Origin: Bacteroidales bacterium
Lineage (GTDB): Bacteria > Bacteroidota > Bacteroidia > Bacteroidales > VadinHA17
Direction of reading: 5' to 3'
Length of the DNA stretch: 64,000 nt
Assembly: GCA_035299385.1 (NCBI GenBank)
Contig: DATGWQ010000268.1
Span: 82,524-146,523, forward strand
Shown: positions 1-64,000 of the stretch, piece by piece
Layout: each line of letters starts with the position of its first letter
Numbering within the stretch: the first letter of the stretch is position 1
The notes under the pieces: generated by a model
Databases searched by the model: none
Told to the model about the DNA's origin: nothing
What the model saw: only the letters and a program-made list of their open reading frames with translations
Program-made: the position numbers and the translations under genes

Positions 1-10
1 GGATTCCCTT

Positions 11-601
11 ATGGCGAAACAGGAGCTTTATAACGGCAGGATCTGGATTAACCGTTTCCTTATGGTCAAAGGCGATCAGTTTCTTTTCTCACGATCATTT
101 ATTCCTGGAAGGGTTACGATCAAGGGCAGTACTTTTGATGTGAACCTCAGGTATGATATAAATGAAGATGAAATTCATATCATCGCGGGTCATTTCGGAG
201 TACTGCAGGTCAACAAGGAGCATGTGGACAGCTTTACGATCGCGTTCAACAACCGGGACTACCATTTCATTACAGTAAGGAACGATACCCTTCCCGAACC
301 TGCTTATCTGAATTTATTATACAAAGGAGCTATATCTCTTTATGCGCGATATCAGAAAAAGATAGATAAGATTTCCGGAGGAGAAGGTTCACGTTTTTAC
401 CAGGTTAACAGGATTTACCTGTCAAGGGACGGGATCAATCATACTGTTGCAGGCAAAGCCGGATTGTTAAGCCTCTCCGGCGACAGGTCCGAAAGCATAA
501 AGACCTGGATGAAAAAAAATCATGTAAGGGTAACAGCAAGAGATCCGCAATCTTTTGTCCCGGTCATAGTATATTATAACTCGTTAATAAGCCGGCATTG
601 A
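11..601 (+). CDS. hypothetical protein, first gene of the TonB-receptor operon (N-terminus may lie outside the window)
   Basis: 196-aa ORF. The frame stays open from nt 2 to the ATG at 11, so the true start may be upstream of the window. The stop overlaps the next start (ATGA at 598-601). No family recognised by eye. Confidence 0.5.
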   Translation: MAKQELYNGRIWINRFLMVKGDQFLFSRSFIPGRVTIKGSTFDVNLRYDINEDEIHIIAGHFGVLQVNKEHVDSFTIAFNNRDYHFITVRNDTLPEPAYLNLLYKGAISLYARYQKKIDKISGGEGSRFYQVNRIYLSRDGINHTVAGKAGLLSLSGDRSESIKTWMKKNHVRVTARDPQSFVPVIVYYNSLISRH

Positions 602-3312
602 AACACATGGCCAACATACTGCTTTTATTTCTGTTGCTGACAGGTAAATCATATACACAGGGCCTGGATTTCGATAATGCGACATTCGGGGAGTTCGCAG
701 AGAGAGCTGAGGGAATATTCAAAGTCAGGTTTTTTTATGATGAAGCTGCACTGAAAGATCTCAGGATTACATCAAGGGGCTGCAAGACAATTTCGTGCGT
801 GCTCGATGTAGCATTCAATGGCAAAGCTCTATTCTATCTTATCGAAGAATCAGGTAATGTCATAATCACAAGCGGATATGGGATCTATGTTCCCGGAGGA
901 TCAATGGCAAGGGATTCGGATTTTCTTGTGCCGGGAATTTATCCGGGACTGAATGATTCGGGCGAGGGCGCCATAAACATTTCAGTTGAGGTAGGAAACC
1001 CTGCTGAGAAGAACAAACCGGGGAATGTTTTACTCTCAGGTTATGTAAGGAATACCGATACGAACGAGCCTGTACAGGGAGTGACGGTTTATGTGAGGAA
1101 GCTCTCCGCCGGCACTGTCACCAATCAATTCGGATTTTACAGCCTTGCGCTTCCAAGGGGATCACATTCAGTTCAGTTCTCTTTTATAGGAATGCGCCAG
1201 AAGCAGGTCAGCCTTAAACTTTATGGTGAAGGGGAGCTTAATGTGGATATGAAGAGCGTACTGGTATCCCTGAAGGAGACTGTTGTTTCTGCCGGCAAAA
1301 GCATGACAATGCAGCGGTTTGAAACAGGATCGGAACGAATAAGCATTTCGTCTTTCAGGTTGCTCCCGACCAGCATGGGCGAATCCGACATTATGAAAAG
1401 CATGCTGATGATACCAGGGGTGGTGAGCGTTGGAGAAGGTTCTGCAGGCTTCAATGTGCGCGGGGGATCAGCCGATCAGAATCTTGTTTTACTTTACGGG
1501 GCCCCTGTCTACAACTCCTCGCATTTTTTTGGCTTCTTTTCCTCGGTGAATTCAGATATAATACGTGATGTCACGCTTTATAAAGGAGGGATCCCCGGCA
1601 GGTACGGCGGAAGAATATCATCAGTGGTTGACATCATCGCACGGGAGGGTAACCGGAAGGAGTTCAGGGGAAATGCAGGGATTAGTCCCGTAACAGCGCA
1701 TATCTCACTTGAAGGGCCGCTTATCAAAGACACACTGACTTACCTTCTCGCAGCAAGGACAACCTATTCAAACTGGGTTTTTGGCCTTATCGATAATCCT
1801 ATGATTGATAACAGCAGGGCTTCCTTCCGCGATCTGAATGCCAGGATTGTGTTCGATCGTGATAAAAACAATAAGATCGATGTTTCATTTTATTCAAGCC
1901 ATGATGACTTCAGGTTCAGGTTCGATACGGCTTACAGTTACAATAACAGTATCGCAGCCATCCGCTGGCGCCATTTCTATAACCCGCGATTCTTCTCTTC
2001 ATTTTCCCTGAACAACAGTTTTTACAGTTACGATGTCAGGAGCAGTCAGAGGACAGCTGAAGCTTTCACGCTTTCACACACGATCAACACGACGGGATTC
2101 GTTGCAGATTTCAACTGGTTCAAAGGAAAACATGAGATGAATTTCGGAATGGATCTTTCGAGGCATGCAGTGTCACCCGGTGCTTTTTCCCCGTTGAGTG
2201 ATTCTTCTCTTGTTTTAAGGAAACGCATACAATTGGAAAGAGGGTGGGAGGGCGCTTTGTACCTTGAAGACAGGCTGGTAATTTCAGATGTACTGTCAAT
2301 CGACATTGGACTCAGGCTCTCATCGTATCTTTTCACAGGTCCTTCATCGGTGCTGCACTATGATGGCAATCCTTATGAAAGCAGGGCAACTGTGAGTGAC
2401 ACCGTGAAATATTCGTCAGGCAAAATAATTAAAACCTATGGAGGACCTGAATTCAGGATGGCGGCTAATTTCATAATCGATGATGATAAGTCTGTCAAGA
2501 TTAACTTCAACACAACAAAGCAATATCTTCATCTGCTCTCCAATTCAGCATCAATTTCGCCAACCGACACATGGAAGCTGAGCGACTATCATATAAGGCC
2601 GCAGACGGGAGCCCAGGTTTCGGCAGGATTTTACAAGATTTTTTCAGGGAAGACTACGGAAGCTTCCGCCGAGATCTTCTATAAAAGCATAAGGAACATG
2701 AATGACTTCAAGGCAGGTACAAGCCTGATCATGAATGAAGATGTCGAAAAAGATATTATTAACCTGAAAGGGAGGGCCTATGGCCTGGAATTCCAGCTTA
2801 AAAAGCCTGAAGGAAAAATAAGATACACCATAGGATATGCATGGTCAAGGACAATGGTGAGGAGCACCAGCCGGCTGAGGAACGAGAAAATAAACTCGGG
2901 GAAGTGGTTCCCGGCCAATTTCGACAGGCCGCATGACCTGACAGTTATGTTCAGTTATATTTTTTCCAGGCGTTTCAACATTTCATCAAATTATGTCCTG
3001 AGCACCGGCAGGCCAATAACATATCCTGTCGCTCTCTACAACGTCGATGAAAATGTCTTGCTGCATTATTCCGAACGGAATGGGTACAGGCTTCCCGATT
3101 ATTCACGTCTCGACCTGTCTTTCAGGGTAAACGGCAGCCTGAGGTCAAAAAAGCTTGCTAACCCATACTGGAGCTTTTCTGTTTACAATGTGTTAGCGCG
3201 AAGGAACATATACTCGGTCTTTTTCCGTGAAGAAGGTGATGTTTTCAAGGGTTACAGCCTGTCAGTATTCGGAACTGCAATCCCATCGCTATCATTTGGA
3301 TTTGATTTTTAA
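598..3312 (+). CDS. TonB-dependent outer-membrane receptor with carboxypeptidase-regulatory-like N-terminal domain
   Basis: Signal peptide MKHMANILLLFLLLTGKSYTQ. CarboxypepD_reg-like segment LSGYVRNTDTNEPVQGVTVYV...NQFGFYSLALPRGSHSVQFSFIGM. Plug-like segment GESDIMKSMLMIPGVVSVGEGSAGFNVRGGSADQNLVLLYGAPVYN. Long beta-barrel-like C-terminus ending in an aromatic residue (FGFDF). Confidence 0.85.
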   Translation: MKHMANILLLFLLLTGKSYTQGLDFDNATFGEFAERAEGIFKVRFFYDEAALKDLRITSRGCKTISCVLDVAFNGKALFYLIEESGNVIITSGYGIYVPGGSMARDSDFLVPGIYPGLNDSGEGAINISVEVGNPAEKNKPGNVLLSGYVRNTDTNEPVQGVTVYVRKLSAGTVTNQFGFYSLALPRGSHSVQFSFIGMRQKQVSLKLYGEGELNVDMKSVLVSLKETVVSAGKSMTMQRFETGSERISISSFRLLPTSMGESDIMKSMLMIPGVVSVGEGSAGFNVRGGSADQNLVLLYGAPVYNSSHFFGFFSSVNSDIIRDVTLYKGGIPGRYGGRISSVVDIIAREGNRKEFRGNAGISPVTAHISLEGPLIKDTLTYLLAARTTYSNWVFGLIDNPMIDNSRASFRDLNARIVFDRDKNNKIDVSFYSSHDDFRFRFDTAYSYNNSIAAIRWRHFYNPRFFSSFSLNNSFYSYDVRSSQRTAEAFTLSHTINTTGFVADFNWFKGKHEMNFGMDLSRHAVSPGAFSPLSDSSLVLRKRIQLERGWEGALYLEDRLVISDVLSIDIGLRLSSYLFTGPSSVLHYDGNPYESRATVSDTVKYSSGKIIKTYGGPEFRMAANFIIDDDKSVKINFNTTKQYLHLLSNSASISPTDTWKLSDYHIRPQTGAQVSAGFYKIFSGKTTEASAEIFYKSIRNMNDFKAGTSLIMNEDVEKDIINLKGRAYGLEFQLKKPEGKIRYTIGYAWSRTMVRSTSRLRNEKINSGKWFPANFDRPHDLTVMFSYIFSRRFNISSNYVLSTGRPITYPVALYNVDENVLLHYSERNGYRLPDYSRLDLSFRVNGSLRSKKLANPYWSFSVYNVLARRNIYSVFFREEGDVFKGYSLSVFGTAIPSLSFGFDF

Positions 3313-3318
3313 TGAATT

Positions 3319-4467
3319 ATGAAGTTTAGTGTCGACATAAATATCCGGAAAGTCCCTTTCATATGGAACGTGGGAATTGCCATGATAATTCTGTCTGCAG
3401 GATGTGTAGCCCTGTATACTCCTGAAATAACCGAAACTACCGACCTGCTTGTTGTAAGGGGCACAATAACAGACCAGGGCGGGAAGGACACAATAAAGCT
3501 GTCGAGGTCATACCCTGTCGGAAATGTCAGGGATGCAAGGCCTGTCGGCGGAGCCAATGTGTCAATTAGCGATAACCTGGGAAATGTGATCCGCCTCCTG
3601 GAAGCTTCCATGGGAAATTATGTTACACCCGACGGCTTCAGTGGCATTACCGGAAGATTCTACAGGCTCCATATCTCAGGCATCAGGGACAAAACTTACG
3701 AGTCCGATCCGATGGAAATGAGGCCGGTTCCGCCGATAGATTGTGTTTATTATAATAGGATTGTGATCGATCCGCCGGACGAATTCTTTAAAGGAAATGA
3801 CGCGTGCCAGGTTTACCTCGACACTCATGACCCTTCAGGCAATTGCCGGTGGTTCAGGTGGAGCTTCACAGAAACATGGATGTTCAGGCTCGATTTTGAC
3901 GTTCCGAACAAAATATGCTGGATAAACGCCAATTCTCACGATATAAATATCAAAAGCACATCGGCATATTCCGGATCTGTAATAGAGCGGCAACCTGTAA
4001 AATATATTTCGAATACAAGCGACAGGCTGAAGCTGCGCTACAGCATTCTTGTAAACCAGTTTTCGCTGAACGAGGATGAATACCTGTATTGGGAAAAGGT
4101 CCGTAACATAGTCACAAACACAGGAGGTTTGTACGACATGATACCTGCAGCTCTTCCGAACAATCTCCGCTGCATCCAGGACCCCGACGAAACCGTGCTC
4201 GGCTATTTCAGCGTATCGGCAAAAACATCAAAGAGAATATTTATCCAGGATGAATTCGCAGGTATAATTGATGCTTACTCAAACTGCATCGAAGGCAACA
4301 CGTCAAACAACCAGAGGCCTCCGTCGGACAAACCATTCTGGGTACTGCTGAAACATCCATGCTCCCTGCCATGCATCCCTTATTTTGACTATACGACAAG
4401 AGAGGAATGTGCCGACTGCACTTTGCGGGGAAGCAACAAAAGACCTGATTTCTGGACTGACAAATGA
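3319..4467 (+). CDS. DUF4249-like lipoprotein, partner of the preceding TonB-dependent receptor
   Basis: Lipobox-like LSAGC near the N-terminus. Size, position directly after a CarboxypepD_reg-type receptor and general sequence character fit DUF4249. The family assignment is from memory, not a search. Confidence 0.55.
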   Translation: MKFSVDINIRKVPFIWNVGIAMIILSAGCVALYTPEITETTDLLVVRGTITDQGGKDTIKLSRSYPVGNVRDARPVGGANVSISDNLGNVIRLLEASMGNYVTPDGFSGITGRFYRLHISGIRDKTYESDPMEMRPVPPIDCVYYNRIVIDPPDEFFKGNDACQVYLDTHDPSGNCRWFRWSFTETWMFRLDFDVPNKICWINANSHDINIKSTSAYSGSVIERQPVKYISNTSDRLKLRYSILVNQFSLNEDEYLYWEKVRNIVTNTGGLYDMIPAALPNNLRCIQDPDETVLGYFSVSAKTSKRIFIQDEFAGIIDAYSNCIEGNTSNNQRPPSDKPFWVLLKHPCSLPCIPYFDYTTREECADCTLRGSNKRPDFWTDK

Positions 4468-6560
4468 CTATGCTGAAAGGCAAGACCAACATATTGACCT
4501 TATTGCCGATCCTGTTTTCCTGCAGCCTGCACGCTCAGGCAGAACAAGACATTTTGCAATCAATCCTCAGCAAATTGGCTGATTACACCAGTCGTTACCC
4601 GCGCGAAGAAATCTTCGTTCACACAGACAAGGATGAGTATATAGCAGGTGAGGATCTCTGGTTCAAAGTTTACCTGGCAGACAGGAAAAGCTTCAGGTCA
4701 TCACCTTACAGCAGCATTGCATACCTCGAAGTGCTGAATATCGAAAACAAGCCTGTCCTCCGGAAAATGGTTCACCTGGCGGATGGAGCAGGACCAGGGC
4801 ACATGATCCTTCCCGACTCACTAAAAACCGGCTTTTATACTTTGAGGGCATATACAAACCTGATGAAAAATTCCCTTCCGTACAATTGCTTCAGTAAAGA
4901 AATCACCATTTACAATACCCTGAAAAATGAAAGCACGCATGTCATCAGAAACTCAAATAGTCCTTTGCTTTCACGTCCTGACATTCAACCTGGTACAGGA
5001 GCAATGATAAGGATAAATAATTCCAGGGCTGATTCGATTGAATTCTTTCTCGGCAACGATAATTACCAGGGCGATACCGTCATTAAATATCTGGTCATCC
5101 AGTCCAGGGCCAATGCTGATTTTTCGGGAACAATTCAAACAGGGAAGTCCCGCATTGCCGTTTCCAGGGAGCACATTGCGGAAGGCATCAGCCAGGCTGT
5201 GGTTTTTAATGATAAAGGTTTACCGATCGCCTCACGGTATTTCTATGTACCTGTGAGGGATATTGAGGAACCAGGTATCCAGGTAAATGAATCATACAGT
5301 TCAAGAGAAAAAATAAACATCGGTTTTGCACCACGGAGTTTTATGAAAATAAGTGGAAGTACAAGCATCTCAGTTTCCCCTTTCACAGGAAATTATTCAC
5401 CGGGTATTGACGCTTACCTTGTATTCGGAAGCGAATTCAACACAGCTTCAGGTTATTTTAATGATAACATTTTAAAGAGCCTGCCGGAGGCGGGGAGGGA
5501 CAGTGTGCTGGGGCGGCTGAAAAGCAACTGGATTGACTGGAACGTAATACTTTCAGGAGATCGTTCAGCTATGGAATATCTTCCTGAAAAGGATGATCAT
5601 TTTATATACGGATCCGTACCGGGGGGTAACGGCGATACAGTACTGATGTGTTCGCCATCCTCCAGGCCATTATTCCGGTACACAAGAGCAGACCGAGGCG
5701 GTAACTTTAATTTCAGCATACATACTTATGAGAATCCGGGAGATCTGATCTTTATCACGCATAATGGCTCATCTGAATCAAGGCCTATTTTGAATTCTTC
5801 ATTTTCTGACAAGTTCTATGCTTATTCCAGGCACGACACTGTCGAAATAATACCATCACATTTTGCAAGGATGGCAGTGGACTACCAGGTGAGACGCTTA
5901 TTCAAGGTAACGAACAGCCTGAATCAATCAACAGTCGACGAAGCAGTCAAGGACCCGAGGATATATGGTAAGCCTGATCTTGAAATAAGACTTTCGGATT
6001 ATATCGGGCTTCCGACGATGGATGAGGTATTTCTCGAGCTTGTGCCGGGTGTGTCCCTGCGCCCGGGGAAGAACGGATATGAGATCAGGATGACAGAGCG
6101 GATAAACGACAGGAGGATCGAGCTGGATCCCACCCTGATGATCGACGGTGTACCGGTAAAAGATGCCTCACTGATTGGAGGGCTTGATCCTGTACTGGTT
6201 GAAAGTATTGAAATCACAAGTCAGAAATATTTAATCGGTGATTACGTTTTTAACGGTATCGTTAACGTAATCACAAGAGCAGCAGACTTCAGCAGTATAA
6301 CGTTGCCGGAATACATGACGCGTATAAGATATGCCGTACCCGATACTGTACCTCAGTTTCTTTCGCCGGATCACTCCTCTGTAAATTCCTGGAGTAAGCG
6401 CTTTCCAGATTACAGGAACACGCTGTACTGGGATCCTTCCTTTTCATCGTCCGCAAGCTTCTGGAGCTGTGACAATAAGATGAAATATCTTATAAGCATC
6501 GAGGGGTTAACCGATGATGGAAGGCCGATAAGCTTAAAGAAGATTTTTGAGGTGAAGTAA
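4464..6560 (+). CDS. secreted protein with MG2 (alpha-2-macroglobulin-like) N-terminal motif and Plug-like C-terminal segment
   Basis: Signal peptide LLPILFSCSLHAQA. MG2-like motif EEIFVHTDKDEYIAGEDLWFKVYL...GFYTLRAYT. The C-terminal segment LMIDGVPVKDASLIGGLDPVLVESIEITSQKYLIGDYVFNGIVNVITR resembles a TonB plug. The start overlaps the previous stop (ATGA). Confidence 0.45.
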   Translation: MTMLKGKTNILTLLPILFSCSLHAQAEQDILQSILSKLADYTSRYPREEIFVHTDKDEYIAGEDLWFKVYLADRKSFRSSPYSSIAYLEVLNIENKPVLRKMVHLADGAGPGHMILPDSLKTGFYTLRAYTNLMKNSLPYNCFSKEITIYNTLKNESTHVIRNSNSPLLSRPDIQPGTGAMIRINNSRADSIEFFLGNDNYQGDTVIKYLVIQSRANADFSGTIQTGKSRIAVSREHIAEGISQAVVFNDKGLPIASRYFYVPVRDIEEPGIQVNESYSSREKINIGFAPRSFMKISGSTSISVSPFTGNYSPGIDAYLVFGSEFNTASGYFNDNILKSLPEAGRDSVLGRLKSNWIDWNVILSGDRSAMEYLPEKDDHFIYGSVPGGNGDTVLMCSPSSRPLFRYTRADRGGNFNFSIHTYENPGDLIFITHNGSSESRPILNSSFSDKFYAYSRHDTVEIIPSHFARMAVDYQVRRLFKVTNSLNQSTVDEAVKDPRIYGKPDLEIRLSDYIGLPTMDEVFLELVPGVSLRPGKNGYEIRMTERINDRRIELDPTLMIDGVPVKDASLIGGLDPVLVESIEITSQKYLIGDYVFNGIVNVITRAADFSSITLPEYMTRIRYAVPDTVPQFLSPDHSSVNSWSKRFPDYRNTLYWDPSFSSSASFWSCDNKMKYLISIEGLTDDGRPISLKKIFEVK

Positions 6561-6579
6561 AACCGGGTTATGGAAAAAT

Positions 6580-7824
6580 CTATCGGACCGACGGATCCGA
6601 CACCCTTCCCATGAAAATAATCGAATTCGTAGACGTTTCCCTGATCACATACATGAAAGGATGATCGAGCTTCAGAACCATCGGGGGAGCAGGAGCCATC
6701 GTCAACCCGATCTCGACGACCGTTGCAGCTGCGGCTTCGGTTCCCTCCTCGTTTGTTTCGACGAAAGCCTGGTGAAGAACTTTGTTGATATAGAGCTCCC
6801 TGTCAGAAATATTCGAAAAATCAGCTGAGCCTGGTATGAAAGCTATTCCCATTCCCATATCTGAGAGTATTTCGTTCAGCTGCTTTTTATACCCGTATTT
6901 GAACCTTGGAAATGTGAGGTTTATCTCCTGTGAATGCAAATTTTCTGTCATATTATTGAAACTTTCCACGGTCATGTTACGTATAATATTATTTATACCG
7001 TTCTGTTCATCAGGAAGTACAACATCCATTACATAATTCCCCTGGCCATAAGGAAATTCTGCAAACACGAAATTGCTCCCTTTGAAAATCTTGAATTCAT
7101 GGGTCTGCTTCATCATCGGCACAGGTATGGCAGATGAGGGTGCAAGAAAATTCTCATTCACGGTTTTTGATTTCTCAAACTGCGAATTCCATTGTCCCTT
7201 GAAATAAATAGCGTTGATAAGCAGCATAACCGTATTTGGATCGAGGCTGGAAATCATCTCCCTGATGAGTCCGTTTGTTTTATCTTCGATCCATTTATTC
7301 ACCTTTGCAGGCGCTCCCTGGTCGTTGATATCGAAAGATTGAGATTCGGCATTGTAGTAGTTGACCAATATGTCTGTGAATTGCTTTTTGGCAGCAAAGG
7401 TTTTCTCTGTCCACACCGAGTTTGCAATATTGATTATCACCCTGCTGTCTACCGAAAGCAGTGCATCGACAAGCTTTTCATAAGATTCGTTTATTACCTG
7501 TGGGGAAATGCCTGCCGACCTGAGCGCCTGCAGCATAGCCTCCCTTGTCTGGCCGTTCGCGCCATTGACAGCCATTGAAAGCGCAACCGAGATGCTGAAA
7601 GGCGAGATAACAAGGTTTTCCCCTTCACCCGCTTTCTCAGTCACTTTTTTAAACATATCTATGGCAAAGGAGTTTCCTGAGGTGATGAGGCCGACCTGTT
7701 CTGCAGTAAGGCTGATCGGAACAGGGTCAACAGGAAGAGGTTCTTCATTTTTCCTGCATGAGGAAAGAACAAACACCACTACCAGTGTAATGGTTATAAT
7801 ACCGGGATTGAAATGATTTTTCAT
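6580..7824 (-). CDS. serpin-family serine protease inhibitor, predicted lipoprotein
   Basis: Lipobox VLSSC. Serpin motifs SPFSISVALSMAVNGANGQT and NAIYFKGQWNSQF. Hinge and reactive-centre loop EEGTEAAAATVVEIGLTMAPAPP (nt 6682-6750), followed by LDHPFMYVIRE. Confidence 0.9.
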   Translation of the reverse strand: MKNHFNPGIITITLVVVFVLSSCRKNEEPLPVDPVPISLTAEQVGLITSGNSFAIDMFKKVTEKAGEGENLVISPFSISVALSMAVNGANGQTREAMLQALRSAGISPQVINESYEKLVDALLSVDSRVIINIANSVWTEKTFAAKKQFTDILVNYYNAESQSFDINDQGAPAKVNKWIEDKTNGLIREMISSLDPNTVMLLINAIYFKGQWNSQFEKSKTVNENFLAPSSAIPVPMMKQTHEFKIFKGSNFVFAEFPYGQGNYVMDVVLPDEQNGINNIIRNMTVESFNNMTENLHSQEINLTFPRFKYGYKKQLNEILSDMGMGIAFIPGSADFSNISDRELYINKVLHQAFVETNEEGTEAAAATVVEIGLTMAPAPPMVLKLDHPFMYVIRETSTNSIIFMGRVSDPSVR

Positions 7825-7872
7825 ACAGGGCTGATTAATGAAAGTGAGTTATCTGCATTCACTAAACAAAAA

Positions 7873-8436
7873 TCATGCCTGTTTCTTCTTTTTCCTTTTC
7901 CTGGCGTCAGAGAGCCATGATTTCAGATATGCCACCGAGAAGAAAAAAAAGATGAGCCCCAGCGACAGCAGCATCACGAATGCAAGTATCGATGGTTTTT
8001 CATCACCCCAGGGATTTTTAAGCCTGTAAAAATACCCATAGATTGTGTAGACGATTATAAGTATGGAGATGATGAATCCGTAGATTATTCTTGTACCGTC
8101 GAATATCCTCGTCGTCTTATAAAATTTTGTCCGCCTGAAAGTGGAATAGGGAGCTCTAGCATAGGCCGTGGCTTTTCTCCTGGACCTGTCCTGGCGGTAT
8201 TTTCTCCAGTCTTCCATCGCCTGCTCATATGCTTTCTGATCATGTTCGATCCGGTCGTGATTGGAGATAAGAAATTCATAAGCTTCAGTTGCGCTTATGA
8301 AAAGATCCTTCGCTTCAGGTGAATGATTGATGTCGGGATGGTAAAGGTATGCCTTTTGCCTGTATGCTTTTTTTATTGCATCGGGATCGGAATTTACCGG
8401 GATTCCAAGAATGTCATAATAATCCTTAATGTTCAT
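7873..8436 (-). CDS. J-domain (DnaJ-like) membrane protein
   Basis: The N-terminus DYYDILGIPVNSDPDAIKKAYRQKAYLYHPD has the HPD tripeptide. There are two C-terminal hydrophobic helices. I take the start at the ATG at 8436 (MNIKDYYDILG) rather than the ORF-track start at 8469. Confidence 0.8.
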   Translation of the reverse strand: MNIKDYYDILGIPVNSDPDAIKKAYRQKAYLYHPDINHSPEAKDLFISATEAYEFLISNHDRIEHDQKAYEQAMEDWRKYRQDRSRRKATAYARAPYSTFRRTKFYKTTRIFDGTRIIYGFIISILIIVYTIYGYFYRLKNPWGDEKPSILAFVMLLSLGLIFFFFSVAYLKSWLSDARKRKKKKQA

Positions 8437-8501
8437 TGTCCCTGAGCTCAAATTAAACACAAGGAACAAAAATTTTTTCTCGGCCGGAAATTTTGAGGGG
8501 G

Positions 8502-9077
8502 TTATTTGACCATCCCTGTGAATCCCATGAAGGCCATTGCGAGAATGCTGGCAATAACAAGCGAAATGGGAACTCCTTTCATTCCTTTGGGAATATCTGC
8601 CAGTTCAAGCTGCTCACGGATGCCGGCAAGTATTATAAGAGCGAATCCGAATCCGACTGCAGTCGATGCGCCGAACACCACACCCTGCACAAGGTTGTAA
8701 TGCTTCTGAATAACAAGGATCGCAACACCAAGCACTGCACAGTTTGTAGTTATTAGAGGAAGAAATATTCCGAGAGCCTGGTAAAGCGGCTGGCTCACTT
8801 TCTTGAGTATGATCTCAACCATCTGAACGAGGGCTGCAATTACAAGGATGAAAGTGATTGTCTGCATGAATGCAATGCCAAGCTTATTCAGAACATATAT
8901 CTGAATAAGGTATGTCACCATGGTTGCGAGAGTGATCACGAATACAACTGCGCCTGCCATCCCGAGGGCGGTATTTACCCTGTTTGACACTCCCAAAAAT
9001 GGGCAGATGCCGAGGAACTGTGTAAGTATCACGTTATTGATCAGAACAGCCGATATGACCATCAATATATACTGCAT
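8502..9077 (-). CDS. rnfA: Rnf electron-transport complex subunit A
   Basis: Close match by eye to RsxA/RnfA (FLGICPFLGVS, LGIFLPLITTNCAVLGVA, AMAFMGFTGMV). It is the last gene of the rseC-rnfBCDGEA string. Confidence 0.93.
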   Translation of the reverse strand: MQYILMVISAVLINNVILTQFLGICPFLGVSNRVNTALGMAGAVVFVITLATMVTYLIQIYVLNKLGIAFMQTITFILVIAALVQMVEIILKKVSQPLYQALGIFLPLITTNCAVLGVAILVIQKHYNLVQGVVFGASTAVGFGFALIILAGIREQLELADIPKGMKGVPISLVIASILAMAFMGFTGMVK

Positions 9078-9084
9078 ATCCGTA

Positions 9085-9672
9085 TCAGTTTAATTTTTTC
9101 TTGATCTGGTTGACTATAGCGATGAGGAATCCCAGGGCAAGGAAAGCGCCGGGGGCAAGGACAAACACAAGGACTCCGTCACCAGGAAGGAATTTGTGAC
9201 CGAAGATCGCGCCGCTTCCGACTATTTCACGGAAAGCCCCGAGCACGCCAAGAGCCAGTGTAAATCCAATACCCATTCCCAGTCCGTCGAGCGCTGAAGT
9301 GAGCACCTTGTTCTTGTTGGCAAATGCTTCCGCACGGCCGAGCACGATACAGTTGACTACAATGAGCGGAATAAAGATCCCAAGAGTTCCATAAAGTGAC
9401 GGTACATATGCCTGCATGATCAGATCCACAATGGTCACAAAAGATGCAATGATCACAACATATGCCGGTATCCTCACCTTGTCGGGGATGACGTTTGCCA
9501 GGAGCGAGATCACCGTATTTGAACCGATAAGGACAAAGGTGGTGGCAAGGCCCATCCCCATCCCGTTCAATGATGAAGTTGAAGTTGCAAGGGTGGGGCA
9601 GGTGCCGAGTACGAGCACCAGGATCGGGTTTTCCTTCAGGATCCCTTTGGTAAGGTTCTGCAGGTTATTCAT
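9085..9672 (-). CDS. rnfE: Rnf electron-transport complex subunit E
   Basis: RnfE-type polytopic protein (NPILVLVLGTCPTLATSTS, LGIFIPLIVVNCIVLGRAEAFA). Operon position is between rnfG and rnfA. Confidence 0.92.
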   Translation of the reverse strand: MNNLQNLTKGILKENPILVLVLGTCPTLATSTSSLNGMGMGLATTFVLIGSNTVISLLANVIPDKVRIPAYVVIIASFVTIVDLIMQAYVPSLYGTLGIFIPLIVVNCIVLGRAEAFANKNKVLTSALDGLGMGIGFTLALGVLGAFREIVGSGAIFGHKFLPGDGVLVFVLAPGAFLALGFLIAIVNQIKKKLN

Positions 9673-10244
9673 ATGATGCCTCCTTTCTGAAGAGTGTTGT
9701 AGCCGCGCTGCAGGGCATCACAGAAGGCTCTTGAGCTTATTGTGGCTGCAGAGATGGCATCGACAGGGCCGCCATCCTTTTTGACCTTAAGCTGGAAAGT
9801 CCCGGGATTCTTCCCGTTGAACTGTCCCTTGAATGCAGGTTCAGTCATTTTTGTGCCCAGGCCGGGGGTTTCCTTTTGTGTGAGCACTGAAATATCTGTT
9901 ATGCTGCCATCCGGTTTGAATCCGGCCATAAGCTCGATCCTTCCGCTAAATCCTTTTGATGTGTAGGTATTCACTGCATATCCGACAATCTGATTGTCCT
10001 TCTTTGCGGGATAGACATCCAGGCTGTCACCTTCTCCGGTTGGTATCCTGAACATCTCGGCGTTTGGATTATTGTCGAATTCAGGTACAACCATTTTTAT
10101 GGCATCGAGCTTTTTATTGAGATTTGAAAGTTCGATAGGCTGTTTTGTGAATTCGTAAACAAAGCCGAGGCAGGCTGCTGCTCCGAGTGAAATGAGCGTG
10201 AGCGACAGCGCCATATTCTTGAAGGTTGATTCGATGCTAGCCAT
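9669..10244 (-). CDS. rnfG: Rnf electron-transport complex subunit G (FMN-binding)
   Basis: N-terminal TM helix, ETPGLG motif and FMN-attachment-type motif DAISAATISSRAF. Overlaps rnfD and rnfE by a few nt. Confidence 0.9.
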   Translation of the reverse strand: MASIESTFKNMALSLTLISLGAAACLGFVYEFTKQPIELSNLNKKLDAIKMVVPEFDNNPNAEMFRIPTGEGDSLDVYPAKKDNQIVGYAVNTYTSKGFSGRIELMAGFKPDGSITDISVLTQKETPGLGTKMTEPAFKGQFNGKNPGTFQLKVKKDGGPVDAISAATISSRAFCDALQRGYNTLQKGGII

Positions 10245-11238
10245 TAACTACCTCCTTCCCGAACCTGCGGGATTTTACATAAGCATTCAGAAGCGGAACA
10301 AACGCATTCATTATAAGTATCGCAAAAGAAACTCCTTCGGGATATGCGCCAAAGACCCTGATAAGTACCGTGAGAACGCCGATCCCGACACCATATATGA
10401 TCATCGCCCTGGGATTCATCGGGGAGGTGACGTAATCCGTTGCCATGAATATGGCCCCCAGCAGAAGCCCTCCGCTGAGTATGTGAAAAGCAGGAGTGGC
10501 ATTATTCTGAGGATCAAAGCCCCATAAGATGGATGTGAAAACAGCGACTGTGGCAATGATCGTAACAGGTATATGCCACGTTATAATCTTCTTCCACAGC
10601 AGCCAGGCAAATCCAAGCAGGAGGGCAATTGCCGAGACTTCGCCCATCGATCCGCCTATCTTTCCGATCACCAGGTTGAAGGTATCAGGCACTTTTGTCA
10701 TGAGCTGCCCCAGTGATTCTCCGTTTTTGATACCTTCCTTTATTATTGCAAGAGGAGTGGGCCCGGTGACTGCATCGACGTATTTTGTTCCGAGGCCTTC
10801 GGGAACCGGCCAGCTTGTCATTGCAACAGGGAATGATATAAGCATGAAAACACGGCCGACAAGAGCAGGGTTGAAGGGATTGTTCCCCAGCCCGCCAAAC
10901 GTCATCTTCGCAACACCTATTGCCATGAGGCTGCCCATAACTACCATATAGAAAGGTATGTTCGATGGAAGGTTGAGTGCAAGGAGCAATCCCGTGAGAA
11001 CGGCTGACCCGTCATTCACCGACAAAGGCTTTTCGAGTATAAATCTCTGGATCAGGTATTCAAAGAGAACACACGATATTATTGCTGTTGCTGTTACAAT
11101 CAATGCGCCGGTTCCGAAAAACCAGACAGAGGCCAGGAATGCAGGAATAAGAGCGATGATAACGCCCGACATCAGCTTTTGTGTTGTTTCCTTCCCATGA
11201 TAGTGCGGAGAAGGTGACATATTGAAAATAGTACTCAT
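10237..11238 (-). CDS. rnfD: Rnf electron-transport complex subunit D
   Basis: Polytopic NqrB/RnfD-like protein with the flavin-attachment region GGLLLGAIFMATDYVTSP. Confidence 0.92.
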   Translation of the reverse strand: MSTIFNMSPSPHYHGKETTQKLMSGVIIALIPAFLASVWFFGTGALIVTATAIISCVLFEYLIQRFILEKPLSVNDGSAVLTGLLLALNLPSNIPFYMVVMGSLMAIGVAKMTFGGLGNNPFNPALVGRVFMLISFPVAMTSWPVPEGLGTKYVDAVTGPTPLAIIKEGIKNGESLGQLMTKVPDTFNLVIGKIGGSMGEVSAIALLLGFAWLLWKKIITWHIPVTIIATVAVFTSILWGFDPQNNATPAFHILSGGLLLGAIFMATDYVTSPMNPRAMIIYGVGIGVLTVLIRVFGAYPEGVSFAILIMNAFVPLLNAYVKSRRFGKEVVNG

Positions 11239-11240
11239 GT

Positions 11241-12581
11241 TTATGAAAGTTTCACGCTGCGTTCACGGATCATTTTACCAACTGTTGCTTTTCCCAGCCT
11301 TATGTAGTCCAGAACCGGTCTTCCGGCAGGACAAACGTAGCTGCACGATCCGCATTCCATGCAGTCTGTTATATGGGCTGTCTCCGCTCTTTCGAACAAA
11401 CCTTTTTCTGAAAGCGAGATTAGAAGATACGGTTCAAGCTTCATGGGGCATGCAAACGAGCATTTTGCACATCTTATGCATGGATCCGGCTGCATGCGGA
11501 GGCTTTCTTTCTCCGGGAATATGACTATACCCGAAGTGCCTTTTACCACGGGCACGTCGGTATTGCTTATTGCCTTTCCCATCATCGGCCCGCCGCTGAT
11601 TATCTTACCGGTGCCTGATGGCAATCCTCCCGCTGCATCTATGAGGCATTTTACAGGGGTCCCGATTCTTACAAGAAAATTTCCGGGAGCTGAAAGTGAT
11701 TTGCCTGTGATAGTCACCACCCTTTCAATTAGGGGCTTATTCTTCTGAACAGCTTCATATACTGCGAATGCTGTCCCGACGTTATGGACAACAGCGCCGA
11801 CATCGACCGGGAGATGGCCTGACGGCACCTCTTTATTAATGAGTGATTTGATAAGCTGTTTTTCGGCGCCCTGCGGGTACTTGACTTTCAATGCATGGAC
11901 GCTGATTCCCTGGAACCCTGCAGCCAGTTCCGACATGCGGGCGATCGCATCAGGTTTGTTGTTCTCGATGCCGATCATGGCTTTTGAGACTTTCAGGGCT
12001 TTCATCAGTATTGTAATCCCAACCAGGATCTCTTCACCTTTCTCCAGCATGAGCCTATGATCCGATGTCAGGTAGGGCTCACATTCAACACCATTGATGA
12101 TCAGTACATCGCAAGTCTTTCCCTGAGGAACGGACAATTTCACATGTGAAGGGAACGTGGCTCCGCCCAATCCAACAATGCCGCATTCGAGACATCTTTT
12201 GATTATTTCTTCTGAAGAAAAAGCGACATCCCTGACCATCTGGCTGCTTCTGTCTATGGATTCCATCCATTCATCACCTTCCGTGTCGATGAAAACGGCA
12301 GTCTGCTTATAGCCGGATGAATCGACGATGGTATCGATCTTATTTACCTTGCCTGAAACTGACGAGTGAATGTTTGTCGAAACAATTCCTTTCGCGGTCG
12401 CAATAACCTGGCCGGCTTTCACCTGGTCGCCTTTGCTAACGGCAACCATTGCAGGAGCACCTATGTGCTGCGAAACAGGGATTGCAACCGATGCTGGAAC
12501 CGGAAGACTTGCAATGCGCCTGTCAGCCGTTAATTTATTTTCCGGCGGATGAATCCCTCCTTTTGAAAATGTCTTTAACAC
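11241..12581 (-). CDS. rnfC: Rnf electron-transport complex subunit C
   Basis: GIVGLGGATFPSHVKL and two 4Fe-4S motifs (CIRCAKCSFACP, CMECGSCSYVCP). Confidence 0.93.
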   Translation of the reverse strand: MLKTFSKGGIHPPENKLTADRRIASLPVPASVAIPVSQHIGAPAMVAVSKGDQVKAGQVIATAKGIVSTNIHSSVSGKVNKIDTIVDSSGYKQTAVFIDTEGDEWMESIDRSSQMVRDVAFSSEEIIKRCLECGIVGLGGATFPSHVKLSVPQGKTCDVLIINGVECEPYLTSDHRLMLEKGEEILVGITILMKALKVSKAMIGIENNKPDAIARMSELAAGFQGISVHALKVKYPQGAEKQLIKSLINKEVPSGHLPVDVGAVVHNVGTAFAVYEAVQKNKPLIERVVTITGKSLSAPGNFLVRIGTPVKCLIDAAGGLPSGTGKIISGGPMMGKAISNTDVPVVKGTSGIVIFPEKESLRMQPDPCIRCAKCSFACPMKLEPYLLISLSEKGLFERAETAHITDCMECGSCSYVCPAGRPVLDYIRLGKATVGKMIRERSVKLS

Positions 12582-12597
12582 AATTTGTATATTTTGT

Positions 12598-13464
12598 TTA
12601 TGAGTTCTGAACTGCTTCCGCCTGGACTTCCCCTTTCTCCTTCCTGGGCGGAAAATTTATCTCGAGTATACATGCCGTGGGGCATTCGGTGACACATTTC
12701 CTGCAAAATTTGCATTTGGCAGCATCGATGTATGCAAGGTTATTCTCAATCGTGATTGCATCATATTCACATACTTTCTGGCATTTGTAGCAGCCTATGC
12801 ATGCAACTTTGCAGGCTCTTTTTGCCGGTCCTCCCTTGTCGCAGTTAGAACATGCAACATATATCTTCCTGTCCTTTTTCGCCTTTTTGCGCATTTCGAG
12901 AAGATGCCGGGGGCAAGCTTTAACACAGGCGCCGCAAGCCTTGCATTTGTCATCGATTATAATGGGAAGCTGTGTTTTACCGTCGATATACATTGCATCG
13001 AACTGGCATGCCCTTACGCAATCGCCGTATCCCATGCAGCCATAGCTGCAATCTGTTTCGCCAATGTAAAGGGCTGCTGAAATCCTGCAATCCTGTGCGC
13101 CGGTATATTTTGAGGTGCGGGGCCTGAACTCCGGGGAGCCATTGCATTTAAGTACGGCAACTGTCGGATCCACCGCCGGTGCCGTCCTTCCGAGAATACT
13201 GCCTGCCAAGGCCATTATGTCTGCTCCACCGACAGGACAGTTCAAGCCCTCGAATGTATCTGCTTTTACCAGTGCTTCCGCAAAATTCCGGCAACCTGCA
13301 AAACCACACCCACCGCAATTTGCCTGGGGAAGAACAGCATGGACCTCATCTATCCTGGGATCTTCGAATATCTTGAATTTCTGAGCTACAAAATAGAGGA
13401 TCACCGCCGAAAGGAAAGCAAGAAGGCTGAGGCTTATTATCGTTATCAGTATGCCGGAACTCAT
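12598..13464 (-). CDS. rnfB: Rnf electron-transport complex subunit B (polyferredoxin type)
   Basis: N-terminal TM helix, CGGCGFAGCRNFAEALV cluster and several CxxCxxCxxxCP ferredoxin motifs. Confidence 0.9.
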   Translation of the reverse strand: MSSGILITIISLSLLAFLSAVILYFVAQKFKIFEDPRIDEVHAVLPQANCGGCGFAGCRNFAEALVKADTFEGLNCPVGGADIMALAGSILGRTAPAVDPTVAVLKCNGSPEFRPRTSKYTGAQDCRISAALYIGETDCSYGCMGYGDCVRACQFDAMYIDGKTQLPIIIDDKCKACGACVKACPRHLLEMRKKAKKDRKIYVACSNCDKGGPAKRACKVACIGCYKCQKVCEYDAITIENNLAYIDAAKCKFCRKCVTECPTACILEINFPPRKEKGEVQAEAVQNS

Positions 13465-13886
13465 ATTAATGTTTTTAATGAGAAGATGAATTTCTTATCG
13501 AGTGATTTTCGGAATATGTAAAGCGAAAGGTAATATGGTCCGAGAACCGCGAGTGAGATCAATCCGGAAACAAGCTCTGAAAAACCTGCCGAGACTAATA
13601 CCATAAGAGTTATGATGACGGCAAAGAAGGGGAGGACATACCCGAAAACAAGCGCTCTGAAGCCCATTGACTGGTTCATTACCACATTAACCGTATCGCC
13701 GGGACTGACATTGTATTTTCCGTTGATCTCGATGAGCTTTTCCTCTGTGCCGGACATTGAGCATGAGCCTTTTGCATGGCAGCCGGAGCATGCGGACGAT
13801 GATGAAATAATCACGGTTACAGTATCGCCGTTGTTTTTTGTGACGGTACCTTCATGATTGATTTCCGTGACATTTTTGTCTATCAT
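13461..13886 (-). CDS. RseC/MucC-family (SoxR-reducing system) membrane protein, first gene of the rnf operon
   Basis: 141 aa. N-terminal Cys motif ACSGCHAKGSC plus two C-terminal TM helices. The stop overlaps the rnfB start. Confidence 0.7.
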   Translation of the reverse strand: MIDKNVTEINHEGTVTKNNGDTVTVIISSSSACSGCHAKGSCSMSGTEEKLIEINGKYNVSPGDTVNVVMNQSMGFRALVFGYVLPFFAVIITLMVLVSAGFSELVSGLISLAVLGPYYLSLYIFRKSLDKKFIFSLKTLI

Positions 13887-14121
13887 CCGCTTCTCAAAAA
13901 ATGAATTTGCTAAATTAGAATTCGTGGGGAACCGGCGAATGTAATTTGTCAGTTTTTGATAAAACGGAAGTTATTTAGAATGATTCTAAAAAGGAAATGT
14001 TTTTAGTTTCTCCATATAATCTTTTTCCTGCCGGACCGAAGGGATCCTTAACTTCACAAATCTTCGCAAGCTCAGATTTGCTGCGTTCAGGATTACAAAT
14101 AATCAGGATGAGTAAAAGGGC

Positions 14122-14158
14122 AGAAGCGGCGCGTTTGCAGTAAGTCCGCGCCGCTTCT
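14122..14158. terminator. GC-rich hairpin (12-bp stem, 13-nt loop) with T-rich flanks on both strands
   Basis: AGAAGCGGCGCG (14122-14133) pairs perfectly with CGCGCCGCTTCT (14147-14158). TTTCCCTTTTT follows on the + strand, and TGCCCTTTTACTC follows on the - strand. It lies between recG and the rnf operon, both on the - strand. Confidence 0.35.
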
Positions 14159-14292
14159 TTCCCTTTTTCAAGCTAAAACAACATCGTCATCCTGAGTGAA
14201 AGGAACACTGAGCATGCGAAGTGTTCCTGCAACGAAGGATCCCATCGAACTTCCAGAATCTATCCATTGAGAGTGATTAGGAAAATTCTAAT

Positions 14293-14460
14293 ATCAAAAA
14301 TCGTTAATCCTTGTTTGATGTTCTTTGTTTTATTTCATTGATGCCCTACGGGCAACGAAATTGTATCTCATGCCGCACAGGCTATTATCATTGATGCCCT
14401 ACGGGCAAGGATCAGGATCAAATCAAAGATCAAAAATCGTTAATCCTTGTTTGATATTCT
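14293..14460 (+). repeat. two interleaved direct-repeat pairs in the recG-rnf spacer
   Basis: ATCAAAAATCGTTAATCCTTGTTTGAT occurs exactly at 14293-14319 and 14429-14455. The second copy runs into the recG stop codon at 14459-14461. TCATTGATGCCCTACGGGCAA occurs exactly at 14335-14355 and 14388-14408. Confidence 0.9.
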
Positions 14461-16567
14461 ATGATATTTTGCTCCACGATTGCCTTCCTGCGGATTGTTT
14501 TTTTAACTCGGCTTTGAGGATAATATTTTCATCTTTCTCCAGCAGGGGATCTGCATCAAGGATGTCGTTTGCAATATTCCTTACATATTCAATTATCTGT
14601 CCGTCTTTTCCGAGGTCGGCGATCTTAAGGTCAAACGGTATGCCACTCTGCTGTGTTCCCTCGATATCACCCGGTCCCCGAAGCTGAAGATCCGTTTCAG
14701 CTATTTCGAATCCGTCGTTTGTCCTGACCATGACCTCGATCCTTTTGGCTGCTTCCCTGGTTAGCTTGTCGGAGGTCATAAGAATACAGTATGACTGGTC
14801 AGCGCCTCTTCCCACCCTGCCTCTTAGCTGGTGAAGCTGTGACAATCCGAACCGTTCGGCGCTTTCGATCACCATCACGGTCGCATTCGGTATATCCACA
14901 CCGACTTCTATAACTGTCGTGGCCACAAGAATATTTGCGATTCCTTCCCTGAATAATCTCATCGATTCATCCTTTTCGGAAACGGGCATGCGTCCGTGAA
15001 CGATGCTGATGCAATACTGCGGCGAGGGGAAAGCCCGGGAGATTGTATCCCACCCGTCTTCCAGGTCTTTGTAATCCATGTTTTCGGATTCGCTTATCAG
15101 CGGGTACACGAAAAACACCTGCCTCTTCATGCTGATCTGGCTCCGGATGAATCCGAACACCTTGTTTATCTCCGCATTATAGAAATGCATGGTTTTGACC
15201 GGAACCCTTCCTGGTGGCATCTCATCAATGACAGAGACGTCAAGATCTCCATAAAGGGTCATTGCAAGGGTCCTGGGGATCGGAGTTGCGGTCATTACGA
15301 GCACATGGGGAGGATTTTCGCTCTTCTGCCATAATCTTGCACGTTGTGCGACACCGAACCTGTGCTGTTCGTCTATTATCACAAGCCCCGGTTTGCTGAA
15401 TTTTACATTTTCCTCGATAAGAGCATGTGTGCCAATCAGCATATTGAGTGAACCATCCTGAAGTGACCCCGATAATTCTTTCCTGGCTGCCCTGCCTGTG
15501 GAACCTGTCAGCAAACCGACTTTGATGTTAAGTCCCGAGAGCAGCTCACTGATCGTATTGAAATGCTGGTTTGCCAATATTTCTGTCGGAGCCATCAGGC
15601 ATGACTGGTACCCGTTATCGAGTGCAATAAGCATGCTCATAAGGGCAACAAGCGTTTTTCCGCTGCCCACATCCCCCTGCAGCAGCCTGTTCATCTGCCT
15701 GCCCGATCCCAGGTCTTTTCTTATTTCCTTTATTACCCTCTTCTGCGCTCCTGTGAGCGGGAAAGGAAGTTTGCTGAAGAAGAAATTATTAAAATTCTCA
15801 CCTACACTCGAAAAAACAAAACCTTTTGTACGCCGATTGCGGTTTGATTTCAGCTGCAGCAATGCAAGCTGGATATAAAAAAGCTCTTCGAATTTCAGCC
15901 TGTACCTTGTTTTTTCCAGCTCCGCAGGGTTTGAAGGAAAATGGATCCTGTGCAGGGCATCATGGAGGTCCGTCAGCTTGTACTTCGACACAATATACCT
16001 GGGGAGTGTTTCAGGTATCCTGAATTTGATCTGTTTCAGAAGGACACCGATCAGCTTGCTTATCGTTTTGGAAGTAAGGAACTGGTCCTTTAGCTTTTCT
16101 GTAGTACTGTACTGTGCCTGCAGTGCGGAATTGAGCCTTGCATTAAGTTTTTCGGATGCTTCTATTTCGGGGTGAATTATATTGACCACGCCGTTAAATA
16201 CTCCCGGCTTGCCGAAAACAACATACTCAACGCCCGGGGTATATGATCCTGTTATCCATTTTGCTCCCCTGAACCATATCAGCTTGATCGTGCCGGTCTC
16301 ATCAAAAAAATCTGCCGCCAGCCGTTTCCCTTTGCCTCCGCCTTCAGTATAGAATCCCCTTATCGAACCTTTTACCTGTACAAAGGGAAGCTCGGGATCG
16401 AGCTCACTGATCTTGTAGAACTTGGTCCTGTCAATATATTTGAAAGGGAAATAGTACAGGAGGTCCCTGAATGTGAAGATATTAAGCTCCTTATTGAGAA
16501 GCTCCGCCCTTTTAGGACCGACACCCTGAAGGTAAGTTATTGCGGTATCGAGGAAATCCTGTGACAT
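14459..16567 (-). CDS. recG: ATP-dependent DNA helicase RecG
   Basis: 702 aa. Wedge/OB N-terminal region, Walker A GDVGSGKT, DEQHRFGV box, QLRGRVGRG motif VI. Confidence 0.93.
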   Translation of the reverse strand: MSQDFLDTAITYLQGVGPKRAELLNKELNIFTFRDLLYYFPFKYIDRTKFYKISELDPELPFVQVKGSIRGFYTEGGGKGKRLAADFFDETGTIKLIWFRGAKWITGSYTPGVEYVVFGKPGVFNGVVNIIHPEIEASEKLNARLNSALQAQYSTTEKLKDQFLTSKTISKLIGVLLKQIKFRIPETLPRYIVSKYKLTDLHDALHRIHFPSNPAELEKTRYRLKFEELFYIQLALLQLKSNRNRRTKGFVFSSVGENFNNFFFSKLPFPLTGAQKRVIKEIRKDLGSGRQMNRLLQGDVGSGKTLVALMSMLIALDNGYQSCLMAPTEILANQHFNTISELLSGLNIKVGLLTGSTGRAARKELSGSLQDGSLNMLIGTHALIEENVKFSKPGLVIIDEQHRFGVAQRARLWQKSENPPHVLVMTATPIPRTLAMTLYGDLDVSVIDEMPPGRVPVKTMHFYNAEINKVFGFIRSQISMKRQVFFVYPLISESENMDYKDLEDGWDTISRAFPSPQYCISIVHGRMPVSEKDESMRLFREGIANILVATTVIEVGVDIPNATVMVIESAERFGLSQLHQLRGRVGRGADQSYCILMTSDKLTREAAKRIEVMVRTNDGFEIAETDLQLRGPGDIEGTQQSGIPFDLKIADLGKDGQIIEYVRNIANDILDADPLLEKDENIILKAELKKQSAGRQSWSKIS

Positions 16568-16618
16568 GGTGTCCGAAAATAGTTAATTTTGAGGACCTGT
16601 GCTAAAATTATTAGTCCG

Positions 16619-17398
16619 ATGAATTTATTTCACGCACGCAGATACCTTGATTATATCTTATTTTCACGTCATTGGAGAGGCCATGGCGTGCACAGTCCTT
16701 TCATTTTTGAAATAGTCACAGGGCTGTTCCGGAATAAAATACCCGGGGATTTTGTCTGTTGTATTGAAACGATCAGGAAAAACCTTATAAAAGATTCACG
16801 GCTTATCAGCGTCAATGATCTTGGGGCCGGATCGGCAAAGAACAAAAAAGTCAGAAAAGTGTCGGAAATAGCCAGTAAATCAGCTGTTACAGCAAAGTAC
16901 GGTGCTCTGCTTCACAATCTCGCTTCGAGATTCGGTGAACCGTGCACAGTCGAACTCGGCACTTCCTTCGGCATAAGTACAATGTACCTGGCATACGCAT
17001 CGCCTGTCGTATACACTGTGGAAGGTTGCAGCGAATGCACAGGCATAGCAGGAAAGAATTTTGCTTCAGGAGGGCTCGAAAATATCACTATAATAAATTC
17101 ACCTTTCAGTGAAGCTATAGCTGATCTTAAAAATACAGGCATCAGGCCGGGACTGGTTTTTATTGACGGAGATCACAGGAAAGAGCCGTTGCTCCGGAAT
17201 GTCAGGGAGCTGATGTCAATATCAGATGATAATACGGTTATCGTCCTTGACGATATTAATTATTCCCGTGAAATGGCGGATACCTGGGAGCAGGTAAAGA
17301 ATATGGAAAACGTAACGGCAACAATTGATATTTTCAGAATGGGAATAGTTTTCCTAAGGAAGGAAATTACACGTAACCATTACAGGATCAGGTATTAA
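16619..17398 (+). CDS. class I SAM-dependent (O-)methyltransferase
   Basis: Methyltransferase fold motifs VELGTSFGISTMYLA and VFIDGDHRKE. I take the start at the ATG at 16619 (MNLFHARRY); the ORF-track start at 16589 is a non-ATG extension. Confidence 0.7.
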   Translation: MNLFHARRYLDYILFSRHWRGHGVHSPFIFEIVTGLFRNKIPGDFVCCIETIRKNLIKDSRLISVNDLGAGSAKNKKVRKVSEIASKSAVTAKYGALLHNLASRFGEPCTVELGTSFGISTMYLAYASPVVYTVEGCSECTGIAGKNFASGGLENITIINSPFSEAIADLKNTGIRPGLVFIDGDHRKEPLLRNVRELMSISDDNTVIVLDDINYSREMADTWEQVKNMENVTATIDIFRMGIVFLRKEITRNHYRIRY

Positions 17399-17471
17399 CA
17401 AAAATTAAGATTATAAATTCAGCTAGTTTAATATATTTCATCTATTTTCGGACATTTTAAATTAAACACTC

Positions 17472-18176
17472 ATGGATAAGGTTATCGAGATTCATAACAT
17501 TGTAAAGAACTACCAGGTTGGATCGGTCATAGTACGGGCATTGCGTTCTGTTTCAGTCACCATCAACAGGAATGAATATGTTGCCATAATGGGACCATCA
17601 GGTTCCGGTAAATCGACATTGATGAACCTGCTCGGGTGTCTCGATACGCCAACCAGCGGCAGTTACATCCTGAATGGAACTGATGTCAGCAAGATGGAGG
17701 ATGATTACCTGGCCGGGATCAGGAACAAGGAGATCGGCTTTGTTTTTCAGACATTTAACCTGTTGCCGCGCTATACAGCACTGGAAAATGTGACACTTCC
17801 CCTCATTTATGCAGGCTTGCCAAAACATGAAAGAGAAGACCGTGCTGTTCAAACCCTTGAGCAGGTCGGCCTTGCAGACAGGATGACACACAAACCGAAT
17901 GAACTCTCGGGAGGACAGCGTCAGCGTGTGGCAATAGCCAGGGCTCTTGTGAATAAACCTTCAATTATTCTTGCTGATGAGCCAACCGGAAACCTCGACA
18001 GTAAAACATCAATCGATATTATGGCTCTTCTTGACGCCATTCATCAGAATGGAAATACAGTGATCCTTGTAACTCACGAAGAAGACATAGCCAGGTATGC
18101 ACACCGCATCATAAGGCTGTTTGACGGTGAAGTTGCAAAGGATTACATTAACGAGAACCAGATTAAACATTCATGA
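17472..18176 (+). CDS. ABC transporter ATP-binding protein (MacB/LolD-type)
   Basis: Walker [10 protein letters not shown], signature [15 protein letters not shown], Walker [12 protein letters not shown]. No permease gene is adjacent in this window. Confidence 0.9.
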
Positions 18177-18715
18177 AGATTTATACCCTCACCGGTGATG
18201 ATGGCACTACATCACTTTCCGGCGGCAAAAGGGTTTCCAAGGATTCATTGCGGGTCGAAGCTTATGGCTCAGTCGATGAGCTGATAGCCTGGACAGGCTT
18301 ACTGCGAGACCTGAGCAGCAAACTTGAAAGGAAGGACATTCTCCTCTACATCCAGGATCAGCTTATGCGATGTGCAGCTGTACTTGCCCGTGACCATGGC
18401 ACCCCGGATGAAAAGGATTTTCCTGAAGAAAGTTGCCTTGCAATCCTGGAAAAAGAGATTGACAAAATGGAAGAAAGCCTGCCTTCATTGAGGAATTTTA
18501 TTCTGCCGGGAGGCAATGTGCTGGCTTCTTATTGTCACATAGCAAGATGCGTTTGCAGGAGAGCGGAAAGAAGGGTCATAAGCCTGAAACACGCCGAGCA
18601 TGTTCCCGATTTGTTAAACAAACTCCTTAACAGGCTTTCTGATTTTCTGTTTGTTCTTTCAAGAACTGTATTGTACGAGTCAGGAAATCAAGAAGTTAAG
18701 TGGCCTCTTCCTTAA
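18173..18715 (+). CDS. PduO-type ATP:cob(I)alamin adenosyltransferase
   Basis: The N-terminus [14 protein letters not shown]...[11 protein letters not shown] is typical of the PduO/MMAB family. The start overlaps the ABC gene stop (ATGA). Confidence 0.85.
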
Positions 18716-18740
18716 GCCTCATAATAAACCGCATAAACTC

Positions 18741-18769
18741 TTGTTTATCTAAAATAATATTTATATTTG
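18741..18769 (+). promoter_or_regulatory. Bacteroidetes sigma-A type promoter candidate for the DUF2795 gene
   Basis: cTTG (18741-18743), an 18-nt spacer, then TATATTTG (18762-18769). This matches the -33 TTTG / -7 TAnnTTTG consensus. It lies 36 nt upstream of the ATG at 18805. Confidence 0.4.
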
Positions 18770-18804
18770 CGACTTTATTAAAAGCTAAACATTAGTCAGA
18801 AATT

Positions 18805-19026
18805 ATGTACTGGACGCTTGAACTGGCATCTAAACTCGAAGATGCGCCATGGCCGGCAACCAAGGATGAACTGATAGATTTCGCTATCCGGTCGGGTGCC
18901 CCGATGGAAGTTATCGAGAATCTCCAGGAAATTGAAGATGAAGGTGATATATACGAAAGCATAGAAGATATATGGCCAGATTATCCAAGCAAGGACGATT
19001 TCTTCTTCAATGAAGACGAATACTGA
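18805..19026 (+). CDS. DUF2795-like small acidic protein
   Basis: 73 aa. ATKDELIDFAIRSGAPMEVIENLQEIEDE resembles DUF2795. Confidence 0.6.
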   Translation: MYWTLELASKLEDAPWPATKDELIDFAIRSGAPMEVIENLQEIEDEGDIYESIEDIWPDYPSKDDFFFNEDEY

Positions 19027-19052
19027 AAAGGCCGGTTATGCACCGGCCTTTT
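19026..19052. terminator. bidirectional intrinsic terminator between convergent genes
   Basis: AAAAGGCCGGT (19026-19036), loop TATGC, ACCGGCCTTTT (19042-19052). This is a perfect 11-bp stem whose A and T runs serve both strands. It fills the gap between the stops at 19026 and 19053. Confidence 0.8.
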
Positions 19053-20615
19053 TCAGTCTATGAATATATCTGATTTTTTCTTTGGTCTTATCTGATCGAG
19101 CCATGAGAAGCCTTCGAGTCTCAGATCATCGGGTTTCTCCAGTTTAGGCGGGTTTATAAATCCATCGGGTGTTCCAAAATCGGTAATTTCGACAACCTTC
19201 CCATTTTCTATGGTAGCTTCGATATTGGCGCATTTTGAATGGTTAATTCCTGATATCGTGTTTCCATCTACGAGAAAGTAGATCGATTCGCCATTCCCGT
19301 TTATCTCCACTTTGGTCAACTCATTATTATTGAAATACCCGGTCAGTGATCTGCCTTTTATCTGGTTGAACCTTATGGAATCCACCTGGGCGGTGACAAA
19401 TGCGGAATTGTAAAGCTCAAGCCTGTCTGCCTGCCGGTTTTTGGTAAAGATGGCCATGGAATCGGAAGTCAGCTGATTTTCCTCTGTCCATAAAACTGGC
19501 TTTTCATAGAACCTGATTACAGAATCCTGGAAGGAATAGGAAATTGAATCTGCCTTTGCCTGGAAGTCCTGGCTGAAGATCCTGCATCCGTGATACGCGC
19601 GCATAAGCCTGTATCCGCTTGCCGTATCCGCAACCGTTATGGCGCTGATGGTATCCGCGTGGAGGAAGAGAGAATCTTCTTTCGAAATCTGGATGAAAAC
19701 TGCCCTGTTTGTCACAAGAAATCTCTCCGGCGTCTTGTAGTACCAGGCAAAATTCCCTTCAATGGCAATATCATTTACCGTATCCTGGATCAGTACATTC
19801 CTGTAAGCTTCACCATAACCGGTGCTGTCATTATAAAACAACGAGTCTCCATGCACGATCTGCTTCCTGTTGTCGATCATGGCATTGGTCCAGACAGACG
19901 TGATCTTGTTCTTTGTGTCATACCAGCCTTTCTCACAGTACATGTACAGGCTGTCGCCTTTAAGTTCACTTGGACCTGTGAAGTAGGATGTTTCGGTAAG
20001 TGTATTGTAATCCATTGTGTCCGCCTTCATGACGTAATCCGGATTGACAATTTTCACACTGTCCTTGAAATGGAAGATCTTACGTGAGACATAGTAGACT
20101 CCATGAATGCTGGTAAGGGTATTTTCGGCATTTGTTATTTTCCCTCCGGTGTCGTATTTGGCTATCCTGTTCCTTACATCATAATCGATTGCTTCCGTGA
20201 AAAGATGAGTCTCCCTGTCGACGAGCTCGACTTTCTTTCTCACAATAGCTTTCTCGGAAGGACCGTCATAAAAAAGATAATCTCCATAAAGGTTGAGTGT
20301 ATCACCCTGTTCTATGTGCACCCTGCTGAAAGCGGTGAGCTGCTGTTTGTTCGGTGAAAAATGAGCGCTGTCGCAATTCATCGTCACATCATTATGCCTG
20401 AAGCTCACGCTGCCGGAAAGATGGTTTATCTTATCACCCGAGGCATCGGCAATTATGATATTGGTTTCGGCAAAAAGAAGCTCTATTTTCCTCTTTACCG
20501 GCTTTTTAGCCTGGGCTTTCTGCGCCTTCAGGGCAGGAATGCCAAAAAAGCCGCACATTATCAGAAGAAGAAAAACAGAATAAAAAGTTATTCGCCTGGT
20601 CTTTATTTCAGCCAT
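19053..20615 (-). CDS. OstA/LptD-N-terminal-like repeat protein (periplasmic)
   Basis: Signal peptide after MAEIKTRR (start taken at the ATG at 20615). Repetitive beta-rich sequence of OstA-like character. It sits downstream of the SurA-like chaperone genes. Confidence 0.5.
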   Translation of the reverse strand: MAEIKTRRITFYSVFLLLIMCGFFGIPALKAQKAQAKKPVKRKIELLFAETNIIIADASGDKINHLSGSVSFRHNDVTMNCDSAHFSPNKQQLTAFSRVHIEQGDTLNLYGDYLFYDGPSEKAIVRKKVELVDRETHLFTEAIDYDVRNRIAKYDTGGKITNAENTLTSIHGVYYVSRKIFHFKDSVKIVNPDYVMKADTMDYNTLTETSYFTGPSELKGDSLYMYCEKGWYDTKNKITSVWTNAMIDNRKQIVHGDSLFYNDSTGYGEAYRNVLIQDTVNDIAIEGNFAWYYKTPERFLVTNRAVFIQISKEDSLFLHADTISAITVADTASGYRLMRAYHGCRIFSQDFQAKADSISYSFQDSVIRFYEKPVLWTEENQLTSDSMAIFTKNRQADRLELYNSAFVTAQVDSIRFNQIKGRSLTGYFNNNELTKVEINGNGESIYFLVDGNTISGINHSKCANIEATIENGKVVEITDFGTPDGFINPPKLEKPDDLRLEGFSWLDQIRPKKKSDIFID

Positions 20616-21961
20616 CCGTCTTTCAGAAAGTCGCACGATTTGAATTCGTCGCTGATTTTGATGTAGGTGACAGCAATCTTATTCTTGATCCATTTCTCAT
20701 AGGCCTTGTTCCTTTCCTCAGCAAGTGCTGCATTGTAAAGGTTCTGATAGTCGTCCTTGAGATTTGCGGTATGTGCAGGCAAAATATTATCGAGCCTGAT
20801 TATGCGGAAAACCGTGTTGTTGTTTTCATCAGTTGTCCTGAAAGGGTCTGATATTTCGCCCACTTTCATATTCCTGAGCCGCATATAGATGTCAGGGTTA
20901 AGCTCCTCGAGCGTGAACCAGTTGCTCCTGTCCGAGGGGTTCTGGCTGACATATTTGCCGCCGTTTATCCTGCTGTCCTTATGAGTTGAATACCGGAGAG
21001 CAGCCGTTTCAAATTTCATGCTGTCTGCCCTGATGTAATCAGCAATGCTGTCGAGTCGGGCCATGGCCTTCTTCTCCTGCAGGGCATTAACCTGCGGCCT
21101 GATAAGAATGTGCCTGGTGTCCACCATGTCTCCCTTCCGGTCTATGAGCTGTATTATATGGAAGCCATATTTGGTCTCAACAATTCTCGAAACGGTGTTT
21201 TTTGTAAGGCTGAATGCGGCATCCGCATATTCTTTCTCAAGTTCGCCTCTTGTCAGGTAACCGATCTCTCCGCCGTTTTTTGCCGATTCCGTGTCCTCGG
21301 AATAAAGCCTTGCCAGGATACTGAACGATTCTCCCGCCAGGATCCTGCTCCTGATGTCGAGCAGGCGTTGTCTTGCCTCTGCCTTGTTGTCCTCGGCCGA
21401 AGGCGGATTAATCTGGATTATTGATAACTGGTATTTTGCAGGTACCACAGGAAGGCTGTCTTTTGGAATGGAAGCATAATACCTTTTCAGTGCGGCCGGT
21501 GTCACAGTCAGGTCCTTTGTAATATTATTCTGGACCTCTCTGACAGTTTCCTGTTCAAGCAGGGTTTTCCTGATGTCGCGACGAATCTCCAGCATGCTTT
21601 TATGGAATGCCTCTTCAAGGGCCTGTTCACTTTTTGCTGTTCTTATCGCATCATTGATTCGCATATTCAATTCACCCTCAACCGCATCGTCGGAAACAGT
21701 TATACTGTCAATCCTGGCCTGGTCAAGGAAAAGCTTTGAAATAAGCATTTGATTGAAGTAATTGCACCGTAACACATCGATTGGCACCCTGGGATTGTTT
21801 CGCCTGAGGTCCGCCACCATGTTCTCGAGGTCTGAGAGGTATATTACCTCATTGCCCACGACTGCTACAACAGATTCGACAAGGACCTGGGATCTGACCC
21901 GGTTAAAGCCGGGAATCAGAAGTATTATCAGTAACAGAAAATATTTAATTTTTTTGCTCAT
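20603..21961 (-). CDS. SurA-like peptidyl-prolyl isomerase (parvulin domain)
   Basis: Signal peptide MSKKIKYFLLLIILLIPG (start taken at the ATG at 21961). SurA-N-like region and parvulin core GGEIGYLTRGELEKEYADAAF...TKYGFHIIQL. Confidence 0.8.
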   Translation of the reverse strand: MSKKIKYFLLLIILLIPGFNRVRSQVLVESVVAVVGNEVIYLSDLENMVADLRRNNPRVPIDVLRCNYFNQMLISKLFLDQARIDSITVSDDAVEGELNMRINDAIRTAKSEQALEEAFHKSMLEIRRDIRKTLLEQETVREVQNNITKDLTVTPAALKRYYASIPKDSLPVVPAKYQLSIIQINPPSAEDNKAEARQRLLDIRSRILAGESFSILARLYSEDTESAKNGGEIGYLTRGELEKEYADAAFSLTKNTVSRIVETKYGFHIIQLIDRKGDMVDTRHILIRPQVNALQEKKAMARLDSIADYIRADSMKFETAALRYSTHKDSRINGGKYVSQNPSDRSNWFTLEELNPDIYMRLRNMKVGEISDPFRTTDENNNTVFRIIRLDNILPAHTANLKDDYQNLYNAALAEERNKAYEKWIKNKIAVTYIKISDEFKSCDFLKDGWLK

Positions 21962-21965
21962 TCGT

Positions 21966-22808
21966 TCAATATATCTTAAACCTGTTATCTTTAACTGCAT
22001 CATTGTAAATTCCGTTTTCGAGCGATTCGATTAGCTGTATCCTGCGGGTATTCCAGATAATTCTTCTTATATCGTCCTTTACGTACTCGAACGGTGCAAG
22101 TGAGGACCGGAGCCTGTAATCCCTTATTGAGACCAAGTAAACAGAAGCTGAATCGCTTGTTTCAAAGAAAGAATTCCTTTTCAGGAAATCCGTCTTATCA
22201 TCAATTTCACGGGGAAGCTCGACAGCCAGCCTGTCGAGTGTTACCCATTCTTCATTGAAATCATCGAATTTTTCAGCAAACTGGAAGCAAAAGGTTTCAA
22301 GTTGCTGCATATCAGGCTGGCTTTCAGACCTGGCAAGTGTTCGCACCCGGTCCATCTGGGGAGTGCCGACAGGCACTTTTATGAAGATGGCTTTAACGAT
22401 ATCCGAATTGAGTATAAATGCTTTTTCGTTTGTCGAATAATAACTCTCAAGCTCCGGATCGGTGATGACCGTGTCCATCTTTTCGAGCATCATTTGCTGC
22501 TGATACTGATGGATCAGCAGGTCGGCCCTTGTTTCAAGGAGTTGGTTATCAACTTCATCCTTCGCTGACTGGGGAAGATTTTCCTCTGCTTTCATAAGCA
22601 AAAGCTTCCTTTTTGCCCACCCGTTTATGTAATGCTGTACACCGGTCACACTGTCCTCCTTAGTGCTGAAATGAAAATCAGGTATTTCGTCATAGTACAA
22701 GACGGTTTTCCCTACCTCAGCAACCGGGATCCTCACTTTTGTGTCTTTTTTATGGCTGCAGCCTGCACTAAGTACAATTGCGAGAAATGAAATAAGTATC
22801 CTGTTCAT
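21966..22808 (-). CDS. hypothetical lipoprotein in the SurA/PpiC cluster
   Basis: Lipobox LSAGC. No catalytic parvulin motif. Flanked by, and co-oriented with, two PPIase genes. Confidence 0.5.
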   Translation of the reverse strand: MNRILISFLAIVLSAGCSHKKDTKVRIPVAEVGKTVLYYDEIPDFHFSTKEDSVTGVQHYINGWAKRKLLLMKAEENLPQSAKDEVDNQLLETRADLLIHQYQQQMMLEKMDTVITDPELESYYSTNEKAFILNSDIVKAIFIKVPVGTPQMDRVRTLARSESQPDMQQLETFCFQFAEKFDDFNEEWVTLDRLAVELPREIDDKTDFLKRNSFFETSDSASVYLVSIRDYRLRSSLAPFEYVKDDIRRIIWNTRRIQLIESLENGIYNDAVKDNRFKIY

Positions 22809-24769
22809 CTGGCAAGCTTCTTTTTGACCTCCGCAAGTACCATATTATCAAGCTTAACGGAATATTTCTTTTTTAATTGTTCTCTCCAGGTATTCTCAAG
22901 TTCATCCTGCCATGCTGCCATCATCTCACTTTTTACGTCCCGGAGCGGCAAAGGTAACGGTTCTATTATTTCATTGATGCTTATTATCGAAGGAAATCCA
23001 TTTATTTTCAGATATTGTTCCCCTTTGTTCCATTTCAGGCTGTCAATCACAGGATCATCCCCTTTGAACCACCGGCGTTTGGTTATGACAAGAAGTGTGT
23101 CTTTCCTTTTGTTGAATTTCGCATCCAGGAGTTCTCTTGCATTCTGTTTTGAAGAGTACTTCTTATATGCTGTTTCAAGCTTTTTTCCGCCATCAGCGAT
23201 CCTGAGCGTGTAAACTGTCGCATTGATTCCCGGATTGGTAAGGTGCTCTATTTTGTGTTTCTCATAATACTTTATCAGCCCTGCTGAATCTTCACTTACC
23301 CTGTTCCACACATTCCTGTTTGAAAGCTCAAAAAGCAATATGCCGTCATGAAATTCATTCATGAGGTACCGGAACTCGGGATTCTTCTTTTCTATCTGTG
23401 TGTTTTCATAGCTTATCAGGTCGTCCGCAGCTTTAATTTCAAGTGTCCTGTTAACAAAAAATGCAGAATCTTTTGTATCGATGATGAAGCCTCTTTTTTC
23501 AACATAGTCCGCAAATCCTGAATTTGAGGTGCTTCTATTTGCAAAGCTGTAAAGATTGCCTGCCGGCATAAGGCTCCTGTCATATTTTTTCAGCCCCTGG
23601 ATAACGAGGGTATCCGTGTTAAGTATAAACCAGTTGAGGGAATTCTGGTCAATACTGAATTTGTATTCCTTTTTCAGCCTGTCAGTGAAAGTCTTCCTGC
23701 TTACTGCGTCCAGCCATGACTGATTTATCCTGCTTTCGATGAATGATTTTGATTCCTCATAGGACCCGGGCTTTTTCCTGTCGAGAAGCTTTATGATATG
23801 CCATCCATACAAAGTCCTTACCGGTTTTGAATACGTACCTGTGTCACGGATCGCGAATGCTGCTTCAGAAAAATCACCTATCATCTCACCTGTGCCGAAC
23901 CAGTCCAGCTTTCCTCCATTTACAGCGGATTCCCTGTGATCCGAATAAAGCCTTGCCATCTCTCCGAAATCAGCCCCGTTCTTCAGCTTGTCATAAATTG
24001 CATTGATTTCTTTTTCAGCCTTTTCAGCTTCTGCCGGATCTGTCCCGGGAGGACTGTTTTTCATTATATGCGCGACTCTGACCCTTCCCGATGATGGACG
24101 TTTTGCAACAACTTTAATTATATGATAGCCATAAGGAGTCCTTACGGGCTGGGATACTTGTCCCGGTTTCATGCTATACGCGGCATCCTCGAATGGTGAT
24201 ATCATCTGAAAGACAGTGAAAAACCCAAGGTCACCGCCATTTAAGAGTACTGATTTGTCATCGGAGGAGCTCCTTGCAACCCTGTCAAACTGCTCGCCGT
24301 TGAGTATCCGCTGCCTGATGGCACTGGCTTTCTGCCACGCTCTCAGGGTGTCCTCAGGAGAGGCGTTTTCAGGAAGTGAGATAAGAATATGCATTGCATT
24401 CACTTCGGTAAGCGATCTCTGGTATGCGGTCTTCAGTAGTTTTTCTTTCGTGGTGTTGTCGGTCAGGTAACTTCGGACAAGCTGGTTACGGTAACCGTTC
24501 AGCTCGGTCGTGAATGACCTTGTTGTATCAAGTCCCTGCCGCATTGCATCGGCAACCTTAAGCTTGAATAGGATAAACTGCTGAAGATATGCGTCAACAT
24601 CCTGTGCCTTGCCCGGTTCCAGGTTTTTCCTGTACATCCTTATAAACTCTCCGGCTTCAGTCTTGCGACCATCGACGGTCAGAAGCGTCCTGGTGTTAAT
24701 ATCCTGGCCCCGGCAGAAACCGGAAAAAAGCAGAACAATGAGAAATGATGTGGATGACCGGATCATCAA
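22805..24769 (-). CDS. PpiC-type peptidyl-prolyl isomerase with two parvulin domains
   Basis: Two copies of the parvulin core (GGDLGFFTVFQMISPFEDAAY...TPYGYHIIKV and GGKLDWFGTGEMIGDFSEAAF...TLYGWHIIKL). Signal peptide present. Confidence 0.85.
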   Translation of the reverse strand: MMIRSSTSFLIVLLFSGFCRGQDINTRTLLTVDGRKTEAGEFIRMYRKNLEPGKAQDVDAYLQQFILFKLKVADAMRQGLDTTRSFTTELNGYRNQLVRSYLTDNTTKEKLLKTAYQRSLTEVNAMHILISLPENASPEDTLRAWQKASAIRQRILNGEQFDRVARSSSDDKSVLLNGGDLGFFTVFQMISPFEDAAYSMKPGQVSQPVRTPYGYHIIKVVAKRPSSGRVRVAHIMKNSPPGTDPAEAEKAEKEINAIYDKLKNGADFGEMARLYSDHRESAVNGGKLDWFGTGEMIGDFSEAAFAIRDTGTYSKPVRTLYGWHIIKLLDRKKPGSYEESKSFIESRINQSWLDAVSRKTFTDRLKKEYKFSIDQNSLNWFILNTDTLVIQGLKKYDRSLMPAGNLYSFANRSTSNSGFADYVEKRGFIIDTKDSAFFVNRTLEIKAADDLISYENTQIEKKNPEFRYLMNEFHDGILLFELSNRNVWNRVSEDSAGLIKYYEKHKIEHLTNPGINATVYTLRIADGGKKLETAYKKYSSKQNARELLDAKFNKRKDTLLVITKRRWFKGDDPVIDSLKWNKGEQYLKINGFPSIISINEIIEPLPLPLRDVKSEMMAAWQDELENTWREQLKKKYSVKLDNMVLAEVKKKLAR

Positions 24770-24777
24770 CTGAAATT

Positions 24778-26259
24778 CTATTCAAAAAGTTTCCTGCTGT
24801 AATTAGGGGCTTCCCTGGTTATGGTGACGTCGTGAGGATGGCTTTCAATAATTCCGGAATTGGTGATCCTTACAAATTTTCCTTCCTTTTTGAGAACTGC
24901 TATATTCCTGGCTCCGAGGTATCCCATTCCAGAACGCAAACCGCCTTTCATCTGGTAAATGACCTCTGAAAGATTTCCCTTGAATGGTACCCGTGCTTCA
25001 ATGCCCTCAGGAACAAGCTTCTTTATATCATCCTCAACATCCTGGAAATACCTGTCCTTTGAGCCCTGCTGCATGGCTTCAGTAGAACCCATTCCCCTGT
25101 AAGCCTTGAATTTACGCCCATTGTATATAATCGTATCTCCCGGTGACTCCTCGACACCTGCAAAGAGAGAACCTGCCATAATGGAATCAGCTCCTGCAGC
25201 GAGGGCCTTGATGATGTCCCCGGAATACCTTATTCCTCCGTCGGCAATCACCGGAATTCCTGTTCCTTCGAGAGCCTTTGCAACATCATATATTGCCGAG
25301 AGCTGGGGAATTCCGACACCGGCGATGATCCTTGTCGTGCATATAGAACCGGGTCCGATGCCTACTTTCACTGCATCCGCACCTTCCTTTGCAAGCATCT
25401 TTGCTGCATCGGCAGTTCCGATATTTCCTGCGATCACATCGATATTGGGGCATGCCTTCTTCACTTCCCTGAGTATGCGCAGGACATTAAATGAATGACC
25501 GTGTGCCGTATCAATGGCGATTGCATCGACGCCGGCATTCACAAGAGCATCAACCCTTTCAAGGGTGTCGGAAGCAATACCTACGGCGCCGCCGACGCGG
25601 AGTCTCCCTTTTTCATCCTTGCATGATCCCGGGCGGTCTTTTGTTTTTGTAATGTCCTTGTAAGTTATGAGTCCGATCAGCTTTCCTGAATCATCCACAA
25701 CCGGAAGCTTTTCTATCTTGTGTTTTTGCAGGATCTTTGCGGCTGATGTGAGGTCAGTCAGGTGGTTTGTGGTAACAAGTTTTGTCGTCATCACCTCTTT
25801 GATCTTCTTCCCACGGTCGTTTTCAAATCGCAGGTCCCTGTTTGTGACTATTCCCTTCAATATGGTATTGTCATCCACAACGGGGATACCCCCGATCCTG
25901 TATTCATTCATGAGGCCCATGGCTTCGGCTACGGTTGCCTCGGGATGAATTGTTATCGGGTCCATGATCATCACGTTCTCTGCTCTTTTTACCCTTCTGA
26001 CCTGGGCAGCCTGCTTGTCGATACTCATGTTTTTATGGATGAAGCCGATCCCTCCTTCACGGGCGATGGCAATTGCAAGCTCATCTTCAGTCACCGTATC
26101 CATTGCGGCAGAAACAATCGGCGTGTTCAGGCGAATGTTCCGCGTCAGCATAGAGCTCAGATCTACCTCCCTTGGAAGTACTTCCGAATATGAAGGGACA
26201 AGCAGAACATCGTCGAAAGTCAGACCTTCATATAATATTTTATCTTCGGTAAATGACAT
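24778..26259 (-). CDS. guaB: IMP dehydrogenase
   Basis: MSFTEDKILYEGLTFDDVLLVPSYS start, CBS pair, catalytic loop GIGPGSICTTR. The ATG at 26259 was verified in the sequence. The 102 upstream codons in the ORF track are an artefactual extension. Confidence 0.95.
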   Translation of the reverse strand: MSFTEDKILYEGLTFDDVLLVPSYSEVLPREVDLSSMLTRNIRLNTPIVSAAMDTVTEDELAIAIAREGGIGFIHKNMSIDKQAAQVRRVKRAENVMIMDPITIHPEATVAEAMGLMNEYRIGGIPVVDDNTILKGIVTNRDLRFENDRGKKIKEVMTTKLVTTNHLTDLTSAAKILQKHKIEKLPVVDDSGKLIGLITYKDITKTKDRPGSCKDEKGRLRVGGAVGIASDTLERVDALVNAGVDAIAIDTAHGHSFNVLRILREVKKACPNIDVIAGNIGTADAAKMLAKEGADAVKVGIGPGSICTTRIIAGVGIPQLSAIYDVAKALEGTGIPVIADGGIRYSGDIIKALAAGADSIMAGSLFAGVEESPGDTIIYNGRKFKAYRGMGSTEAMQQGSKDRYFQDVEDDIKKLVPEGIEARVPFKGNLSEVIYQMKGGLRSGMGYLGARNIAVLKKEGKFVRITNSGIIESHPHDVTITREAPNYSRKLFE

Positions 26260-26329
26260 CTGATGATAGTTTAAGATTTTGCTGCGCAAATTACGAAAAA
26301 AAGATGAACTTTGGCACGGTGCAAAAGGA

Positions 26330-28234
26330 ATGAATACCGTAATATACAGAGAGATTCTCGAAAAATACTGGGGGTATAAATCCTTCAGGCCACTGCAGGA
26401 AGAAATAATCAGAAGCATCGCAGAGGGTAAGGACACCCTTGCGCTGATGCCAACAGGAGGCGGCAAATCGATTACCTTCCAGGTTCCTGCCATGGCTATG
26501 AATGGTATTTGCCTTGTGATCACACCTCTGATAGCGCTTATGAAGGACCAGGTGGCCAGGCTCAACAGCCTTGGTATAAAAGCGCTTGCCCTTCATTCAG
26601 GCATGTTGCATGAAGAGATCGACAATGCTATTGAAAATGCCATTTTCGGTGACTATAAATTTCTTTATGTATCACCTGAAAGGCTCTGGGCAAGGGATTT
26701 TACCGGAAGGATCGGCCGTTTTGACCTTTCTCTTGTGACTATCGATGAAGCGCACTGCATCTCTCAATGGGGTTACGATTTCAGGCCGTCTTACCTTAAA
26801 ATTGCTGAGATCAGGAATTATATACAGGGAAATGTTCCATTCCTTGCACTTACTGCTTCTGCAACCCGGGAAGCAGCGGATGATATAATGGAAAAACTTG
26901 GCTTCAGGCAGAAGAACCTGCTGAAGACGAGCTTTGAAAGGAGTAATATAACATACCTCGTAAGGAAAATCGAGGACAAGGGTGCATACCTTGCATCGGC
27001 ATTGCAGAAAGCAGGCGGCAGCGGAATTGTTTACGTCAGAAGCAGAAAGAAATGCAGGGAAGTTGCCGAAAACCTGACCGCAGGAGGGATTAGTGCGGAT
27101 TTTTATCATGCGGGGCTTTCAAATGAGCTGCGCGACAGCAGGCAGGTTGCCTGGACAGGCGATAAAACCAGGGTCATCGTCGCCACAAATGCTTTCGGAA
27201 TGGGAATTGACAAGCCTGATGTCAGATTCGTGATACACTGGGATGTGCCTGATTCAATAGAAAATTACTTCCAGGAAAGCGGTAGGGCAGGGCGCGACGG
27301 GAAACCTGCATCTGCCGTGCTTCTGTTTTCACCTGCCGATCGCAGCCGGCTGACCGATTCGCTTAGGAAGAAATTCCCGCCGATCGAGAAGATAAAAGAC
27401 ATATATGAGGCTCTTTGTAACTACCTTCAGATACCTGTTGGGTCAGGGCGTGAAATTGTATACGACTTCAGCATGCGGGAATTCCTTTCAAAGTACCGCT
27501 TGCCGGTGACCGAGACGGTGAACAGCCTCCAATTCCTTCAGAGGGAAGGATATATGGAATTCACGGAGGAAATCAACAATCCATCAAGAGTGCACTTTAT
27601 CGTGGGCCGTGACGACCTGTATAAATTCCAGGTTGAAAATGAAGTTTTCGACGGGTTTATTAAGCTTCTGCTACGGTCATATACCGGGATGTTCAGCGAG
27701 TATGTGCCAATCAATGAAGATGATCTTTCACGGAAATCAGGTTCTGACAGGGATACCATCTACCATTATCTTCTCAAACTTTCTTCATTCAATATAATAA
27801 GGTACATCCCGGGAAAGAAAACTTCACTGGTGATATTCAGGGAGGAACGTCTCGAGAGAAAAGCCCTGCTGATATCACCCGGCAATTACCTGCATGTAAG
27901 GGAACGCTATGAAGAAAGGCTGAGCAGGATGCTCGATTATGCTGAAACAACAGAACGCTGCAGGCAGCAGGCATTGCTTAATTACTTCGGGGAGGAATCG
28001 GGCAGGTGCGGCCACTGTGATTTTTGCCGGAATAGCAAAAATGCCGTAAAGGAAAGTTATGATTCAATAGAAGAGAGGATAATTCATCTTCTTGAGGAAA
28101 GAAAGGCAAGTGCCCGGGAAATTATCAGTGAGCTTCAGCTGGAAGAGGATCATGCGGTAAAGGTGATACGCAGTCTCCTGGACAGTGACAGGATAAGGAT
28201 GGGCACTGACGGAAGATACCGGCTTCCGGACTAA
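26330..28234 (+). CDS. recQ: RecQ-family ATP-dependent DNA helicase (atypical C-terminal layout)
   Basis: FRPLQEEII, PTGGGKS, DEAHCISQWGYDFRP, QESGRAGRDG. The Zn motif CRQQALLNYFGE...CGHCDFC lies about 230 aa after motif VI. I take the ATG at 26330 rather than the TTG at 26279. Confidence 0.85.
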   Translation: MNTVIYREILEKYWGYKSFRPLQEEIIRSIAEGKDTLALMPTGGGKSITFQVPAMAMNGICLVITPLIALMKDQVARLNSLGIKALALHSGMLHEEIDNAIENAIFGDYKFLYVSPERLWARDFTGRIGRFDLSLVTIDEAHCISQWGYDFRPSYLKIAEIRNYIQGNVPFLALTASATREAADDIMEKLGFRQKNLLKTSFERSNITYLVRKIEDKGAYLASALQKAGGSGIVYVRSRKKCREVAENLTAGGISADFYHAGLSNELRDSRQVAWTGDKTRVIVATNAFGMGIDKPDVRFVIHWDVPDSIENYFQESGRAGRDGKPASAVLLFSPADRSRLTDSLRKKFPPIEKIKDIYEALCNYLQIPVGSGREIVYDFSMREFLSKYRLPVTETVNSLQFLQREGYMEFTEEINNPSRVHFIVGRDDLYKFQVENEVFDGFIKLLLRSYTGMFSEYVPINEDDLSRKSGSDRDTIYHYLLKLSSFNIIRYIPGKKTSLVIFREERLERKALLISPGNYLHVRERYEERLSRMLDYAETTERCRQQALLNYFGEESGRCGHCDFCRNSKNAVKESYDSIEERIIHLLEERKASAREIISELQLEEDHAVKVIRSLLDSDRIRMGTDGRYRLPD

Positions 28235-28527
28235 TTAAGGTATTTCACAAGACCTGAATTCTGAAAATTCATAACATTCATCTCAATTGTTTCACGGGAC
28301 TTTTTACCGGTTTCTCCGGGTCCGTGTGTGCAAAACCTGCATCCGCAGTTGTTGCTGAAATACTTGTTACCTTCATGAATCGCATCTCTCAGCGAAATGA
28401 ATTTTCCGAGGAAAATCCTTTTATTCTCAGCCGGTAAAAACGGACAACCGTCCATGTGAACCGAATGCAGTTCATTCAACCCTGGTCTTACTACCATGTA
28501 GAAGCTGCTTAAATGTGCTTTTGACAT
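28231..28527 (-). CDS. small Cys/His-rich protein, putative metal-binding
   Basis: 98 aa. HSVHMDGCPFLP...CGCRFCTHG gives a possible H/C4 metal site, loosely like Ada-type Zn-binding small proteins. Copy 3 of the promoter-like motif precedes it by 44 nt. Confidence 0.6.
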   Translation of the reverse strand: MSKAHLSSFYMVVRPGLNELHSVHMDGCPFLPAENKRIFLGKFISLRDAIHEGNKYFSNNCGCRFCTHGPGETGKKSRETIEMNVMNFQNSGLVKYLN

Positions 28528-28571
28528 ATTTCTTTATTTATGAATTTGTCCTTTTGCATAAAGAAGATATC

Positions 28572-28603
28572 GTTTAATAGGAAATGGGTCAAAATTGTTA
28601 CCC
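28572..28603 (-). promoter_or_regulatory. ECF-type promoter-like motif, copy 3 (faces the 98-aa gene)
   Basis: The minus strand reads GGGTAACAATTTTGACCCATTTCCTATTAAAC. It is identical to copy 1 at positions 1-9 and 18-32 and differs only in an 8-nt spacer. An AAAACA flank precedes it. Confidence 0.6.
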
Positions 28604-28742
28604 TGTTTTCCTGATTATTTTCAAAAAACCGTATTAATCTTACGATTCCGGGATAATTAATATTTTTTAACATTTATAGTTATCTGTATATCAGGTAATT
28701 AAAAAATATTTTCGTTTTTTTTCATTTTTTATGCCAAAAAAG

Positions 28743-28774
28743 GGGTAACAAAACGAGGGCATTTCCTATTAAAC
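28743..28774 (+). promoter_or_regulatory. ECF-type promoter-like motif, copy 1 (faces the 49-aa ORF and the CHAT gene)
   Basis: GGGTAACAAAACGAGGGCATTTCCTATTAAAC. There is a GTAAC-type -35 and, 16 nt later, CTATTA. It ends 48 nt upstream of the ATG at 28823. Confidence 0.6.
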
Positions 28775-28822
28775 AGAAAAGCGCAACCAAAAATTTGATA
28801 TACAACTAAAAACTGAAAAACA

Positions 28823-28972
28823 ATGAAAACAACTAACAAAAACACCAGGACTGTAAAAACTACCGATCGCTTCTTTACTGAAACATCTGCAGAAGGTATT
28901 CTGAGCATATTAATGGGAGAATGTGATCCCACCGAACCGATCATTATTATACCACCGGCCCCAAAGATTTGA
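28823..28972 (+). CDS. unannotated 49-aa ORF (MKTTNKNTRTVKTTDRFFTETSAEGILSILMGECDPTEPIIIIPPAPKI); alternatively a non-coding ~260-nt RNA
   Basis: ATG-initiated ORF below the 60-aa track cutoff. It lies between motif copy 1 and a textbook intrinsic terminator (29007-29041). Coding status is unproven. Confidence 0.45.
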   Translation: MKTTNKNTRTVKTTDRFFTETSAEGILSILMGECDPTEPIIIIPPAPKI

Positions 28973-29006
28973 TTTCTGCTATTTGTTTACTCATCTGAAG
29001 AAAGGT

Positions 29007-29041
29007 AAGGTGCATTCACGGGTTGAATGCACCTTTTTTTT
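29007..29041 (+). terminator. intrinsic terminator after the 49-aa ORF, overlapping the CHAT gene start
   Basis: AAGGTGCATTC (29007-29017), loop ACGGGTT, GAATGCACCTT (29025-29035), then a run of T to 29041. This is a perfect 11-bp stem plus a U-tract. Confidence 0.85.
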
Positions 29042-31812
29042 ATTTTTACTGCAAAACGGACGTTTTGAGAATTTGCCTTATTGTGGTTTTTCTTTTGTTT
29101 CTTCTTTCTGCGAACGGATATGCTTCAGGTTTGCCACCGGAAAAAGACTTCAGCTATTATATGAACTCTTTTGTTGAAAATTATTACCATGGTGATTTTG
29201 TCAAATGCGAGGAAGCGATGCTCTCCGCCTCAGCTCTGGACCTGCCGGAATACTATAAGGCATCTATTTATAACAATCTGGGAGTAACTTATTATTTGCT
29301 TGGAAATTATGAAGATGCACTGAAAGCTTATTCCAGGATTGAAACCATGAACCTTACACCTGATGAGATCAATTCATTAACACCCCCCGGACTTGTCAAC
29401 AGGGCTCTTATCTATGGGAAGAGGAAGATGTATGACAAGGCAGTGTCCTATTATGAAAGAGCCATAAGAATACTGGAGCAGACAGCAAAGAGTGATGCAT
29501 CTTTGTTTGAAAGACTGGCATTAGCCTACCATAACATGGGGACCGTTTATTCTGAAAGAGGTGAATTCAGAACTGCCCTGGTGCATTTTAATGCAAGTCT
29601 CTCTATAATGGAGAAGCATAAAATTCAAAATAAATCACTTCCGCTATCGACAATTGCCAAATGCTATGCAAAGCTTAATGACCGCCCTCTTGCGGAAGCT
29701 TATTTCAAAAGATGCCTTTCAACGGCAACAATAGAGCATGGGACCGGGTATTACAACCTTTATGAATTCCATGTTTTATATGCCGATTTTCTGAGTTCTG
29801 AGAAAAAGTATGCAGAGGCCCTGGCTATATACCGCAGGGTAATGCTCCATTTCCTGGAGACCTACGGTTCAAAGAATGCCAATACATCCGGTGGCTTCAG
29901 GAACCTTGGTGAATTGAAATTAAAAACCGGCGAATACGATTCATCCCTTTACTTCTACCAGAGATCCCTTATTTCGATAGTCGGTAATTTCAATGATGAA
30001 AATATTGAAACTAACCCCGGCATCGATTCATCGTTCTTAAATGTCAGGCTTCTTGAAAATCTGAAAGGTAAATCGAAGGTTCTCGAAGCGCTCGCAGCGA
30101 CACGGAGATCACCCGATGAGCGGATCAGAACATTGAAAATGAGCCTCTCCACACTGGAACTGGCAATGGATCTTACTGATATCATGCGGAACAACTTCCC
30201 GACAGAAGAAAGTAAAATGTATATCTCTGAAATCGAGAAAGAAACCTATATATCCGGCATAAGGATCGCCTCTGTGCTGTATACCCTGACCGGAAGTGAT
30301 TCTCTTCTTTCACGGATGTACGGGTTTGTCCAAAGATCAAAAGCTGCTGTTCTGCGAGATGAGATCATCAGCAACAAGCTGGTTTATTCTGCTACGCTTC
30401 CGGATTCGGTAATAGAAAAGGAACACAGGCTGGCGTCAAACATTGCCGGTTACAGGATGCTTATATACAATGAGGAGAACAGCGAGCGACCGGACAAAAG
30501 CAGGATAAACCTCTGGAAAGATGAAGCTTTCGAGATGAGCCGTCAGAAGGAAATTCTTGACAGGGTAATTACAGATGCAATTCCCGGTTATCCGGATCTC
30601 CCGGCAAAAACGACACCTCTTCCCCTGAAGGAGATAATGGGCAATCTTGAAAGGGATGAAATAATAATAGATTACTCGGTTTCAGGTTCATACAATGACG
30701 GAAAGAGGGATTTATTCATTTTTCTAATCGACAGGAGGCACTTGAAGTTTTACAGGTCTGAGACAGACTCGCTTTTTATTAAAAATGCACTGGTGCTCAG
30801 GAATACTTCAGATCCGTCGATCCGTTCGGGCAGGAAAGAATCCGGAAGCTATCTGTCTGCCCTTTTTTACATGTATAATACTCTTATACAACCAGTTGGC
30901 AAGGAATTGAAAAATAAAAGACTGATTATTATACCCGATGAAGAAATAAGCTGGCTTCCTTTCGAGGCATTCCTCACAAAGGAACCGGAAAGTAACAGTG
31001 TTGATTTTGACGGACTTCATTTTTTGATCTATGATCATTCGATCTCGCATGCATACTCATCCTCGCTGATACCGGTCCCATCGAGAGCGCAAAAGGAGCC
31101 GGTATATGCATTTTCCCCTTTTTATGAAAGCCAACAGCATAGTCCGCTCAGGGGCAGCATTAAAGAAATTGAATCGGTAAACAGCATCATGGGGGGGAAA
31201 GTATTCACAGGCGCCGCAGCGAGCCGTAACAAATTTATCAACTACATGAAGGAAAGCGTGATTTTTCACCTGGCCATGCATTCTCTTTATGACAGCACCA
31301 ATTCGCTCTATTCATACCTTTTGTTTGACAGCAACGGAAGCGATTCATCAAAATTATACAATTACGAGATCAGCCTCGGAAGGATATCAACGCCCATGAT
31401 TGTCCTGAGCTCATGTAATTCAGGAGCCGGAACGCTGAACAGGAGCGAGGGCCTGATGAGTATTGCCAGAAGCTTCATCCTCGCGGGGGCTTCCTCTGTA
31501 GTAAGGACTGCCTGGGAGGTAAATGATGATTCCGGTTCCGAAATTGTCACCCGGTTCTATTATTATCTTTCAAGAGGTTACAGCAAGGACAGGGCGCTAA
31601 GGCTGGCTAAAATTGATTTTATCGAAAAAGCACCACCTTCATTCCGTGATCCATATTACTGGGCAGCTTACGAAGTACTGGGCGACAATTCACCTGTAAG
31701 GCACGGCAAAGGCAAAATTGTAACATTTGTTACAATTCCGTTATTATTGATGATTGCAGGAGTTTATCTTTATTTAAGACGCCGCAGAATTTCAGCTGCC
31801 CGTTTGCTGTAG
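29023..31812 (+). CDS. membrane-anchored TPR-CHAT (caspase-like) protease
   Basis: N-terminal hydrophobic signal LRICLIVVFLLFLLSANGYASG and multiple TPR-like repeats. The C-terminal CHAT domain has His (HLAMH, 31267-31281) and Cys (LSSCNSG, Cys codon 31414-31416). A C-terminal TM helix is followed by RRRR. The only possible starts that keep the signal peptide are TTG codons (29023 or 29065). Confidence 0.85.
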   Translation: MNAPFFYFYCKTDVLRICLIVVFLLFLLSANGYASGLPPEKDFSYYMNSFVENYYHGDFVKCEEAMLSASALDLPEYYKASIYNNLGVTYYLLGNYEDALKAYSRIETMNLTPDEINSLTPPGLVNRALIYGKRKMYDKAVSYYERAIRILEQTAKSDASLFERLALAYHNMGTVYSERGEFRTALVHFNASLSIMEKHKIQNKSLPLSTIAKCYAKLNDRPLAEAYFKRCLSTATIEHGTGYYNLYEFHVLYADFLSSEKKYAEALAIYRRVMLHFLETYGSKNANTSGGFRNLGELKLKTGEYDSSLYFYQRSLISIVGNFNDENIETNPGIDSSFLNVRLLENLKGKSKVLEALAATRRSPDERIRTLKMSLSTLELAMDLTDIMRNNFPTEESKMYISEIEKETYISGIRIASVLYTLTGSDSLLSRMYGFVQRSKAAVLRDEIISNKLVYSATLPDSVIEKEHRLASNIAGYRMLIYNEENSERPDKSRINLWKDEAFEMSRQKEILDRVITDAIPGYPDLPAKTTPLPLKEIMGNLERDEIIIDYSVSGSYNDGKRDLFIFLIDRRHLKFYRSETDSLFIKNALVLRNTSDPSIRSGRKESGSYLSALFYMYNTLIQPVGKELKNKRLIIIPDEEISWLPFEAFLTKEPESNSVDFDGLHFLIYDHSISHAYSSSLIPVPSRAQKEPVYAFSPFYESQQHSPLRGSIKEIESVNSIMGGKVFTGAAASRNKFINYMKESVIFHLAMHSLYDSTNSLYSYLLFDSNGSDSSKLYNYEISLGRISTPMIVLSSCNSGAGTLNRSEGLMSIARSFILAGASSVVRTAWEVNDDSGSEIVTRFYYYLSRGYSKDRALRLAKIDFIEKAPPSFRDPYYWAAYEVLGDNSPVRHGKGKIVTFVTIPLLLMIAGVYLYLRRRRISAARLL

Positions 31813-32669
31813 AATCCCTCAGTGCCGGCAAGAGCCCCGAAGTACTTTGCAGACTCAGGCTTATTCCCTTTTTTCAGCCAGGCAAGACCGAGATACCACC
31901 TGGTTTCCTTAAAATATGCATCCTGCTGTTGGGCGGCCTGTTCAAGGGCTGAAATTGCCTGGTCGGTATTATTGTTTTCGAGCTCTGACAATCCCAGATA
32001 AAATAACGATGCACTGTTCTCATTCAATGCCTGCCGGAATGAAGCAGCCGCTTCAGGGTACATGGAGGCCTTATAATAATCAATGGCCTGCTCAAAATTT
32101 GCCTGGACTGAACTATTCCCTCTTGTAACGGACGTCATAGCAGGGAATGATTCATAGTATTTGCTGAATAACCGTTCAGGGGATGATGATGGAGCAAGAG
32201 CAGCGAAAAAGATCATTATGCCGATCAATGCTGCGGCCGCCATGTAAGCAACGCGACGCAAAGGAACAATTTTCGGCCGGGATGTTTTTTCCCCGACAGG
32301 TGCTGCATTCAATGAATCAGATATGAAGCTTCTTCGTTCTTCATCTTCAGGTGACAGCTTTGCCTCTGACTGTTTTTTCTGATGCCACTCATTTACCCAT
32401 TCAACAGACAACAGATCGATGTCGCTTTGCCTGAATTCGATCTTTATATCCTTAAAATCTTCAGGATTGAATGTGTTGCGCGACAGGGAATCCTGTACAA
32501 ATTTCCTGTCGCTTTCAGATTTCCTGCTTTCCTGATGGTTTTTTGCAATTGCGGAGCTGACATGAGCCCTGGTTTCCTCAAGAAAAGGATCAGAGCATAT
32601 CTCTTCAAAGTCGGCGAGAGCGCGCATATGCACTTTTATCATGTCATTATTTAAATTTCCGGATTGCAT
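31770..32669 (-). CDS. anti-sigma-factor-like single-pass membrane protein with periplasmic TPR domain
   Basis: Lies directly downstream of the ECF sigma gene. It has a ~145-aa cytoplasmic N-domain, a TM helix VAYMAAAALIGIMIFFAALAP, and a C-terminal TPR-like region (YYKASMYPEAAASFRQAL..., LGLAWLKKGN). An alternative start is at 32642. Confidence 0.6.
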   Translation of the reverse strand: MQSGNLNNDMIKVHMRALADFEEICSDPFLEETRAHVSSAIAKNHQESRKSESDRKFVQDSLSRNTFNPEDFKDIKIEFRQSDIDLLSVEWVNEWHQKKQSEAKLSPEDEERRSFISDSLNAAPVGEKTSRPKIVPLRRVAYMAAAALIGIMIFFAALAPSSSPERLFSKYYESFPAMTSVTRGNSSVQANFEQAIDYYKASMYPEAAASFRQALNENSASLFYLGLSELENNNTDQAISALEQAAQQQDAYFKETRWYLGLAWLKKGNKPESAKYFGALAGTEGFYSKRAAEILRRLK

Positions 32670-32706
32670 CTCATCATCTTTTTATCATACAATTCTGGCG
32701 TCAGCT

Positions 32707-33300
32707 TCACTTTACAACAGCTTTTACTACATATTCGGATTTTACTATATTAATGTATCCGGGATGCTCTTTTACCCTGCGGGCAAAATCATTTTGCGCT
32801 TCCCATTTCTTTTTTCTTACATATCCGTATGTATACCCAAGCCTTTCTGCAATTTCCTGGGCAGATACATCCTGCCAGTAGAGATTAAGGATGTTCCTGC
32901 TTGCTTCATCGAGGGTTTCATAAACCTCTTTGAAAATATCATCGTAAAGCTTGCGGTCGATTGCTTCGGAAATGTCTTTCTCAACTGCAGGTTCATTATT
33001 TTTTGCACGGTAATTTGATGCCGCCTTTCTTTTGTCAAGAACGGTTTTCCAGAGGTTTTCGCAGACACAGTATAAATATGTCTTGAATTTGCACTGTAGG
33101 ACAAAGTCAGGATCATCTATCTTTTCAAGCATTATTACGAGCCCGTCCTGGAAAACATCCTGTGCATCTTCAGATGAACCACCATTCTGAAATACCATCA
33201 TCCTGATGAGAGGCAGGTACCTTTCGGAAAGATACCTGACAACGTAGCTTTGACGTTTCCTGAGACAATCAATTATCTCTATGTCGCTGAATTCTCTCAA
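32707..33300 (-). CDS. ECF-type sigma-70 family RNA polymerase sigma factor
   Basis: 197 aa. Region-2-like DAQDVFQDGLVIMLEKI and region-4 HTH SAQEIAERLGYTYGYVRKKKWEAQ. Confidence 0.85.
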   Translation of the reverse strand: MREFSDIEIIDCLRKRQSYVVRYLSERYLPLIRMMVFQNGGSSEDAQDVFQDGLVIMLEKIDDPDFVLQCKFKTYLYCVCENLWKTVLDKRKAASNYRAKNNEPAVEKDISEAIDRKLYDDIFKEVYETLDEASRNILNLYWQDVSAQEIAERLGYTYGYVRKKKWEAQNDFARRVKEHPGYINIVKSEYVVKAVVK

Positions 33301-33344
33301 TTAGGATCTAAGTTTTATTGCAGTATGGAGGTAGCGTATTCTAA

Positions 33345-33375
33345 CAAAATTAAATAAAAATCATTAAGAAGCAAG
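33345..33375 (-). promoter_or_regulatory. housekeeping (sigma-A type) promoter candidate for the sigma/anti-sigma operon
   Basis: The minus strand reads cTTG, a 19-nt spacer, then TAATTTTG (matches TAnnTTTG). The box ends 45 nt upstream of the sigma ATG at 33300. No copy of the GGGTAAC motif faces the sigma gene. Confidence 0.4.
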
Positions 33376-33411
33376 AAGATGAAAAATTTTTTAAAAATTT
33401 TCTCAAAAACA

Positions 33412-33443
33412 GGGTAACAAAACAGGGGCATTTCCTATTAAGC
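33412..33443 (+). promoter_or_regulatory. ECF-type promoter-like motif, copy 2 (faces the PAS histidine kinase)
   Basis: GGGTAACAAAACAGGGGCATTTCCTATTAAGC, with 29 of 32 positions identical to copy 1. It ends 109 nt upstream of the kinase ATG at 33553. Confidence 0.6.
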
Positions 33444-33501
33444 AATAAAAATGAACCTGGAACTATGAGTGATTTCAGGTTAAGTTGTTGTTTCACAATG
33501 G

Positions 33502-33545
33502 TCTGTCGTTTTTACGGGGGAAACGACGGAATTATGTTTTATTTA
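33502..33545 (+). terminator. terminator/attenuator-like hairpin in the kinase leader
   Basis: TCTGTCGTTT (33502-33511) pairs with AAACGACGGA (33521-33530). That gives 10 bp including one G-U pair, with loop TTACGGGGG. ATTATGTTTTATTT follows. Confidence 0.4.
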
Positions 33546-33552
33546 AAAGGGG

Positions 33553-34761
33553 ATGAAGATGCCTGTTGAAAAGAATGTACGCGAAGATCTGATGAGTAAA
33601 CCTGATCCGTCGGGAACGGTTCAGAAAAAAATTGCACTCGTATCAGGAATTACCGATCGCTTATACCGTCTTATAGAGAAGGACGAGGGTGTTCCTTTCC
33701 ACCTGGTCTATGACAATGAGTCTGGAAGCGGACACTATTTATTTATTGGAGAAGGGATCAGGGATATTACCGGGTTCGAACCGGGTAGTTTCACGGAAAG
33801 GACACTAAATGACATTACCAGGGAAGTTGTGCCCTTATCGGAAAATGTGCCGGCCGATAATTGCATGCTGAGAAATTTGATTCTGCAGGGCGAAATACAG
33901 GAGTACAGGATTGAAAGGTGCATAGTGTCCAGGTCGGGAGAACGAAAATGGATAAGGGAAACTGCCGTCCAGCATGCAGAATCAGGTTTTGTGACAGGAC
34001 TGATCGGCATCTATCATGATATCACGGAGAAAAAAAAATACAGCATCAAGCTCGAAAATGCAATCAGAGAAGCCTCGGAATCAGAACGTTTGAAGAATAA
34101 TTTCCTGCAGAACATATCACATGAAGTCAGGACTCCGCTGAATGCAATTGTGGGATTTTCAGCCATGCTTAGCGAACCGGAGCTGGATTATGGAAAAAAG
34201 GTGGAATTTGCCAGGATGATAAACACGAGCACAGATGAGCTTCTTAACATAATGGAGAATATTATCGAAATTTCACGAATAGATGCAGGATCAGAAGAGA
34301 TCACTGTAAAAGATGTGAAACCCTCTGAGCTTCTGAATAAAATATATAAGACCTTTTATAATAAGGCGCTTGAAAATAATATATCGCTTGAATGCTCCAT
34401 CCCCCCGGATTCTGAAATTTCTATCCCGACAGACGGGTACAAGCTGTTCCAGGTGATCTATAACCTGACAGGCAATGCCATTAAATTCACACAAGAAGGA
34501 AAAGTTGAATTCGGCTATAATATCCTTGGGAACAATATCGAATTCTATGTGTCTGATACCGGCATAGGAATCTCAGACCACGACAAGCCCAAAATATTCA
34601 ACAAATTTTACCAGGCAGACTCTGGTTCGACAAGGAGATACGCCGGAACAGGGCTCGGATTAACAATCGCCAAAGCCTATGCGGAAATGCTTGGAGGCTC
34701 ATTAAGCTTCCAATCCTCAGAGGGTGAAGGCTCCGTATTCAGGTTTACCCTTCCGTTTTAA
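33553..34761 (+). CDS. cytoplasmic PAS-domain sensor histidine kinase (orphan)
   Basis: No TM segment. PAS-like region, H-box SHEVRTPLNAIVGFSAML, HATPase N/G boxes (NLTGNAIKFT, DTGIGI, GTGLGLTIAK). No response regulator gene is adjacent. Confidence 0.88.
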   Translation: MKMPVEKNVREDLMSKPDPSGTVQKKIALVSGITDRLYRLIEKDEGVPFHLVYDNESGSGHYLFIGEGIRDITGFEPGSFTERTLNDITREVVPLSENVPADNCMLRNLILQGEIQEYRIERCIVSRSGERKWIRETAVQHAESGFVTGLIGIYHDITEKKKYSIKLENAIREASESERLKNNFLQNISHEVRTPLNAIVGFSAMLSEPELDYGKKVEFARMINTSTDELLNIMENIIEISRIDAGSEEITVKDVKPSELLNKIYKTFYNKALENNISLECSIPPDSEISIPTDGYKLFQVIYNLTGNAIKFTQEGKVEFGYNILGNNIEFYVSDTGIGISDHDKPKIFNKFYQADSGSTRRYAGTGLGLTIAKAYAEMLGGSLSFQSSEGEGSVFRFTLPF

Positions 34762-34807
34762 GGATCAGACTGTTTCAATTCGTATCTTTGTCCTCCAAAT
34801 TGTAAAT

Positions 34808-35428
34808 ATGGAGAACGAAAATATATTATACAGCAAAGCATTCCGGTTAAGCATCTTCACAATAGGCTATAATATCATAGAGGGAGTTGTGTCGGCCTTT
34901 TTCGGTTACCAGGATGACACCCTGGCATTATTCGGATTCGGGCTCGACAGCTTTATTGAAGTACTGTCCGGGACAGGCGTCCTTCTGATGATTGTAAGGA
35001 TGAGAAGAAACCCGCTTGCAGCGCGTTACAGGTTCGAGATCACAGCCCTCAGGATCACAGGTATTGCTTTTTACCTTCTCGCAACAGGGCTTTTTGCCGG
35101 TATTGTGATGAACATAATAAATGACAGGAAGCCTGAGACAACTTTCCCGGGAATCGTTATATCTGTCCTTTCAATCATTGTGATGATATGGCTTATGAAC
35201 GCCAAGATGAAAGTCGGAAAGAAACTCGATTCCGAACCGATAATCTGCGACAGTCACTGCACTCGGATGTGTGTTTACATGTCAGTTGTGTTGCTGATCT
35301 CAAGCCTGATCTATGAGCTCACCGGTTTTAAATACGCTGATTCAATAGGAGCGGCCGGCCTGGTATGGCTTTCGGTGCTGGAAGGGAAAGAGGCTCTGGA
35401 AAAAGCCGGTGCAAAGTTTGCACTTTAA
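34808..35428 (+). CDS. cation-diffusion-facilitator-like membrane protein (TM domain only)
   Basis: 206 aa from the ATG at 34808 (MENENILY). About 6 TM helices, with CDF-like motifs NIIEGVVSAFFGY and FGLDSFIE. No C-terminal cytoplasmic domain. Confidence 0.55.
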   Translation: MENENILYSKAFRLSIFTIGYNIIEGVVSAFFGYQDDTLALFGFGLDSFIEVLSGTGVLLMIVRMRRNPLAARYRFEITALRITGIAFYLLATGLFAGIVMNIINDRKPETTFPGIVISVLSIIVMIWLMNAKMKVGKKLDSEPIICDSHCTRMCVYMSVVLLISSLIYELTGFKYADSIGAAGLVWLSVLEGKEALEKAGAKFAL

Positions 35429-35449
35429 CCTGATTTATTACATTTACAG

Positions 35450-37708
35450 GTGAAAGATTTTTCATCGATGCTGCTGCCGGAAAGATTCAGGAAAGAAAGG
35501 GAAAAGGAGAATCAGGACATACCTGAAGAGGCCGGGAAAACCCAGGGTGAAAACGCTCCCGAAGATAAAGACGAAGAAGCAGGAAGCTTCCTTGATGTAA
35601 TCGAACGGATTGCAAGACAGCAGAATGCTCTGCAGTCAGCCGGGCAGCAATTTGAAGAAAAAGACCTCAGCAATATGTCTCCCGGCGATTTCCCTGATGT
35701 GGAAATCACCGGTCCGATGGACACCAAAATGCGTGAGCTTGCAGAAATTGTTCATTCCATCGAGAACCGTGTTCTTGTCAGTCCGTCAGTAGAGCTAAAG
35801 AAATCATATAAAATAAATTACAGGGATCAGCTGAACCCTGCACAGCTTGCAGCTGTAACGACTATCAACGGCCCTCTGCTCGTCATTGCCGGCGCAGGCA
35901 GCGGCAAAACACGCGTAATAGTTCATCGTGTCGCCTTCATGATTGAAAACAGTATTGATCCCAACGAAATACTGCTGCTGACATTCACGAGGAAAGCTGC
36001 TGCCGAGATGCTCGGCAGGGTGCAGCACCTTTTACAGAACGAGAGTGCCACAAAAGTGTACGGCGGAACATTCCATTCATTCGCGAACTATGTCCTGAGG
36101 AAATATTCTGCCCTGCTTGGCATCCCTCCGAATTTCACGATAATCGATTCCGAGGATTCAGCCGATACGATAGACCTGATCAGGTCTGAGCTAAAGATTG
36201 ATAAGAAAGAAAAAGCTTTTCCGAAGAAAAACCGCCTCCAGGAAATATTTTCATCCGCAAGGAACAGGAATATTCCGATCAGGGATGTAATATTCAATGA
36301 TTTCAGCGGTCTTAAGGAATTCATCGAGCAGATTGAGCTCATTTACATCGGGTACGTAAAATATAAAAAAACATGCAGGATCTTTGATTATGATGACCTG
36401 ATGGAAGTGCTGAGGGATTCACTTCGCGATAATAATGTTTTCAGAAGCCGAATGAATGAAAAGTTCCGGTATGTAATGGTGGATGAATACCAGGATACTA
36501 ATATCATTCAGAAGGAGATTACCGAATACCTTGCCGGAGAATACGGGAATATCATGGTCGTGGGCGACGACTCACAGAGCATCTATTCTTTCAGGGGAGC
36601 GAATTACGAGAACATTCTCCGTTTTCCCCAGAAGTATCCCGATTGCAGGGTAATTAAAATCGAGGAGAATTACCGGAGCAACCAGAAGATACTCGATTTT
36701 ACGAACCAGATAATCGAAAATGCCCGCATCGGCTACAGGAAGCAGCTTTACTCAAGCATTCCTTATACAGAGCTGCCGGTGGTAAGGAAATTCTATGACC
36801 AGCAGGCTGAAGCTGCTTTCATTGTCGACAGGATCCTCGATTACCGCGAAAAAGGAATATCCCTTAACCAGGTGGCTGTTCTGGTCCGTGCATTCTGGCA
36901 TGCCCGGTACATTGAAACTGAGCTGAACAGGAGAAGCATTCCTTATGTTGCTGTGGGCGGTCTTGCATTCAACGAAAGGAAGCACGTCAAGGATGTGATC
37001 TCCTACCTGAGGCTCGTTCTAAATCCATATGATGCAGTGGCATGGCACAGGGTGCTCAGGTACCTTCCGGGTGTCGGAATGGTCACTGCAGGGAAGATAA
37101 TCCAGGCTATTGTTTCAGGGAAAGAACCGGAAACCTTTTTCAGCAAAACCAAATTTGCAGAAGGCCTCCATGCCCTGCTCGTTATGATCAGGAATGCTTC
37201 TGAAGTGCATGGAATACCTCAGAAAGTTGAAATAGTAAAAGAGTACTATCTTCCCATACTCAGGTCAGCAGAACCTGACTTCCAGGTGAGGATACTCGAT
37301 ATCAATGTACTTATCGAGCTTGCATCGGGATATGAATCACTGGATAAGTTCCTTACGGATTTCGCACTCGATCCGCCGTCAAAAAAGTTCGGGACCAAAA
37401 CAGTTCCGCTTATCGATGAATCTGAAGACAAGCCGCTTACGATATCCACGATCCACTCGGCAAAAGGACTCGAATGGTATGCTGTTTTCATCCCGCACGC
37501 ACTCGACGGGTTGATACCATCGGTGAGGTCAGTCAGCAACCTCGAGGAGATTGAAGAAGAAAGGAGGCTTTTTTATGTGGCATGCAGTAGGGCGAAGCAG
37601 GACCTCATAATAACGATGCCTTCATATGTTTCCAATTATAATGCTTTCCTTTCTTATCCGAGCAGGTTCCTTGTCGAGATAAGCAGGGACAAGTTCAGCT
37701 TCAGGTGA
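35450..37708 (+). CDS. UvrD/PcrA/Rep-family DNA helicase with ~110-aa charged N-terminal extension
   Basis: LNPAQLAAV, AGAGSGKT, MVDEYQDTN, GDDSQSIYSFRGA, TIHSAKGLEW, YVACSRAK. GTG start at 35450; an alternative ATG is at 35468. Confidence 0.9.
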   Translation: MKDFSSMLLPERFRKEREKENQDIPEEAGKTQGENAPEDKDEEAGSFLDVIERIARQQNALQSAGQQFEEKDLSNMSPGDFPDVEITGPMDTKMRELAEIVHSIENRVLVSPSVELKKSYKINYRDQLNPAQLAAVTTINGPLLVIAGAGSGKTRVIVHRVAFMIENSIDPNEILLLTFTRKAAAEMLGRVQHLLQNESATKVYGGTFHSFANYVLRKYSALLGIPPNFTIIDSEDSADTIDLIRSELKIDKKEKAFPKKNRLQEIFSSARNRNIPIRDVIFNDFSGLKEFIEQIELIYIGYVKYKKTCRIFDYDDLMEVLRDSLRDNNVFRSRMNEKFRYVMVDEYQDTNIIQKEITEYLAGEYGNIMVVGDDSQSIYSFRGANYENILRFPQKYPDCRVIKIEENYRSNQKILDFTNQIIENARIGYRKQLYSSIPYTELPVVRKFYDQQAEAAFIVDRILDYREKGISLNQVAVLVRAFWHARYIETELNRRSIPYVAVGGLAFNERKHVKDVISYLRLVLNPYDAVAWHRVLRYLPGVGMVTAGKIIQAIVSGKEPETFFSKTKFAEGLHALLVMIRNASEVHGIPQKVEIVKEYYLPILRSAEPDFQVRILDINVLIELASGYESLDKFLTDFALDPPSKKFGTKTVPLIDESEDKPLTISTIHSAKGLEWYAVFIPHALDGLIPSVRSVSNLEEIEEERRLFYVACSRAKQDLIITMPSYVSNYNAFLSYPSRFLVEISRDKFSFR

Positions 37709-37776
37709 GAAGAAAGAAATAAACAAAGCCTCTCTGCTGATTGTTGAACAGGTGAACTTCATTAAAACAATCAGCC

Positions 37777-38283
37777 ATGACAAAAGAATTCTGGGTAAAC
37801 CTTCCCGTAAAGGACCTGAAGAGATCGAAAGACTTTTTCACAAAGCTTGGTTTTACGTTCAAACCGCTTCCCGGTGACCGGGAGGATGGCGCATGCCTTA
37901 TCCTTGGCACCAAAAGCGTATACGTGATGATGTTCGAAGAAAAAATTTTCAGAAGCTTCACTGACACGAACATTACCGACACTTCAAAAAGCAATGAAGT
38001 CCTTTTTTCAATTGATGCGGAAAATACCGACGAAGTGAACATTCTCGCCGAGAGAGTAAAGAAGGCAGGCGGAAAGGTCCTTGCCGGACCCGCTGAAAAA
38101 GACGGGTGGATGTACGGGTTCGGCTTTAGCGACCCCGACGGTCATCTCTGGAATGTTCTTTATATGGAACCATCATCTGCAGATCAGGCTGAATCCGAAG
38201 AGGAAAGTGATATGGATTCCGAAAGGCCGTCCGAACAGGAAAGCGGCACTCCTCAGCAGAAGCAGGAGATGCAGGTGCCGTAA
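37777..38283 (+). CDS. VOC (glyoxalase/bleomycin-resistance fold) family protein with acidic C-terminal tail
   Basis: FWVNLPVKDLKRSKDFFTKLGF ... GFSDPDGHLWNVLY. The final ~35 aa are a low-complexity Ser/Glu tail. Confidence 0.7.
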   Translation: MTKEFWVNLPVKDLKRSKDFFTKLGFTFKPLPGDREDGACLILGTKSVYVMMFEEKIFRSFTDTNITDTSKSNEVLFSIDAENTDEVNILAERVKKAGGKVLAGPAEKDGWMYGFGFSDPDGHLWNVLYMEPSSADQAESEEESDMDSERPSEQESGTPQQKQEMQVP

Positions 38284-38427
38284 AGGCTAAAGGTTAAAGG
38301 CAAAGGATATATTTTCCAGGTGCCAGTCCGGCGTTGCATGCAACGCCGCTACAAATTACATTATGATATAAGTAGAGCGATTTGTAATCCATGTTGGTTG
38401 GCGCGGATTTGTAATTATTTGTAATCC
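38284..38427 (+). repeat. composite intergenic element: AAAGG word array, perfect 20-bp palindrome, three ATTTGTAAT copies
   Basis: CTAAAGGTTAAAGGCAAAGG (38287-38306). CGGCGTTGCATGCAACGCCG (38329-38348, a perfect palindrome). ATTTGTAAT at 38380, 38407 and 38417, with an inverted partial copy at 38351. Confidence 0.85.
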
Positions 38428-38437
38428 GTGCCATAAA

Positions 38438-38944
38438 TTACCGGTATTGTGACGCATGGTTATACTTATCATATTCCCTGTATACCAATGCATTGATTGA
38501 GTCTTTGTTGCTGAAAAGATGTTTTTCTAGATTGTACAGGAGCCTGTTTTCACCCTGCAGGATGGCTATCACGTGTTTTTCTTTTTCATTCCTGAAATAA
38601 GGCCGTGTCAGACCTATCTTCTCTTTTTTCCAGGGTGAGTCCATGGTGAGCCCGGAAATGACAATATGAAACTGCTTTTTTTTCAGACCCTTTAATATTA
38701 CCTGTTCAGGCCCGTTTTTCCAGATGATCTTCATGCCATTCGCTTCTGCAAATTTCCTGACAAGTTCCACTTCTATACCATAAACGGAATCGCCCGAGAC
38801 CATGACCCATGGTGGATTTACCGCATAACCCACTTTCAGACCGGTACTGGATGCTTTGCGAAATGAATCTTCAGGATCTGCAGGTATGTTCCGGCATTCG
38901 GTAAGCGTCAAAAAAATGAAAAGGAAAATAAAGGAGTACTTCAT
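38438..38944 (-). CDS. short periplasmic substrate-binding-domain lipoprotein (SBP_bac_3-like, single lobe)
   Basis: Start at the ATG at 38944 (MKYSFIFLFIFLTLTEC). LKVGYAVNPPWVMV...YGIEVELVRKFAEANGM...LKKKQFHIVISGLT. It is only 168 aa, with no transporter genes nearby. Confidence 0.6.
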   Translation of the reverse strand: MKYSFIFLFIFLTLTECRNIPADPEDSFRKASSTGLKVGYAVNPPWVMVSGDSVYGIEVELVRKFAEANGMKIIWKNGPEQVILKGLKKKQFHIVISGLTMDSPWKKEKIGLTRPYFRNEKEKHVIAILQGENRLLYNLEKHLFSNKDSINALVYREYDKYNHASQYR

Positions 38945-39058
38945 CTTAAAGATCATGATCAACATCCCCCTGTATACAGAAAATAATACCTGATCATTTA
39001 ACAAACTTTGTAAAGCCTTGTTTAACAATTGTCTGTCTAATCAGCAAACATCTTTAGA

Positions 39059-41197
39059 ATGAATGAAGAAAGCATAATGGCCTGGCCAGGTCAACCTTAT
39101 CCTCTTGGTGCTACTTATGACGGCATAGGCGTGAATTTTGCACTTTTTGCAGAGCATGCTGAAGCAGTGGACCTGTGTCTTTTTGATGATGAAGGAAATG
39201 AAAAAAAAATCAAGATAAACGAAAGAACCCATAACAGCTGGCATATTTATCTTCCGGGAATAAAGCCGGGACAGCTATATGGCTACCGGGTACACGGCAT
39301 TTTCAATCCCGATGAGGGGCAGCGTTTCAATTCGAATAAGCTCCTCATTGATCCTTATGCGTATTCAATAAACGGCACCATCAACTGGAACGATGCACTC
39401 TTTCCGTATGAGATGACCAATCCTGAACAGGATCTTTCCTTCAGTAAATCGAACAGTGCGCCATTTCTGCCCAAGAGCATGGTTATTGACAAGGTTTTTG
39501 ACTGGCAGGGTGACACAAGGCTGAATATTCCGCTTCACAAGACCGTAATATACGAACTCCATGTAAAGGGATTTACACACTTGGCGCCCCACATACCAAA
39601 AACTATCAGGGGAACATACGCGGGACTGGCTCACCAGAAGTCGATAGATTATTTTAAGAAGCTTGGAATAAATGCCGTGGAGCTTATGCCAATACATCAG
39701 TTCGTGGCCGACAGGCACCTGGTAGACAGGGGCCTGACAAACTACTGGGGCTACAATTCAATTGGCTTCTTTGCTCCGGATCACAGGTATGCTTCGAAAA
39801 AGGGCACTCATGTGTCTGAATTCAAACAGATGGTCAAGACGTTGCACAGGGCAGGCATTGAAGTGATTCTCGATGTTGTTTACAACCATACTGCAGAAGG
39901 AAATCATATGGGACCCACCCTGAGTTTCAGGGGGATTGATAATCTTTCCTACTACAGGCTTCTCGATGACAATAAAAGATTTTACAAAGATTATACCGGC
40001 ACAGGTAATACTCTGAATACGATACACCCTACAGTGCTAAGGCTTATCATGGACAGCCTCAGATACTGGGTGATCGACATGCATGTGGACGGTTTCAGGT
40101 TTGATCTTGCCACTGTTCTGGCTCGCGAATTTCATGATGTTGATAAATGGGGATCGTTTTTTGACGTGCTGCATCAGGATCCTGTTCTTTCGCAGGTAAA
40201 GCTCATTGCCGAGCCGTGGGATGTGGGTGAAAATGGTTTTCACGTTGGAAATTTCCCACCCGAATGGATGGAATGGAATGCCAAGTACCGCGACTGCATG
40301 AGGGAATTCTGGAAAGGAGATGAAGCGACACTGCCTGAATTTGCAAACCGGTTCACGGGCAGCTCTGATCTCTACCTCGATAACTGGCGCACACCGGTTG
40401 CGAGCATTAATTTCATCACAGCTCATGATGGTTTTACATTGATGGATCTGGTTTCCTATAATGAGAAGCACAATGAAGCGAATGGTGATGATAATAAGGA
40501 CGGTGAAAACAATAACCGCTCCTGGAACTGCGGAGCCGAGGGGCCTACTGATGATGAAGAGATCAATAAGCTGAGGAAAAGGCAGATACGGAATTTTCTT
40601 ACAACACTGTTCCTTTCACAGGGTGTGCCGATGCTGGTTGCAGGTGATGAAATGGGACGGACCCAGCAGGGAAACAATAATGCATATTGCCAGGATAATG
40701 ATATATCATGGATAAACTGGGATGCAAAAGATGAACAGCTCATGGAATTTTCAGCAGGGCTGATAAATTTCAGGCTTGCTCACCCTGCTTTCTGCAGGAA
40801 CAAATGGTTTCAGCATAAATCTATAAAAGGTATAAAGGATATAGAATGGTTTCTGCCTGAGGGCACGACCATGAGTGATGAGCACTGGAACGAATCAATG
40901 GCCAAATCGCTGGGAGTTTTCCTTTCGGGAGATCACATCGGCGCACAGGATGAGCATGGCGACGTAATTACAGACGATTCGTTCTTTGTAATTTTCAATT
41001 CAAATCATGAATCTGTGGTATTTACGATTCCCGATAAGACCTGGGGAGAGCAATGGTTCAAGATACTCGATACAAATGATGGTTTCTTTAATGCAGAAAC
41101 AGAAGAATTTATATTGAGCCCGGGAGAACATATTGAAGCGGCGGCCAGATCCGTTACACTTTTAACAAACAAAAGAAAACGCACAGGTGAAAGTTGA
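39059..41197 (+). CDS. glgX: glycogen debranching enzyme GlgX/TreX (GH13)
   Basis: WPGQPYPLGATYDGIGVNFALF, YWGYNSIGFFAPD, DVVYNHT, GFRFDLA, EPWD, FITAHDGF. Confidence 0.93.
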   Translation: MNEESIMAWPGQPYPLGATYDGIGVNFALFAEHAEAVDLCLFDDEGNEKKIKINERTHNSWHIYLPGIKPGQLYGYRVHGIFNPDEGQRFNSNKLLIDPYAYSINGTINWNDALFPYEMTNPEQDLSFSKSNSAPFLPKSMVIDKVFDWQGDTRLNIPLHKTVIYELHVKGFTHLAPHIPKTIRGTYAGLAHQKSIDYFKKLGINAVELMPIHQFVADRHLVDRGLTNYWGYNSIGFFAPDHRYASKKGTHVSEFKQMVKTLHRAGIEVILDVVYNHTAEGNHMGPTLSFRGIDNLSYYRLLDDNKRFYKDYTGTGNTLNTIHPTVLRLIMDSLRYWVIDMHVDGFRFDLATVLAREFHDVDKWGSFFDVLHQDPVLSQVKLIAEPWDVGENGFHVGNFPPEWMEWNAKYRDCMREFWKGDEATLPEFANRFTGSSDLYLDNWRTPVASINFITAHDGFTLMDLVSYNEKHNEANGDDNKDGENNNRSWNCGAEGPTDDEEINKLRKRQIRNFLTTLFLSQGVPMLVAGDEMGRTQQGNNNAYCQDNDISWINWDAKDEQLMEFSAGLINFRLAHPAFCRNKWFQHKSIKGIKDIEWFLPEGTTMSDEHWNESMAKSLGVFLSGDHIGAQDEHGDVITDDSFFVIFNSNHESVVFTIPDKTWGEQWFKILDTNDGFFNAETEEFILSPGEHIEAAARSVTLLTNKRKRTGES

Positions 41198-43016
41198 ACT
41201 TGACAGGCGTACAATCGGATTGAACTTTGCAGACGGCAAGGCAGAATTCTGCCTCTGGTCGCCCGGAGCGGAGAGTGTCCAACTGATAATAAATGGAGAA
41301 ATACAGCTCGAGGCATCTTCCGGACAGAAAGGCGATTGGAAGCTGTCAAGCGACATAATCAGGCAAGGCGATCTTTACCAGGTAAAACTCAACGGAGACA
41401 AAGTACTGCCGGATCCTGCTTCACTATGCCAGCCGGAAGGTGTTCATGGGCCTTCACAGGCTATTGATCTCAGGGCTTATTCATGGCATGATGAATCATG
41501 GACCGGGCTGGAAGAAGAAAATATCTTTTATGAGCTTCACACAGGTACTTTCTCAGCTGCAGGCACATTTAAAGGCATTTCAGACAGGCTCGGGTACCTT
41601 AACGATCTCGGAATTAACACTATCGAGATAATGCCTGTGGCACAGTTCCCGGGTGAAAGGAACTGGGGCTACGACGGGGTTTATCCCTTCGCTGTCCAGT
41701 ACTCATATGGCGGGGCTGCAGGACTGCAGAAGCTGGTGGATGACTGCCATCAGCATGGGTTGGCTATTGTCCTGGATGTTGTGTACAACCACCTGGGTCC
41801 GGAGGGTAATTACCTGGAAGAGTTCGGTCCCTATTTTACCGATCAGTACCGGACACCCTGGGGTAAAGCCATAAATCTCGACAGCTATTGGAGCGATGGC
41901 GTAAGACAATTTTTCATTGAGAATATGCTGATGTGGTTCCGAGATTTCCATATTGATGGCCTGCGCCTCGATGCAGTCCATGCAATAAAGGACCTCAGCG
42001 CAAGGCATTTCATACGTGAACTGAGAGAACATGCTGATGAGCTCGCAAATATAACAGGTCGCAAATACATGCTTATAGGGGAAACAGACCTGAACGATAC
42101 CAGGTTCATCAATCCTCCGGCAATAGGAGGTTTTGGTCTGGACAAGCAATGGTGCGATGAGTTTCACCATGCCCTGCATGCTTTCATCACAGGCGAAAGA
42201 AATGGATATTACGCTGATTTCGGTGAGCTTTCTCAAATTGTAAAAGCATTCAACAGCGCTTATGTCTATGATGGTATCTGGTCTGAACACAGGAAACGCA
42301 CTTTCGGGAGCAGCGCCGACGGGATCCCGGGCAGCAAATTTGTTGTTTTCATCCAGAACCATGATCACATCGGAAACAGGATGCTTGGAGACAGGATAGG
42401 TGCGACACTCGATCCCGAGCAACTGAAACTCCTGGCCGGAGCCATGTTCGTGAGCCCTTACATACCTCTCATTTTTATGGGGGAGGAATATAATGAGGAA
42501 AATCCTTTTCTATATTTCACCAGCCATACCGATAAGGTGCTTGCCGAAGCAGTGTCAAAGGGCAGAAAAGAAGAATTTCCTGAATTCATGAGCTCCGGGG
42601 AATTCCCTGAACCACAGTCTGAAGATGTTTATGAAAGATCATCACTTACATTCGATATAAATGACAAAAAGAAACATCTTTTCGAATTTTACAGGGAGCT
42701 GATCCGCCTGAAGAAAAGGCATCCCCTGTTAAATAATTACAACCGTGGAAATTTCAGGGCTTCAGGCGAAGGTGAAAAGGCAATCCTCATAAACAACAAA
42801 ATCGGTCAGGATCACCTCGCAGCGGTACTTAATTTCAATTCTGAAGATCTCAGGATCAGCCTGCCACAGGTGCGGGACTGGCACGTAATAATCAATTCTG
42901 CAGCACAGAAATGGGGGGGCCATTCTCAAAACGAAGGACCTGAATACGACAATAATCTTCTGATAGTTAAACCTTCATCAATAATCATCTTTTCAAACAT
43001 TCCGGCAAATCCTTAA
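41187..43016 (+). CDS. treZ: malto-oligosyltrehalose trehalohydrolase
   Basis: FYELHTGTFSAAGTF, IEIMPVAQFPGERNWGYDGV, LDVVYNHLGPEGNY, DGLRLDAVHAI, IGETD, FIQNHD. GTG start overlapping the glgX end by 11 nt. Confidence 0.9.
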   Translation: MKVELDRRTIGLNFADGKAEFCLWSPGAESVQLIINGEIQLEASSGQKGDWKLSSDIIRQGDLYQVKLNGDKVLPDPASLCQPEGVHGPSQAIDLRAYSWHDESWTGLEEENIFYELHTGTFSAAGTFKGISDRLGYLNDLGINTIEIMPVAQFPGERNWGYDGVYPFAVQYSYGGAAGLQKLVDDCHQHGLAIVLDVVYNHLGPEGNYLEEFGPYFTDQYRTPWGKAINLDSYWSDGVRQFFIENMLMWFRDFHIDGLRLDAVHAIKDLSARHFIRELREHADELANITGRKYMLIGETDLNDTRFINPPAIGGFGLDKQWCDEFHHALHAFITGERNGYYADFGELSQIVKAFNSAYVYDGIWSEHRKRTFGSSADGIPGSKFVVFIQNHDHIGNRMLGDRIGATLDPEQLKLLAGAMFVSPYIPLIFMGEEYNEENPFLYFTSHTDKVLAEAVSKGRKEEFPEFMSSGEFPEPQSEDVYERSSLTFDINDKKKHLFEFYRELIRLKKRHPLLNNYNRGNFRASGEGEKAILINNKIGQDHLAAVLNFNSEDLRISLPQVRDWHVIINSAAQKWGGHSQNEGPEYDNNLLIVKPSSIIIFSNIPANP

Positions 43017-43030
43017 AAACTCCATTATAT

Positions 43031-46000
43031 ATGTTTTATCCTGCTTCAACCTACCGGATCCAGTTCAATAAGGATTTTACCTTTAATGACTTCCTGAAAG
43101 ACAAAGAATATTTCTTCATGCTTCATCCCTCAGCCGTTTATGCAAGCCCCGTACTGGAAGCAGCCCCGGGCAGCAACCATGGTTATGATGTGACAAATCC
43201 CGGCAGGATAAATCCTGAAATCGGCACAATGTCCGAATACACCAGGCTTAACGGGGAGCTGGCATCAAACGGAATCGGGTGGATACAGGATATCGTGCCC
43301 AACCACATGGCATTTCACAATAATAATGCAAGGCTGACTGACGTCCTCGAAAAAGGCAAAGCATCGAAATACGCATCTTTCTTTGACATTGATTTTTCGC
43401 ATCCTGAACTTGAAGATAAGGTCATTGTTCCATTTCTCGGGAAGCCACTTCAGCAATGTCTTGCTGATCATGAAATTATAACAGAATGGAAGGATGGAAA
43501 TTTCCGTTTCAGGTACTACGATTATATTTTTCCGTTCAGCTATGAATCCTTCAGGGAACTGATGCTCATTAAAAAGGCCTTTATGCCCGGTGAGTTTGCC
43601 TCAATCCTTCAGAAGTACAATATTGAAGGGTATCCGGCCCCGGAATTCCTTAATAATGAATGGACCGGACTGAAATCCGCGGCCCGTAGTCATTATGAAA
43701 AATCATCAGCCTTCAGGGATTTTATCAGTAATGCCGCAGACTCGATAAATTCAGATCCTGAGCTTGCTGCAAAATTGCTTCAGATGCAACATTACAGGCT
43801 TGCTTACTGGAGAGAATCGGGAAACATCATGAATTACCGGAGGTTTTTTACAGTAAACGGACTGATCTGCCTTAATATTGATGATGATAAAGTTTTCGAC
43901 GAGTATCATGACTTTATCAGGCAGGAGATTGAAAGCAAAAGAGTAAGGGGATTGAGGGTAGACCATATTGACGGGTTGAAGAAGCCTGAATATTACCTTG
44001 AAAAATTACGGCTGCTTGCAGGCGATGACGTTTATATTGTCATTGAAAAAATTCTTGAGGCTGATGAAAAGCTTCCGTTGAATTTTCCAATACAGGGCAC
44101 CTCAGGATATGATTATCTCTCTGTTGTAAACAACCTCCTGACAAAAAAAACTAACTATAAGAAGCTGAAACAGTTTTACCGTGACTTCACCGGGATAAAA
44201 GATGATGTCGCTGAGATAATTTACAATAAGAAGAAATCAATCCTGACTGAAAGCATGAATGGCGAGCTTGAGAATCTGGCGAGGATGTTCGATGAATCAG
44301 GTTTTGTCACATATGATGCGGATGTGACGAGGGAGATGATCAAAGAGGCCATAGGTGAATTCCTTGTTGCTTTCCCGGTCTATAAATTGTATTCCGATTC
44401 ATTTCCGCTGCCAAAGAATGAAGCTGAAGTCATTGTTAATGTTTTTACAAAAGCCCGGAACAGGTATCCGTATCTTCATAAACCGTTTGACATTCTCGAG
44501 GATCTTTTTCTTGAGCATGATCATGATGAAGCAAGAAGAATCAAAGCTCTGAACTTCTGGCTGAGATGCCTCCAGTTCACCGGTCCCCTGATGGCCAAGG
44601 GAGTTGAGGACACCGTAATGTATTATTATAATTACTTTATTGCTCACAATGAAGTTGGTGATAATCCCGGCTCGGAGGGCATAACAGCGGAGGATTACCA
44701 CCACCTTATGCAGGAGAAGAGAAGGTACTGGCCGGGGAGCATGAATGCCACTTCGACACACGATACAAAGAGGGGAGAGGATGTCCGGGCAAGGCTTAAT
44801 GTGATAAGCGAGATCCCGGAAGAATGGATAAGAAGCGTACGTGAATGGCAAAAGATAAATGCATCCGGAAAGATCGCTTCAGGTGCAAAGACCGCACCAG
44901 ATCCGAATGAGGAATATTTCATCTACCAGACGCTTGCAGGGACATTCCCGATGGATGGGAACGTTACGGAAGACTATTCCAAAAGAGTCGGCGAATATCT
45001 TTTAAAGTCTCTTAAGGAGGCAAAGACCAACAGCAACTGGCTCGATCCTGACACCGATTATGAAAAGGCTGTAACGGATTTCACCTCCGCGATCCTTCAG
45101 GAAGGCAGTAAATTCCTGAAGAGTTTTCTTCCTCTTCAGAAGAAACTGGCAACATATGGAATTATTAACTCATTATCACAATTGATGTTGAAAGTGACAA
45201 GCCCCGGGATCCCTGATTTTTACCAGGGAACCGAGCTGTGGGATCTTTCAATGGTGGATCCTGATAACAGGAGGCCTGTCGATTATGCAGGAAGGCTCCG
45301 CATGCTTAAGGAAATTGATGAGATGAAGATCAGGGATCCTGAGAATTTCATTGGCACGATGAAGGGAAGTTATTTTGACGGAAGGCTAAAGCTGTGGATG
45401 ACTTACGAACTCCTGAGGGAAAGAGAAAATGATCCAGGGCTGTTTCTGCATGGGAGCTATGTCCCCCTGGAAACTGCCGGGAAATACAAGGACAATGTTA
45501 TCGCCTATGCAAGAACAAAAGGTTCAAAATGGTTCATCGTAATTGTTCCGCTTTACCTGGCAGCTGCAGATAAAGATTCAAGATTTGCAAAGATACATGA
45601 GTTCGACTGGAAGGATACTTCCGTCATGCTGCCTGAAATGGCTCCGGCATCGTGGTCTGTTTTCAACGGGTCGAAGGTGAAAGTAACCGGGAAAATATCC
45701 CTTTCCGCAGTGATGAAGTTTCCATGCCCGGTTTTTCTGAAAGGAGGGAACGATCATCAATCAAGGTTTGCGGGAGTACTCTCTCATATCTCATCGTTGC
45801 CGGGTGAATACGGAACAGGCGATCTTGGGGAAACAGCTTACCGGTTTGCCCATATTCTGAAACAGAATGGACAGTCTTTCTGGCAGATATTGCCATTCAA
45901 CCCTGTTGGTGAGGGATATGCATTCTCTCCGTACAGCTCCATATCGGCTTTCGCCGGGAATACAATGTTCATCAGTCCTGATCTGCTCGTACAATCTGGT

Positions 46001-47260
46001 TATATCAATGAAAAGAGCCTGAATACCGTTGCTTTTGAAGAAAGCGGCAGGACGGATTTTATCCGTGCAATCAATTTCAGGCGCATAATTTCCGATGATG
46101 CTTTTGCAGATTTCTTTCTCCGGAACAGGCCCCTTCACTACGCCAGGTTCAAAAAATTCTGTGAGAATGAAGAATACTGGCTTAACGACTTTGCCCTGTT
46201 CAGCGTTATCAGGCAGGAGAATAAAAACCTGCCATGGGTGGAGTGGCCTGTGAAGCTTAAAAACAGGGATGTGGAATCGCTAAATGAGATTCAGGCGAAA
46301 TATGAAAGTGAAATAAAGAAGATCAAATTAATGCAGTTCATGTTCCAGGAACAATGGCTGTCCCTGAAACGCTATTGCAATGCTGTCGGTATCAGGTTAA
46401 TAGGGGATATGTCGTTTTACGTGAACTATGACAGCGCCGATGTATGGTCACACCCCGGATACTTCAGGCTGGACAGGAATAAGGCGCCTGTAAAGGTGGC
46501 AGGAGTTCCTCCTGATTATTTCAGCAGTACGGGCCAGTTGTGGAACATGCCGGTTTACAGCTGGAGCAGGTTGAAGAAAGACGGGTATGAATGGTGGCTC
46601 AGGCGGATCAAAAGGAATCTCGATTTGAGCGATCTCGTGAGATTTGATCATTTCCGCGCTTTCTCCGAATACTGGGAAGTTCCGTATGGTGAGACGACTG
46701 CTGAGAAAGGAGAATGGGTTACCGGACCGGCTTACGATTTTTTCAAAAAGGTCAGATCAGTATTTCCTTCGATGCCTTTTATTGCCGAGGACCTTGGCAC
46801 AATAGATGAAAAAGTGTACAGCCTGAGGGATGATTTCGCTCTTCCTGGCATGGTGGTTCTGCAGTTTGCTTTCGGAGACGATGTTTCAAGATCTGCTTAT
46901 GCTCCTCACTACCATACTTACAACAGTATTGTTTATACCGGCACCCATGACAATAATACGACCCGCGGATGGTTTGCAAAAGATCTTACCGACTGGAACA
47001 GGCTGGACTTAATTGAATACCTCGGGTACCCGGTTTCAGAGGAAACGTGCAATGAGGATTTCATCAGGATGGCTTACAAGTCGGTTGCAAAAATCGCAAT
47101 TATCCCGGTCCAGGACCTGCTCGGGCTTGATGAAACAGGAAGGCTGAACATGCCTTCAACTTCGGAGAACAACTGGGACTGGAAGATGAAAAAAGCGGAC
47201 CTTGATAAAATATTTTCAGACAAGATCCGGAGGATGGTGAAGCTGTACGGACGAATATAA
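43031..47260 (+). CDS. treY: fusion protein: malto-oligosyltrehalose synthase (TreY, aa 1 to ~905) plus GH77 4-alpha-glucanotransferase (MalQ-like, aa ~912-1409)
   Basis: TreY N-terminus STYRIQFNKDFTFNDF...YASPVLEAAPGSNHGYDV and RVDHIDGL. From nt ~45764 there are GH77 motifs: GVLSHISSLPGEYGTGDLG, LIGDMSFYV, VRFDHFRAF, FIAEDLGTI, YTGTHDNNT. One uninterrupted 4230-nt ORF. Confidence 0.88.
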   Translation: MFYPASTYRIQFNKDFTFNDFLKDKEYFFMLHPSAVYASPVLEAAPGSNHGYDVTNPGRINPEIGTMSEYTRLNGELASNGIGWIQDIVPNHMAFHNNNARLTDVLEKGKASKYASFFDIDFSHPELEDKVIVPFLGKPLQQCLADHEIITEWKDGNFRFRYYDYIFPFSYESFRELMLIKKAFMPGEFASILQKYNIEGYPAPEFLNNEWTGLKSAARSHYEKSSAFRDFISNAADSINSDPELAAKLLQMQHYRLAYWRESGNIMNYRRFFTVNGLICLNIDDDKVFDEYHDFIRQEIESKRVRGLRVDHIDGLKKPEYYLEKLRLLAGDDVYIVIEKILEADEKLPLNFPIQGTSGYDYLSVVNNLLTKKTNYKKLKQFYRDFTGIKDDVAEIIYNKKKSILTESMNGELENLARMFDESGFVTYDADVTREMIKEAIGEFLVAFPVYKLYSDSFPLPKNEAEVIVNVFTKARNRYPYLHKPFDILEDLFLEHDHDEARRIKALNFWLRCLQFTGPLMAKGVEDTVMYYYNYFIAHNEVGDNPGSEGITAEDYHHLMQEKRRYWPGSMNATSTHDTKRGEDVRARLNVISEIPEEWIRSVREWQKINASGKIASGAKTAPDPNEEYFIYQTLAGTFPMDGNVTEDYSKRVGEYLLKSLKEAKTNSNWLDPDTDYEKAVTDFTSAILQEGSKFLKSFLPLQKKLATYGIINSLSQLMLKVTSPGIPDFYQGTELWDLSMVDPDNRRPVDYAGRLRMLKEIDEMKIRDPENFIGTMKGSYFDGRLKLWMTYELLRERENDPGLFLHGSYVPLETAGKYKDNVIAYARTKGSKWFIVIVPLYLAAADKDSRFAKIHEFDWKDTSVMLPEMAPASWSVFNGSKVKVTGKISLSAVMKFPCPVFLKGGNDHQSRFAGVLSHISSLPGEYGTGDLGETAYRFAHILKQNGQSFWQILPFNPVGEGYAFSPYSSISAFAGNTMFISPDLLVQSGYINEKSLNTVAFEESGRTDFIRAINFRRIISDDAFADFFLRNRPLHYARFKKFCENEEYWLNDFALFSVIRQENKNLPWVEWPVKLKNRDVESLNEIQAKYESEIKKIKLMQFMFQEQWLSLKRYCNAVGIRLIGDMSFYVNYDSADVWSHPGYFRLDRNKAPVKVAGVPPDYFSSTGQLWNMPVYSWSRLKKDGYEWWLRRIKRNLDLSDLVRFDHFRAFSEYWEVPYGETTAEKGEWVTGPAYDFFKKVRSVFPSMPFIAEDLGTIDEKVYSLRDDFALPGMVVLQFAFGDDVSRSAYAPHYHTYNSIVYTGTHDNNTTRGWFAKDLTDWNRLDLIEYLGYPVSEETCNEDFIRMAYKSVAKIAIIPVQDLLGLDETGRLNMPSTSENNWDWKMKKADLDKIFSDKIRRMVKLYGRI

Positions 47261-47262
47261 GA

Positions 47263-47299
47263 TTTGCGTCCTCTGCGGTTTCTTTGCGAACTTTGCGTT
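47263..47299 (+). repeat. TTTGCG-word element, copy 1
   Basis: TTTGCGTCCTCTGCGGTTTCTTTGCGAACTTTGCGTT fills the gap between convergent genes and overlaps the stop of the minus-strand gene. It is homologous to 54945-54983. Confidence 0.8.
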
Positions 47300-50132
47300 A
47301 AACTTCTTTTTCCTTCGGAGCTGAAACCTTTTCGAGAAGATAGACAATCGATTTGAACGATATCCCGGAATGCAGACTAAGCCCTATCTCACACGTCCTG
47401 CTGTTGGAATATCCTTCGGTGCAATGCTCAGGGATCTGCTTTTTGAGGTTTCTCAGGCCATGCCGGTTCAGCTCCGGAAAGGTGAATCCCCTGTCGCCCG
47501 CAAAGCCGCAGCAGTTCGCATCAGCAACTACAACCTTCCCTGCACATAAGCCTGCAAGTTCAGTGAGTTTTTTATCAAGTCCCATTTTTTTCATGCTGCA
47601 AACAGGAAAAACGGTAACAGTCTCCTCCGACTGCTTAATATGAAGATGAGGTACAAGGTACTCCAGGCTAAATTCGACCGGTTCAAATAATCGCAGGGCA
47701 GGATTCAGGTTTTCCCTCATAGTAAAAAGACATGGGCTCATCTCGCACAAAACAGGATATTCGCCATTATTGCTTGCTTTCATCAGGGCAGCTTCGAGCT
47801 CATCCGATTTCTTTCTGCCTGCATCGACATAGCCCTTGCTCATGAAGGCCATGCCGCAACAGAGATTGTCCATATTGTCGGGCCAGATGATCCGGTATCC
47901 TGCTTTCTCCAGAAGCTTTACCATTGTATCCGTGACCTGTTTTTCATCCCTGTATTCACGGGAAACGCCGAATGACCTGTTTATGCATGAAGGGAAATAC
48001 ACGACCTTTAAGCTGCTGACTGCCTGGATATTCTTATCCGTTCTGATCTTTGATGCGCCTGATGGCATATACGGGTTCCATGCCGGGATCCTGTTTGCGG
48101 ATACTTTTCTTAATGCTGAGGCGATCGCACTGGTCATGGCGGCGCCAAAAATTTTATGAAAGAAGCTGACGGCTTTAAGCGAACCTCTTGCCAGCGAAGT
48201 CACCCGTTTCATATTACCGGATATGTAATCGGTAGCACCAGTATGACCTTCGGCATTTTCCTTGCGGATGCTCTTTATCAGCGTGCCGCAATCGATTTTT
48301 ACAGGACATTCGAGAGCGCATAAGCCATCGGTCGCACAGGTCTGGTCACCTTCATATTTATACGATTGAGCCATTGATGCGGCAATGTGCGGTTGCAGTC
48401 CGGTCGATTTGAGCCATGCCATTTCGCGATGGACGACGATCCTCTGCCTGGGAGTGAGTGTCAGACCTGCAGAGACACACGACGGCTCACAGAAGCCGCA
48501 TTCAGTGCATTTGTCAGTTATTTCGGACGAAATGCGTGGAGGCTTGAGATCTTTGAGGTGCGCCTGGCTGTCGTCGTTAAGGATCACCCCCGGATTAAGA
48601 ATATTGCCTGGATCAAATATGTTTTTGATTTCCTTCATTAAGCTGTAAGCTTCCTTTCCCCATTCCATCTCCACGAAAGGGGCTATGTTGCGCCCGGTCC
48701 CATGCTCAGCTTTCAGTGATCCGTCATATTTGTTTACGACAAGATCCGCGACGGCAGACATAAGTTTTGAATATTTATCGACCTCTTCGGGGGTGCTGAA
48801 ATCCTGATTGAAAACGAAATGAAGGTTTCCTTCCAGTGCATGGCCGAAGATTACGGCCTGCCTGTATCCGTTATTATCGAGAGCCGACCTGAGGTCAAGA
48901 GTTGCCTCTGCAAGTTTATGAACAGGGAAAGCAACGTCTTCGATGATCACCGTGGTACCTGATTTTCTCATTGCACCAACTGACGGAAAAAGGCCTTTCC
49001 TGATCTTCCACAATTTCTCGTACTCATTCTGAACTGAAGTAAACTGTACGCCTTGAACAGTCCTGGTATCCGCCAGGACTGCACAGATATGATCAGTTTT
49101 GGTAATCAGTTCATCAGGGTCGGAACCGGTTGTCTCAACAAGCAATGCACATGCCTTATCATCAAGGGAAGAAAGATACGCTGGCATTCCTTCCTGCATC
49201 TCGACCGATCTTAATCCGGTTCTGTCAATCAGCTCCACTGCAGAGACAGGAGTGGTTTTCAGTATTATCACAGCCTTGCATGCTGTTGCGATATTCGGGA
49301 AGATCATGAGCGAGCTTGCCCGGCATGGTTCATTCACCACTGTCCTGTAAGTTATTTCCGAAATGAAGCCAAGCGTCCCCTCGGAACCGATCATCAGGTG
49401 CTCGAGTATTTCAACAGGATCGGAAAAATCCACCAGGGCATTCAGGCTGTACCCTGTGGTGTTTTTCATTTTGTATTTTCGCCGGATCCTTTCTGCCAGT
49501 GCTTCATTTTTCTTTGCCGAAATGGCAAGCAAAGAAAGCTGGTCCAGCATATCCGGATTGGTGTTTCTGAATGATTCAACGGAATTTTTATCTCCTGTAT
49601 CCAGAATCGAGCCGTCTGCAAAAACCACCCTGATCCCATTAACGGTTTTATAAGAATTCTGAGACACTCCGCAGCACATCCCGCTTGCATTGTTAGCTGC
49701 GATACCGCCAATCATGGCTGCATTTAGCGAAGCAGGGTCGGGCCCGATCTTCCTTCCATATCCGGAAAGTAATGAATTCGCCCGGCCTCCGGTTATGCCC
49801 GGCTGAAGAGTTATCTCCTGAGCATCTTCTCCAATTGAATATTTCTTCCAGTCATCGCCCGCAATCAGCAGAACGGAATCAGTGACCGCCTGGCCTGACA
49901 GGCTTGTTCCCGCTGCACGGAACGTGACAGGGATCCCGTATGAAGAACATTTCTTAAGTATGAATGAAACCTCTTCTTCATTTGCAGCTTTGACAACCAT
50001 TTTTGGTATCAGCCTGTAAAAGCTTGCATCAGTTCCATATGCGAGTGTGTGAAGCGGATCGTGGAAGATCCGGCTTTTATTGATTCTTTTGACAAGAATC
50101 TCATATAGATCTTTGTACTTTCCAGAAAGCAT
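47298..50132 (-). CDS. FAD-linked oxidase fused to Fe-S/CCG domains (GlcD+GlcF-like, YdiJ-type 2-hydroxyacid dehydrogenase)
   Basis: 944 aa. FAD_binding_4-like N-terminus (RAAGTSLSGQA), FAD-oxidase C region (AEHGTGR), two 4Fe-4S motifs (CTECGFCEPSC, CATDGLCALECP), two CCG motifs (CCGMAF, CCGFAGDRG). Confidence 0.8.
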   Translation of the reverse strand: MLSGKYKDLYEILVKRINKSRIFHDPLHTLAYGTDASFYRLIPKMVVKAANEEEVSFILKKCSSYGIPVTFRAAGTSLSGQAVTDSVLLIAGDDWKKYSIGEDAQEITLQPGITGGRANSLLSGYGRKIGPDPASLNAAMIGGIAANNASGMCCGVSQNSYKTVNGIRVVFADGSILDTGDKNSVESFRNTNPDMLDQLSLLAISAKKNEALAERIRRKYKMKNTTGYSLNALVDFSDPVEILEHLMIGSEGTLGFISEITYRTVVNEPCRASSLMIFPNIATACKAVIILKTTPVSAVELIDRTGLRSVEMQEGMPAYLSSLDDKACALLVETTGSDPDELITKTDHICAVLADTRTVQGVQFTSVQNEYEKLWKIRKGLFPSVGAMRKSGTTVIIEDVAFPVHKLAEATLDLRSALDNNGYRQAVIFGHALEGNLHFVFNQDFSTPEEVDKYSKLMSAVADLVVNKYDGSLKAEHGTGRNIAPFVEMEWGKEAYSLMKEIKNIFDPGNILNPGVILNDDSQAHLKDLKPPRISSEITDKCTECGFCEPSCVSAGLTLTPRQRIVVHREMAWLKSTGLQPHIAASMAQSYKYEGDQTCATDGLCALECPVKIDCGTLIKSIRKENAEGHTGATDYISGNMKRVTSLARGSLKAVSFFHKIFGAAMTSAIASALRKVSANRIPAWNPYMPSGASKIRTDKNIQAVSSLKVVYFPSCINRSFGVSREYRDEKQVTDTMVKLLEKAGYRIIWPDNMDNLCCGMAFMSKGYVDAGRKKSDELEAALMKASNNGEYPVLCEMSPCLFTMRENLNPALRLFEPVEFSLEYLVPHLHIKQSEETVTVFPVCSMKKMGLDKKLTELAGLCAGKVVVADANCCGFAGDRGFTFPELNRHGLRNLKKQIPEHCTEGYSNSRTCEIGLSLHSGISFKSIVYLLEKVSAPKEKEV

Positions 50133-50142
50133 TCCTTATGGC

Positions 50143-50250
50143 ATTTCCTTTGTTTCCTTTGTGATGCCCTTTGCGCACCCTTCGCCTGCCCTTCCTGCTA
50201 CCCCATACCCCCAGGGGGGCCCGCAAAGTCCCCCTTGGGGGATTTAGGGG
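50143..50250 (+). repeat. CCTTTG word array followed by C/G-run mini-hairpins
   Basis: TTTCCTTTG TTTCCTTTG TGATGCCCTTTG CGCACCCTTCG CCTGCCCTTCC (period 9-11). Then ACCCCCAGGGGGG and TCCCCCTTGGGGGA. It sits in a divergent promoter region. Confidence 0.75.
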
Positions 50251-50339
50251 TGAACCAGAGGGGAAAGCTGATTAAAATAGCTTCATATAGATATATGCAC
50301 TTATTTACCTAATTTTGCATGTCAATTTAGTTAAAAAAT

Positions 50340-50960
50340 ATGGATAGCAAGCAGGGACCGGTGTATTCAAGGAATGTTGTGGAATTCGTCGCAGTCGCCA
50401 ATGAATTCTGCAAATATGCCGAGCGTGCAGCCGAGCTGAAGGGAGAAGACCTGCTGAAGATTCTTCAGAGGATATTTCCGCTTATGTATATCAAGGCTTC
50501 GTTGCTTCCGGAGCTGGAGCCTGTATTTGAAGACGGCAACGAAAAGTTTGTCACAGAGGAAACCTGGATAAAGATACATGATACACTGAGATCAAAACTC
50601 GGGACTGCAGACGACTACCTTGAAGTATTCGACGAAAAGATCAGGGATACCGAAGGGCCTGTGACTTCAAGCATATCGGAGAACCTTGCAGACATCTACC
50701 AGGACGTTAAAGATTTCCTCCTGCTCTACCAGACAGGGACGGATGAAGTGATGAATGATGCCATATGGGAATGCAGGATGAATTTCGAGAACATATGGGG
50801 ACAGAAGCTGCTGAACGGACTTAGAGCTATCCACAGGTTTATCTATTCAGGTGAAGAGATCGGGGAGTTGAAGGAAGATGATAATTCCGATGAGGACAGG
50901 GACACTTCTGACTGGATAATTTCAAAAAGACAAAAGGACTTCAGGGAAGATGGAGAATAG
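50340..50960 (+). CDS. DUF5063-like protein
   Basis: 206 aa, acidic. It is followed, with an overlap, by a 3'-5' exonuclease gene; I recall this pairing for DUF5063 in Bacteroidota (memory only). Confidence 0.5.
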   Translation: MDSKQGPVYSRNVVEFVAVANEFCKYAERAAELKGEDLLKILQRIFPLMYIKASLLPELEPVFEDGNEKFVTEETWIKIHDTLRSKLGTADDYLEVFDEKIRDTEGPVTSSISENLADIYQDVKDFLLLYQTGTDEVMNDAIWECRMNFENIWGQKLLNGLRAIHRFIYSGEEIGELKEDDNSDEDRDTSDWIISKRQKDFREDGE

Positions 50961-51531
50961 GAAATATCAGGAGTTAATAAGTCCCGAGGAAATATCAGCG
51001 CTGGAGTTATCCTGGTTCAGGGGCGAAATTGTTGTGGTGGATAACATGCAAACATTCAACAGGGTCTTTCCGCAGCTTCTCGGCCATGGCCTTCTTGGCT
51101 TTGACACCGAAACACGTCCCAACTTCAAAAAAGGGAAAAAGAATAAAGTATCACTGCTTCAGCTTTCGAACGATAAGCTTGCATGTCTTTTCAGGATAAA
51201 TAAGATCGGTATTCCCGACAGGCTTGCAGACCTGCTTTCTGATCCGGGGGTCATCAAGGCGGGTGTCGCGATCCATGATGATATAAGATTTTTAAAGACC
51301 ATCAGGAAGTTCAATCCTGAAGGTTTTGTCGATTTGCAGACCCTTGTCAAGGAGTTCGGCATTCAGTGCTCCGGACTGAAGAAACTGTGTGCAATTATAT
51401 TGGGATTCAGGATATCCAAACGGCAGCAGGTAACAGACTGGGAAGCAGGGGAGCTGTCGGAGCCACAACAGATCTATGCAGCAACAGATGCATGGGTCTG
51501 TTATGAGATTTATAAGAAATTAACAAAATAA
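50950..51531 (+). CDS. 3'-5' exonuclease (DEDDy, RNase D/WRN-exo-like)
   Basis: ExoI GFDTET, ExoII HDDIRFL, ExoIII YAATDAWVCYEIY. Confidence 0.85.
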   Translation: MENRKYQELISPEEISALELSWFRGEIVVVDNMQTFNRVFPQLLGHGLLGFDTETRPNFKKGKKNKVSLLQLSNDKLACLFRINKIGIPDRLADLLSDPGVIKAGVAIHDDIRFLKTIRKFNPEGFVDLQTLVKEFGIQCSGLKKLCAIILGFRISKRQQVTDWEAGELSEPQQIYAATDAWVCYEIYKKLTK

Positions 51532-51588
51532 AACTCTGTGGTTCTCTGTGGTTCTCTGCACAGAGAAGGCACAGAGTTGCACAGAGGG
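51532..51588 (+). repeat. CTCTGTG/CACAGAG palindromic word array
   Basis: AACTCTGTGGTTCTCTGTGGTTCTCTG followed by CACAGAGAAGGCACAGAGTTGCACAGAG. The left arm (51532-51550) can pair with 51559-51578, giving 18 bp with a small bulge. Confidence 0.85.
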
Positions 51589-51599
51589 AAAGATTACTT

Positions 51600-52784
51600 A
51601 TGTCAGAACGAGTAAAAATTGTACTCAAATCCGGGAAGGAGCAGTCTGTCCGCAGGTATCATCCCTGGATATTTTCCGGAGCCATAAAAAAGATCTATGG
51701 CAATCCCGTTGAGGGTGATATTGTCGATGTTTTCGACAACAAGGATGCATTTCTTGCAACCGGGCATTATGCGCCCGGCTCAATTGCAGTTAGAATTCTC
51801 TCTTTTGAACAGGTCGAACCCGATATAAGTTTTTTCCGGAACAGGATAAAAGATGCACTGGCGTACAGGAGGGCAGCCGGCTTACTCACCGATCCGCAGC
51901 TGAATGTTTACAGGCTGATTCACGGGGAAGGTGATGGTCTCCCGGGGCTTATTGTGGATTATTATAATGGAGTGGCTGTCGTACAGATGCATTCCGTAGG
52001 ATTTTACAGGATCAGAAAGGAGATTTCATCAGTGCTTGTGGAAGTACTTGGGGACCGGCTGACTTCAGTTTATGATAAAAGCGAAGGCACAATACCTCAC
52101 ATGGCAGGCTTTGATGTCAGGAATGAATTTCTGTATGGCAATTCCGGCCCTGTCACGGTAACCGAGAATGGCTATAAATTCCTGATCGACTGGACCACCG
52201 GCCAGAAAACAGGTTTTTTTATCGATCAGCGGGAGAACAGGAAATTGCTCCTGCAGTACACCGGTGAAAAAAAAGTCCTGAACATGTTCGGATATACAGG
52301 TGGCTTTTCCGTTTATGCCATGAAGAATGCAGATCTTGTCCATACAGTCGACAGCTCAGGCCAGGCCATCGATCTTGCAAATGAAAATATCAGGCTGAAC
52401 TTCGGTGAGGACAAACGCCATGAAGCCTTCAAAACCGATGCTTTCATATTTCTTGAAGACATCAGGGATAAATACGATCTTATTATTCTTGATCCCCCTG
52501 CGTTTGCCAAGCATAATAATGTTCTCGCAAATGCACTGCAGGGTTATAAAAGGCTGAATCTGAAAGCAATCGAGCAGATCAGGCCTGGTGGTATAATCTT
52601 TACATTTTCGTGCTCGCAGGTGGTTTCAAGGGAGAATTTCCGGAAATCAGTGTTTGCAGCTGCTGCCAATACCGGGAGAAAGGTCAGGATACTTCACCAG
52701 ATGAGCCAGCCTCCTGATCACCCTGTTAATATTTATCACCCTGAAAGCGAATATCTTAAAGGTCTTGTTTTATATGTTGAATAG
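51600..52784 (+). CDS. rlmI: 23S rRNA m5C methyltransferase RlmI-like (PUA + class I SAM MTase)
   Basis: The N-terminus KIVLKSGKEQSVRRYHPWIFSGAI parallels E. coli RlmI. GFFIDQRENR and ILDPPAFAK motifs are present. Confidence 0.8.
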   Translation: MSERVKIVLKSGKEQSVRRYHPWIFSGAIKKIYGNPVEGDIVDVFDNKDAFLATGHYAPGSIAVRILSFEQVEPDISFFRNRIKDALAYRRAAGLLTDPQLNVYRLIHGEGDGLPGLIVDYYNGVAVVQMHSVGFYRIRKEISSVLVEVLGDRLTSVYDKSEGTIPHMAGFDVRNEFLYGNSGPVTVTENGYKFLIDWTTGQKTGFFIDQRENRKLLLQYTGEKKVLNMFGYTGGFSVYAMKNADLVHTVDSSGQAIDLANENIRLNFGEDKRHEAFKTDAFIFLEDIRDKYDLIILDPPAFAKHNNVLANALQGYKRLNLKAIEQIRPGGIIFTFSCSQVVSRENFRKSVFAAAANTGRKVRILHQMSQPPDHPVNIYHPESEYLKGLVLYVE

Positions 52785-52787
52785 TCT

Positions 52788-54938
52788 ATGGCCACGAACA
52801 GGAATATTGCACTTGTTGCTAAGAAGCTGAGTCTTCACGAATGGCAGGTCGAGAACACGATCCGTCTTATGGACGGTGGTGCTACCATACCATTTATAAG
52901 CCGGTACAGGAAGGAGATGACAGGCAGCCTCGATGAAGTTCAGCTGATGCATATCAGGGAAGAGTATGACAAGCTGAACGAACTGGATGCGAGGAGGGAA
53001 GCGATAATCAAATCCATAGAGGAACAGGAAAAGATGACTGACGAGCTCCGTAAGAAGATCGACGCTGCCGTAACAATGACTGAGCTCGAGGATATCTATC
53101 TTCCCTACAGGCCAAAACGCCGGACCCGTGCCACAATTGCAAAGGAAAAAGGTCTTGAGCCGCTGGCAATCATTATAATGGAACAAAAGATTACTGACCC
53201 TGAGCTTAAGGCTGAAACATTCCTGAATGATGATGTTAAAAGTATTGATGAAGCCATAGCAGGCGCATCGGACATCATTGCAGAATGGATCAACGAGGAT
53301 GAGAATGCCAGGAGGCAGCTCAGGCGTTTGTTTGACAGGGAAGCCGTTCTTTATTCAAAGGTTGTCAAAGGGAAAGAAGCTGAAGGAATCAAGTACAGCG
53401 ATTATTTCGACTGGTCGGAACCTCTGAGAAAATGTCCTTCGCACAGGCTTCTTGCTATGAGAAGGGGTGAAGATGAAGGATTTTTGAGATTGTCGGTCGA
53501 ACCCCGTGATGAAAATGCGATTGAAATACTGAGTTCCCTCTTCATTAAAGGAAGAAATGCTTCATCCGCGATAGTCGGAGCTGCAATCAAAGACAGCTGG
53601 AAACGCCTGCTCGGGCCATCCCTTGAAACAGAATTCAGGAGTATTTCCAAGGAGAAGGCTGATAATGAGGCAATTGTCGTGTTTACCGATAATCTTCGCC
53701 AGCTTCTTCTAGCCCCGCCGCTCGGGCAGAAAACTGTTCTGGCAATCGATCCGGGTTTCCGGACCGGCTGTAAGCTGGTGTGCCTCGATCCGCAGGGCAC
53801 CCTGCTTCACAATGAAACAATCTATCCTCATCCGCCACAGAATGAGACAGCGAAATCGGTGAGGAAAATTCTCTCGCTTGTCAGCGCTTACAAGATCGAG
53901 GCAATCGCTATTGGAAATGGCACCGCGAGCCGCGAAACCGAGGATTTCATTAAAAAATGGGTAAGGTTCGAGACGGATGTCCAGGTATTTGTAGTGAGTG
54001 AAGCCGGGGCATCGGTTTACTCGGCATCTAAAACAGCAAGGGAGGAATTCCCTGATTATGATGTTACTGTCCGTGGATCTGTCTCCATCGGACGAAGGCT
54101 TATGGATCCGCTTGCCGAGCTGGTGAAGATAGATCCGAAATCAATAGGCGTTGGTCAGTACCAGCATGATGTCGATCAGCAAAAGCTTCAGAAATCGTTG
54201 GATGATGTCGTGGTAAGCTGCGTGAATGCCGTCGGCGTTGAAGTTAATACTGCCAGCAAGCACCTGCTTACCTATGTCTCGGGACTTGGGCCTCAGCTCG
54301 CACAGAATATTGTCGATTACAGGGCTGAAAACGGCCCGTTCAAATCCAGGAAAGAGCTGTTGAAAGTTAAGAGGATGGGAGAAAAGGCATTCGAGCAGAG
54401 CGCAGGATTCCTTAGAATACGAGGTGCATCAAATCCTCTCGATTCAAGTGCAGTCCACCCCGAGAGTTATTACGTAGTTGAAAAAATGTCAAAGGATCTC
54501 GGATGCGATGTAAAGGACCTGATGACGGACGAAAACAAACGGAAGCAGATCAGCCTGGAAAAATATATCACTCCCGTTACTGGTTTACCTACATTGAAGG
54601 ATATAATCCAGGAGCTTGCAAAACCCGGAAGGGATCCGCGGTCGAAAATAAAGGAATTCAGGTTTGCCGACATTCATACCATGGAAGATGCATTGCCCGG
54701 AATGGTGGTCCCGGGGATTGTAACAAATGTTACAAAATTCGGAGCATTTGTGGATATCGGGATAAAGCAGGACGGGTTGGTGCACGTATCGAACCTGACC
54801 AATAAATTCGTCTCCGATCCTTCAACTGTCGTGAAGCTTCATCAGCATGTGATGGTGAAGATCATCGGGGTCGACATCGAAAGAAAAAGAGTCCAGCTTT
54901 CAATGAAGGATGTCGATCAGAAGATGAAGCTCGATTAA
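52788..54938 (+). CDS. tex: Tex-like transcription accessory protein (YqgF + HhH + S1 domains)
   Basis: IPFISRYRKEMTG, VLAIDPGFRTGCK, IAIGNGTASRE, VGVGQYQHD, C-terminal S1 domain GIVTNVTKFGAFVDIG. Confidence 0.92.
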   Translation: MATNRNIALVAKKLSLHEWQVENTIRLMDGGATIPFISRYRKEMTGSLDEVQLMHIREEYDKLNELDARREAIIKSIEEQEKMTDELRKKIDAAVTMTELEDIYLPYRPKRRTRATIAKEKGLEPLAIIIMEQKITDPELKAETFLNDDVKSIDEAIAGASDIIAEWINEDENARRQLRRLFDREAVLYSKVVKGKEAEGIKYSDYFDWSEPLRKCPSHRLLAMRRGEDEGFLRLSVEPRDENAIEILSSLFIKGRNASSAIVGAAIKDSWKRLLGPSLETEFRSISKEKADNEAIVVFTDNLRQLLLAPPLGQKTVLAIDPGFRTGCKLVCLDPQGTLLHNETIYPHPPQNETAKSVRKILSLVSAYKIEAIAIGNGTASRETEDFIKKWVRFETDVQVFVVSEAGASVYSASKTAREEFPDYDVTVRGSVSIGRRLMDPLAELVKIDPKSIGVGQYQHDVDQQKLQKSLDDVVVSCVNAVGVEVNTASKHLLTYVSGLGPQLAQNIVDYRAENGPFKSRKELLKVKRMGEKAFEQSAGFLRIRGASNPLDSSAVHPESYYVVEKMSKDLGCDVKDLMTDENKRKQISLEKYITPVTGLPTLKDIIQELAKPGRDPRSKIKEFRFADIHTMEDALPGMVVPGIVTNVTKFGAFVDIGIKQDGLVHVSNLTNKFVSDPSTVVKLHQHVMVKIIGVDIERKRVQLSMKDVDQKMKLD

Positions 54939-54944
54939 ATCCGG

Positions 54945-54983
54945 TTGCGTCCTTTGCGTCTTCAGTTTTGCGTACTTTGCGTT
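54945..54983 (+). repeat. TTTGCG-word element, copy 2
   Basis: TTGCGTCCTTTGCGTCTTCAGTTTTGCGTACTTTGCGTT. It aligns with copy 1 over about 36 nt, with a 3-nt insertion and a few substitutions. Confidence 0.8.
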
Positions 54984-55021
54984 TTGTTTTTATTTTTATT
55001 CTTCCTAAGAATCATAACCCT

Positions 55022-57157
55022 ATGAAACGACTCAACCTCTTTCTTTACATCCTTCTCGCAGCTGCTCTGTTTTCCTGCACCACTGCTCCCAAGCCGCCAG
55101 TAGCAGAGAAAAATCCACATGATGTCTTCGACAAACGCATAGACAATTACTATTGGATGCGCCTCACAGACGATCAGAAAAATGCCGAAACACCCGATGA
55201 GCAGACGGCAAAGGTACTTGCCTATCTGAACGCCGAAAACGAATACACCAAAACTGTTCTCAAACATACCGAAGGTCTTCAGAAAACCTTATATGATGAG
55301 ATCATTGGCAGGATGAAGAAAGATGATGAATCAGTTCCTTATCTGAAAGACGGTTTATATTACTATACAAAGTTTTCAGAAAAGAGCGAATATCCTGTTT
55401 ATTACAGGAAGAAAGGCTCGCTCGATGCTGCTGAACAGGTTATCCTTGATGTCAACAAGCTTGCGGAAGGCAAAAGCTATTGTTCGGTGAACGGAGTTTC
55501 CGTAAGCCGCGACGGCAAGCTGCTGGCTTACGGGGTCGATTATGAGAGCAGGAGAAGATACACATTGAATTTTGTGGATATTGAGTCCGGCAATACGCTG
55601 CCTGAGAAAATCTCAAATACCACGGGGCAATGCATCTGGGCAGCAGATAACAAGACCTGCTTCTACATCACAAAGGACAAAGAGACATTAAGGGAGGACA
55701 AGGTTTACAGGCATGTGCTGGGAACGTCGCCCGACAAGGATCAGATGGTATTCTTTGAAGCTGACGAAACTTTCAGCGTCTCACTGCAGGAGACAAAAAG
55801 CCGCAAGTATATTGTCATCAACTCTGACCAGACGCTTACAACCGAATGCCGTTACATTGATGCTTCAAAACCTGAAGGTGATTTCATAGTTTTTGAGCCA
55901 AGGAAAGTCAATCACGAATACAGCATAAACCATCTTGGAAATGAGTTTTTCATCAGGACGAATTCAGACAGCGCTTCAAATTTCAGGCTAATGGAAGCCC
56001 CGGAGAACAAGACTTCATTTGAAAACTGGAAGGAAGTGATTCCAAACAGGAAAGATGTCTTGCTTGAAGGATTCGAGCTGTTTGACAAATTCCTGGTTGT
56101 CCAGGAAAGGACCAAAGCCCTTACGAACATGCGTGTTATCAATGTGGCGGACAAAAGTGAACATTTCCTGGATTTCGGCGAGGAGGCATATTCTGCTAAC
56201 ATCAATGTGAATCCGAATTCAAATACGGACATTTTACGTTACAGCTATTCATCGCTGACTACTCCCGGTTCAATCATAGACTATAACATGGTTACGAAGG
56301 AGAAGGAGCTTATGAAGGAAGACGTTGTGCTTGGAGGGTTTGACAAGAACAATTATGAAACAAAAAGAATATGGGCGAAAGTAACTGACGGAACGATGGT
56401 GCCGGTCTCACTGGTTTACAGGAAAGGATTCGTTCAGGATGGAAAGAGCCCTCTTCTTCTTTATGCATACGGCTCTTACGGAGCTTCGACCGATGCAGCC
56501 TTCAGGTCAAATATCATCAGCCTTCTCGACAGGGGTTTCGTGTATGCAATTGCCCATATCCGGGGAGGAAGCGAAATGGGACGGCAATGGTATGAGAATG
56601 GCAGGCTGCTGAAGAAGATAAATACATTCACCGATTTCAACGACTGTGCTCAGTTCCTTGTAAACGAAAAATTTACCGCTCCCGAAAATCTTTTCGCAAT
56701 GGGTGGAAGCGCCGGCGGACTGCTGATGGGCGCAATACTGAATATGAGACCCGATCTTTACAGGGGCGTAATCGCAGCAGTTCCGTTTGTAGATGTTGTC
56801 ACGACCATGCTCGACGAAAGCATCCCGCTTACCACCTTTGAATGGGATGAATGGGGCGATCCGCGGAAGAAAACTTATTACGATTACATGCTTTCCTATT
56901 CCCCATATGACCAGGTGAAAGCACAGGCCTATCCGAATATACTTGTCACAACAGGATTATGGGATTCGCAGGTACAGTACTGGGAACCGTCAAAATGGGT
57001 TGCAAAGCTGCGTGATATGAAGACCGACAAGAATGTTCTCGTAATGGACTGCAACATGACTGCCGGTCACGGAGGCGCGTCGGGACGGTTCGAACGCAAC
57101 AGGATCACATCACTTGAATACGCGTTTATCCTGGATCTTGCGGGAGTAAAGCAATGA
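55022..57157 (+). CDS. ptrB: S9A prolyl-oligopeptidase family peptidase (oligopeptidase B-like), lipoprotein
   Basis: Start at the ATG at 55022 (MKRLNLFLYILLAAALFSC). Beta-propeller region, nucleophile elbow GGSAGGLLMG, GLWDSQV and AGHGG regions. Confidence 0.85.
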   Translation: MKRLNLFLYILLAAALFSCTTAPKPPVAEKNPHDVFDKRIDNYYWMRLTDDQKNAETPDEQTAKVLAYLNAENEYTKTVLKHTEGLQKTLYDEIIGRMKKDDESVPYLKDGLYYYTKFSEKSEYPVYYRKKGSLDAAEQVILDVNKLAEGKSYCSVNGVSVSRDGKLLAYGVDYESRRRYTLNFVDIESGNTLPEKISNTTGQCIWAADNKTCFYITKDKETLREDKVYRHVLGTSPDKDQMVFFEADETFSVSLQETKSRKYIVINSDQTLTTECRYIDASKPEGDFIVFEPRKVNHEYSINHLGNEFFIRTNSDSASNFRLMEAPENKTSFENWKEVIPNRKDVLLEGFELFDKFLVVQERTKALTNMRVINVADKSEHFLDFGEEAYSANINVNPNSNTDILRYSYSSLTTPGSIIDYNMVTKEKELMKEDVVLGGFDKNNYETKRIWAKVTDGTMVPVSLVYRKGFVQDGKSPLLLYAYGSYGASTDAAFRSNIISLLDRGFVYAIAHIRGGSEMGRQWYENGRLLKKINTFTDFNDCAQFLVNEKFTAPENLFAMGGSAGGLLMGAILNMRPDLYRGVIAAVPFVDVVTTMLDESIPLTTFEWDEWGDPRKKTYYDYMLSYSPYDQVKAQAYPNILVTTGLWDSQVQYWEPSKWVAKLRDMKTDKNVLVMDCNMTAGHGGASGRFERNRITSLEYAFILDLAGVKQ

Positions 57158-58926
57158 GAAAATTAACCTTTTATACACTTTTTATCTTTCTTTTTTTCTG
57201 CAGTTGCAGACAGGAAAAGAGTGAGTTGCTTGTCGAAGCCGAATCCTTTCAGAATAAAGGAGGCTGGCTTGTCGATCCTCAATTTGTCGAGCAGATGGGA
57301 TCACCATACCTGCTTGCACACGGACTTGGCAATCCCGTTGCTGATGCTTCAACAGACATCCGGATCCCTGAAAAAGGCAGATACAATGTCTGGGTCAGAA
57401 CGCGGAACTGGGCTCCCGGCATATGGGAGGCTCCCGGCCGGTTCAGGATTGTGATTGACGGCACAGGGCTGAAGAATGAACTGGGAACAGCAGAGGATGG
57501 CTGGAGATGGCAATATGCCGGGAAAGTCAGGATTAAAGATACTGTGGCTAACATCTCAGCAAAGGACCTTACAGGCTTTGACGGGCGCTTTGATGCCGTT
57601 TACCTGAGCACTCTGAAAAACGCACCTCCTGATGATGCGACAGAATTGGAAAAATGGCGCAAAGAGCTCCAGGGAGAATCAGGGATACCTTCACGGACCG
57701 AACGATTTGACCTCGTTGTTGTCGGTGGCGGGATAGCAGGCTGTGCCGCATCTGTTGCAGCAGCGGAGCAGGGTGTGAAGGTGGCTCTCATACAGGATCG
57801 TCCCGTATTGGGCGGAAATGCCAGCAGTGAAATAAGGGTTCATACCGAAGGCATAACCTGGAAATCTGATCGCATCCTGAAGAACCTGAATACAGTATGG
57901 TGGCCGAACGGCTCTCCTGAATCTGTCATCGACGACAGGAAAAGGATGGATTACATGAAGTCGTTCCGGAATATTTCTATTTTTCTGAATACCAGGGCTT
58001 ATGCCTCCAATACAGCTTCGGATTCGATCACGTCCGTTGATGTGAAAAATACTTCGACAGGAGAGAGGATCCGGTTTATTGCACCTTTATTTATTGATTG
58101 CACTGGTGACGGCTGGATTGGATACTGGTCGGGCGCAGAATATATGTATGGCAGGGAGGATTCTTCGGAATTCAAAGAGAACTGGGATAAGCACGGCGAG
58201 CTTTGGAGTCCTGCAAAATCTGATGATCGCGTGATGGGCTCATCGGTCCTGTGGAGAACAGTGGACAAAGGTTCAGATGTGGTTTTTCCTGAAGTACCCT
58301 GGGCAATGGACGTTGCAAAAAAGTATTCTGCCACAATGGGTACCTGGAACTGGGAGTTTTCGGACAATACGCTTAACCAGATTGAAGACGGGGAGAAGAT
58401 AAGGGATCATATGCTGATGGCCATCTATGGCTCATTTTACAATGCAAAACAAAAACCTGAGAACAAAAATCTTGCACTTGAATGGACATCATATCTTCTC
58501 GGAAAACGCGAATCTAGAAGGCTTGTTGGTGATTACATCTATACCTTTCAGGATGAAAAGAACATGGTCGAATTTCCTGATGCGGTTGCGATGGAATCCA
58601 GGAGCGTAGATGTGCATTACCAGCAAAATCTGAAAGATCAGTCAAAACCTGATTTTCTTTCCGAAGCCCTCTATTACAAGGTCGATCATTATTACATCCC
58701 GTACAGGTGTCTTTATTCCAGGAACATCAAAAACCTGCTGATGGCAGGACGTTGCTTCAGTGCATCGCACGTTGGACTTGGAGGTCCCAGGGTTATGAAC
58801 ACCACAGGCCAGATGGGTGTGGCGGCAGGATATGCGGCAGCCTTGTGCATGAAGTACAACACAAACCCAAGAGGCGTTTACAACAAACACATTAAGGATT
58901 TGCAGAAACTGATAGGTATTAAATAA
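57154..58926 (+). CDS. FAD-dependent oxidoreductase with N-terminal beta-sandwich-like domain, lipoprotein
   Basis: Lipobox FFCSC. A ~165-aa N-terminal domain, then the dinucleotide fold DLVVVGGGIAGCAASVAAAEQG...GGNASSE. The start overlaps the ptrB stop (ATGA). Confidence 0.7.
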   Translation: MRKLTFYTLFIFLFFCSCRQEKSELLVEAESFQNKGGWLVDPQFVEQMGSPYLLAHGLGNPVADASTDIRIPEKGRYNVWVRTRNWAPGIWEAPGRFRIVIDGTGLKNELGTAEDGWRWQYAGKVRIKDTVANISAKDLTGFDGRFDAVYLSTLKNAPPDDATELEKWRKELQGESGIPSRTERFDLVVVGGGIAGCAASVAAAEQGVKVALIQDRPVLGGNASSEIRVHTEGITWKSDRILKNLNTVWWPNGSPESVIDDRKRMDYMKSFRNISIFLNTRAYASNTASDSITSVDVKNTSTGERIRFIAPLFIDCTGDGWIGYWSGAEYMYGREDSSEFKENWDKHGELWSPAKSDDRVMGSSVLWRTVDKGSDVVFPEVPWAMDVAKKYSATMGTWNWEFSDNTLNQIEDGEKIRDHMLMAIYGSFYNAKQKPENKNLALEWTSYLLGKRESRRLVGDYIYTFQDEKNMVEFPDAVAMESRSVDVHYQQNLKDQSKPDFLSEALYYKVDHYYIPYRCLYSRNIKNLLMAGRCFSASHVGLGGPRVMNTTGQMGVAAGYAAALCMKYNTNPRGVYNKHIKDLQKLIGIK

Positions 58927-58927
58927 A

Positions 58928-58963
58928 GAAGAGATGCCACCCGGCATCTCTTCTTCATTTTCG
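58928..58963 (+). terminator. intrinsic terminator between convergent genes
   Basis: GAAGAGATGCC (58928-58938), loop ACCC, GGCATCTCTTC (58943-58953), then TTCATTTTCG. Confidence 0.8.
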
Positions 58964-58995
58964 TTGACCTTCGTGTCCTCCTATATTCTACCGCT

Positions 58996-60546
58996 TCAAT
59001 CCATTCTCCTTGCCGGCGCCTGCAGATTTTTCATCACCGGCTTACCCGGCAGCTTCTCATCCCTCATGGCTGCATTGTAAACAAACGATGCAGTTATTAC
59101 GGCATTCTGCTTAAGGTCTGCCATTACAAGCCTGTCATAAGTGTCCATCACTGTATGGTAACCGCGTTCATATTCTATCTCATCCTGGATGAACTGGAAT
59201 CCCGGAAGCCCCACAGCATCAAAGGAAAGATGGTCAGTTCCGGAAGTATTCCTCATTGTGAGCGTCGAAGCACCCATATCTTCGAATGGTTTCAGCCATG
59301 ATTCGAAAACCGGCCTGACGAGCTCATTTTCCTGGAGGTAGACGCCCCTGTATTTTCCTGAGCCGTTGTCCATATTGAAGTAGGCGGCGAAATTGCTGAA
59401 ATCGGCTTTATGCTCCCTGGTCTTTGAATCAACAAGATATTTCTCGACATAGCCGCGCGATCCGTTGAGTCCCTGCTCTTCACCACCCCACAGTGCAATT
59501 CTGATTGTTCTGCGTGGTGTGACATCCAGGCTCTTCAGAATTCTCAGAGCTTCCATCATCACGATACAGCCTGATGCATTGTCGGCTGCGCCTGTTCCGC
59601 CGTGCCACGAGTCGATGTGAGCGCCAACGAGCACAACTTCGTTTTTCAGAAGCTTGTCCGTTCCCGGAATCTCCCCGATGACGTTGTATACGCTGGGATT
59701 TGCAAAGAATTTATTCTGAACTTCAACTTCCATCTCCACAGGGATGTTATGCCTTAAAAGCCTTTCAATCCTTCCGTGATCCTCGACGGGAAGGAATAAC
59801 TGTGAAACAGGCTCTTTACTCCCGGCGGTATAGTTGGCAGAACTGGACCTCGGCACATTGAAAGTGCCGCTGTTGAGAAGCATAACTCCTGCTCCCTCAT
59901 TCTGCAGGAAATCCGATATTTTGGTCCTGAGAGCTCTTTCGGCCATATATGCCGCAAAGTCACCCTGCATCCTCCTGGGCTGGGCTGCAGCAGATTTTGA
60001 AAGCTCTTTAAGCTCTTCATCCGTATATCTCGAAGCCAGGGGTTCGAAGCTGACACTGTAAACTGTCGTTGAAGGAATAAGAACAATTTTACCTGTGACG
60101 TTCCCTTTATATTTGTTAAGGTCCTCTTCATTCTTTACATCCATCAGCAAGACCTGTCCCTTTATGGCTCCATTCGTGCTTCCGGTCCATGCAACAGGAT
60201 TACATGCAAAGTTGCAGTAGTAAGGTGAAGTCATGGCAGCATAGGTCTTGATATTATCCCACCCGCCGTTCCTGAAATCCCGTGCGGACTCAATCCTGAC
60301 GTTCCGGAGACCCATTTCCTCCATCTTTTTCTTTGCCCATTCATTTCCTCGTGTTCCTCCTGTTGACCCGGTAAGCCTGGGACCTACAAAATCAGTCAGC
60401 CAGAATGCAAGATCTTCAATTTGTGAGTTTTTAAGACCTTCCTGCTTGATCTTGTAAATCATGGCAAGATCAACTTTTTCCTCCTGTGCCGAGAGCCACA
60501 TGGGAAGGAAGAACAGTAACAATAAAGAGATACTGATTTTTTTCAT
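58996..60546 (-). CDS. M28-family aminopeptidase with PA domain
   Basis: Signal peptide. Zn ligand regions VLVGAHIDSW, DNASGCIVMMEA, WGGEEQGLNGS, FNMDNG. Confidence 0.85.
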   Translation of the reverse strand: MKKISISLLLLFFLPMWLSAQEEKVDLAMIYKIKQEGLKNSQIEDLAFWLTDFVGPRLTGSTGGTRGNEWAKKKMEEMGLRNVRIESARDFRNGGWDNIKTYAAMTSPYYCNFACNPVAWTGSTNGAIKGQVLLMDVKNEEDLNKYKGNVTGKIVLIPSTTVYSVSFEPLASRYTDEELKELSKSAAAQPRRMQGDFAAYMAERALRTKISDFLQNEGAGVMLLNSGTFNVPRSSSANYTAGSKEPVSQLFLPVEDHGRIERLLRHNIPVEMEVEVQNKFFANPSVYNVIGEIPGTDKLLKNEVVLVGAHIDSWHGGTGAADNASGCIVMMEALRILKSLDVTPRRTIRIALWGGEEQGLNGSRGYVEKYLVDSKTREHKADFSNFAAYFNMDNGSGKYRGVYLQENELVRPVFESWLKPFEDMGASTLTMRNTSGTDHLSFDAVGLPGFQFIQDEIEYERGYHTVMDTYDRLVMADLKQNAVITASFVYNAAMRDEKLPGKPVMKNLQAPARRMD

Positions 60547-60665
60547 ATAAGAATTATTGGATTTAGGTTAATTCCCTGATGGTAAAGCGTCAAATATATA
60601 GAAAAAGGGTTCGATTGTTTTATGTTTAATATTGCTATTTAACAATAATTAACTTGGGTGACCAT

Positions 60666-60714
60666 GTAGAGACGCGTCTCCTGTTGTCGTAACGCGCAGG
60701 TTGCCCGTCTCTAC
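60666..60714 (+). repeat. GTAGAGACG inverted-repeat element
   Basis: GTAGAGACG (60666-60674) and CGTCTCTAC (60706-60714) are perfect inverted repeats. The nested 12-bp palindrome GAGACGCGTCTC lies at 60669-60680. Confidence 0.85.
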
Positions 60715-60901
60715 GCTCTAACCTCACGAAGAATTAAGCATAAGATCTTTGAACAGTCTCCGAGTAAGCAAATAACGGCAACGAGAAAGTAAGTTAAGAT
60801 CAAGACTTTCACAAAAGAAGGGTAGCCCTGTCACGGGGTATTAACTCTAAATACTCCAGGCACTTTAGGGCACTCTGGTCACTTTTCCTTACTTTTGCCC
60901 C

Positions 60902-63376
60902 ATGGTTTACCCCGATAATTTTGAAAATAAGATCGGCTTTGACAGGATCAGGAAATTGCTGTCAGAATATTGCATCAGCAGGATGGGACTTGAGAAAGTG
61001 GAGAACATCAGCTTTCTTACTGATCTGCAGTTTTTGACTGATGAGCTCTCGGCGACATACGAGATGCAGCAGATACTTACGATTGAGGATCATTTTCCAT
61101 CAGAAGATTACTTCAGGATATCGGATACTCTTAATAAAATCAGGATTGAAGGCACATTTCCCGAGGTTCAGGAGGTTTTTGACCTCAGGAGATCCATTGA
61201 AACTGTCAGGGACATACTGAACTTTTTTAAGAGACGGGAATCAGACAGGTATCCTGTACTGAAGTCAAGGTGCAGCCCGGTAAAAATGTACCCTTATGTG
61301 TCTGACGCCATCGACAGGATCATAGACAAGAAAGGAATTATAAAGGATACAGCTTCACCGCGGCTTAAAGAGATAAGGTCCGAAATAGCTTCAAAGAACA
61401 TGCAGGCTGCAAGACGGCTTGCTGCAATCATGAAGCAGGCCCAGGCTGAAGGCATCGTTGATTCCGATATTGCTGTTTCAATAAGAAACGGGCGGGGTGT
61501 GATCCCTGTGAATGTTTATGACAAGCGCAAGATACGCGGGCTCATACATGACCAGTCCGCTTCCGGCAAAACAGTTTTTATCGAGCCTGAAGAGATTGTC
61601 GAAATCAATAACGACATTGTGGAGCTTGAGTATGAGGAGAGAAGGGAGATTGTGAGGATATTGACTTCACTTGCCGACAATATCAGGCCATACATTGATG
61701 ATCTTGTACAGTGCGATTCTTTTCTCGGCGAAATGGATTTCACCAGGGCTAAAGCAACACTTGGCAACCGCCTTCAATGCATTAAACCGGCATTGGCTGA
61801 TCGTCCTTCTGTTTTATGGAGAAAAGCTTCGCATCCGCTGCTCACGCTTGCGTTTGAAAAGACACCCGCGCGTAAGGTTGTTCCACTCGATATTGAGCTG
61901 AATGACAATAACAGGATACTTCTCATTTCAGGGCCCAATGCGGGTGGAAAATCTGTCTGTCTTAAAACAGTCGGGCTTATCCAGTATATGTTCCAGTGCG
62001 GCATGACAGTTCCGGTGCATGAAGGGACTGAAATGGGCATTTTCGAAAAAATCCTGATCGATATCGGCGATGAACAAAGCATTGAAAATGACCTGAGCAC
62101 CTACAGCTCCCATCTGTTGAACATGAAGTTCTTTCTGAGGAACGGGAATGATAATTCCCTTATCCTTATTGACGAATTCGGCACCGGCACCGAGCCCATG
62201 CTCGGAGGTGCGATAGCCGAAGCCATTCTTGCCGAGCTCAACAGCAGGAAGGTATACGGCGTGATTACAACACATTATACCAATCTCAAGCATTTTGCTT
62301 CGCTTACGGACGGGATCGTAAACGGCGCAATGGCTTTCGACAATCACCTGATGCAGCCATTGTTCCAGCTTTACATAGGAAAGCCGGGCAGCTCATTCGC
62401 ATTCGAGATTGCCAGGAAAATAGGATTACCCGAAAATATCCTTTCCGGTGCCTCGGAAAAGGCAGGAGTGAAGAATATTGATTATGACAAGAACCTGCGT
62501 GATATAGCACGGGACAAAAGATATTGGGAGACCAAAAGGCAGAACATCAGGCAGCATGAGAAGCGGCTCGAAGAGCTGATGGAAGCTTATGAGAAAGAAA
62601 TTTCAGGAGCTAAGGCCTTGCGAAAGGAAATTATTACCAAAGCGAAAGATGAAGCCGGGCATCTCCTCCAGGAATCCAACAGGGTGATTGAGAATACCAT
62701 CAGGCAGATACGTGAAGCCCAGGCGGAAAAGGAAAAGACGAAGGATGTCCGCCAGAAACTTGAGGAATTCAGGGAGAATGTTGTGAAGAATGAAAATCAG
62801 GAAGAGACCAAAACGATCGGGAAAGCTGAACTTCTTGCTTCAAAGGTTCAGAAGATCAAAAGAAAACGCCAGCCTGAAAAGGAAAAGCCGGTACCTGTTG
62901 AACAACCTCTCAAAGCCGGGGATGCTGTCAGGATGAAAGACACGCAGGCCGCCGGTGAAATCATCGAGATTAAGGATAAAATGGCGCGTATCGAAACAGG
63001 CAGCCTCAGGTTTCTTGTATCCCTTGACAAAATAGAGAGGATAAGCAGGTCGGAGCTGAAGAAGAGCCTCAGGTCCCAGCAGCCTGAGCGTGAAGAAATG
63101 GCCTCGTCTGTCGTACCGCGGAATCTGAATTTCTATCCTGAAATTGATATCCGGGGAATGCGTGGTGATGAAGCAATACAGAAAGTCCAGGACCTGGTAG
63201 ACACAGCAATCGTTGTGCGTCACAGGAACCTCAGGATCCTTCATGGTAAAGGAAACGGAATACTCCGGCAGCTCGTGAGGGATTACCTGTCAACGGTGGA
63301 CCTCGTCAAATCTTACCGTGACGAACATATCGAAATGGGAGGCACGGGGATCACGATGGTGGAAATGGATGTGTGA
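60902..63376 (+). CDS. mutS2: endonuclease MutS2 (MutS ATPase + Smr domain)
   Basis: Walker A GPNAGGKS, DEFGTGTEP, long coiled-coil region, C-terminal Smr (IDIRGMRGDEA...LRILHGKGNGILR). Confidence 0.92.
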   Translation: MVYPDNFENKIGFDRIRKLLSEYCISRMGLEKVENISFLTDLQFLTDELSATYEMQQILTIEDHFPSEDYFRISDTLNKIRIEGTFPEVQEVFDLRRSIETVRDILNFFKRRESDRYPVLKSRCSPVKMYPYVSDAIDRIIDKKGIIKDTASPRLKEIRSEIASKNMQAARRLAAIMKQAQAEGIVDSDIAVSIRNGRGVIPVNVYDKRKIRGLIHDQSASGKTVFIEPEEIVEINNDIVELEYEERREIVRILTSLADNIRPYIDDLVQCDSFLGEMDFTRAKATLGNRLQCIKPALADRPSVLWRKASHPLLTLAFEKTPARKVVPLDIELNDNNRILLISGPNAGGKSVCLKTVGLIQYMFQCGMTVPVHEGTEMGIFEKILIDIGDEQSIENDLSTYSSHLLNMKFFLRNGNDNSLILIDEFGTGTEPMLGGAIAEAILAELNSRKVYGVITTHYTNLKHFASLTDGIVNGAMAFDNHLMQPLFQLYIGKPGSSFAFEIARKIGLPENILSGASEKAGVKNIDYDKNLRDIARDKRYWETKRQNIRQHEKRLEELMEAYEKEISGAKALRKEIITKAKDEAGHLLQESNRVIENTIRQIREAQAEKEKTKDVRQKLEEFRENVVKNENQEETKTIGKAELLASKVQKIKRKRQPEKEKPVPVEQPLKAGDAVRMKDTQAAGEIIEIKDKMARIETGSLRFLVSLDKIERISRSELKKSLRSQQPEREEMASSVVPRNLNFYPEIDIRGMRGDEAIQKVQDLVDTAIVVRHRNLRILHGKGNGILRQLVRDYLSTVDLVKSYRDEHIEMGGTGITMVEMDV

Positions 63377-63388
63377 CCCCTATCCCTG

Positions 63389-63410
63389 CCTTCCCCTAAG
63401 TGGGGGAAGG
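63389..63410 (+). terminator. hairpin downstream of mutS2
   Basis: CCTTCCCC (63389-63396), loop TAAGTG, GGGGAAGG (63403-63410). No clear U-tract. Confidence 0.4.
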
Positions 63411-63427
63411 TGCATACAGAATAGAAA

Positions 63428-64000
63428 TTATTTATGAGAGTCTCCCTCCCCATTTGGGGAGGGCTGGGGAGGGGCAAAGATTATTCCACACAAAAACCCC
63501 ACCACAAAGATCACCGTGGTCCCGAAAACGATTGTCAGGTAGCTGTGAAACGGGCTGGCGAACTTTTGCAGATCCCCTTTAAATAATACAGGAGACAAGC
63601 TCATCCATGCTATAACCAGTACACCAGCAATAACACCGGTTATCGCACCGGCGCTGCTTACCTTTTTTGAAAAATAGCCAAGGAGGAACAATCCCAGCAT
63701 ACCACCGCTGAAGACTGAAGCCAGTTTCCACCATGCATCGAGCACGCTTTGCACATTGATCATTGCAATCGCTATTACGATACTCAGCCCGCTGAACAGT
63801 GCCGTGGATGCATACAGTATCTTCATCGAAGCATTCTCTTTATTCTTCGATTTTTTAAAATAATCATTCAATATGACTGTTGCAGAGCTGTTCACGCTCG
63901 TCGATATCGTGCTCATGCCTGCCGCGAAGATCGAGGCTATGAGCAGACCTTTGAATCCAAAAGGCATGTTGTTTATGATATAATAAGGAAAAACCCTGTC
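63428..64000 (-). CDS. sodium:solute symporter family protein, C-terminal part (continues past the window end)
   Basis: GLLIASIFAAGMSTISTSVNS is typical of the SSS family. The frame is open from the ATG at 63967 to nt 64000, so the gene is truncated by the window. Confidence 0.8.
   Translation of the reverse strand, partial: DRVFPYYIINNMPFGFKGLLIASIFAAGMSTISTSVNSSATVILNDYFKKSKNKENASMKILYASTALFSGLSIVIAIAMINVQSVLDAWWKLASVFSGGMLGLFLLGYFSKKVSSAGAITGVIAGVLVIAWMSLSPVLFKGDLQKFASPFHSYLTIVFGTTVIFVVGFLCGIIFAPPQPSPNGEGDSHK
63444..63463. repeat. CCCTCCCC/GGGGAGGG hairpin embedded in the 3' end of the symporter ORF
   Basis: CCCTCCCC (63444-63451), ATTT, GGGGAGGG (63456-63463), followed by CTGGGGAGGGGC. 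It encodes the tail ...APPQPSPNGEGDSHK of the minus-strand ORF. Confidence 0.7.

Follow-up and report, generated by a model that had tools for sequence, protein, structure and literature searches.

A conserved bipartite motif as the predicted promoter of an ECF-like sigma factor at a CHAT protease locus in Bacteroidales

Organization of the locus

The window, a 64-kb stretch of Bacteroidales DNA, encodes a 197-aa ECF-like sigma factor (32707..33300, minus strand) made up of sigma-70 regions 2 and 4 only, with Pfam Sigma70_r2 at residues 26-92 and r4/r4_2 at residues 128-163. The protein scored 62.2 bits against TIGR02937 (sigma70-ECF, cut-off 42.9), with only this superfamily model passing; no subfamily or equivalog model for a described ECF subgroup reached its cut-off, the best being TIGR02985 at 41.9 against 126.4. 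With phmmer, 1.84 billion representatives yielded only 3,514 relatives of the sigma factor at E<=1e-3, some of them at 27-40% identity. The sigma protein is divergent and Cys-rich.

Beginning 38 nt downstream of the sigma gene, in conserved synteny, is the gene for a 299-aa protein that spans the membrane once and has its TPR domain at the C terminus (31770..32669, minus strand). Its gene position and topology make this protein a candidate anti-sigma factor. Domain-model searches detected no anti-sigma domain in it, its N-terminal domain matches no known one, and the N-terminal 135 residues hold a single, non-invariant Cys. The TPR part of a structure model is confident; residues 1-160 have pLDDT <50 and thus provide no fold evidence for an anti-sigma domain.

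On the opposite strand lie genes for a 49-aa peptide (28823..28972) and a TPR-CHAT protease (29065..31812). The peptide is a divergent member of a double-glycine-type leader family in which a leader of the form ...LSxNEILxxxAMxxVRGG precedes a short core, EGEGDGG-PIIIIPK, and its match to TIGR04149 is weak (13.9 bits, cut-off 25). In the window's copy, which reads MGE, the GG is gone, and no exporter is encoded nearby; homologues in the distant clade adjoin a C39-ABC exporter, HlyD and an MvdD-like ATP-grasp gene. The CHAT reading frame is open from 29023 and likely starts at a TTG at 29065, giving a protein with a signal peptide at its N terminus and a membrane anchor at its C terminus. All 46 homologues keep its His (HLAMHS) and Cys (VLSxCNSG), and a PDB sequence search with the protein returned generic TPR matches only, with no solved CHAT structure matched. 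Between the two genes is a terminator-like hairpin with a 12-bp stem and a T-run (29007..29045, plus strand), and a comparable hairpin with a different stem sequence was found in about 19 of 27 relatives. As the hairpin separates the two genes, the CHAT gene would be reached only by read-through from the peptide gene.

Flanking these are genes for a 98-aa Cys/His-rich protein with the pattern H..H...GCPF...C.C..C (28231..28527, minus strand) and for a soluble PAS-HisKA-HATPase histidine kinase (33553..34761, plus strand), the latter without an adjacent response regulator. Searches assigned the Cys/His protein to no family, and its AlphaFold model, built with only 6 homologues, is poor (mean pLDDT 48.6). 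The domain assignments agree with those first proposed for the sigma-70 region 2/region 4 protein, the TPR-CHAT protein and the kinase. We found no tRNAs in the window and no Rfam match at gathering thresholds; the 28-34 kb region gave a single match, at chance level.

Three copies of a bipartite motif

The pattern GGGTAACAA-N8-CATTTCCTATTAA occurs three times in the window with 0 mismatches, against an expectation of 0.00 in 100 dinucleotide-preserving shuffles, and a position-weight scan of the whole window found only these three copies. Places and strands are those of the original prediction, with 30-nt cores at 28574-28603 (minus), 28743-28772 (plus) and 33412-33441 (plus). Copy 3 (28572..28603, minus strand, 37.5 bits), composed of GGGTAACAA, TTTTGACC and CATTTCCTATTAAAC, is the predicted sigma-dependent promoter of the Cys/His gene; copy 1 (28743..28774, plus strand, 36.9 bits) that of the peptide gene; and copy 2 (33412..33443, plus strand, 36.5 bits), divergent from the sigma gene, that of the kinase gene. 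The distances given for them to the respective start codons, 44, 48 and 109 nt, are right, and copies 1 and 3 indeed share none of their 8 spacer bases (AACGAGGG and TTTTGACC). Copy 1 had been assigned to both the 49-aa frame and the CHAT gene; the first of these assignments holds, and with the hairpin in between the second would apply through read-through only.

Upstream of each copy is an A/T-rich, UP-element-like stretch (28604..28628, minus strand, for copy 3; 28718..28742, plus strand, for copy 1; 33387..33411, plus strand, for copy 2). Outside the motif, weak similarity among the window copies (75-76%) reaches about 25 nt upstream, into this stretch. The AAAACA flank ascribed to all three copies is exact before copies 2 and 3, but copy 1 has AAAAAAG. 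A generic promoter scan was uninformative, finding 19 sites where 13.9 were expected with a consensus that is E. coli's.

The sigma gene itself has a different promoter. A housekeeping box of the Bacteroidetes sigma-A type, cTTG-N19-TAATTTTG (33345..33375, minus strand), is present as predicted and conserved among relatives: of 76 unique upstream regions, 65 carry TAnnTTTG on the strand of the sigma gene, in 51 cases at -50..-41 from the start, whereas the opposite strand gave 3 and shuffles about 10.

Conservation among relatives

The same motif is kept in more than 100 related Bacteroidales loci, where it is again bipartite: GGTAACAA, about 8 variable bases, then ccTATTCCtATtAAAC. Information content peaks in the two blocks and drops in the spacer of roughly 8 nt, in sets of both 43 and 160 unique sites, and conservation extends to positions outside the seed (A7 in 43/43, T20 in 41/43 and A29 in 43/43). 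An invariant core, (t/g)ATtAA, sits 17-18 nt after GTAAC within a conserved 3' block of about 14 nt, which is longer than a typical ECF -10 element. Across the 160 unique sites, phased A-tracts precede the motif at -18..-15 (about 79% A) and -6..-4, positions that fall outside the scoring matrix.

Position-weight scores over 1.23 million positions of 85 sequences were bimodal, with 103 sites above 14 bits and about 11 between 10 and 14. Taking all loci, 161 of 173 strong sites fell outside crude ORFs, compared with 81% of bases inside them. Each site is directed at a gene whose ATG follows at 21-196 nt, a distance that varies with gene class (medians of 28 nt for the peptide, 76 nt for the Cys/His protein and 145 nt for the kinase). 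These three are the conserved targets: a soluble PAS histidine kinase, a double-glycine-leader peptide of about 50 aa upstream of TPR-CHAT, and a Cys/His protein of about 100 aa. The kinase is the gene downstream of the motif in 44 loci, the peptide ATG follows the motif by 21-47 nt in 27 unique relatives, and 17 unique relatives have the motif at the orthologous position before the Cys/His gene, 30-94 nt ahead of the ATG; the Cys/His protein is a conserved regulon member with 70-aa paralogues in relatives.

The motif also tracks the sigma factor. Among 79 loci with homologues of the window sigma factor (40-83% identity), 72 have a motif within 600 bp upstream of the sigma gene, and in 62 it is divergent from that gene at a median of 106 bp from the sigma start. 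The 3' end of the motif varies by sigma clade, with C31 in 75/78 sites of the main clade and 5/11 of the distant clade. Every reference assembly with matches in at least three loci has a sigma homologue adjoining one of them. As anticipated in the original prediction, then, the motif in related loci is intergenic, oriented toward genes and accompanied by homologues of the adjacent sigma factor. The sigma factor and the rest of the module travel together, so the association of the motif with one is inseparable from its association with the other.

The three window sites had been taken to define a compact local regulon. This was borne out only in part: the closest relatives have from 7 to at least 14 sites genome-wide, and a motif-first scan of reference genomes (best DNA identity to the window 73-75%) found these spread over several contigs and before other genes, LytTR and GerE-type genes among them. 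Given so many dispersed sites in relatives, the three in the window are probably only the local part of a larger set.

Candidate readers of the motif

An AAC-containing -35 element, a variable spacer of fixed length, a conserved 3' block, intergenic placement, orientation toward genes and promoter-like distances are all present, and the comparison of loci supports well the reading of the motif as an ECF-type promoter. We think it likely that this promoter is read by the adjacent, divergently encoded ECF-like sigma factor, itself expressed from a housekeeping promoter and possibly held by the candidate anti-sigma factor, and that it switches the three local units and probably more.

Since the 3' block exceeds the usual length of an ECF -10 element, some of it might serve another protein as an operator. 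In the fuller form of this idea the motif, or its 3' block, is an operator or activator site for a factor other than sigma (a small LytTR, LuxR-type or HTH protein) and a different polymerase holoenzyme reads the promoter. The combination of peptide, kinase and LytTR genes recalls Gram-positive peptide-pheromone circuits, and LytTR and GerE-type genes do lie behind the motif in relatives. However, no such regulator gene belongs to the conserved module or to the window's locus, the halves of the motif are neither direct nor inverted repeats of each other, and the site keeps a strict orientation and a short, fixed spacing to start codons. Its 5' half is a textbook ECF -35 element, and no housekeeping TAnnTTTG box was noticed when the three window copies were read by eye. 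We judge this alternative improbable. One specific candidate was rejected separately: an operator of the LytTR/AgrA type consists of two similar direct repeats of 9-10 bp about 12 bp apart, and the halves here, GGTAACAA and TATTCCTATTAAAC, are unrelated in sequence.

The motif might instead be a true alternative-sigma promoter whose reader is a sigma factor other than the adjacent one, encoded at another place in the genome; the adjacent factor would then simply belong to the neighbourhood of that regulon. Autoregulation is a hallmark of ECF sigma factors, and in the window's clade the motif points away from the sigma gene (62 loci), which has a housekeeping promoter and not the motif before it, so that the usual argument from autoregulation is missing there. 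Many sites in relatives are dispersed, and in one relative the Cys/His gene adjoins a second ECF sigma/zf-HC2 pair. That second sigma factor is, however, not conserved in the window or at other loci, whereas the motif accompanies homologues of the adjacent sigma factor down to about 41% identity and changes in detail with the sigma clade. In the clade of 41-48% identity it precedes the sigma gene, lying in that gene's own orientation about 370 nt upstream (10 loci), an arrangement that fits autoregulation. A reader encoded elsewhere therefore seems to us to have only a small chance of being correct.

That the copies have no promoter function and are instead a short dispersed repeat or what is left of a mobile element, such as its terminal inverted repeats, is largely refuted and very remote: copies 3 and 1 do form an inverted pair with copy 2 4.7 kb away, and some genomes hold more than 10 copies, but the similarity is limited to the motif and low-complexity A/T sequence, the spacer varies while the boxes stay fixed, the sites are almost never inside genes and always directed at one, and they occupy orthologous positions before the same genes across sigma homologues of 40-80% identity. 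The extended similarity, intragenic copies and lack of orientation bias of a dispersed repeat or miniature mobile element were thus not seen, and the original view of a bipartite promoter, rather than a duplicated segment, is upheld.

A model for the locus and a possible peptide circuit

Under the preferred reading, in which the adjacent sigma factor recognizes the motif, GGTAACAA would be the -35 element and the -10 element would lie within ccTATTCCtATtAAAC, and the phased upstream A-tracts would play the part of an UP element. Transcription of the sigma gene and of the membrane/TPR gene downstream of it would start at the housekeeping promoter, and the sigma factor would therefore always be made, held inactive by the membrane protein as its anti-sigma factor. 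Once released, it would turn on the peptide gene and, through attenuated read-through, the gene for the periplasmic TPR-CHAT protein, along with the Cys/His and kinase genes and most likely further genomic sites elsewhere. From the sequences we infer the sigma dependence, the anti-sigma role and any control of sigma release by CHAT or peptide.

More tentatively, the module could be a peptide-signalling circuit of environmental Bacteroidales, a proposal that we regard as possible but doubtful. The double-glycine-leader peptide would be exported and sensed in the periplasm by the TPR domains of the CHAT protease, the anti-sigma factor or both; the caspase-like CHAT protease would then cut the anti-sigma factor; and the freed sigma factor would drive the GGTAACAA...ATTAAAC promoters, including the peptide's own, in positive feedback. 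In some lineages the regulon may have grown to at least 14 promoters, situated before peptide maturases (MvdD-like ATP-grasp, radical SAM) and many small DNA-binding proteins.

Housekeeping promoters are unusual in Bacteroidota, and to our knowledge few alternative-sigma promoters have been mapped there. The motif offers a precise predicted promoter consensus for a sigma subfamily of uncultured Bacteroidales that is widespread but uncharacterised, and from this consensus a regulon may be read using sequence alone. It links the sigma factor to a leader-peptide gene, a periplasmic caspase-like protease, a kinase and a Cys/His protein, pointing to a possible ECF-based peptide-sensing circuit, and the sigma/promoter pair could serve as an orthogonal expression part for Bacteroidetes.

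Comparison with known systems

An ECF sigma promoter with its regulon is a known kind of system; the circuit of peptide, CHAT protease and anti-sigma factor appears undescribed. We found nothing relevant in the literature on a CHAT/peptide/sigma system in Bacteroidetes, and the main text of the ECF re-classification paper makes no mention of CHAT.

The GTAAC -35, described as ECF-like, has a counterpart in the experimentally mapped sigma-D promoters of C. glutamicum, an example of ECF (group 4) promoters, with GTAAC[A/G] at -35 and GAT at -10 (PMC6338062). As there, the motif is bipartite, with a GTAACA -35, a variable spacer and an (n)AT core 17-18 nt after GTAAC, and the reader would be a sigma factor having just regions 2 and 4; the -10 core is reached after a spacing about 1 nt shorter than that of C. 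glutamicum PrsdA. The present system belongs to another phylum and sigma subfamily, its 3' block (ccTATTCCtATtAAAC) is much longer, and the sigma gene of the window clade has a housekeeping box in place of autoregulation.

The peptide resembles bacteroidetocins, the double-glycine-leader peptides of Bacteroidetes (PMC6671954), and precursors of ribosomal peptides of the TIGR04149 type in having a leader that ends in (R/K)GG and a short core, and sister-clade genes adjoin a C39-peptidase ABC exporter and HlyD as those of double-glycine-leader peptides do. Its core, rich in Gly, Asp and Glu and followed by PIIIIP-K, is unlike that of the class IIa-like bacteroidetocins. Carriers of the sister-clade module belong to the Mariniphaga, Tangfeifania and Prolixibacteraceae lineages.

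In type III-E Craspase, the TPR-CHAT protease Csx29 cleaves Csx30, which controls an RpoE-type sigma factor (PMC10028731). Here too a TPR-CHAT protease is genetically coupled to an ECF-type sigma factor and a candidate sigma-binding partner, but the protease is predicted to be periplasmic, with a signal peptide and a membrane anchor. The protein models spoke against membership of the Craspase module itself: the Csx29 model gave 18.6 bits against a cut-off of 300, and the six module proteins matched no defence model in PADLOC.

In Myxococcus xanthus, the ECF sigma factor DdvS is paired with DdvA, a transmembrane anti-sigma factor with a periplasmic TPR-CHAT region; destruction of the anti-sigma factor is proposed to begin with caspase-like cleavage (PMC11506125). 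The present locus likewise joins an ECF sigma factor, a single-pass candidate anti-sigma factor and a periplasmic TPR-CHAT in one regulatory unit. DdvA is a single polypeptide, but here the TPR-CHAT protein and the anti-sigma candidate are encoded by two genes of opposite strand. DdvA's site is incomplete, while the His/Cys pair of the present protease is intact and invariant, and the N-terminal domain of the candidate lacks DdvA's CHCC zinc motif, marking it off from the CHCC three-helix bundle. The predicted targets are a peptide, a kinase and a Cys/His protein, whereas those of DdvS/DdvA are CBASS and CRISPR.

For the proposed circuit as a whole, comparable systems are MibX/MibW of microbisporicin and PspX/PspW of planosporicin, ECF sigma/anti-sigma pairs in feed-forward control of ribosomal peptide clusters, in which the exported peptide is proposed to trigger release of the sigma factor from a co-transcribed membrane anti-sigma factor (PMC4973701). 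Those are actinobacterial lanthipeptide clusters, with a precursor operon driven by a LuxR-type regulator and an autoregulated mibX (PMC4973701). The Bacteroidales module shares with them several promoters, here predicted, of one consensus in a peptide locus, with the motif preceding a leader-peptide gene, and its sister-clade locus includes an exporter and a maturase; it departs from them in that the precursor gene itself has a predicted sigma promoter and in that a CHAT protease and a PAS kinase are involved.

A conserved bipartite motif at sigma factor loci

The pattern GGGTAACAA-N8-CATTTCCTATTAA has exactly three matches in the 64-kb window, at 28743-28772 (+; copy 1), 33412-33441 (+; copy 2) and 28574-28603 (-; copy 3), and none in 100 trials on shuffled sequence, bearing out the original prediction. 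Copies 1 and 3 do differ at all 8 spacer positions, and we confirmed the proposed distances to the start codons of a 98-aa Cys/His protein (44 nt; 28231-28527, -), a 49-aa peptide (48 nt; 28823-28972, +) and a soluble PAS-HisKA-HATPase kinase (109 nt; 33553-34761, +). The AAAACA flank ascribed to all three copies is exact before copies 2 and 3 and absent before copy 1. When the 150 nt surrounding the copies were aligned, likeness extended over the motif and about 25 nt of A/T-rich sequence upstream, and no further. A 15-nt direct repeat, AAcTACCGATCGCTT (14/15 identical), which encodes T-D-R in both the peptide gene (28858-28872) and the kinase gene (33648-33662), is probably due to chance.

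A 1.86-Mb contig encoding a 63% identical sigma factor matches the window's locus in all six genes and in their arrangement, with the motif at 3/3 orthologous positions. We retrieved 80 metagenome loci by alignment of sigma homologues and built a position-weight matrix on 43 unique sites, in which information is concentrated in GGTAACAA and ccTATTCCtATtAAAC, the intervening ~8 nt are free to vary, and several positions outside the seed pattern's fixed letters are also nearly invariant. Scores over 1.23 million positions were bimodal (103 sites above 14 bits, only about 11 at 10-14), and the gene 3' of each site encoded the kinase (44), the peptide (~12), the Cys/His protein (~11) or the sigma factor itself (11). 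Among the 79 loci with enough sequence upstream of sigma, 72 have the motif no more than 600 bp upstream of that gene's start, divergent from sigma in 62 (median 106 bp) and in its own orientation, ~370 nt upstream, in 10, all from a distant clade of 41-48% identical homologues. Across all sequences analysed, 161 of the 173 strong sites fall in the gaps between roughly called ORFs, although these ORFs cover 81% of bases. These counts match the expectation of an intergenic, gene-directed element beside homologous sigma loci.

All gene classes share the core GGTAACAA-N16-ATtAAAC, and the median distance from motif end to ATG differs among them (peptide 28 nt, Cys/His 76 nt, kinase 145 nt). Across 160 unique sites, phased A-tracts at -18 to -15 (~79% A) and -6 to -4 and a T-tract at -33 to -32, all upstream and outside the matrix, fit the expectation for an UP-like element. 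The motif's 3' end varies with sigma clade (C31 in 75/78 in the main clade versus 5/11 in the distant one), a shift that gives weak support to a sigma-motif link, given the small distant set and a matrix built on main-clade sites.

The motif is a conserved, directional, intergenic and bipartite element that has an ECF-type -35 and accompanies this sigma family, and comparison supports its interpretation as an ECF-type promoter well. From its sequence we class it as an ECF kind of promoter whose closest mapped consensus is that of Corynebacterium glutamicum sigma-D (-35 GTAAC(A/G), -10 GAT, experimentally mapped; PMC6338062): it shares the GTAAC -35, and its (n)AT core, 17 nt after GTAAC, is within one base of the sigma-D spacing. 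On this comparative support we consider it likely that the adjacent sigma factor reads this promoter.

The sigma factor and its candidate inhibitor

The 197-aa sigma factor (32707-33300, -), comprising regions 2 and 4 only, passed the ECF superfamily model TIGR02937 alone (62.2 bits against a cut-off of 42.9) and none of the subfamily models. Hundreds of relatives with 60-83% identity occur in metagenomes, annotated just as sigma-70 family proteins of Bacteroidales/Bacteroidetes. Cysteines C12, C70, C78 and C80 are invariant in 21 homologues (60-80% identity). ECF sigma factors do not usually have such a set, which hints at metal binding or redox switching in or around region 2.

The housekeeping box predicted for the sigma gene is conserved: TAnnTTTG occurs on the sigma strand in 65/76 unique upstream regions, in 51 of the 65 between -50 and -41 relative to the start codon, compared with 3 on the opposite strand and ~10 in shuffles. 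This conservation suggests that in the window's clade the sigma gene and its neighbor, encoding a 299-aa protein with a helical N-terminus, a single membrane helix and a C-terminal TPR (31770-32669, -), are constitutively transcribed and post-translationally controlled. Position and topology only make this membrane/TPR protein a candidate anti-sigma factor; its N-terminal domain matched no anti-sigma domain model and could not be modelled.

In the 41-48% identity clade, the ~370 nt between motif and sigma gene hold no intervening ORF (L073 6618-7001; also L070, L072 and L074-L078) and a TAnnTTTG-like box lies nearer the sigma gene than the motif; the region could be either a long leader or two promoters. 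In one relative (L004 13587-14944), a further ECF sigma of conventional type (Sigma70_r2/r4_2) and a zf-HC2 anti-sigma are encoded directly 3' of the Cys/His gene, a pair not conserved in the window.

Genes downstream of the motif

The predicted motif-driven peptides form one family with a leader, ...LSxNEILxxxAMxxV(R/K)GG, and a short core, EGEGDGG-PIIIIPK; the window's peptide is a divergent member without GG. In the sister clade, peptide genes divergently adjoin genes for a C39-peptidase ABC exporter (738 aa) and HlyD (432 aa) (L129 553-5297; L090, L114, L120, L135, L136, L073, L078 and L079), and in five loci they sit beside an MvdD-like ATP-grasp gene (308 aa) carrying its own motif copy. 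The core there is ...PPTGGEDYPIDPFKK, and in L073, the only one of these loci examined closely, two peptide genes are arranged in tandem. These loci look like a graspetide-type peptide cluster; no C39-peptidase ABC exporter was found in the window.

The TPR-CHAT protease (29065-31812, +; ORF open from 29023) carries a signal peptide at its N-terminus and a membrane anchor at its C-terminus. All 46 homologues keep the His (HLAMHS) and Cys (VLSxCNSG) motifs unchanged, so it is probably active. The peptide gene and the CHAT start are separated by a hairpin with a 12-bp stem and a T-run (29007-29045). A strong hairpin and T-run follow the peptide gene in ~19/27 loci; the stems differ in sequence, which suggests that an attenuator or terminator ahead of CHAT is conserved.

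The kinase leader downstream of copy 2 also contains a 12-bp-stem hairpin, TCTGTCGTTTTTACGGGGGAAACGACGGA (33502-33530, +), which had no match in Rfam and could be an attenuator; relatives' kinase leaders are likewise long. Downstream of the kinase, and co-oriented with it, are cation-efflux (CDF) and UvrD-type helicase genes (34724-37708, +), an order repeated with short gaps in close relatives (L001-L003, L146 and L154); in this sub-clade only, copy 2 may drive them together with the kinase.

Motif sites beyond the sigma locus

Scanning one genome per GTDB species with GGGTAACAA-N11-TTCCNATTAA, for which ~17-45 chance matches are expected, returned 91 stretches. About eight low-scoring ones in unrelated taxa are consistent with chance, and the remainder are from Bacteroidales/Bacteroidia MAGs. 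The window's source genome is absent among the matches; the nearest, MFD03899.bin.2.103 (73-75% DNA identity), has all three orthologous promoters. In this genome and three other relatives, 14, 14, 8 and 7 sites are spread over different contigs, and in every assembly with matches in at least three loci, one of these adjoins a gene for a sigma homologue. The extra sites precede genes for LytTR-domain proteins, GerE/LuxR-type and other small HTH proteins, 70-aa Cys/His paralogues, large secreted proteins, a radical SAM enzyme and an MvdD-like ATP-grasp enzyme. The proposed compact local regulon is thus borne out only in part: with 7-14 sites over several contigs, the regulon in the closest relatives is more than local, and the window probably covers its local part alone.

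Individual sites vary in arrangement. In MFD03899.bin.2.103, two tandem copies 160 bp apart precede one 76-aa gene (L139 4125-4157 and 4286-4318), and in SMAG_U6955 (L093, L100) adjacent paralogous secreted proteins of 380-571 aa have one copy each. A 1.7-kb contig binned as Spirochaetota (L122, JBBRFT010000408.1) contains the Bacteroidales genes for the peptide and the Cys/His protein together with their two promoters, and its assignment is probably a binning error.

Proposed circuit and comparison with known systems

We propose that cells produce the sigma factor constitutively and that the membrane/TPR protein holds it inactive. Once released, it would transcribe the peptide gene, with read-through reaching the periplasmic CHAT protease gene, as well as the Cys/His and kinase genes and probably further sites elsewhere in the genome. 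More speculatively, exported peptide and the periplasmic TPR-CHAT protease might control anti-sigma destruction, giving positive feedback. While the promoter element is ordinary for an ECF sigma, it opens a testable peptide/CHAT/sigma circuit in uncultured Bacteroidales that is apparently undescribed; we found no description of this module in the literature.

Pairing of a sigma factor with CHAT also occurs in DdvS/DdvA, in which a membrane anti-sigma bears a periplasmic TPR-CHAT (PMC11506125), and in type III-E Craspase, in which a CHAT protease is coupled with RpoE (PMC10028731). On the features compared, the window's proteins belong to neither: the TPR-CHAT and membrane/TPR proteins are split and the CHCC zinc motif of DdvA is absent, and the Csx29 model scored 18.6 against 300 bits with no PADLOC matches. 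By analogy, the circuit logic would most resemble MibX/MibW and PspX/PspW, ECF sigma/anti-sigma pairs that regulate a ribosomal peptide cluster in a feed-forward manner (PMC4973701).

Follow-up and report, generated by a model that had tools for sequence, protein, structure and literature searches.

The locus lies within a 64-kb window, by which we mean the whole stretch of Bacteroidales DNA that was analysed, and centres on a 49-aa ATG open-reading frame on the forward strand (28823-28972), the translation of which agrees exactly with the peptide given in an earlier note on this DNA. It is preceded by a promoter-like motif (copy A) and followed by a 34-nt 3′UTR block, an intrinsic terminator and, on the same strand, a gene encoding a TPR-CHAT protein (29065..31812; 915 aa from TTG 29065, with GTG 29083 as an alternative start). 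The TPR-CHAT protein comprises a signal peptide, TPRs, the CHAT domain, a C-terminal TM helix (31717-76) and an RRRR tail, with the catalytic His in the 31264-84 region and the Cys in the 31402-25 region. The His/Cys dyad (HLAMH, SxCNSG) was conserved in 25/25 full-length CHAT homologues, as was the cytoplasmic tail (RRRRIFSDRSL) in the family, and from these features the protein is predicted to be a protease that faces the periplasm from an anchor in the inner membrane.

On the reverse strand follow an anti-sigma-like single-pass membrane protein (31770..32669; TM helix 32252-32193) and an ECF-type sigma factor of 197 aa with regions 2 and 4 only (32707..33300; PF04542, PF08281; TIGR02937 E 4e-17). 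The anti-sigma-like protein is composed of a cytoplasmic N-domain, the TM helix, a disordered periplasmic linker (low-confidence in the model) carrying an invariant V-T-R-G (32129-32118; V-T-R-G/S across the family), and a three-TPR domain with a confidently predicted fold, whose closest counterparts are the YbgF, Sti1, CHIP and T3SS-chaperone TPRs, most of them peptide-binding. Its position, strand and single-TM topology fit those of a co-transcribed anti-sigma; the cytoplasmic domain is conserved among homologues and gave no match to ASD or zf-HC2 models. The AF2 model of residues 1-160 reached a pLDDT below 50 on an alignment of only 6 sequences, and we discarded the fold of this domain as unusable. 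Two further genes complete the module: a 98-aa Cys/His-rich protein with the signature YYVAxRPQTNExHxVHxxGCPFLP (28231..28527, reverse strand), a family of ~100-aa proteins with no relative in Pfam, NCBIfam or PDB, and a soluble PAS-HisKA-HATPase histidine kinase (33553..34761, forward strand), preceded by a ~105-nt leader with a conserved hairpin.

Across homologous loci the gene order was the same in those compared, with TPR-CHAT downstream of the peptide gene in 41/41, the ECF sigma and the anti-sigma-like protein each in 18/18, the Cys/His protein in 45/47 and the histidine kinase in most loci. The conserved neighbours were solely the protease, the TPR protein, the sigma factor, the Cys/His protein and the kinase; modification enzymes and immunity-type ABC genes were absent from about 20 contexts. 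A reading of the locus as anti-phage defence was dropped, as PADLOC returned nothing relevant.

Three copies of one promoter-like motif organise the module. Copy A, GGGGTAACAAAACGAGGGCATTTCCTATTAAAC (28742..28774, forward strand), contains a −35-like GTAACA (28745-50), a 16-nt spacer and a −10-like TATTAA(AC) (28767-74), with transcription predicted to begin at about 28780; it ends 48 nt ahead of the peptide ATG, as the earlier note had placed it. Copy B (28572..28604, reverse strand) diverges from copy A and would drive the gene for the Cys/His protein, and copy C (33411..33443, forward strand) reads towards the histidine kinase, the third class of gene to carry the motif, with the sigma gene behind it. 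A PWM scan of the 64-kb window returned these 3 matches against 0 expected, and across loci the matches were restricted to the same three recurrent places, before the peptide, the Cys/His protein and the kinase. The peptide gene is the first cistron behind a module-specific motif, at a motif-to-ATG distance of 57-66 nt in practically every locus whose upstream sequence extends far enough and of 78 nt in the window. Owing to the adjacency of the genes and the AAC-type −35 box, copy A is presumed to be a target of the neighbouring ECF sigma. The PWM scan did not find the motif before the sigma gene itself, where a sigma-A-type −7 box, TAATTTTG (33352-33345), lies instead.

By itself, a 49-aa ORF is at chance level (117 ORFs of at least 30 aa occur in 12 kb), and its significance therefore derives from conservation across loci and not from its length. 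An intact ATG ORF was present at the equivalent position in ~65 homologous loci, representing 61 distinct ORFs, and each locus examined showed an intact frame under purifying selection, with frameshifts absent. The median dN/dS was 0.305 over 1362 pairs, every pair falling below 1, codon-position entropy was 0.84/0.73/1.30, with the excess variation at the third position, and the other two frames were both interrupted by stops in 61/61 distinct ORFs. By the measure of sequence comparison, these patterns show that 28823-28972 truly encodes a protein, a member of a conserved peptide family without a name, single-copy at each locus.

To a direct search, the 49-aa peptide of the window is nearly invisible, with a 98% twin as its sole match. 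The family was recovered via peptides read from three CHAT-homologous loci, from which a profile was built. A word-indexed profile search retrieved 41 family proteins and an exhaustive HMMER search 215 distinct peptides, nearly all of 46-65 aa, in 132 clusters at 50% identity, none of which has a Pfam or NCBIfam model or name. Two matches were excluded: P0101 (699 aa, six matches), a low-complexity repeat protein, and P0159, apparently a pair of unrelated GG-leader peptides merged into a single ORF. The search delineates a family of peptides of ~50-60 aa, whose hosts are uncultured Bacteroidales-type bacteria.

Members share a basic N-terminus, an amphipathic leader of the double-glycine type (consensus L-12, M-7, V/I-4, R/K-3, G-2, G-1) and a short core of ~17 aa, which runs from an acidic/Gly stretch through an I/V run (IIII) to PP and is, after the GG, proline-rich and non-helical. 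The pattern [RKH]GG was matched by 196/215 peptides, most of the others reading xGG; among these 196, G-1 and G-2 were conserved in 100%, V/I-4 in 99%, M/L-7 in 98% and L-12 in 99%. The recognition pattern published for PCATs is L(-12)xxxE(-8)L(-7), V-4 and GG (PMC6363468), and the family leader fits it at -12, -7, -4 and the GG, with Glu at position -8 in only about 30% of members and Ala in 44%. The peptides resemble PCAT/AMS leader peptides (ComC, class II bacteriocins and the TIGR04149 peptides of Bacteroidota; PMC6363468) in leader length, the GG at -2/-1, the hydrophobic -4/-7/-12 positions, the basic N-terminus and the short core, but differ from them in the invariant basic -3, in a core that is conserved, acidic and Pro-rich, in the GG-less member found in the window, and in that neither a nearby cognate C39-ABC exporter nor a leader model above threshold was found. 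When GG-leader HMMs were run on 39 members none exceeded threshold, the best being TIGR04149 (E 0.025), TIGR03893 (0.052) and PF10439 (0.15), values that come from 1-3/39 members. No C39 peptidase or exporter occurred in the module across about 20 contexts or among the annotated ORFs of the 64-kb window, and the peptide carries no Sec signal; access of the peptide to the periplasm is therefore an assumption.

The peptide gene is closed by an intrinsic terminator (29007..29041, forward strand), the hairpin and T-run of which are present as the earlier note described: AAGGTGCATTCA-CGGGT-TGAATGCACCTT (29007-29035; stem 29007-18, loop 29019-23, stem 29024-35) leads into T8 (29034-41). The hairpin has 12 pairs including two A-U, with a 10-bp core and a folding energy of about -18.6 kcal/mol. 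Terminators were detected 3′ of the peptide gene in 54/57 homologous loci vs. 9% of 1026 control windows, starting about 18-45 nt past the peptide stop (mostly about 20-35 nt; 34 nt in the window), and their stem sequences were unrelated between clades. With TPR-CHAT downstream in 41/41 loci, the order of precursor gene, terminator and enzyme is itself conserved. The earlier note's analogy with lantibiotic and other RiPP operons holds for this order and fails for the content of the module, which has neither a modifying enzyme nor a C39 exporter. Between stop codon and hairpin lies the 3′UTR block, TTTCTGCTATTTGTTTACTCATCTGAAGAAAGGT (28973..29006, forward strand), nearly invariant in the window and three relatives (L001, L003 and L012) despite their diverged ORFs; this conservation is confined to the sub-clade of the window.

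The start of the CHAT gene had been limited by the earlier note to TTG 29023, inside the terminator loop, or TTG 29065. This was too strict, as GTG 29083 and TTG 29095 are likewise in frame, and gene callers picked the GTG 29083 equivalent in the near-identical loci L068 and L069. Most likely, judging from homology, the gene starts at TTG 29065, which opens M-R-I and a hydrophobic signal peptide. L072, the nearest relative whose sequence covers this region, has TTG-AGA-ATT as in the window and no downstream GTG. The next in-frame ATG falls behind the signal peptide, as had been pointed out, and TTG starts are common in the family (TTG 20, GTG 4 and ATG 19 in 43 loci). Contrary to the earlier description, then, terminator and gene start do not coincide, the most likely start being 23 nt past the T-run; only the maximal mechanical ORF (29023) overlaps the terminator loop.

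The gap between terminator and CHAT gene in the window is the shortest of 41 loci and lacks a TAnnTTTG box. As a 23-nt gap, in the window and L072, leaves no room for a separate promoter, read-through is the only visible source of CHAT mRNA here. The proposed dependence of CHAT on read-through may hold for these two loci and cannot be generalised, since L001, L003 and L012 have a sigma-A −7 box. An independent sigma-A promoter as a general feature was rejected, with TAnnTTTG in 5/41 gaps, equal to the shuffle expectation (4.2 ± 2.0), and conserved in position only in those three loci. In about 19 loci, a conserved element lies between the terminator and the CHAT start, and together with the −7 box in three loci it suggests that CHAT may have its own promoter outside the lineage of the window. 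We also considered an antisense ECF-type promoter in the conserved element TTTTCTGAAATTGTTACC, the reverse complement of which contains GGTAACAA; this was not supported, as inspection by eye of L013 and L014 showed the −10 part to be unconserved, and no PWM match of at least 14 bits occurs there.

Several described systems resemble parts of this module. In the DdvS/DdvA pair of Myxococcus xanthus, DdvS is an ECF sigma and DdvA a transmembrane anti-sigma factor with a periplasmic TPR-CHAT part, proposed to be its own site-1 protease, and DdvA-like proteins were found only in Myxococcota and one Comamonas species (PMC11506125). The two arrangements share an ECF sigma beside a single-pass membrane partner, a TPR-CHAT His-Cys dyad that would face the periplasm, and a proposed logic in which CHAT makes the site-1 cut in a flexible, membrane-near linker, followed by intramembrane cleavage. 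In DdvA, however, the TPR-CHAT part is fused to the anti-sigma, whereas here it forms a protein by itself, equipped with a signal peptide and a C-terminal anchor, and the partner has a small three-TPR domain of its own and no recognisable zinc anti-sigma domain. The regulon also differs, consisting here of the peptide gene, the Cys/His protein and the kinase instead of CBASS/CRISPR genes, as does the phylum, Bacteroidota. In the type III-E CRISPR Craspase, Csx30, a binder of the sigma factor RpoE, is cleaved by the TPR-CHAT protein Csx29 (PMC9825189); a TPR-CHAT protease is again coupled, genetically and functionally, to an ECF-type sigma via cleavage of a sigma-binding partner, as is proposed here. 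Craspase, in contrast, is cytoplasmic, RNA-guided and Cas7-11-bound, without membrane anchors or a small peptide gene, and its CRISPR context is unlike the setting here.

The MibX/MibW ECF pair auto-induces a lantibiotic, with a putative attenuator after the precursor gene, and ECF/anti-sigma pairs of the MibX/MibW and PspX/PspW type sense the exported peptide or its effect and amplify expression (PMC4973701). The shared features are a precursor gene followed by a stem-loop and then enzyme genes and, in the circuit proposed here, such sensing by an ECF/anti-sigma pair. The Mib and Psp clusters belong to Actinobacteria and include Lan enzymes, transporters and immunity genes, whilst here the sole enzyme is a protease; further, mibA is under the control of MibR, with the ECF acting on the other operons, whereas here the peptide gene itself has the ECF-type motif. 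The peptide core also recalls the RRNPP peptide pheromones of Firmicutes, which are read by TPR-type receptors, for example the Rgg/SHP peptides (DIIIIVGG): in both cases a short, Ile-rich, Asp-initiated peptide is found with TPR-repeat proteins as likely binding partners. The receptors of the RRNPP family work in the cytoplasm, as transcription factors to which the peptide comes after re-import, whereas the TPR domains of the present module lie in the periplasm and would have anti-sigma proteolysis as their output.

The conserved association of peptide, CHAT protein and sigma factor suggests a peptide-controlled signalling circuit of an undescribed kind. In our working model, the ECF sigma would read all three motif copies, and the majority of transcripts would end at the terminator, leaving an mRNA for the peptide of some 260 nt; in the window, minority read-through would supply little CHAT mRNA, its output damped further by the TTG start, and with the terminator and the TTG start combined the peptide would far exceed the protease. 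Typical members would leave the cytoplasm, probably through a C39-type ABC exporter whose gene lies elsewhere, and would be cut at R-G-G. Once in the periplasm, the core or the R-G-G region would engage the TPRs or active site of CHAT, the TPR anti-sigma-like protein, or both, whilst CHAT would make the site-1 cut in the anti-sigma linker, at its invariant V-T-R-G/S, and the peptide would tune this cleavage as a feedback ligand or a competing pseudo-substrate. We infer that the peptide is most likely exported and serves the CHAT/anti-sigma pair in the periplasm as a feedback ligand or a competing substrate. The earlier note had suggested a substrate, cofactor or decoy of CHAT, and the invariant basic residue and GG of the leader, alongside the similar V-T-R-G/S of the linker, sharpen this suggestion; the resemblance is short (peptide AMSCVRGG vs. 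linker AMTSVTRG) and without locus-by-locus covariation. As an explanation of the whole, a coding peptide family joined to such a sigma/CHAT/peptide circuit is tentative, and we place its probability somewhat short of even.

A bolder version would make the module a cell-cell or self-signalling circuit of a kind undescribed in Bacteroidota or any Gram-negative, in which a GG pro-peptide is made under the ECF sigma, TPR domains in the periplasm read its core of ~17 aa after export, and the core gates CHAT, which cuts the anti-sigma linker at V-T-R|G. We regard this version as unlikely; if true, it would mean quorum-type auto-induction, or negative feedback via substrate mimicry, acting through regulated proteolysis, and a peptide that is both exported and sensed would be a rare case of peptide signalling in Bacteroidota. 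Were it no more than a cytoplasmic accessory factor, the result would be a useful annotation and an ordinary finding. Should the model hold, the analysis would also matter in adding a well-supported small-protein family, 132 clusters strong, annotated at most as 'hypothetical protein' and lying under common length cut-offs, and in defining a compact and strictly conserved module of sigma factor, TPR partner, TPR-CHAT protein, GG-leader peptide, Cys/His protein and kinase with a clear promoter motif. The activating signal for DdvA is still unknown (PMC11506125), and with a candidate ligand or substrate encoded next door, CHAT protease activation in anti-sigma signalling becomes testable.

Other readings of the peptide must be weighed against the feedback role. 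It might never be exported, the 'leader' being the amphipathic binding helix of a small cytoplasmic regulator of the sigma factor, the anti-sigma-like cytoplasmic domain, the RRRRIFSDRSL tail of CHAT or the co-regulated kinase. The lack of both exporter and signal peptide, the cytoplasmic parts conserved in CHAT (tail) and in the anti-sigma-like protein (domain), and the persistence of the GG-less window variant with intact promoter and terminator in three samples are all consistent with this, but a mere helix has no need of invariant G-1/G-2 and the exact -4/-7/-12 spacing of C39 peptidases, nor would the conserved, proline-rich and non-helical part after the GG belong to it, and we consider a cytoplasmic role quite unlikely. 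Decidedly improbable is a secreted antimicrobial or bacteriocin-like peptide, with CHAT as its extracytoplasmic maturation or immunity protease and the ECF/anti-sigma pair auto-inducing it, as in microbisporicin and planosporicin. The GG-type leader, the sub-threshold similarity exclusively to RiPP/bacteriocin leader models, the order of precursor, terminator and enzyme, and the precedent for ECF auto-induction point in that direction; against it stand the about 20 contexts without modification enzymes, exporter or immunity-type ABC genes, the single copy per locus, and a core of about 17 aa that is acidic and highly conserved (EPIIIIPP), where bacteriocin cores are usually cationic and diversifying.

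Two readings place the function in the transcript. ECF-dependent sRNAs are common, and a ~260-nt RNA with its own promoter and terminator could act by base-pairing, especially through the 3′UTR block, with the ORF incidental or a second function; the near-invariance of 28973-29006 in four loci with diverged ORFs agrees with this, as does an 11-nt complement within the kinase mRNA at 33591. As a seed, however, the block was rejected: its 11-nt complements, at 33591 and at 33167, are not part of a conserved pairing (RNAduplex z-scores for the kinase mRNA of -0.2 in L001 and +0.5 in L012, though both share the block), and it is unconserved outside the sub-clade. The purely regulatory RNA offered in the earlier note as an alternative is further disfavoured by the strong coding signature (dN/dS 0.3, 61/61 ORFs intact), the absence of any Rfam match to the peptide transcript region and a whole-transcript fold no better than shuffles (z = -0.9), leaving an sRNA or dual-function RNA very unlikely. 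The same fold, in which no alternative antiterminator pairing was found, weighs against a cis-acting leader peptide, whose translation, for example by pausing at the C-terminal PP or poly-Pro, would control the terminator and thus CHAT, its product being functionless. The order of ORF, terminator and gene is that of an attenuator, PP occurs in 147/196 cores, some of which finish in P7-8, and arrest peptides are known upstream of envelope genes (PMC12992588). Yet some members lack PP, conservation spans the whole peptide and not just its C-terminal end, and the hairpin, at about 18-45 nt past the stop, lies outside the footprint of a terminating ribosome; we judge this reading highly improbable.

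The feedback model applies to typical members, and the window's own copy is a divergent outlier of the family. An in-frame gap of 6 codons (18 nt) deletes the xxV-R-G-G site, so that the peptide reads ILSILMGECDP there, without GG or the -3 to -8 segment. Any role that depends on R-G-G cleavage is therefore inapplicable to this locus, and the window copy, with its R-G-G segment lost, may act uncleaved or be a decaying variant. Closer relatives at 62-69% identity, found via the anti-sigma-like protein, lie on contigs that stop short of the peptide gene. Of the 215 peptides, only the window copy and the 98%-identical P0001 are intact and yet without GG, which, with the in-frame nature of the 18-nt gap, fits a decaying or neo-functionalised remnant whose normal processing route was inactivated by the loss of R-G-G. 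We consider such a remnant rather unlikely: the ORF, promoter, terminator, CHAT dyad and every partner gene are intact, P0001 is encoded in two other samples (L068 and L069), placing the GG-less variant in three independent samples, and the EPIIIIPP core is retained in the window peptide.

The 49-aa reading frame at 28823–28972 (+), which starts at an ATG and encodes MKTTNKNTRTVKTTDRFFTETSAEGILSILMGECDPTEPIIIIPPAPKI, is unremarkable by itself (12 kb of the AT-rich DNA of the window contain 117 ORFs of 30 aa or more), so its status as a gene rests wholly on comparison with other loci. As a sole query the window peptide returned one match only, a 98% twin. Three loci from Bacteroidales/Bacteroidetes MAGs, with a TPR-CHAT protein 43–47% identical to that of the window, all carry the promoter-like motif and a ~53-aa ORF in the common order, with the terminator too in two of the three. 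A profile from these three peptides and that of the window recovered 41 unnamed small proteins, a metagenome scan gave 55 further loci, and an exhaustive HMMER search yielded 132 clusters at 50% identity, almost all of 46–65 aa; no model in Pfam, NCBIfam or Rfam covers the family. The earlier note had named loss or frameshift of the ORF in homologous loci as evidence against a peptide gene, yet all 61 distinct ORFs with DNA available have an ATG start and an intact frame. Their codon-position entropy is 0.84/0.73/1.30, with the third position most variable, pairwise dN/dS has a median of 0.305 and is below 1 in 1362 of 1362 pairs, and stop codons interrupt both alternative frames in every one of the 61. 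Together these features defeat that refutation, and on comparative sequence evidence the ORF is a conserved gene.

The surroundings of the ORF read as the earlier note described them: motif copy A (GGGGTAACAAAACGAGGGCATTTCCTATTAAAC, 28742–28774, +) ends 48 nt 5′ of the ORF, and the hairpin AAGGTGCATTCA-CGGGT-TGAATGCACCTT (29007–29035, +) leads into eight T. Across the 64 kb of the window there are three copies of the motif, against a chance expectation of none; copy B, 140 nt from copy A on the reverse strand, precedes a 98-aa Cys/His-rich ORF, and copy C (33411–33443, +) precedes a histidine kinase gene. Between copies A and C are encoded the TPR-CHAT protein (915–929 aa, +), a 299-aa single-pass TPR membrane protein (31770–32669, −) and a 197-aa ECF-type sigma factor (32707–33300, −). 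The consensus, GTAACA-N16-17-(T)ATWAA(AC), is an ECF-like ‘AAC’ −35 box with the spacing of the sigma-70 family, and from this form and the adjacency we infer that the neighbouring sigma factor reads it. A weight matrix derived from the promoters of peptide genes matched only three recurrent sites per locus, at the genes for the peptide, for the Cys/His protein and for the kinase (or whatever replaces it), and never the sigma operon in the loci scanned. In the window, this operon has a Bacteroidota housekeeping −7 box (TAATTTTG, 33345–33352, −) upstream, and autoregulation of the sigma factor via the motif appears to be absent, which is uncommon among ECF sigmas. Two loci (L010 at 12110, L011 at 10637) are missing the kinase and still have a third motif copy beside the sigma gene, facing other genes; in L011 these include one for a 233-aa protein without a Pfam match, then one for a TonB-like product.

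The peptide family has the consensus MKKxDKSxxxxRNFDxLISKLSENEILxxxAMxxVRGG-DGDGxGGEPIIIIPPKxx. In 196 of 215 distinct members, with residues numbered backward from the GG, G−1 and G−2 never vary, and the other conserved sites are R/K/H at −3, V/I at −4 (99%), M/L at −7 (98%) and L at −12 (99%). The C39 peptidase domains of PCAT exporters recognise L(−12)xxxE(−8)L(−7), V−4 and GG (PMC6363468); the family leader has equal spacing but mostly does not keep Glu−8, present in just ~30% of members. Beyond the GG the peptides continue for a median of 17 aa, acidic and Gly-rich at first, with an I/V run in 145 and PP in 147 of the 196. As the sole library matches were sub-threshold ones to GG-leader precursor models (TIGR04149, E 0.025; PF10439, 0.15; TIGR03893, 0.05), we term the family, from its sequence, GG-leader-like and place it in no named family. 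The window peptide is an outlier, with a six-codon in-frame gap and xxV-R-G lost; among the 215 sequences only it and the near-identical P0001, a protein encoded in two further samples (L068 and L069), are intact yet without GG. A prolyl oligopeptidase (S9) gene lies at 54968–57157 (+), 26 kb from the proline-rich peptide gene.

A terminator, taken as a hairpin of −8 kcal/mol or better with an abutting T-run no more than 150 nt after the stop codon, follows the peptide gene in 54 of 57 distinct loci, compared with 9% of control windows (n = 1026), and its T-run starts 41–71 nt after the stop (median 56). Stems are unrelated across clades (GGTGCATTCA, AGAGCATTCTT, AAAGGGGCT, GAGCATCCG and others); it is structure and not sequence that is conserved. 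Outside the terminator, the predicted 265-nt transcript has no structure in excess (z = −0.9). The 34-nt 3′UTR block before the hairpin (28973–29006) is almost invariant between the window, L001, L003 and L012 despite their diverged ORFs, and is the sole observation for which none of the rival explanations accounts; pairing of the block with the kinase mRNA was rejected, as its 11-nt complement there is not conserved.

No stop codon interrupts the CHAT frame from 29023 onward, and the earlier note placed the terminator on the gene start, with TTG 29023 in the terminator loop or TTG 29065 just past it as the choices. In homologues the start codon (among 43 loci, 20 TTG, 19 ATG and 4 GTG) is followed directly by K/R and a hydrophobic signal sequence, of which the window equivalent is TTG 29065 (M-R-I-C-L-I-V-V-F-L-L-F-L-L-S-A-N-G-Y-A). 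The closest relative whose contig covers this position, L072, retains TTG-AGA-ATT and lacks a downstream GTG, and gene callers favour the equivalent of GTG 29083 in L068 and L069. Homology supports 29065, and the terminator lies upstream of the start with either TTG 29065 or GTG 29083. In the window, 30 nt separate the T-run start from the CHAT start codon (23 nt past the last T); since this gap is the shortest of 41 loci and contains no TAnnTTTG box, this lineage has no visible origin for CHAT mRNA other than read-through from the peptide promoter. The proposed dependence on read-through agrees with this but is not general, because L001, L003 and L012 have a −7 box 26–27 nt before the CHAT start, and ~19 other loci (L013, L014, L018, L022, L023, L028, L038, L040, L043, L046, L048, L062, L065 and others; not the window) carry a conserved element, TTTTCTGAAATTGTTACC / TTTTTTCTGAAATTGTTACC, in the gap 29–40 nt before it. 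The −35 box is present in this element in reverse complement (GGTAACAA), and the element is a candidate promoter, sigma decoy or operator.

Among loci with enough sequence, TPR-CHAT lies 3′ of the peptide gene in 41 of 41, and the sigma factor and TPR membrane protein are present in 18 of 18. The kinase occurs in most loci (6 of 8 with at least 6 kb of downstream sequence), and 45 of 47 have the ~100-aa Cys/His protein, encoded upstream in divergent orientation. The latter (28231–28527, −) represents an unannotated family, YYVAxRPQTNExHxVHxxGCPFLP…GCxxC, always divergent from the peptide gene and with the same motif, that has no relative in Pfam, NCBIfam, PADLOC or PDB; its His/Cys spacing suggests metal binding. 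The 100–160-nt kinase leader, from motif copy C to the start (33448–33552 in the window; also L001, L004, L009, L012, L041, L049 and L061), contains a recurrent hairpin with stems that vary by locus (CUGUCGUUU…AAACGACGG in the window, CUUUGCCGAUU…AAUUGGCAGAG in L009) and GGGGAA/GGAA-rich loops, followed in the window by a U-rich stretch; one possibility is a second attenuator, another an element for protein binding. L054 has an ORF other than CHAT behind the peptide gene, which may reflect an insertion, and in L067 an additional, partial copy of the peptide gene lies ~930 nt upstream of the first.

The CHAT protein has an N-terminal signal peptide and a C-terminal membrane helix followed by RRRR(I/F)S(D/E)RSL, and by the positive-inside rule its TPR and CHAT domains are predicted to be periplasmic. 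The catalytic His and Cys are conserved in 25 of 25 homologues, and the cytoplasmic tail (31777–31809 in the window; RRRR-I/F-x-S-D/E-R-S-L) in all, which suggests a contact on the cytoplasmic side. The TPR membrane protein has a conserved cytoplasmic domain of ~140 aa (low model confidence) with no recognisable anti-sigma domain, a single membrane helix, a linker disordered in the AlphaFold model, and a confidently modelled three-TPR domain, nearest in structure to YbgF and to the Sti1-Hsp90 peptide, CHIP-peptide and T3SS chaperone-peptide TPRs. T-R is invariant in 21 of 21 sequences of the linker motif A(V/I)S(P/S)VTR(G/S), which in the window is AMTSVTRG (32118–32141, −), ~20 aa past the helix. 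Its likeness to AMSCVRGG of the family peptide could reflect a shared protease site or chance, and is a lead rather than evidence, being short and showing no locus-wise covariation.

The mechanism we propose builds on what the comparison establishes, namely the gene, its family and leader pattern, the promoter motif, the terminator, the constant partners and the predicted topology. The TPR membrane protein, as a putative anti-sigma factor, would retain the sigma factor until the periplasmic CHAT protease cleaves its exposed linker, for which the invariant V-T-R|G is the candidate site, and so initiates sigma release. Freed sigma would give strong transcription of the peptide gene and weak transcription of CHAT, reached by read-through of the terminator and translated from a TTG. 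An exporter encoded elsewhere would carry the peptide out and cleave it at R-G-G, or cleavage would fall to CHAT itself; back at the TPR domains in the periplasm or at the active site, the peptide would serve either as a feed-forward ligand or as a pseudo-substrate that competes (feedback). Sigma release begun by CHAT cleavage has been proposed for DdvA, termed the sole characterised anti-sigma factor with TPR-CHAT (PMC11506125), in which the two are fused, whereas here sigma, TPR partner and TPR-CHAT are split. Linker cleavage would be reminiscent of Csx29, which cuts the RpoE-binding Csx30 (PMC9825189), and microbisporicin provides a known ECF/anti-sigma loop in which an exported ribosomal peptide is the driver and the precursor gene is followed by an attenuator (PMC4973701). 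The GG leader, ECF/anti-sigma pair, CHAT protease and attenuating terminator are all known ingredients and their combination is new; the literature searched contained no description of the peptide family or of the split arrangement.

This mechanism is weakest in that the anti-sigma factor is putative, the sigma gene lacks the motif, the window peptide lacks R-G-G, and the module is exporter-free: neither it nor the set of ORFs annotated in the window includes an exporter, a C39 peptidase or a modification enzyme. A purely cytoplasmic small regulator is unlikely, and a bacteriocin-like product quite unlikely. The earlier note's alternative of a pure sRNA fits poorly with the intact frames and the low dN/dS, and an sRNA or dual-function RNA is improbable, the 11-nt complement in the kinase mRNA not being conserved. 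Least probable is a cis-acting leader or arrest peptide, as the hairpin starts ~18–45 nt beyond the stop codon (34 nt in the window), where masking by the terminating ribosome is not expected. For this locus alone, a decaying or neo-functionalised copy is a tentative possibility, compatible with the other readings. The original observation was essentially right, and its interpretation is supported in part, with function inferred only.

In two loci (L006, 1–9700; L010, 600–5700) the module adjoins mobile/defence-type genes, including an integrase, PRTRC/ThiF-E2, an OLD-family nuclease, BubE, multi-ubiquitin and an M78 peptidase; in other loci it lies amid sulfatase or housekeeping genes.
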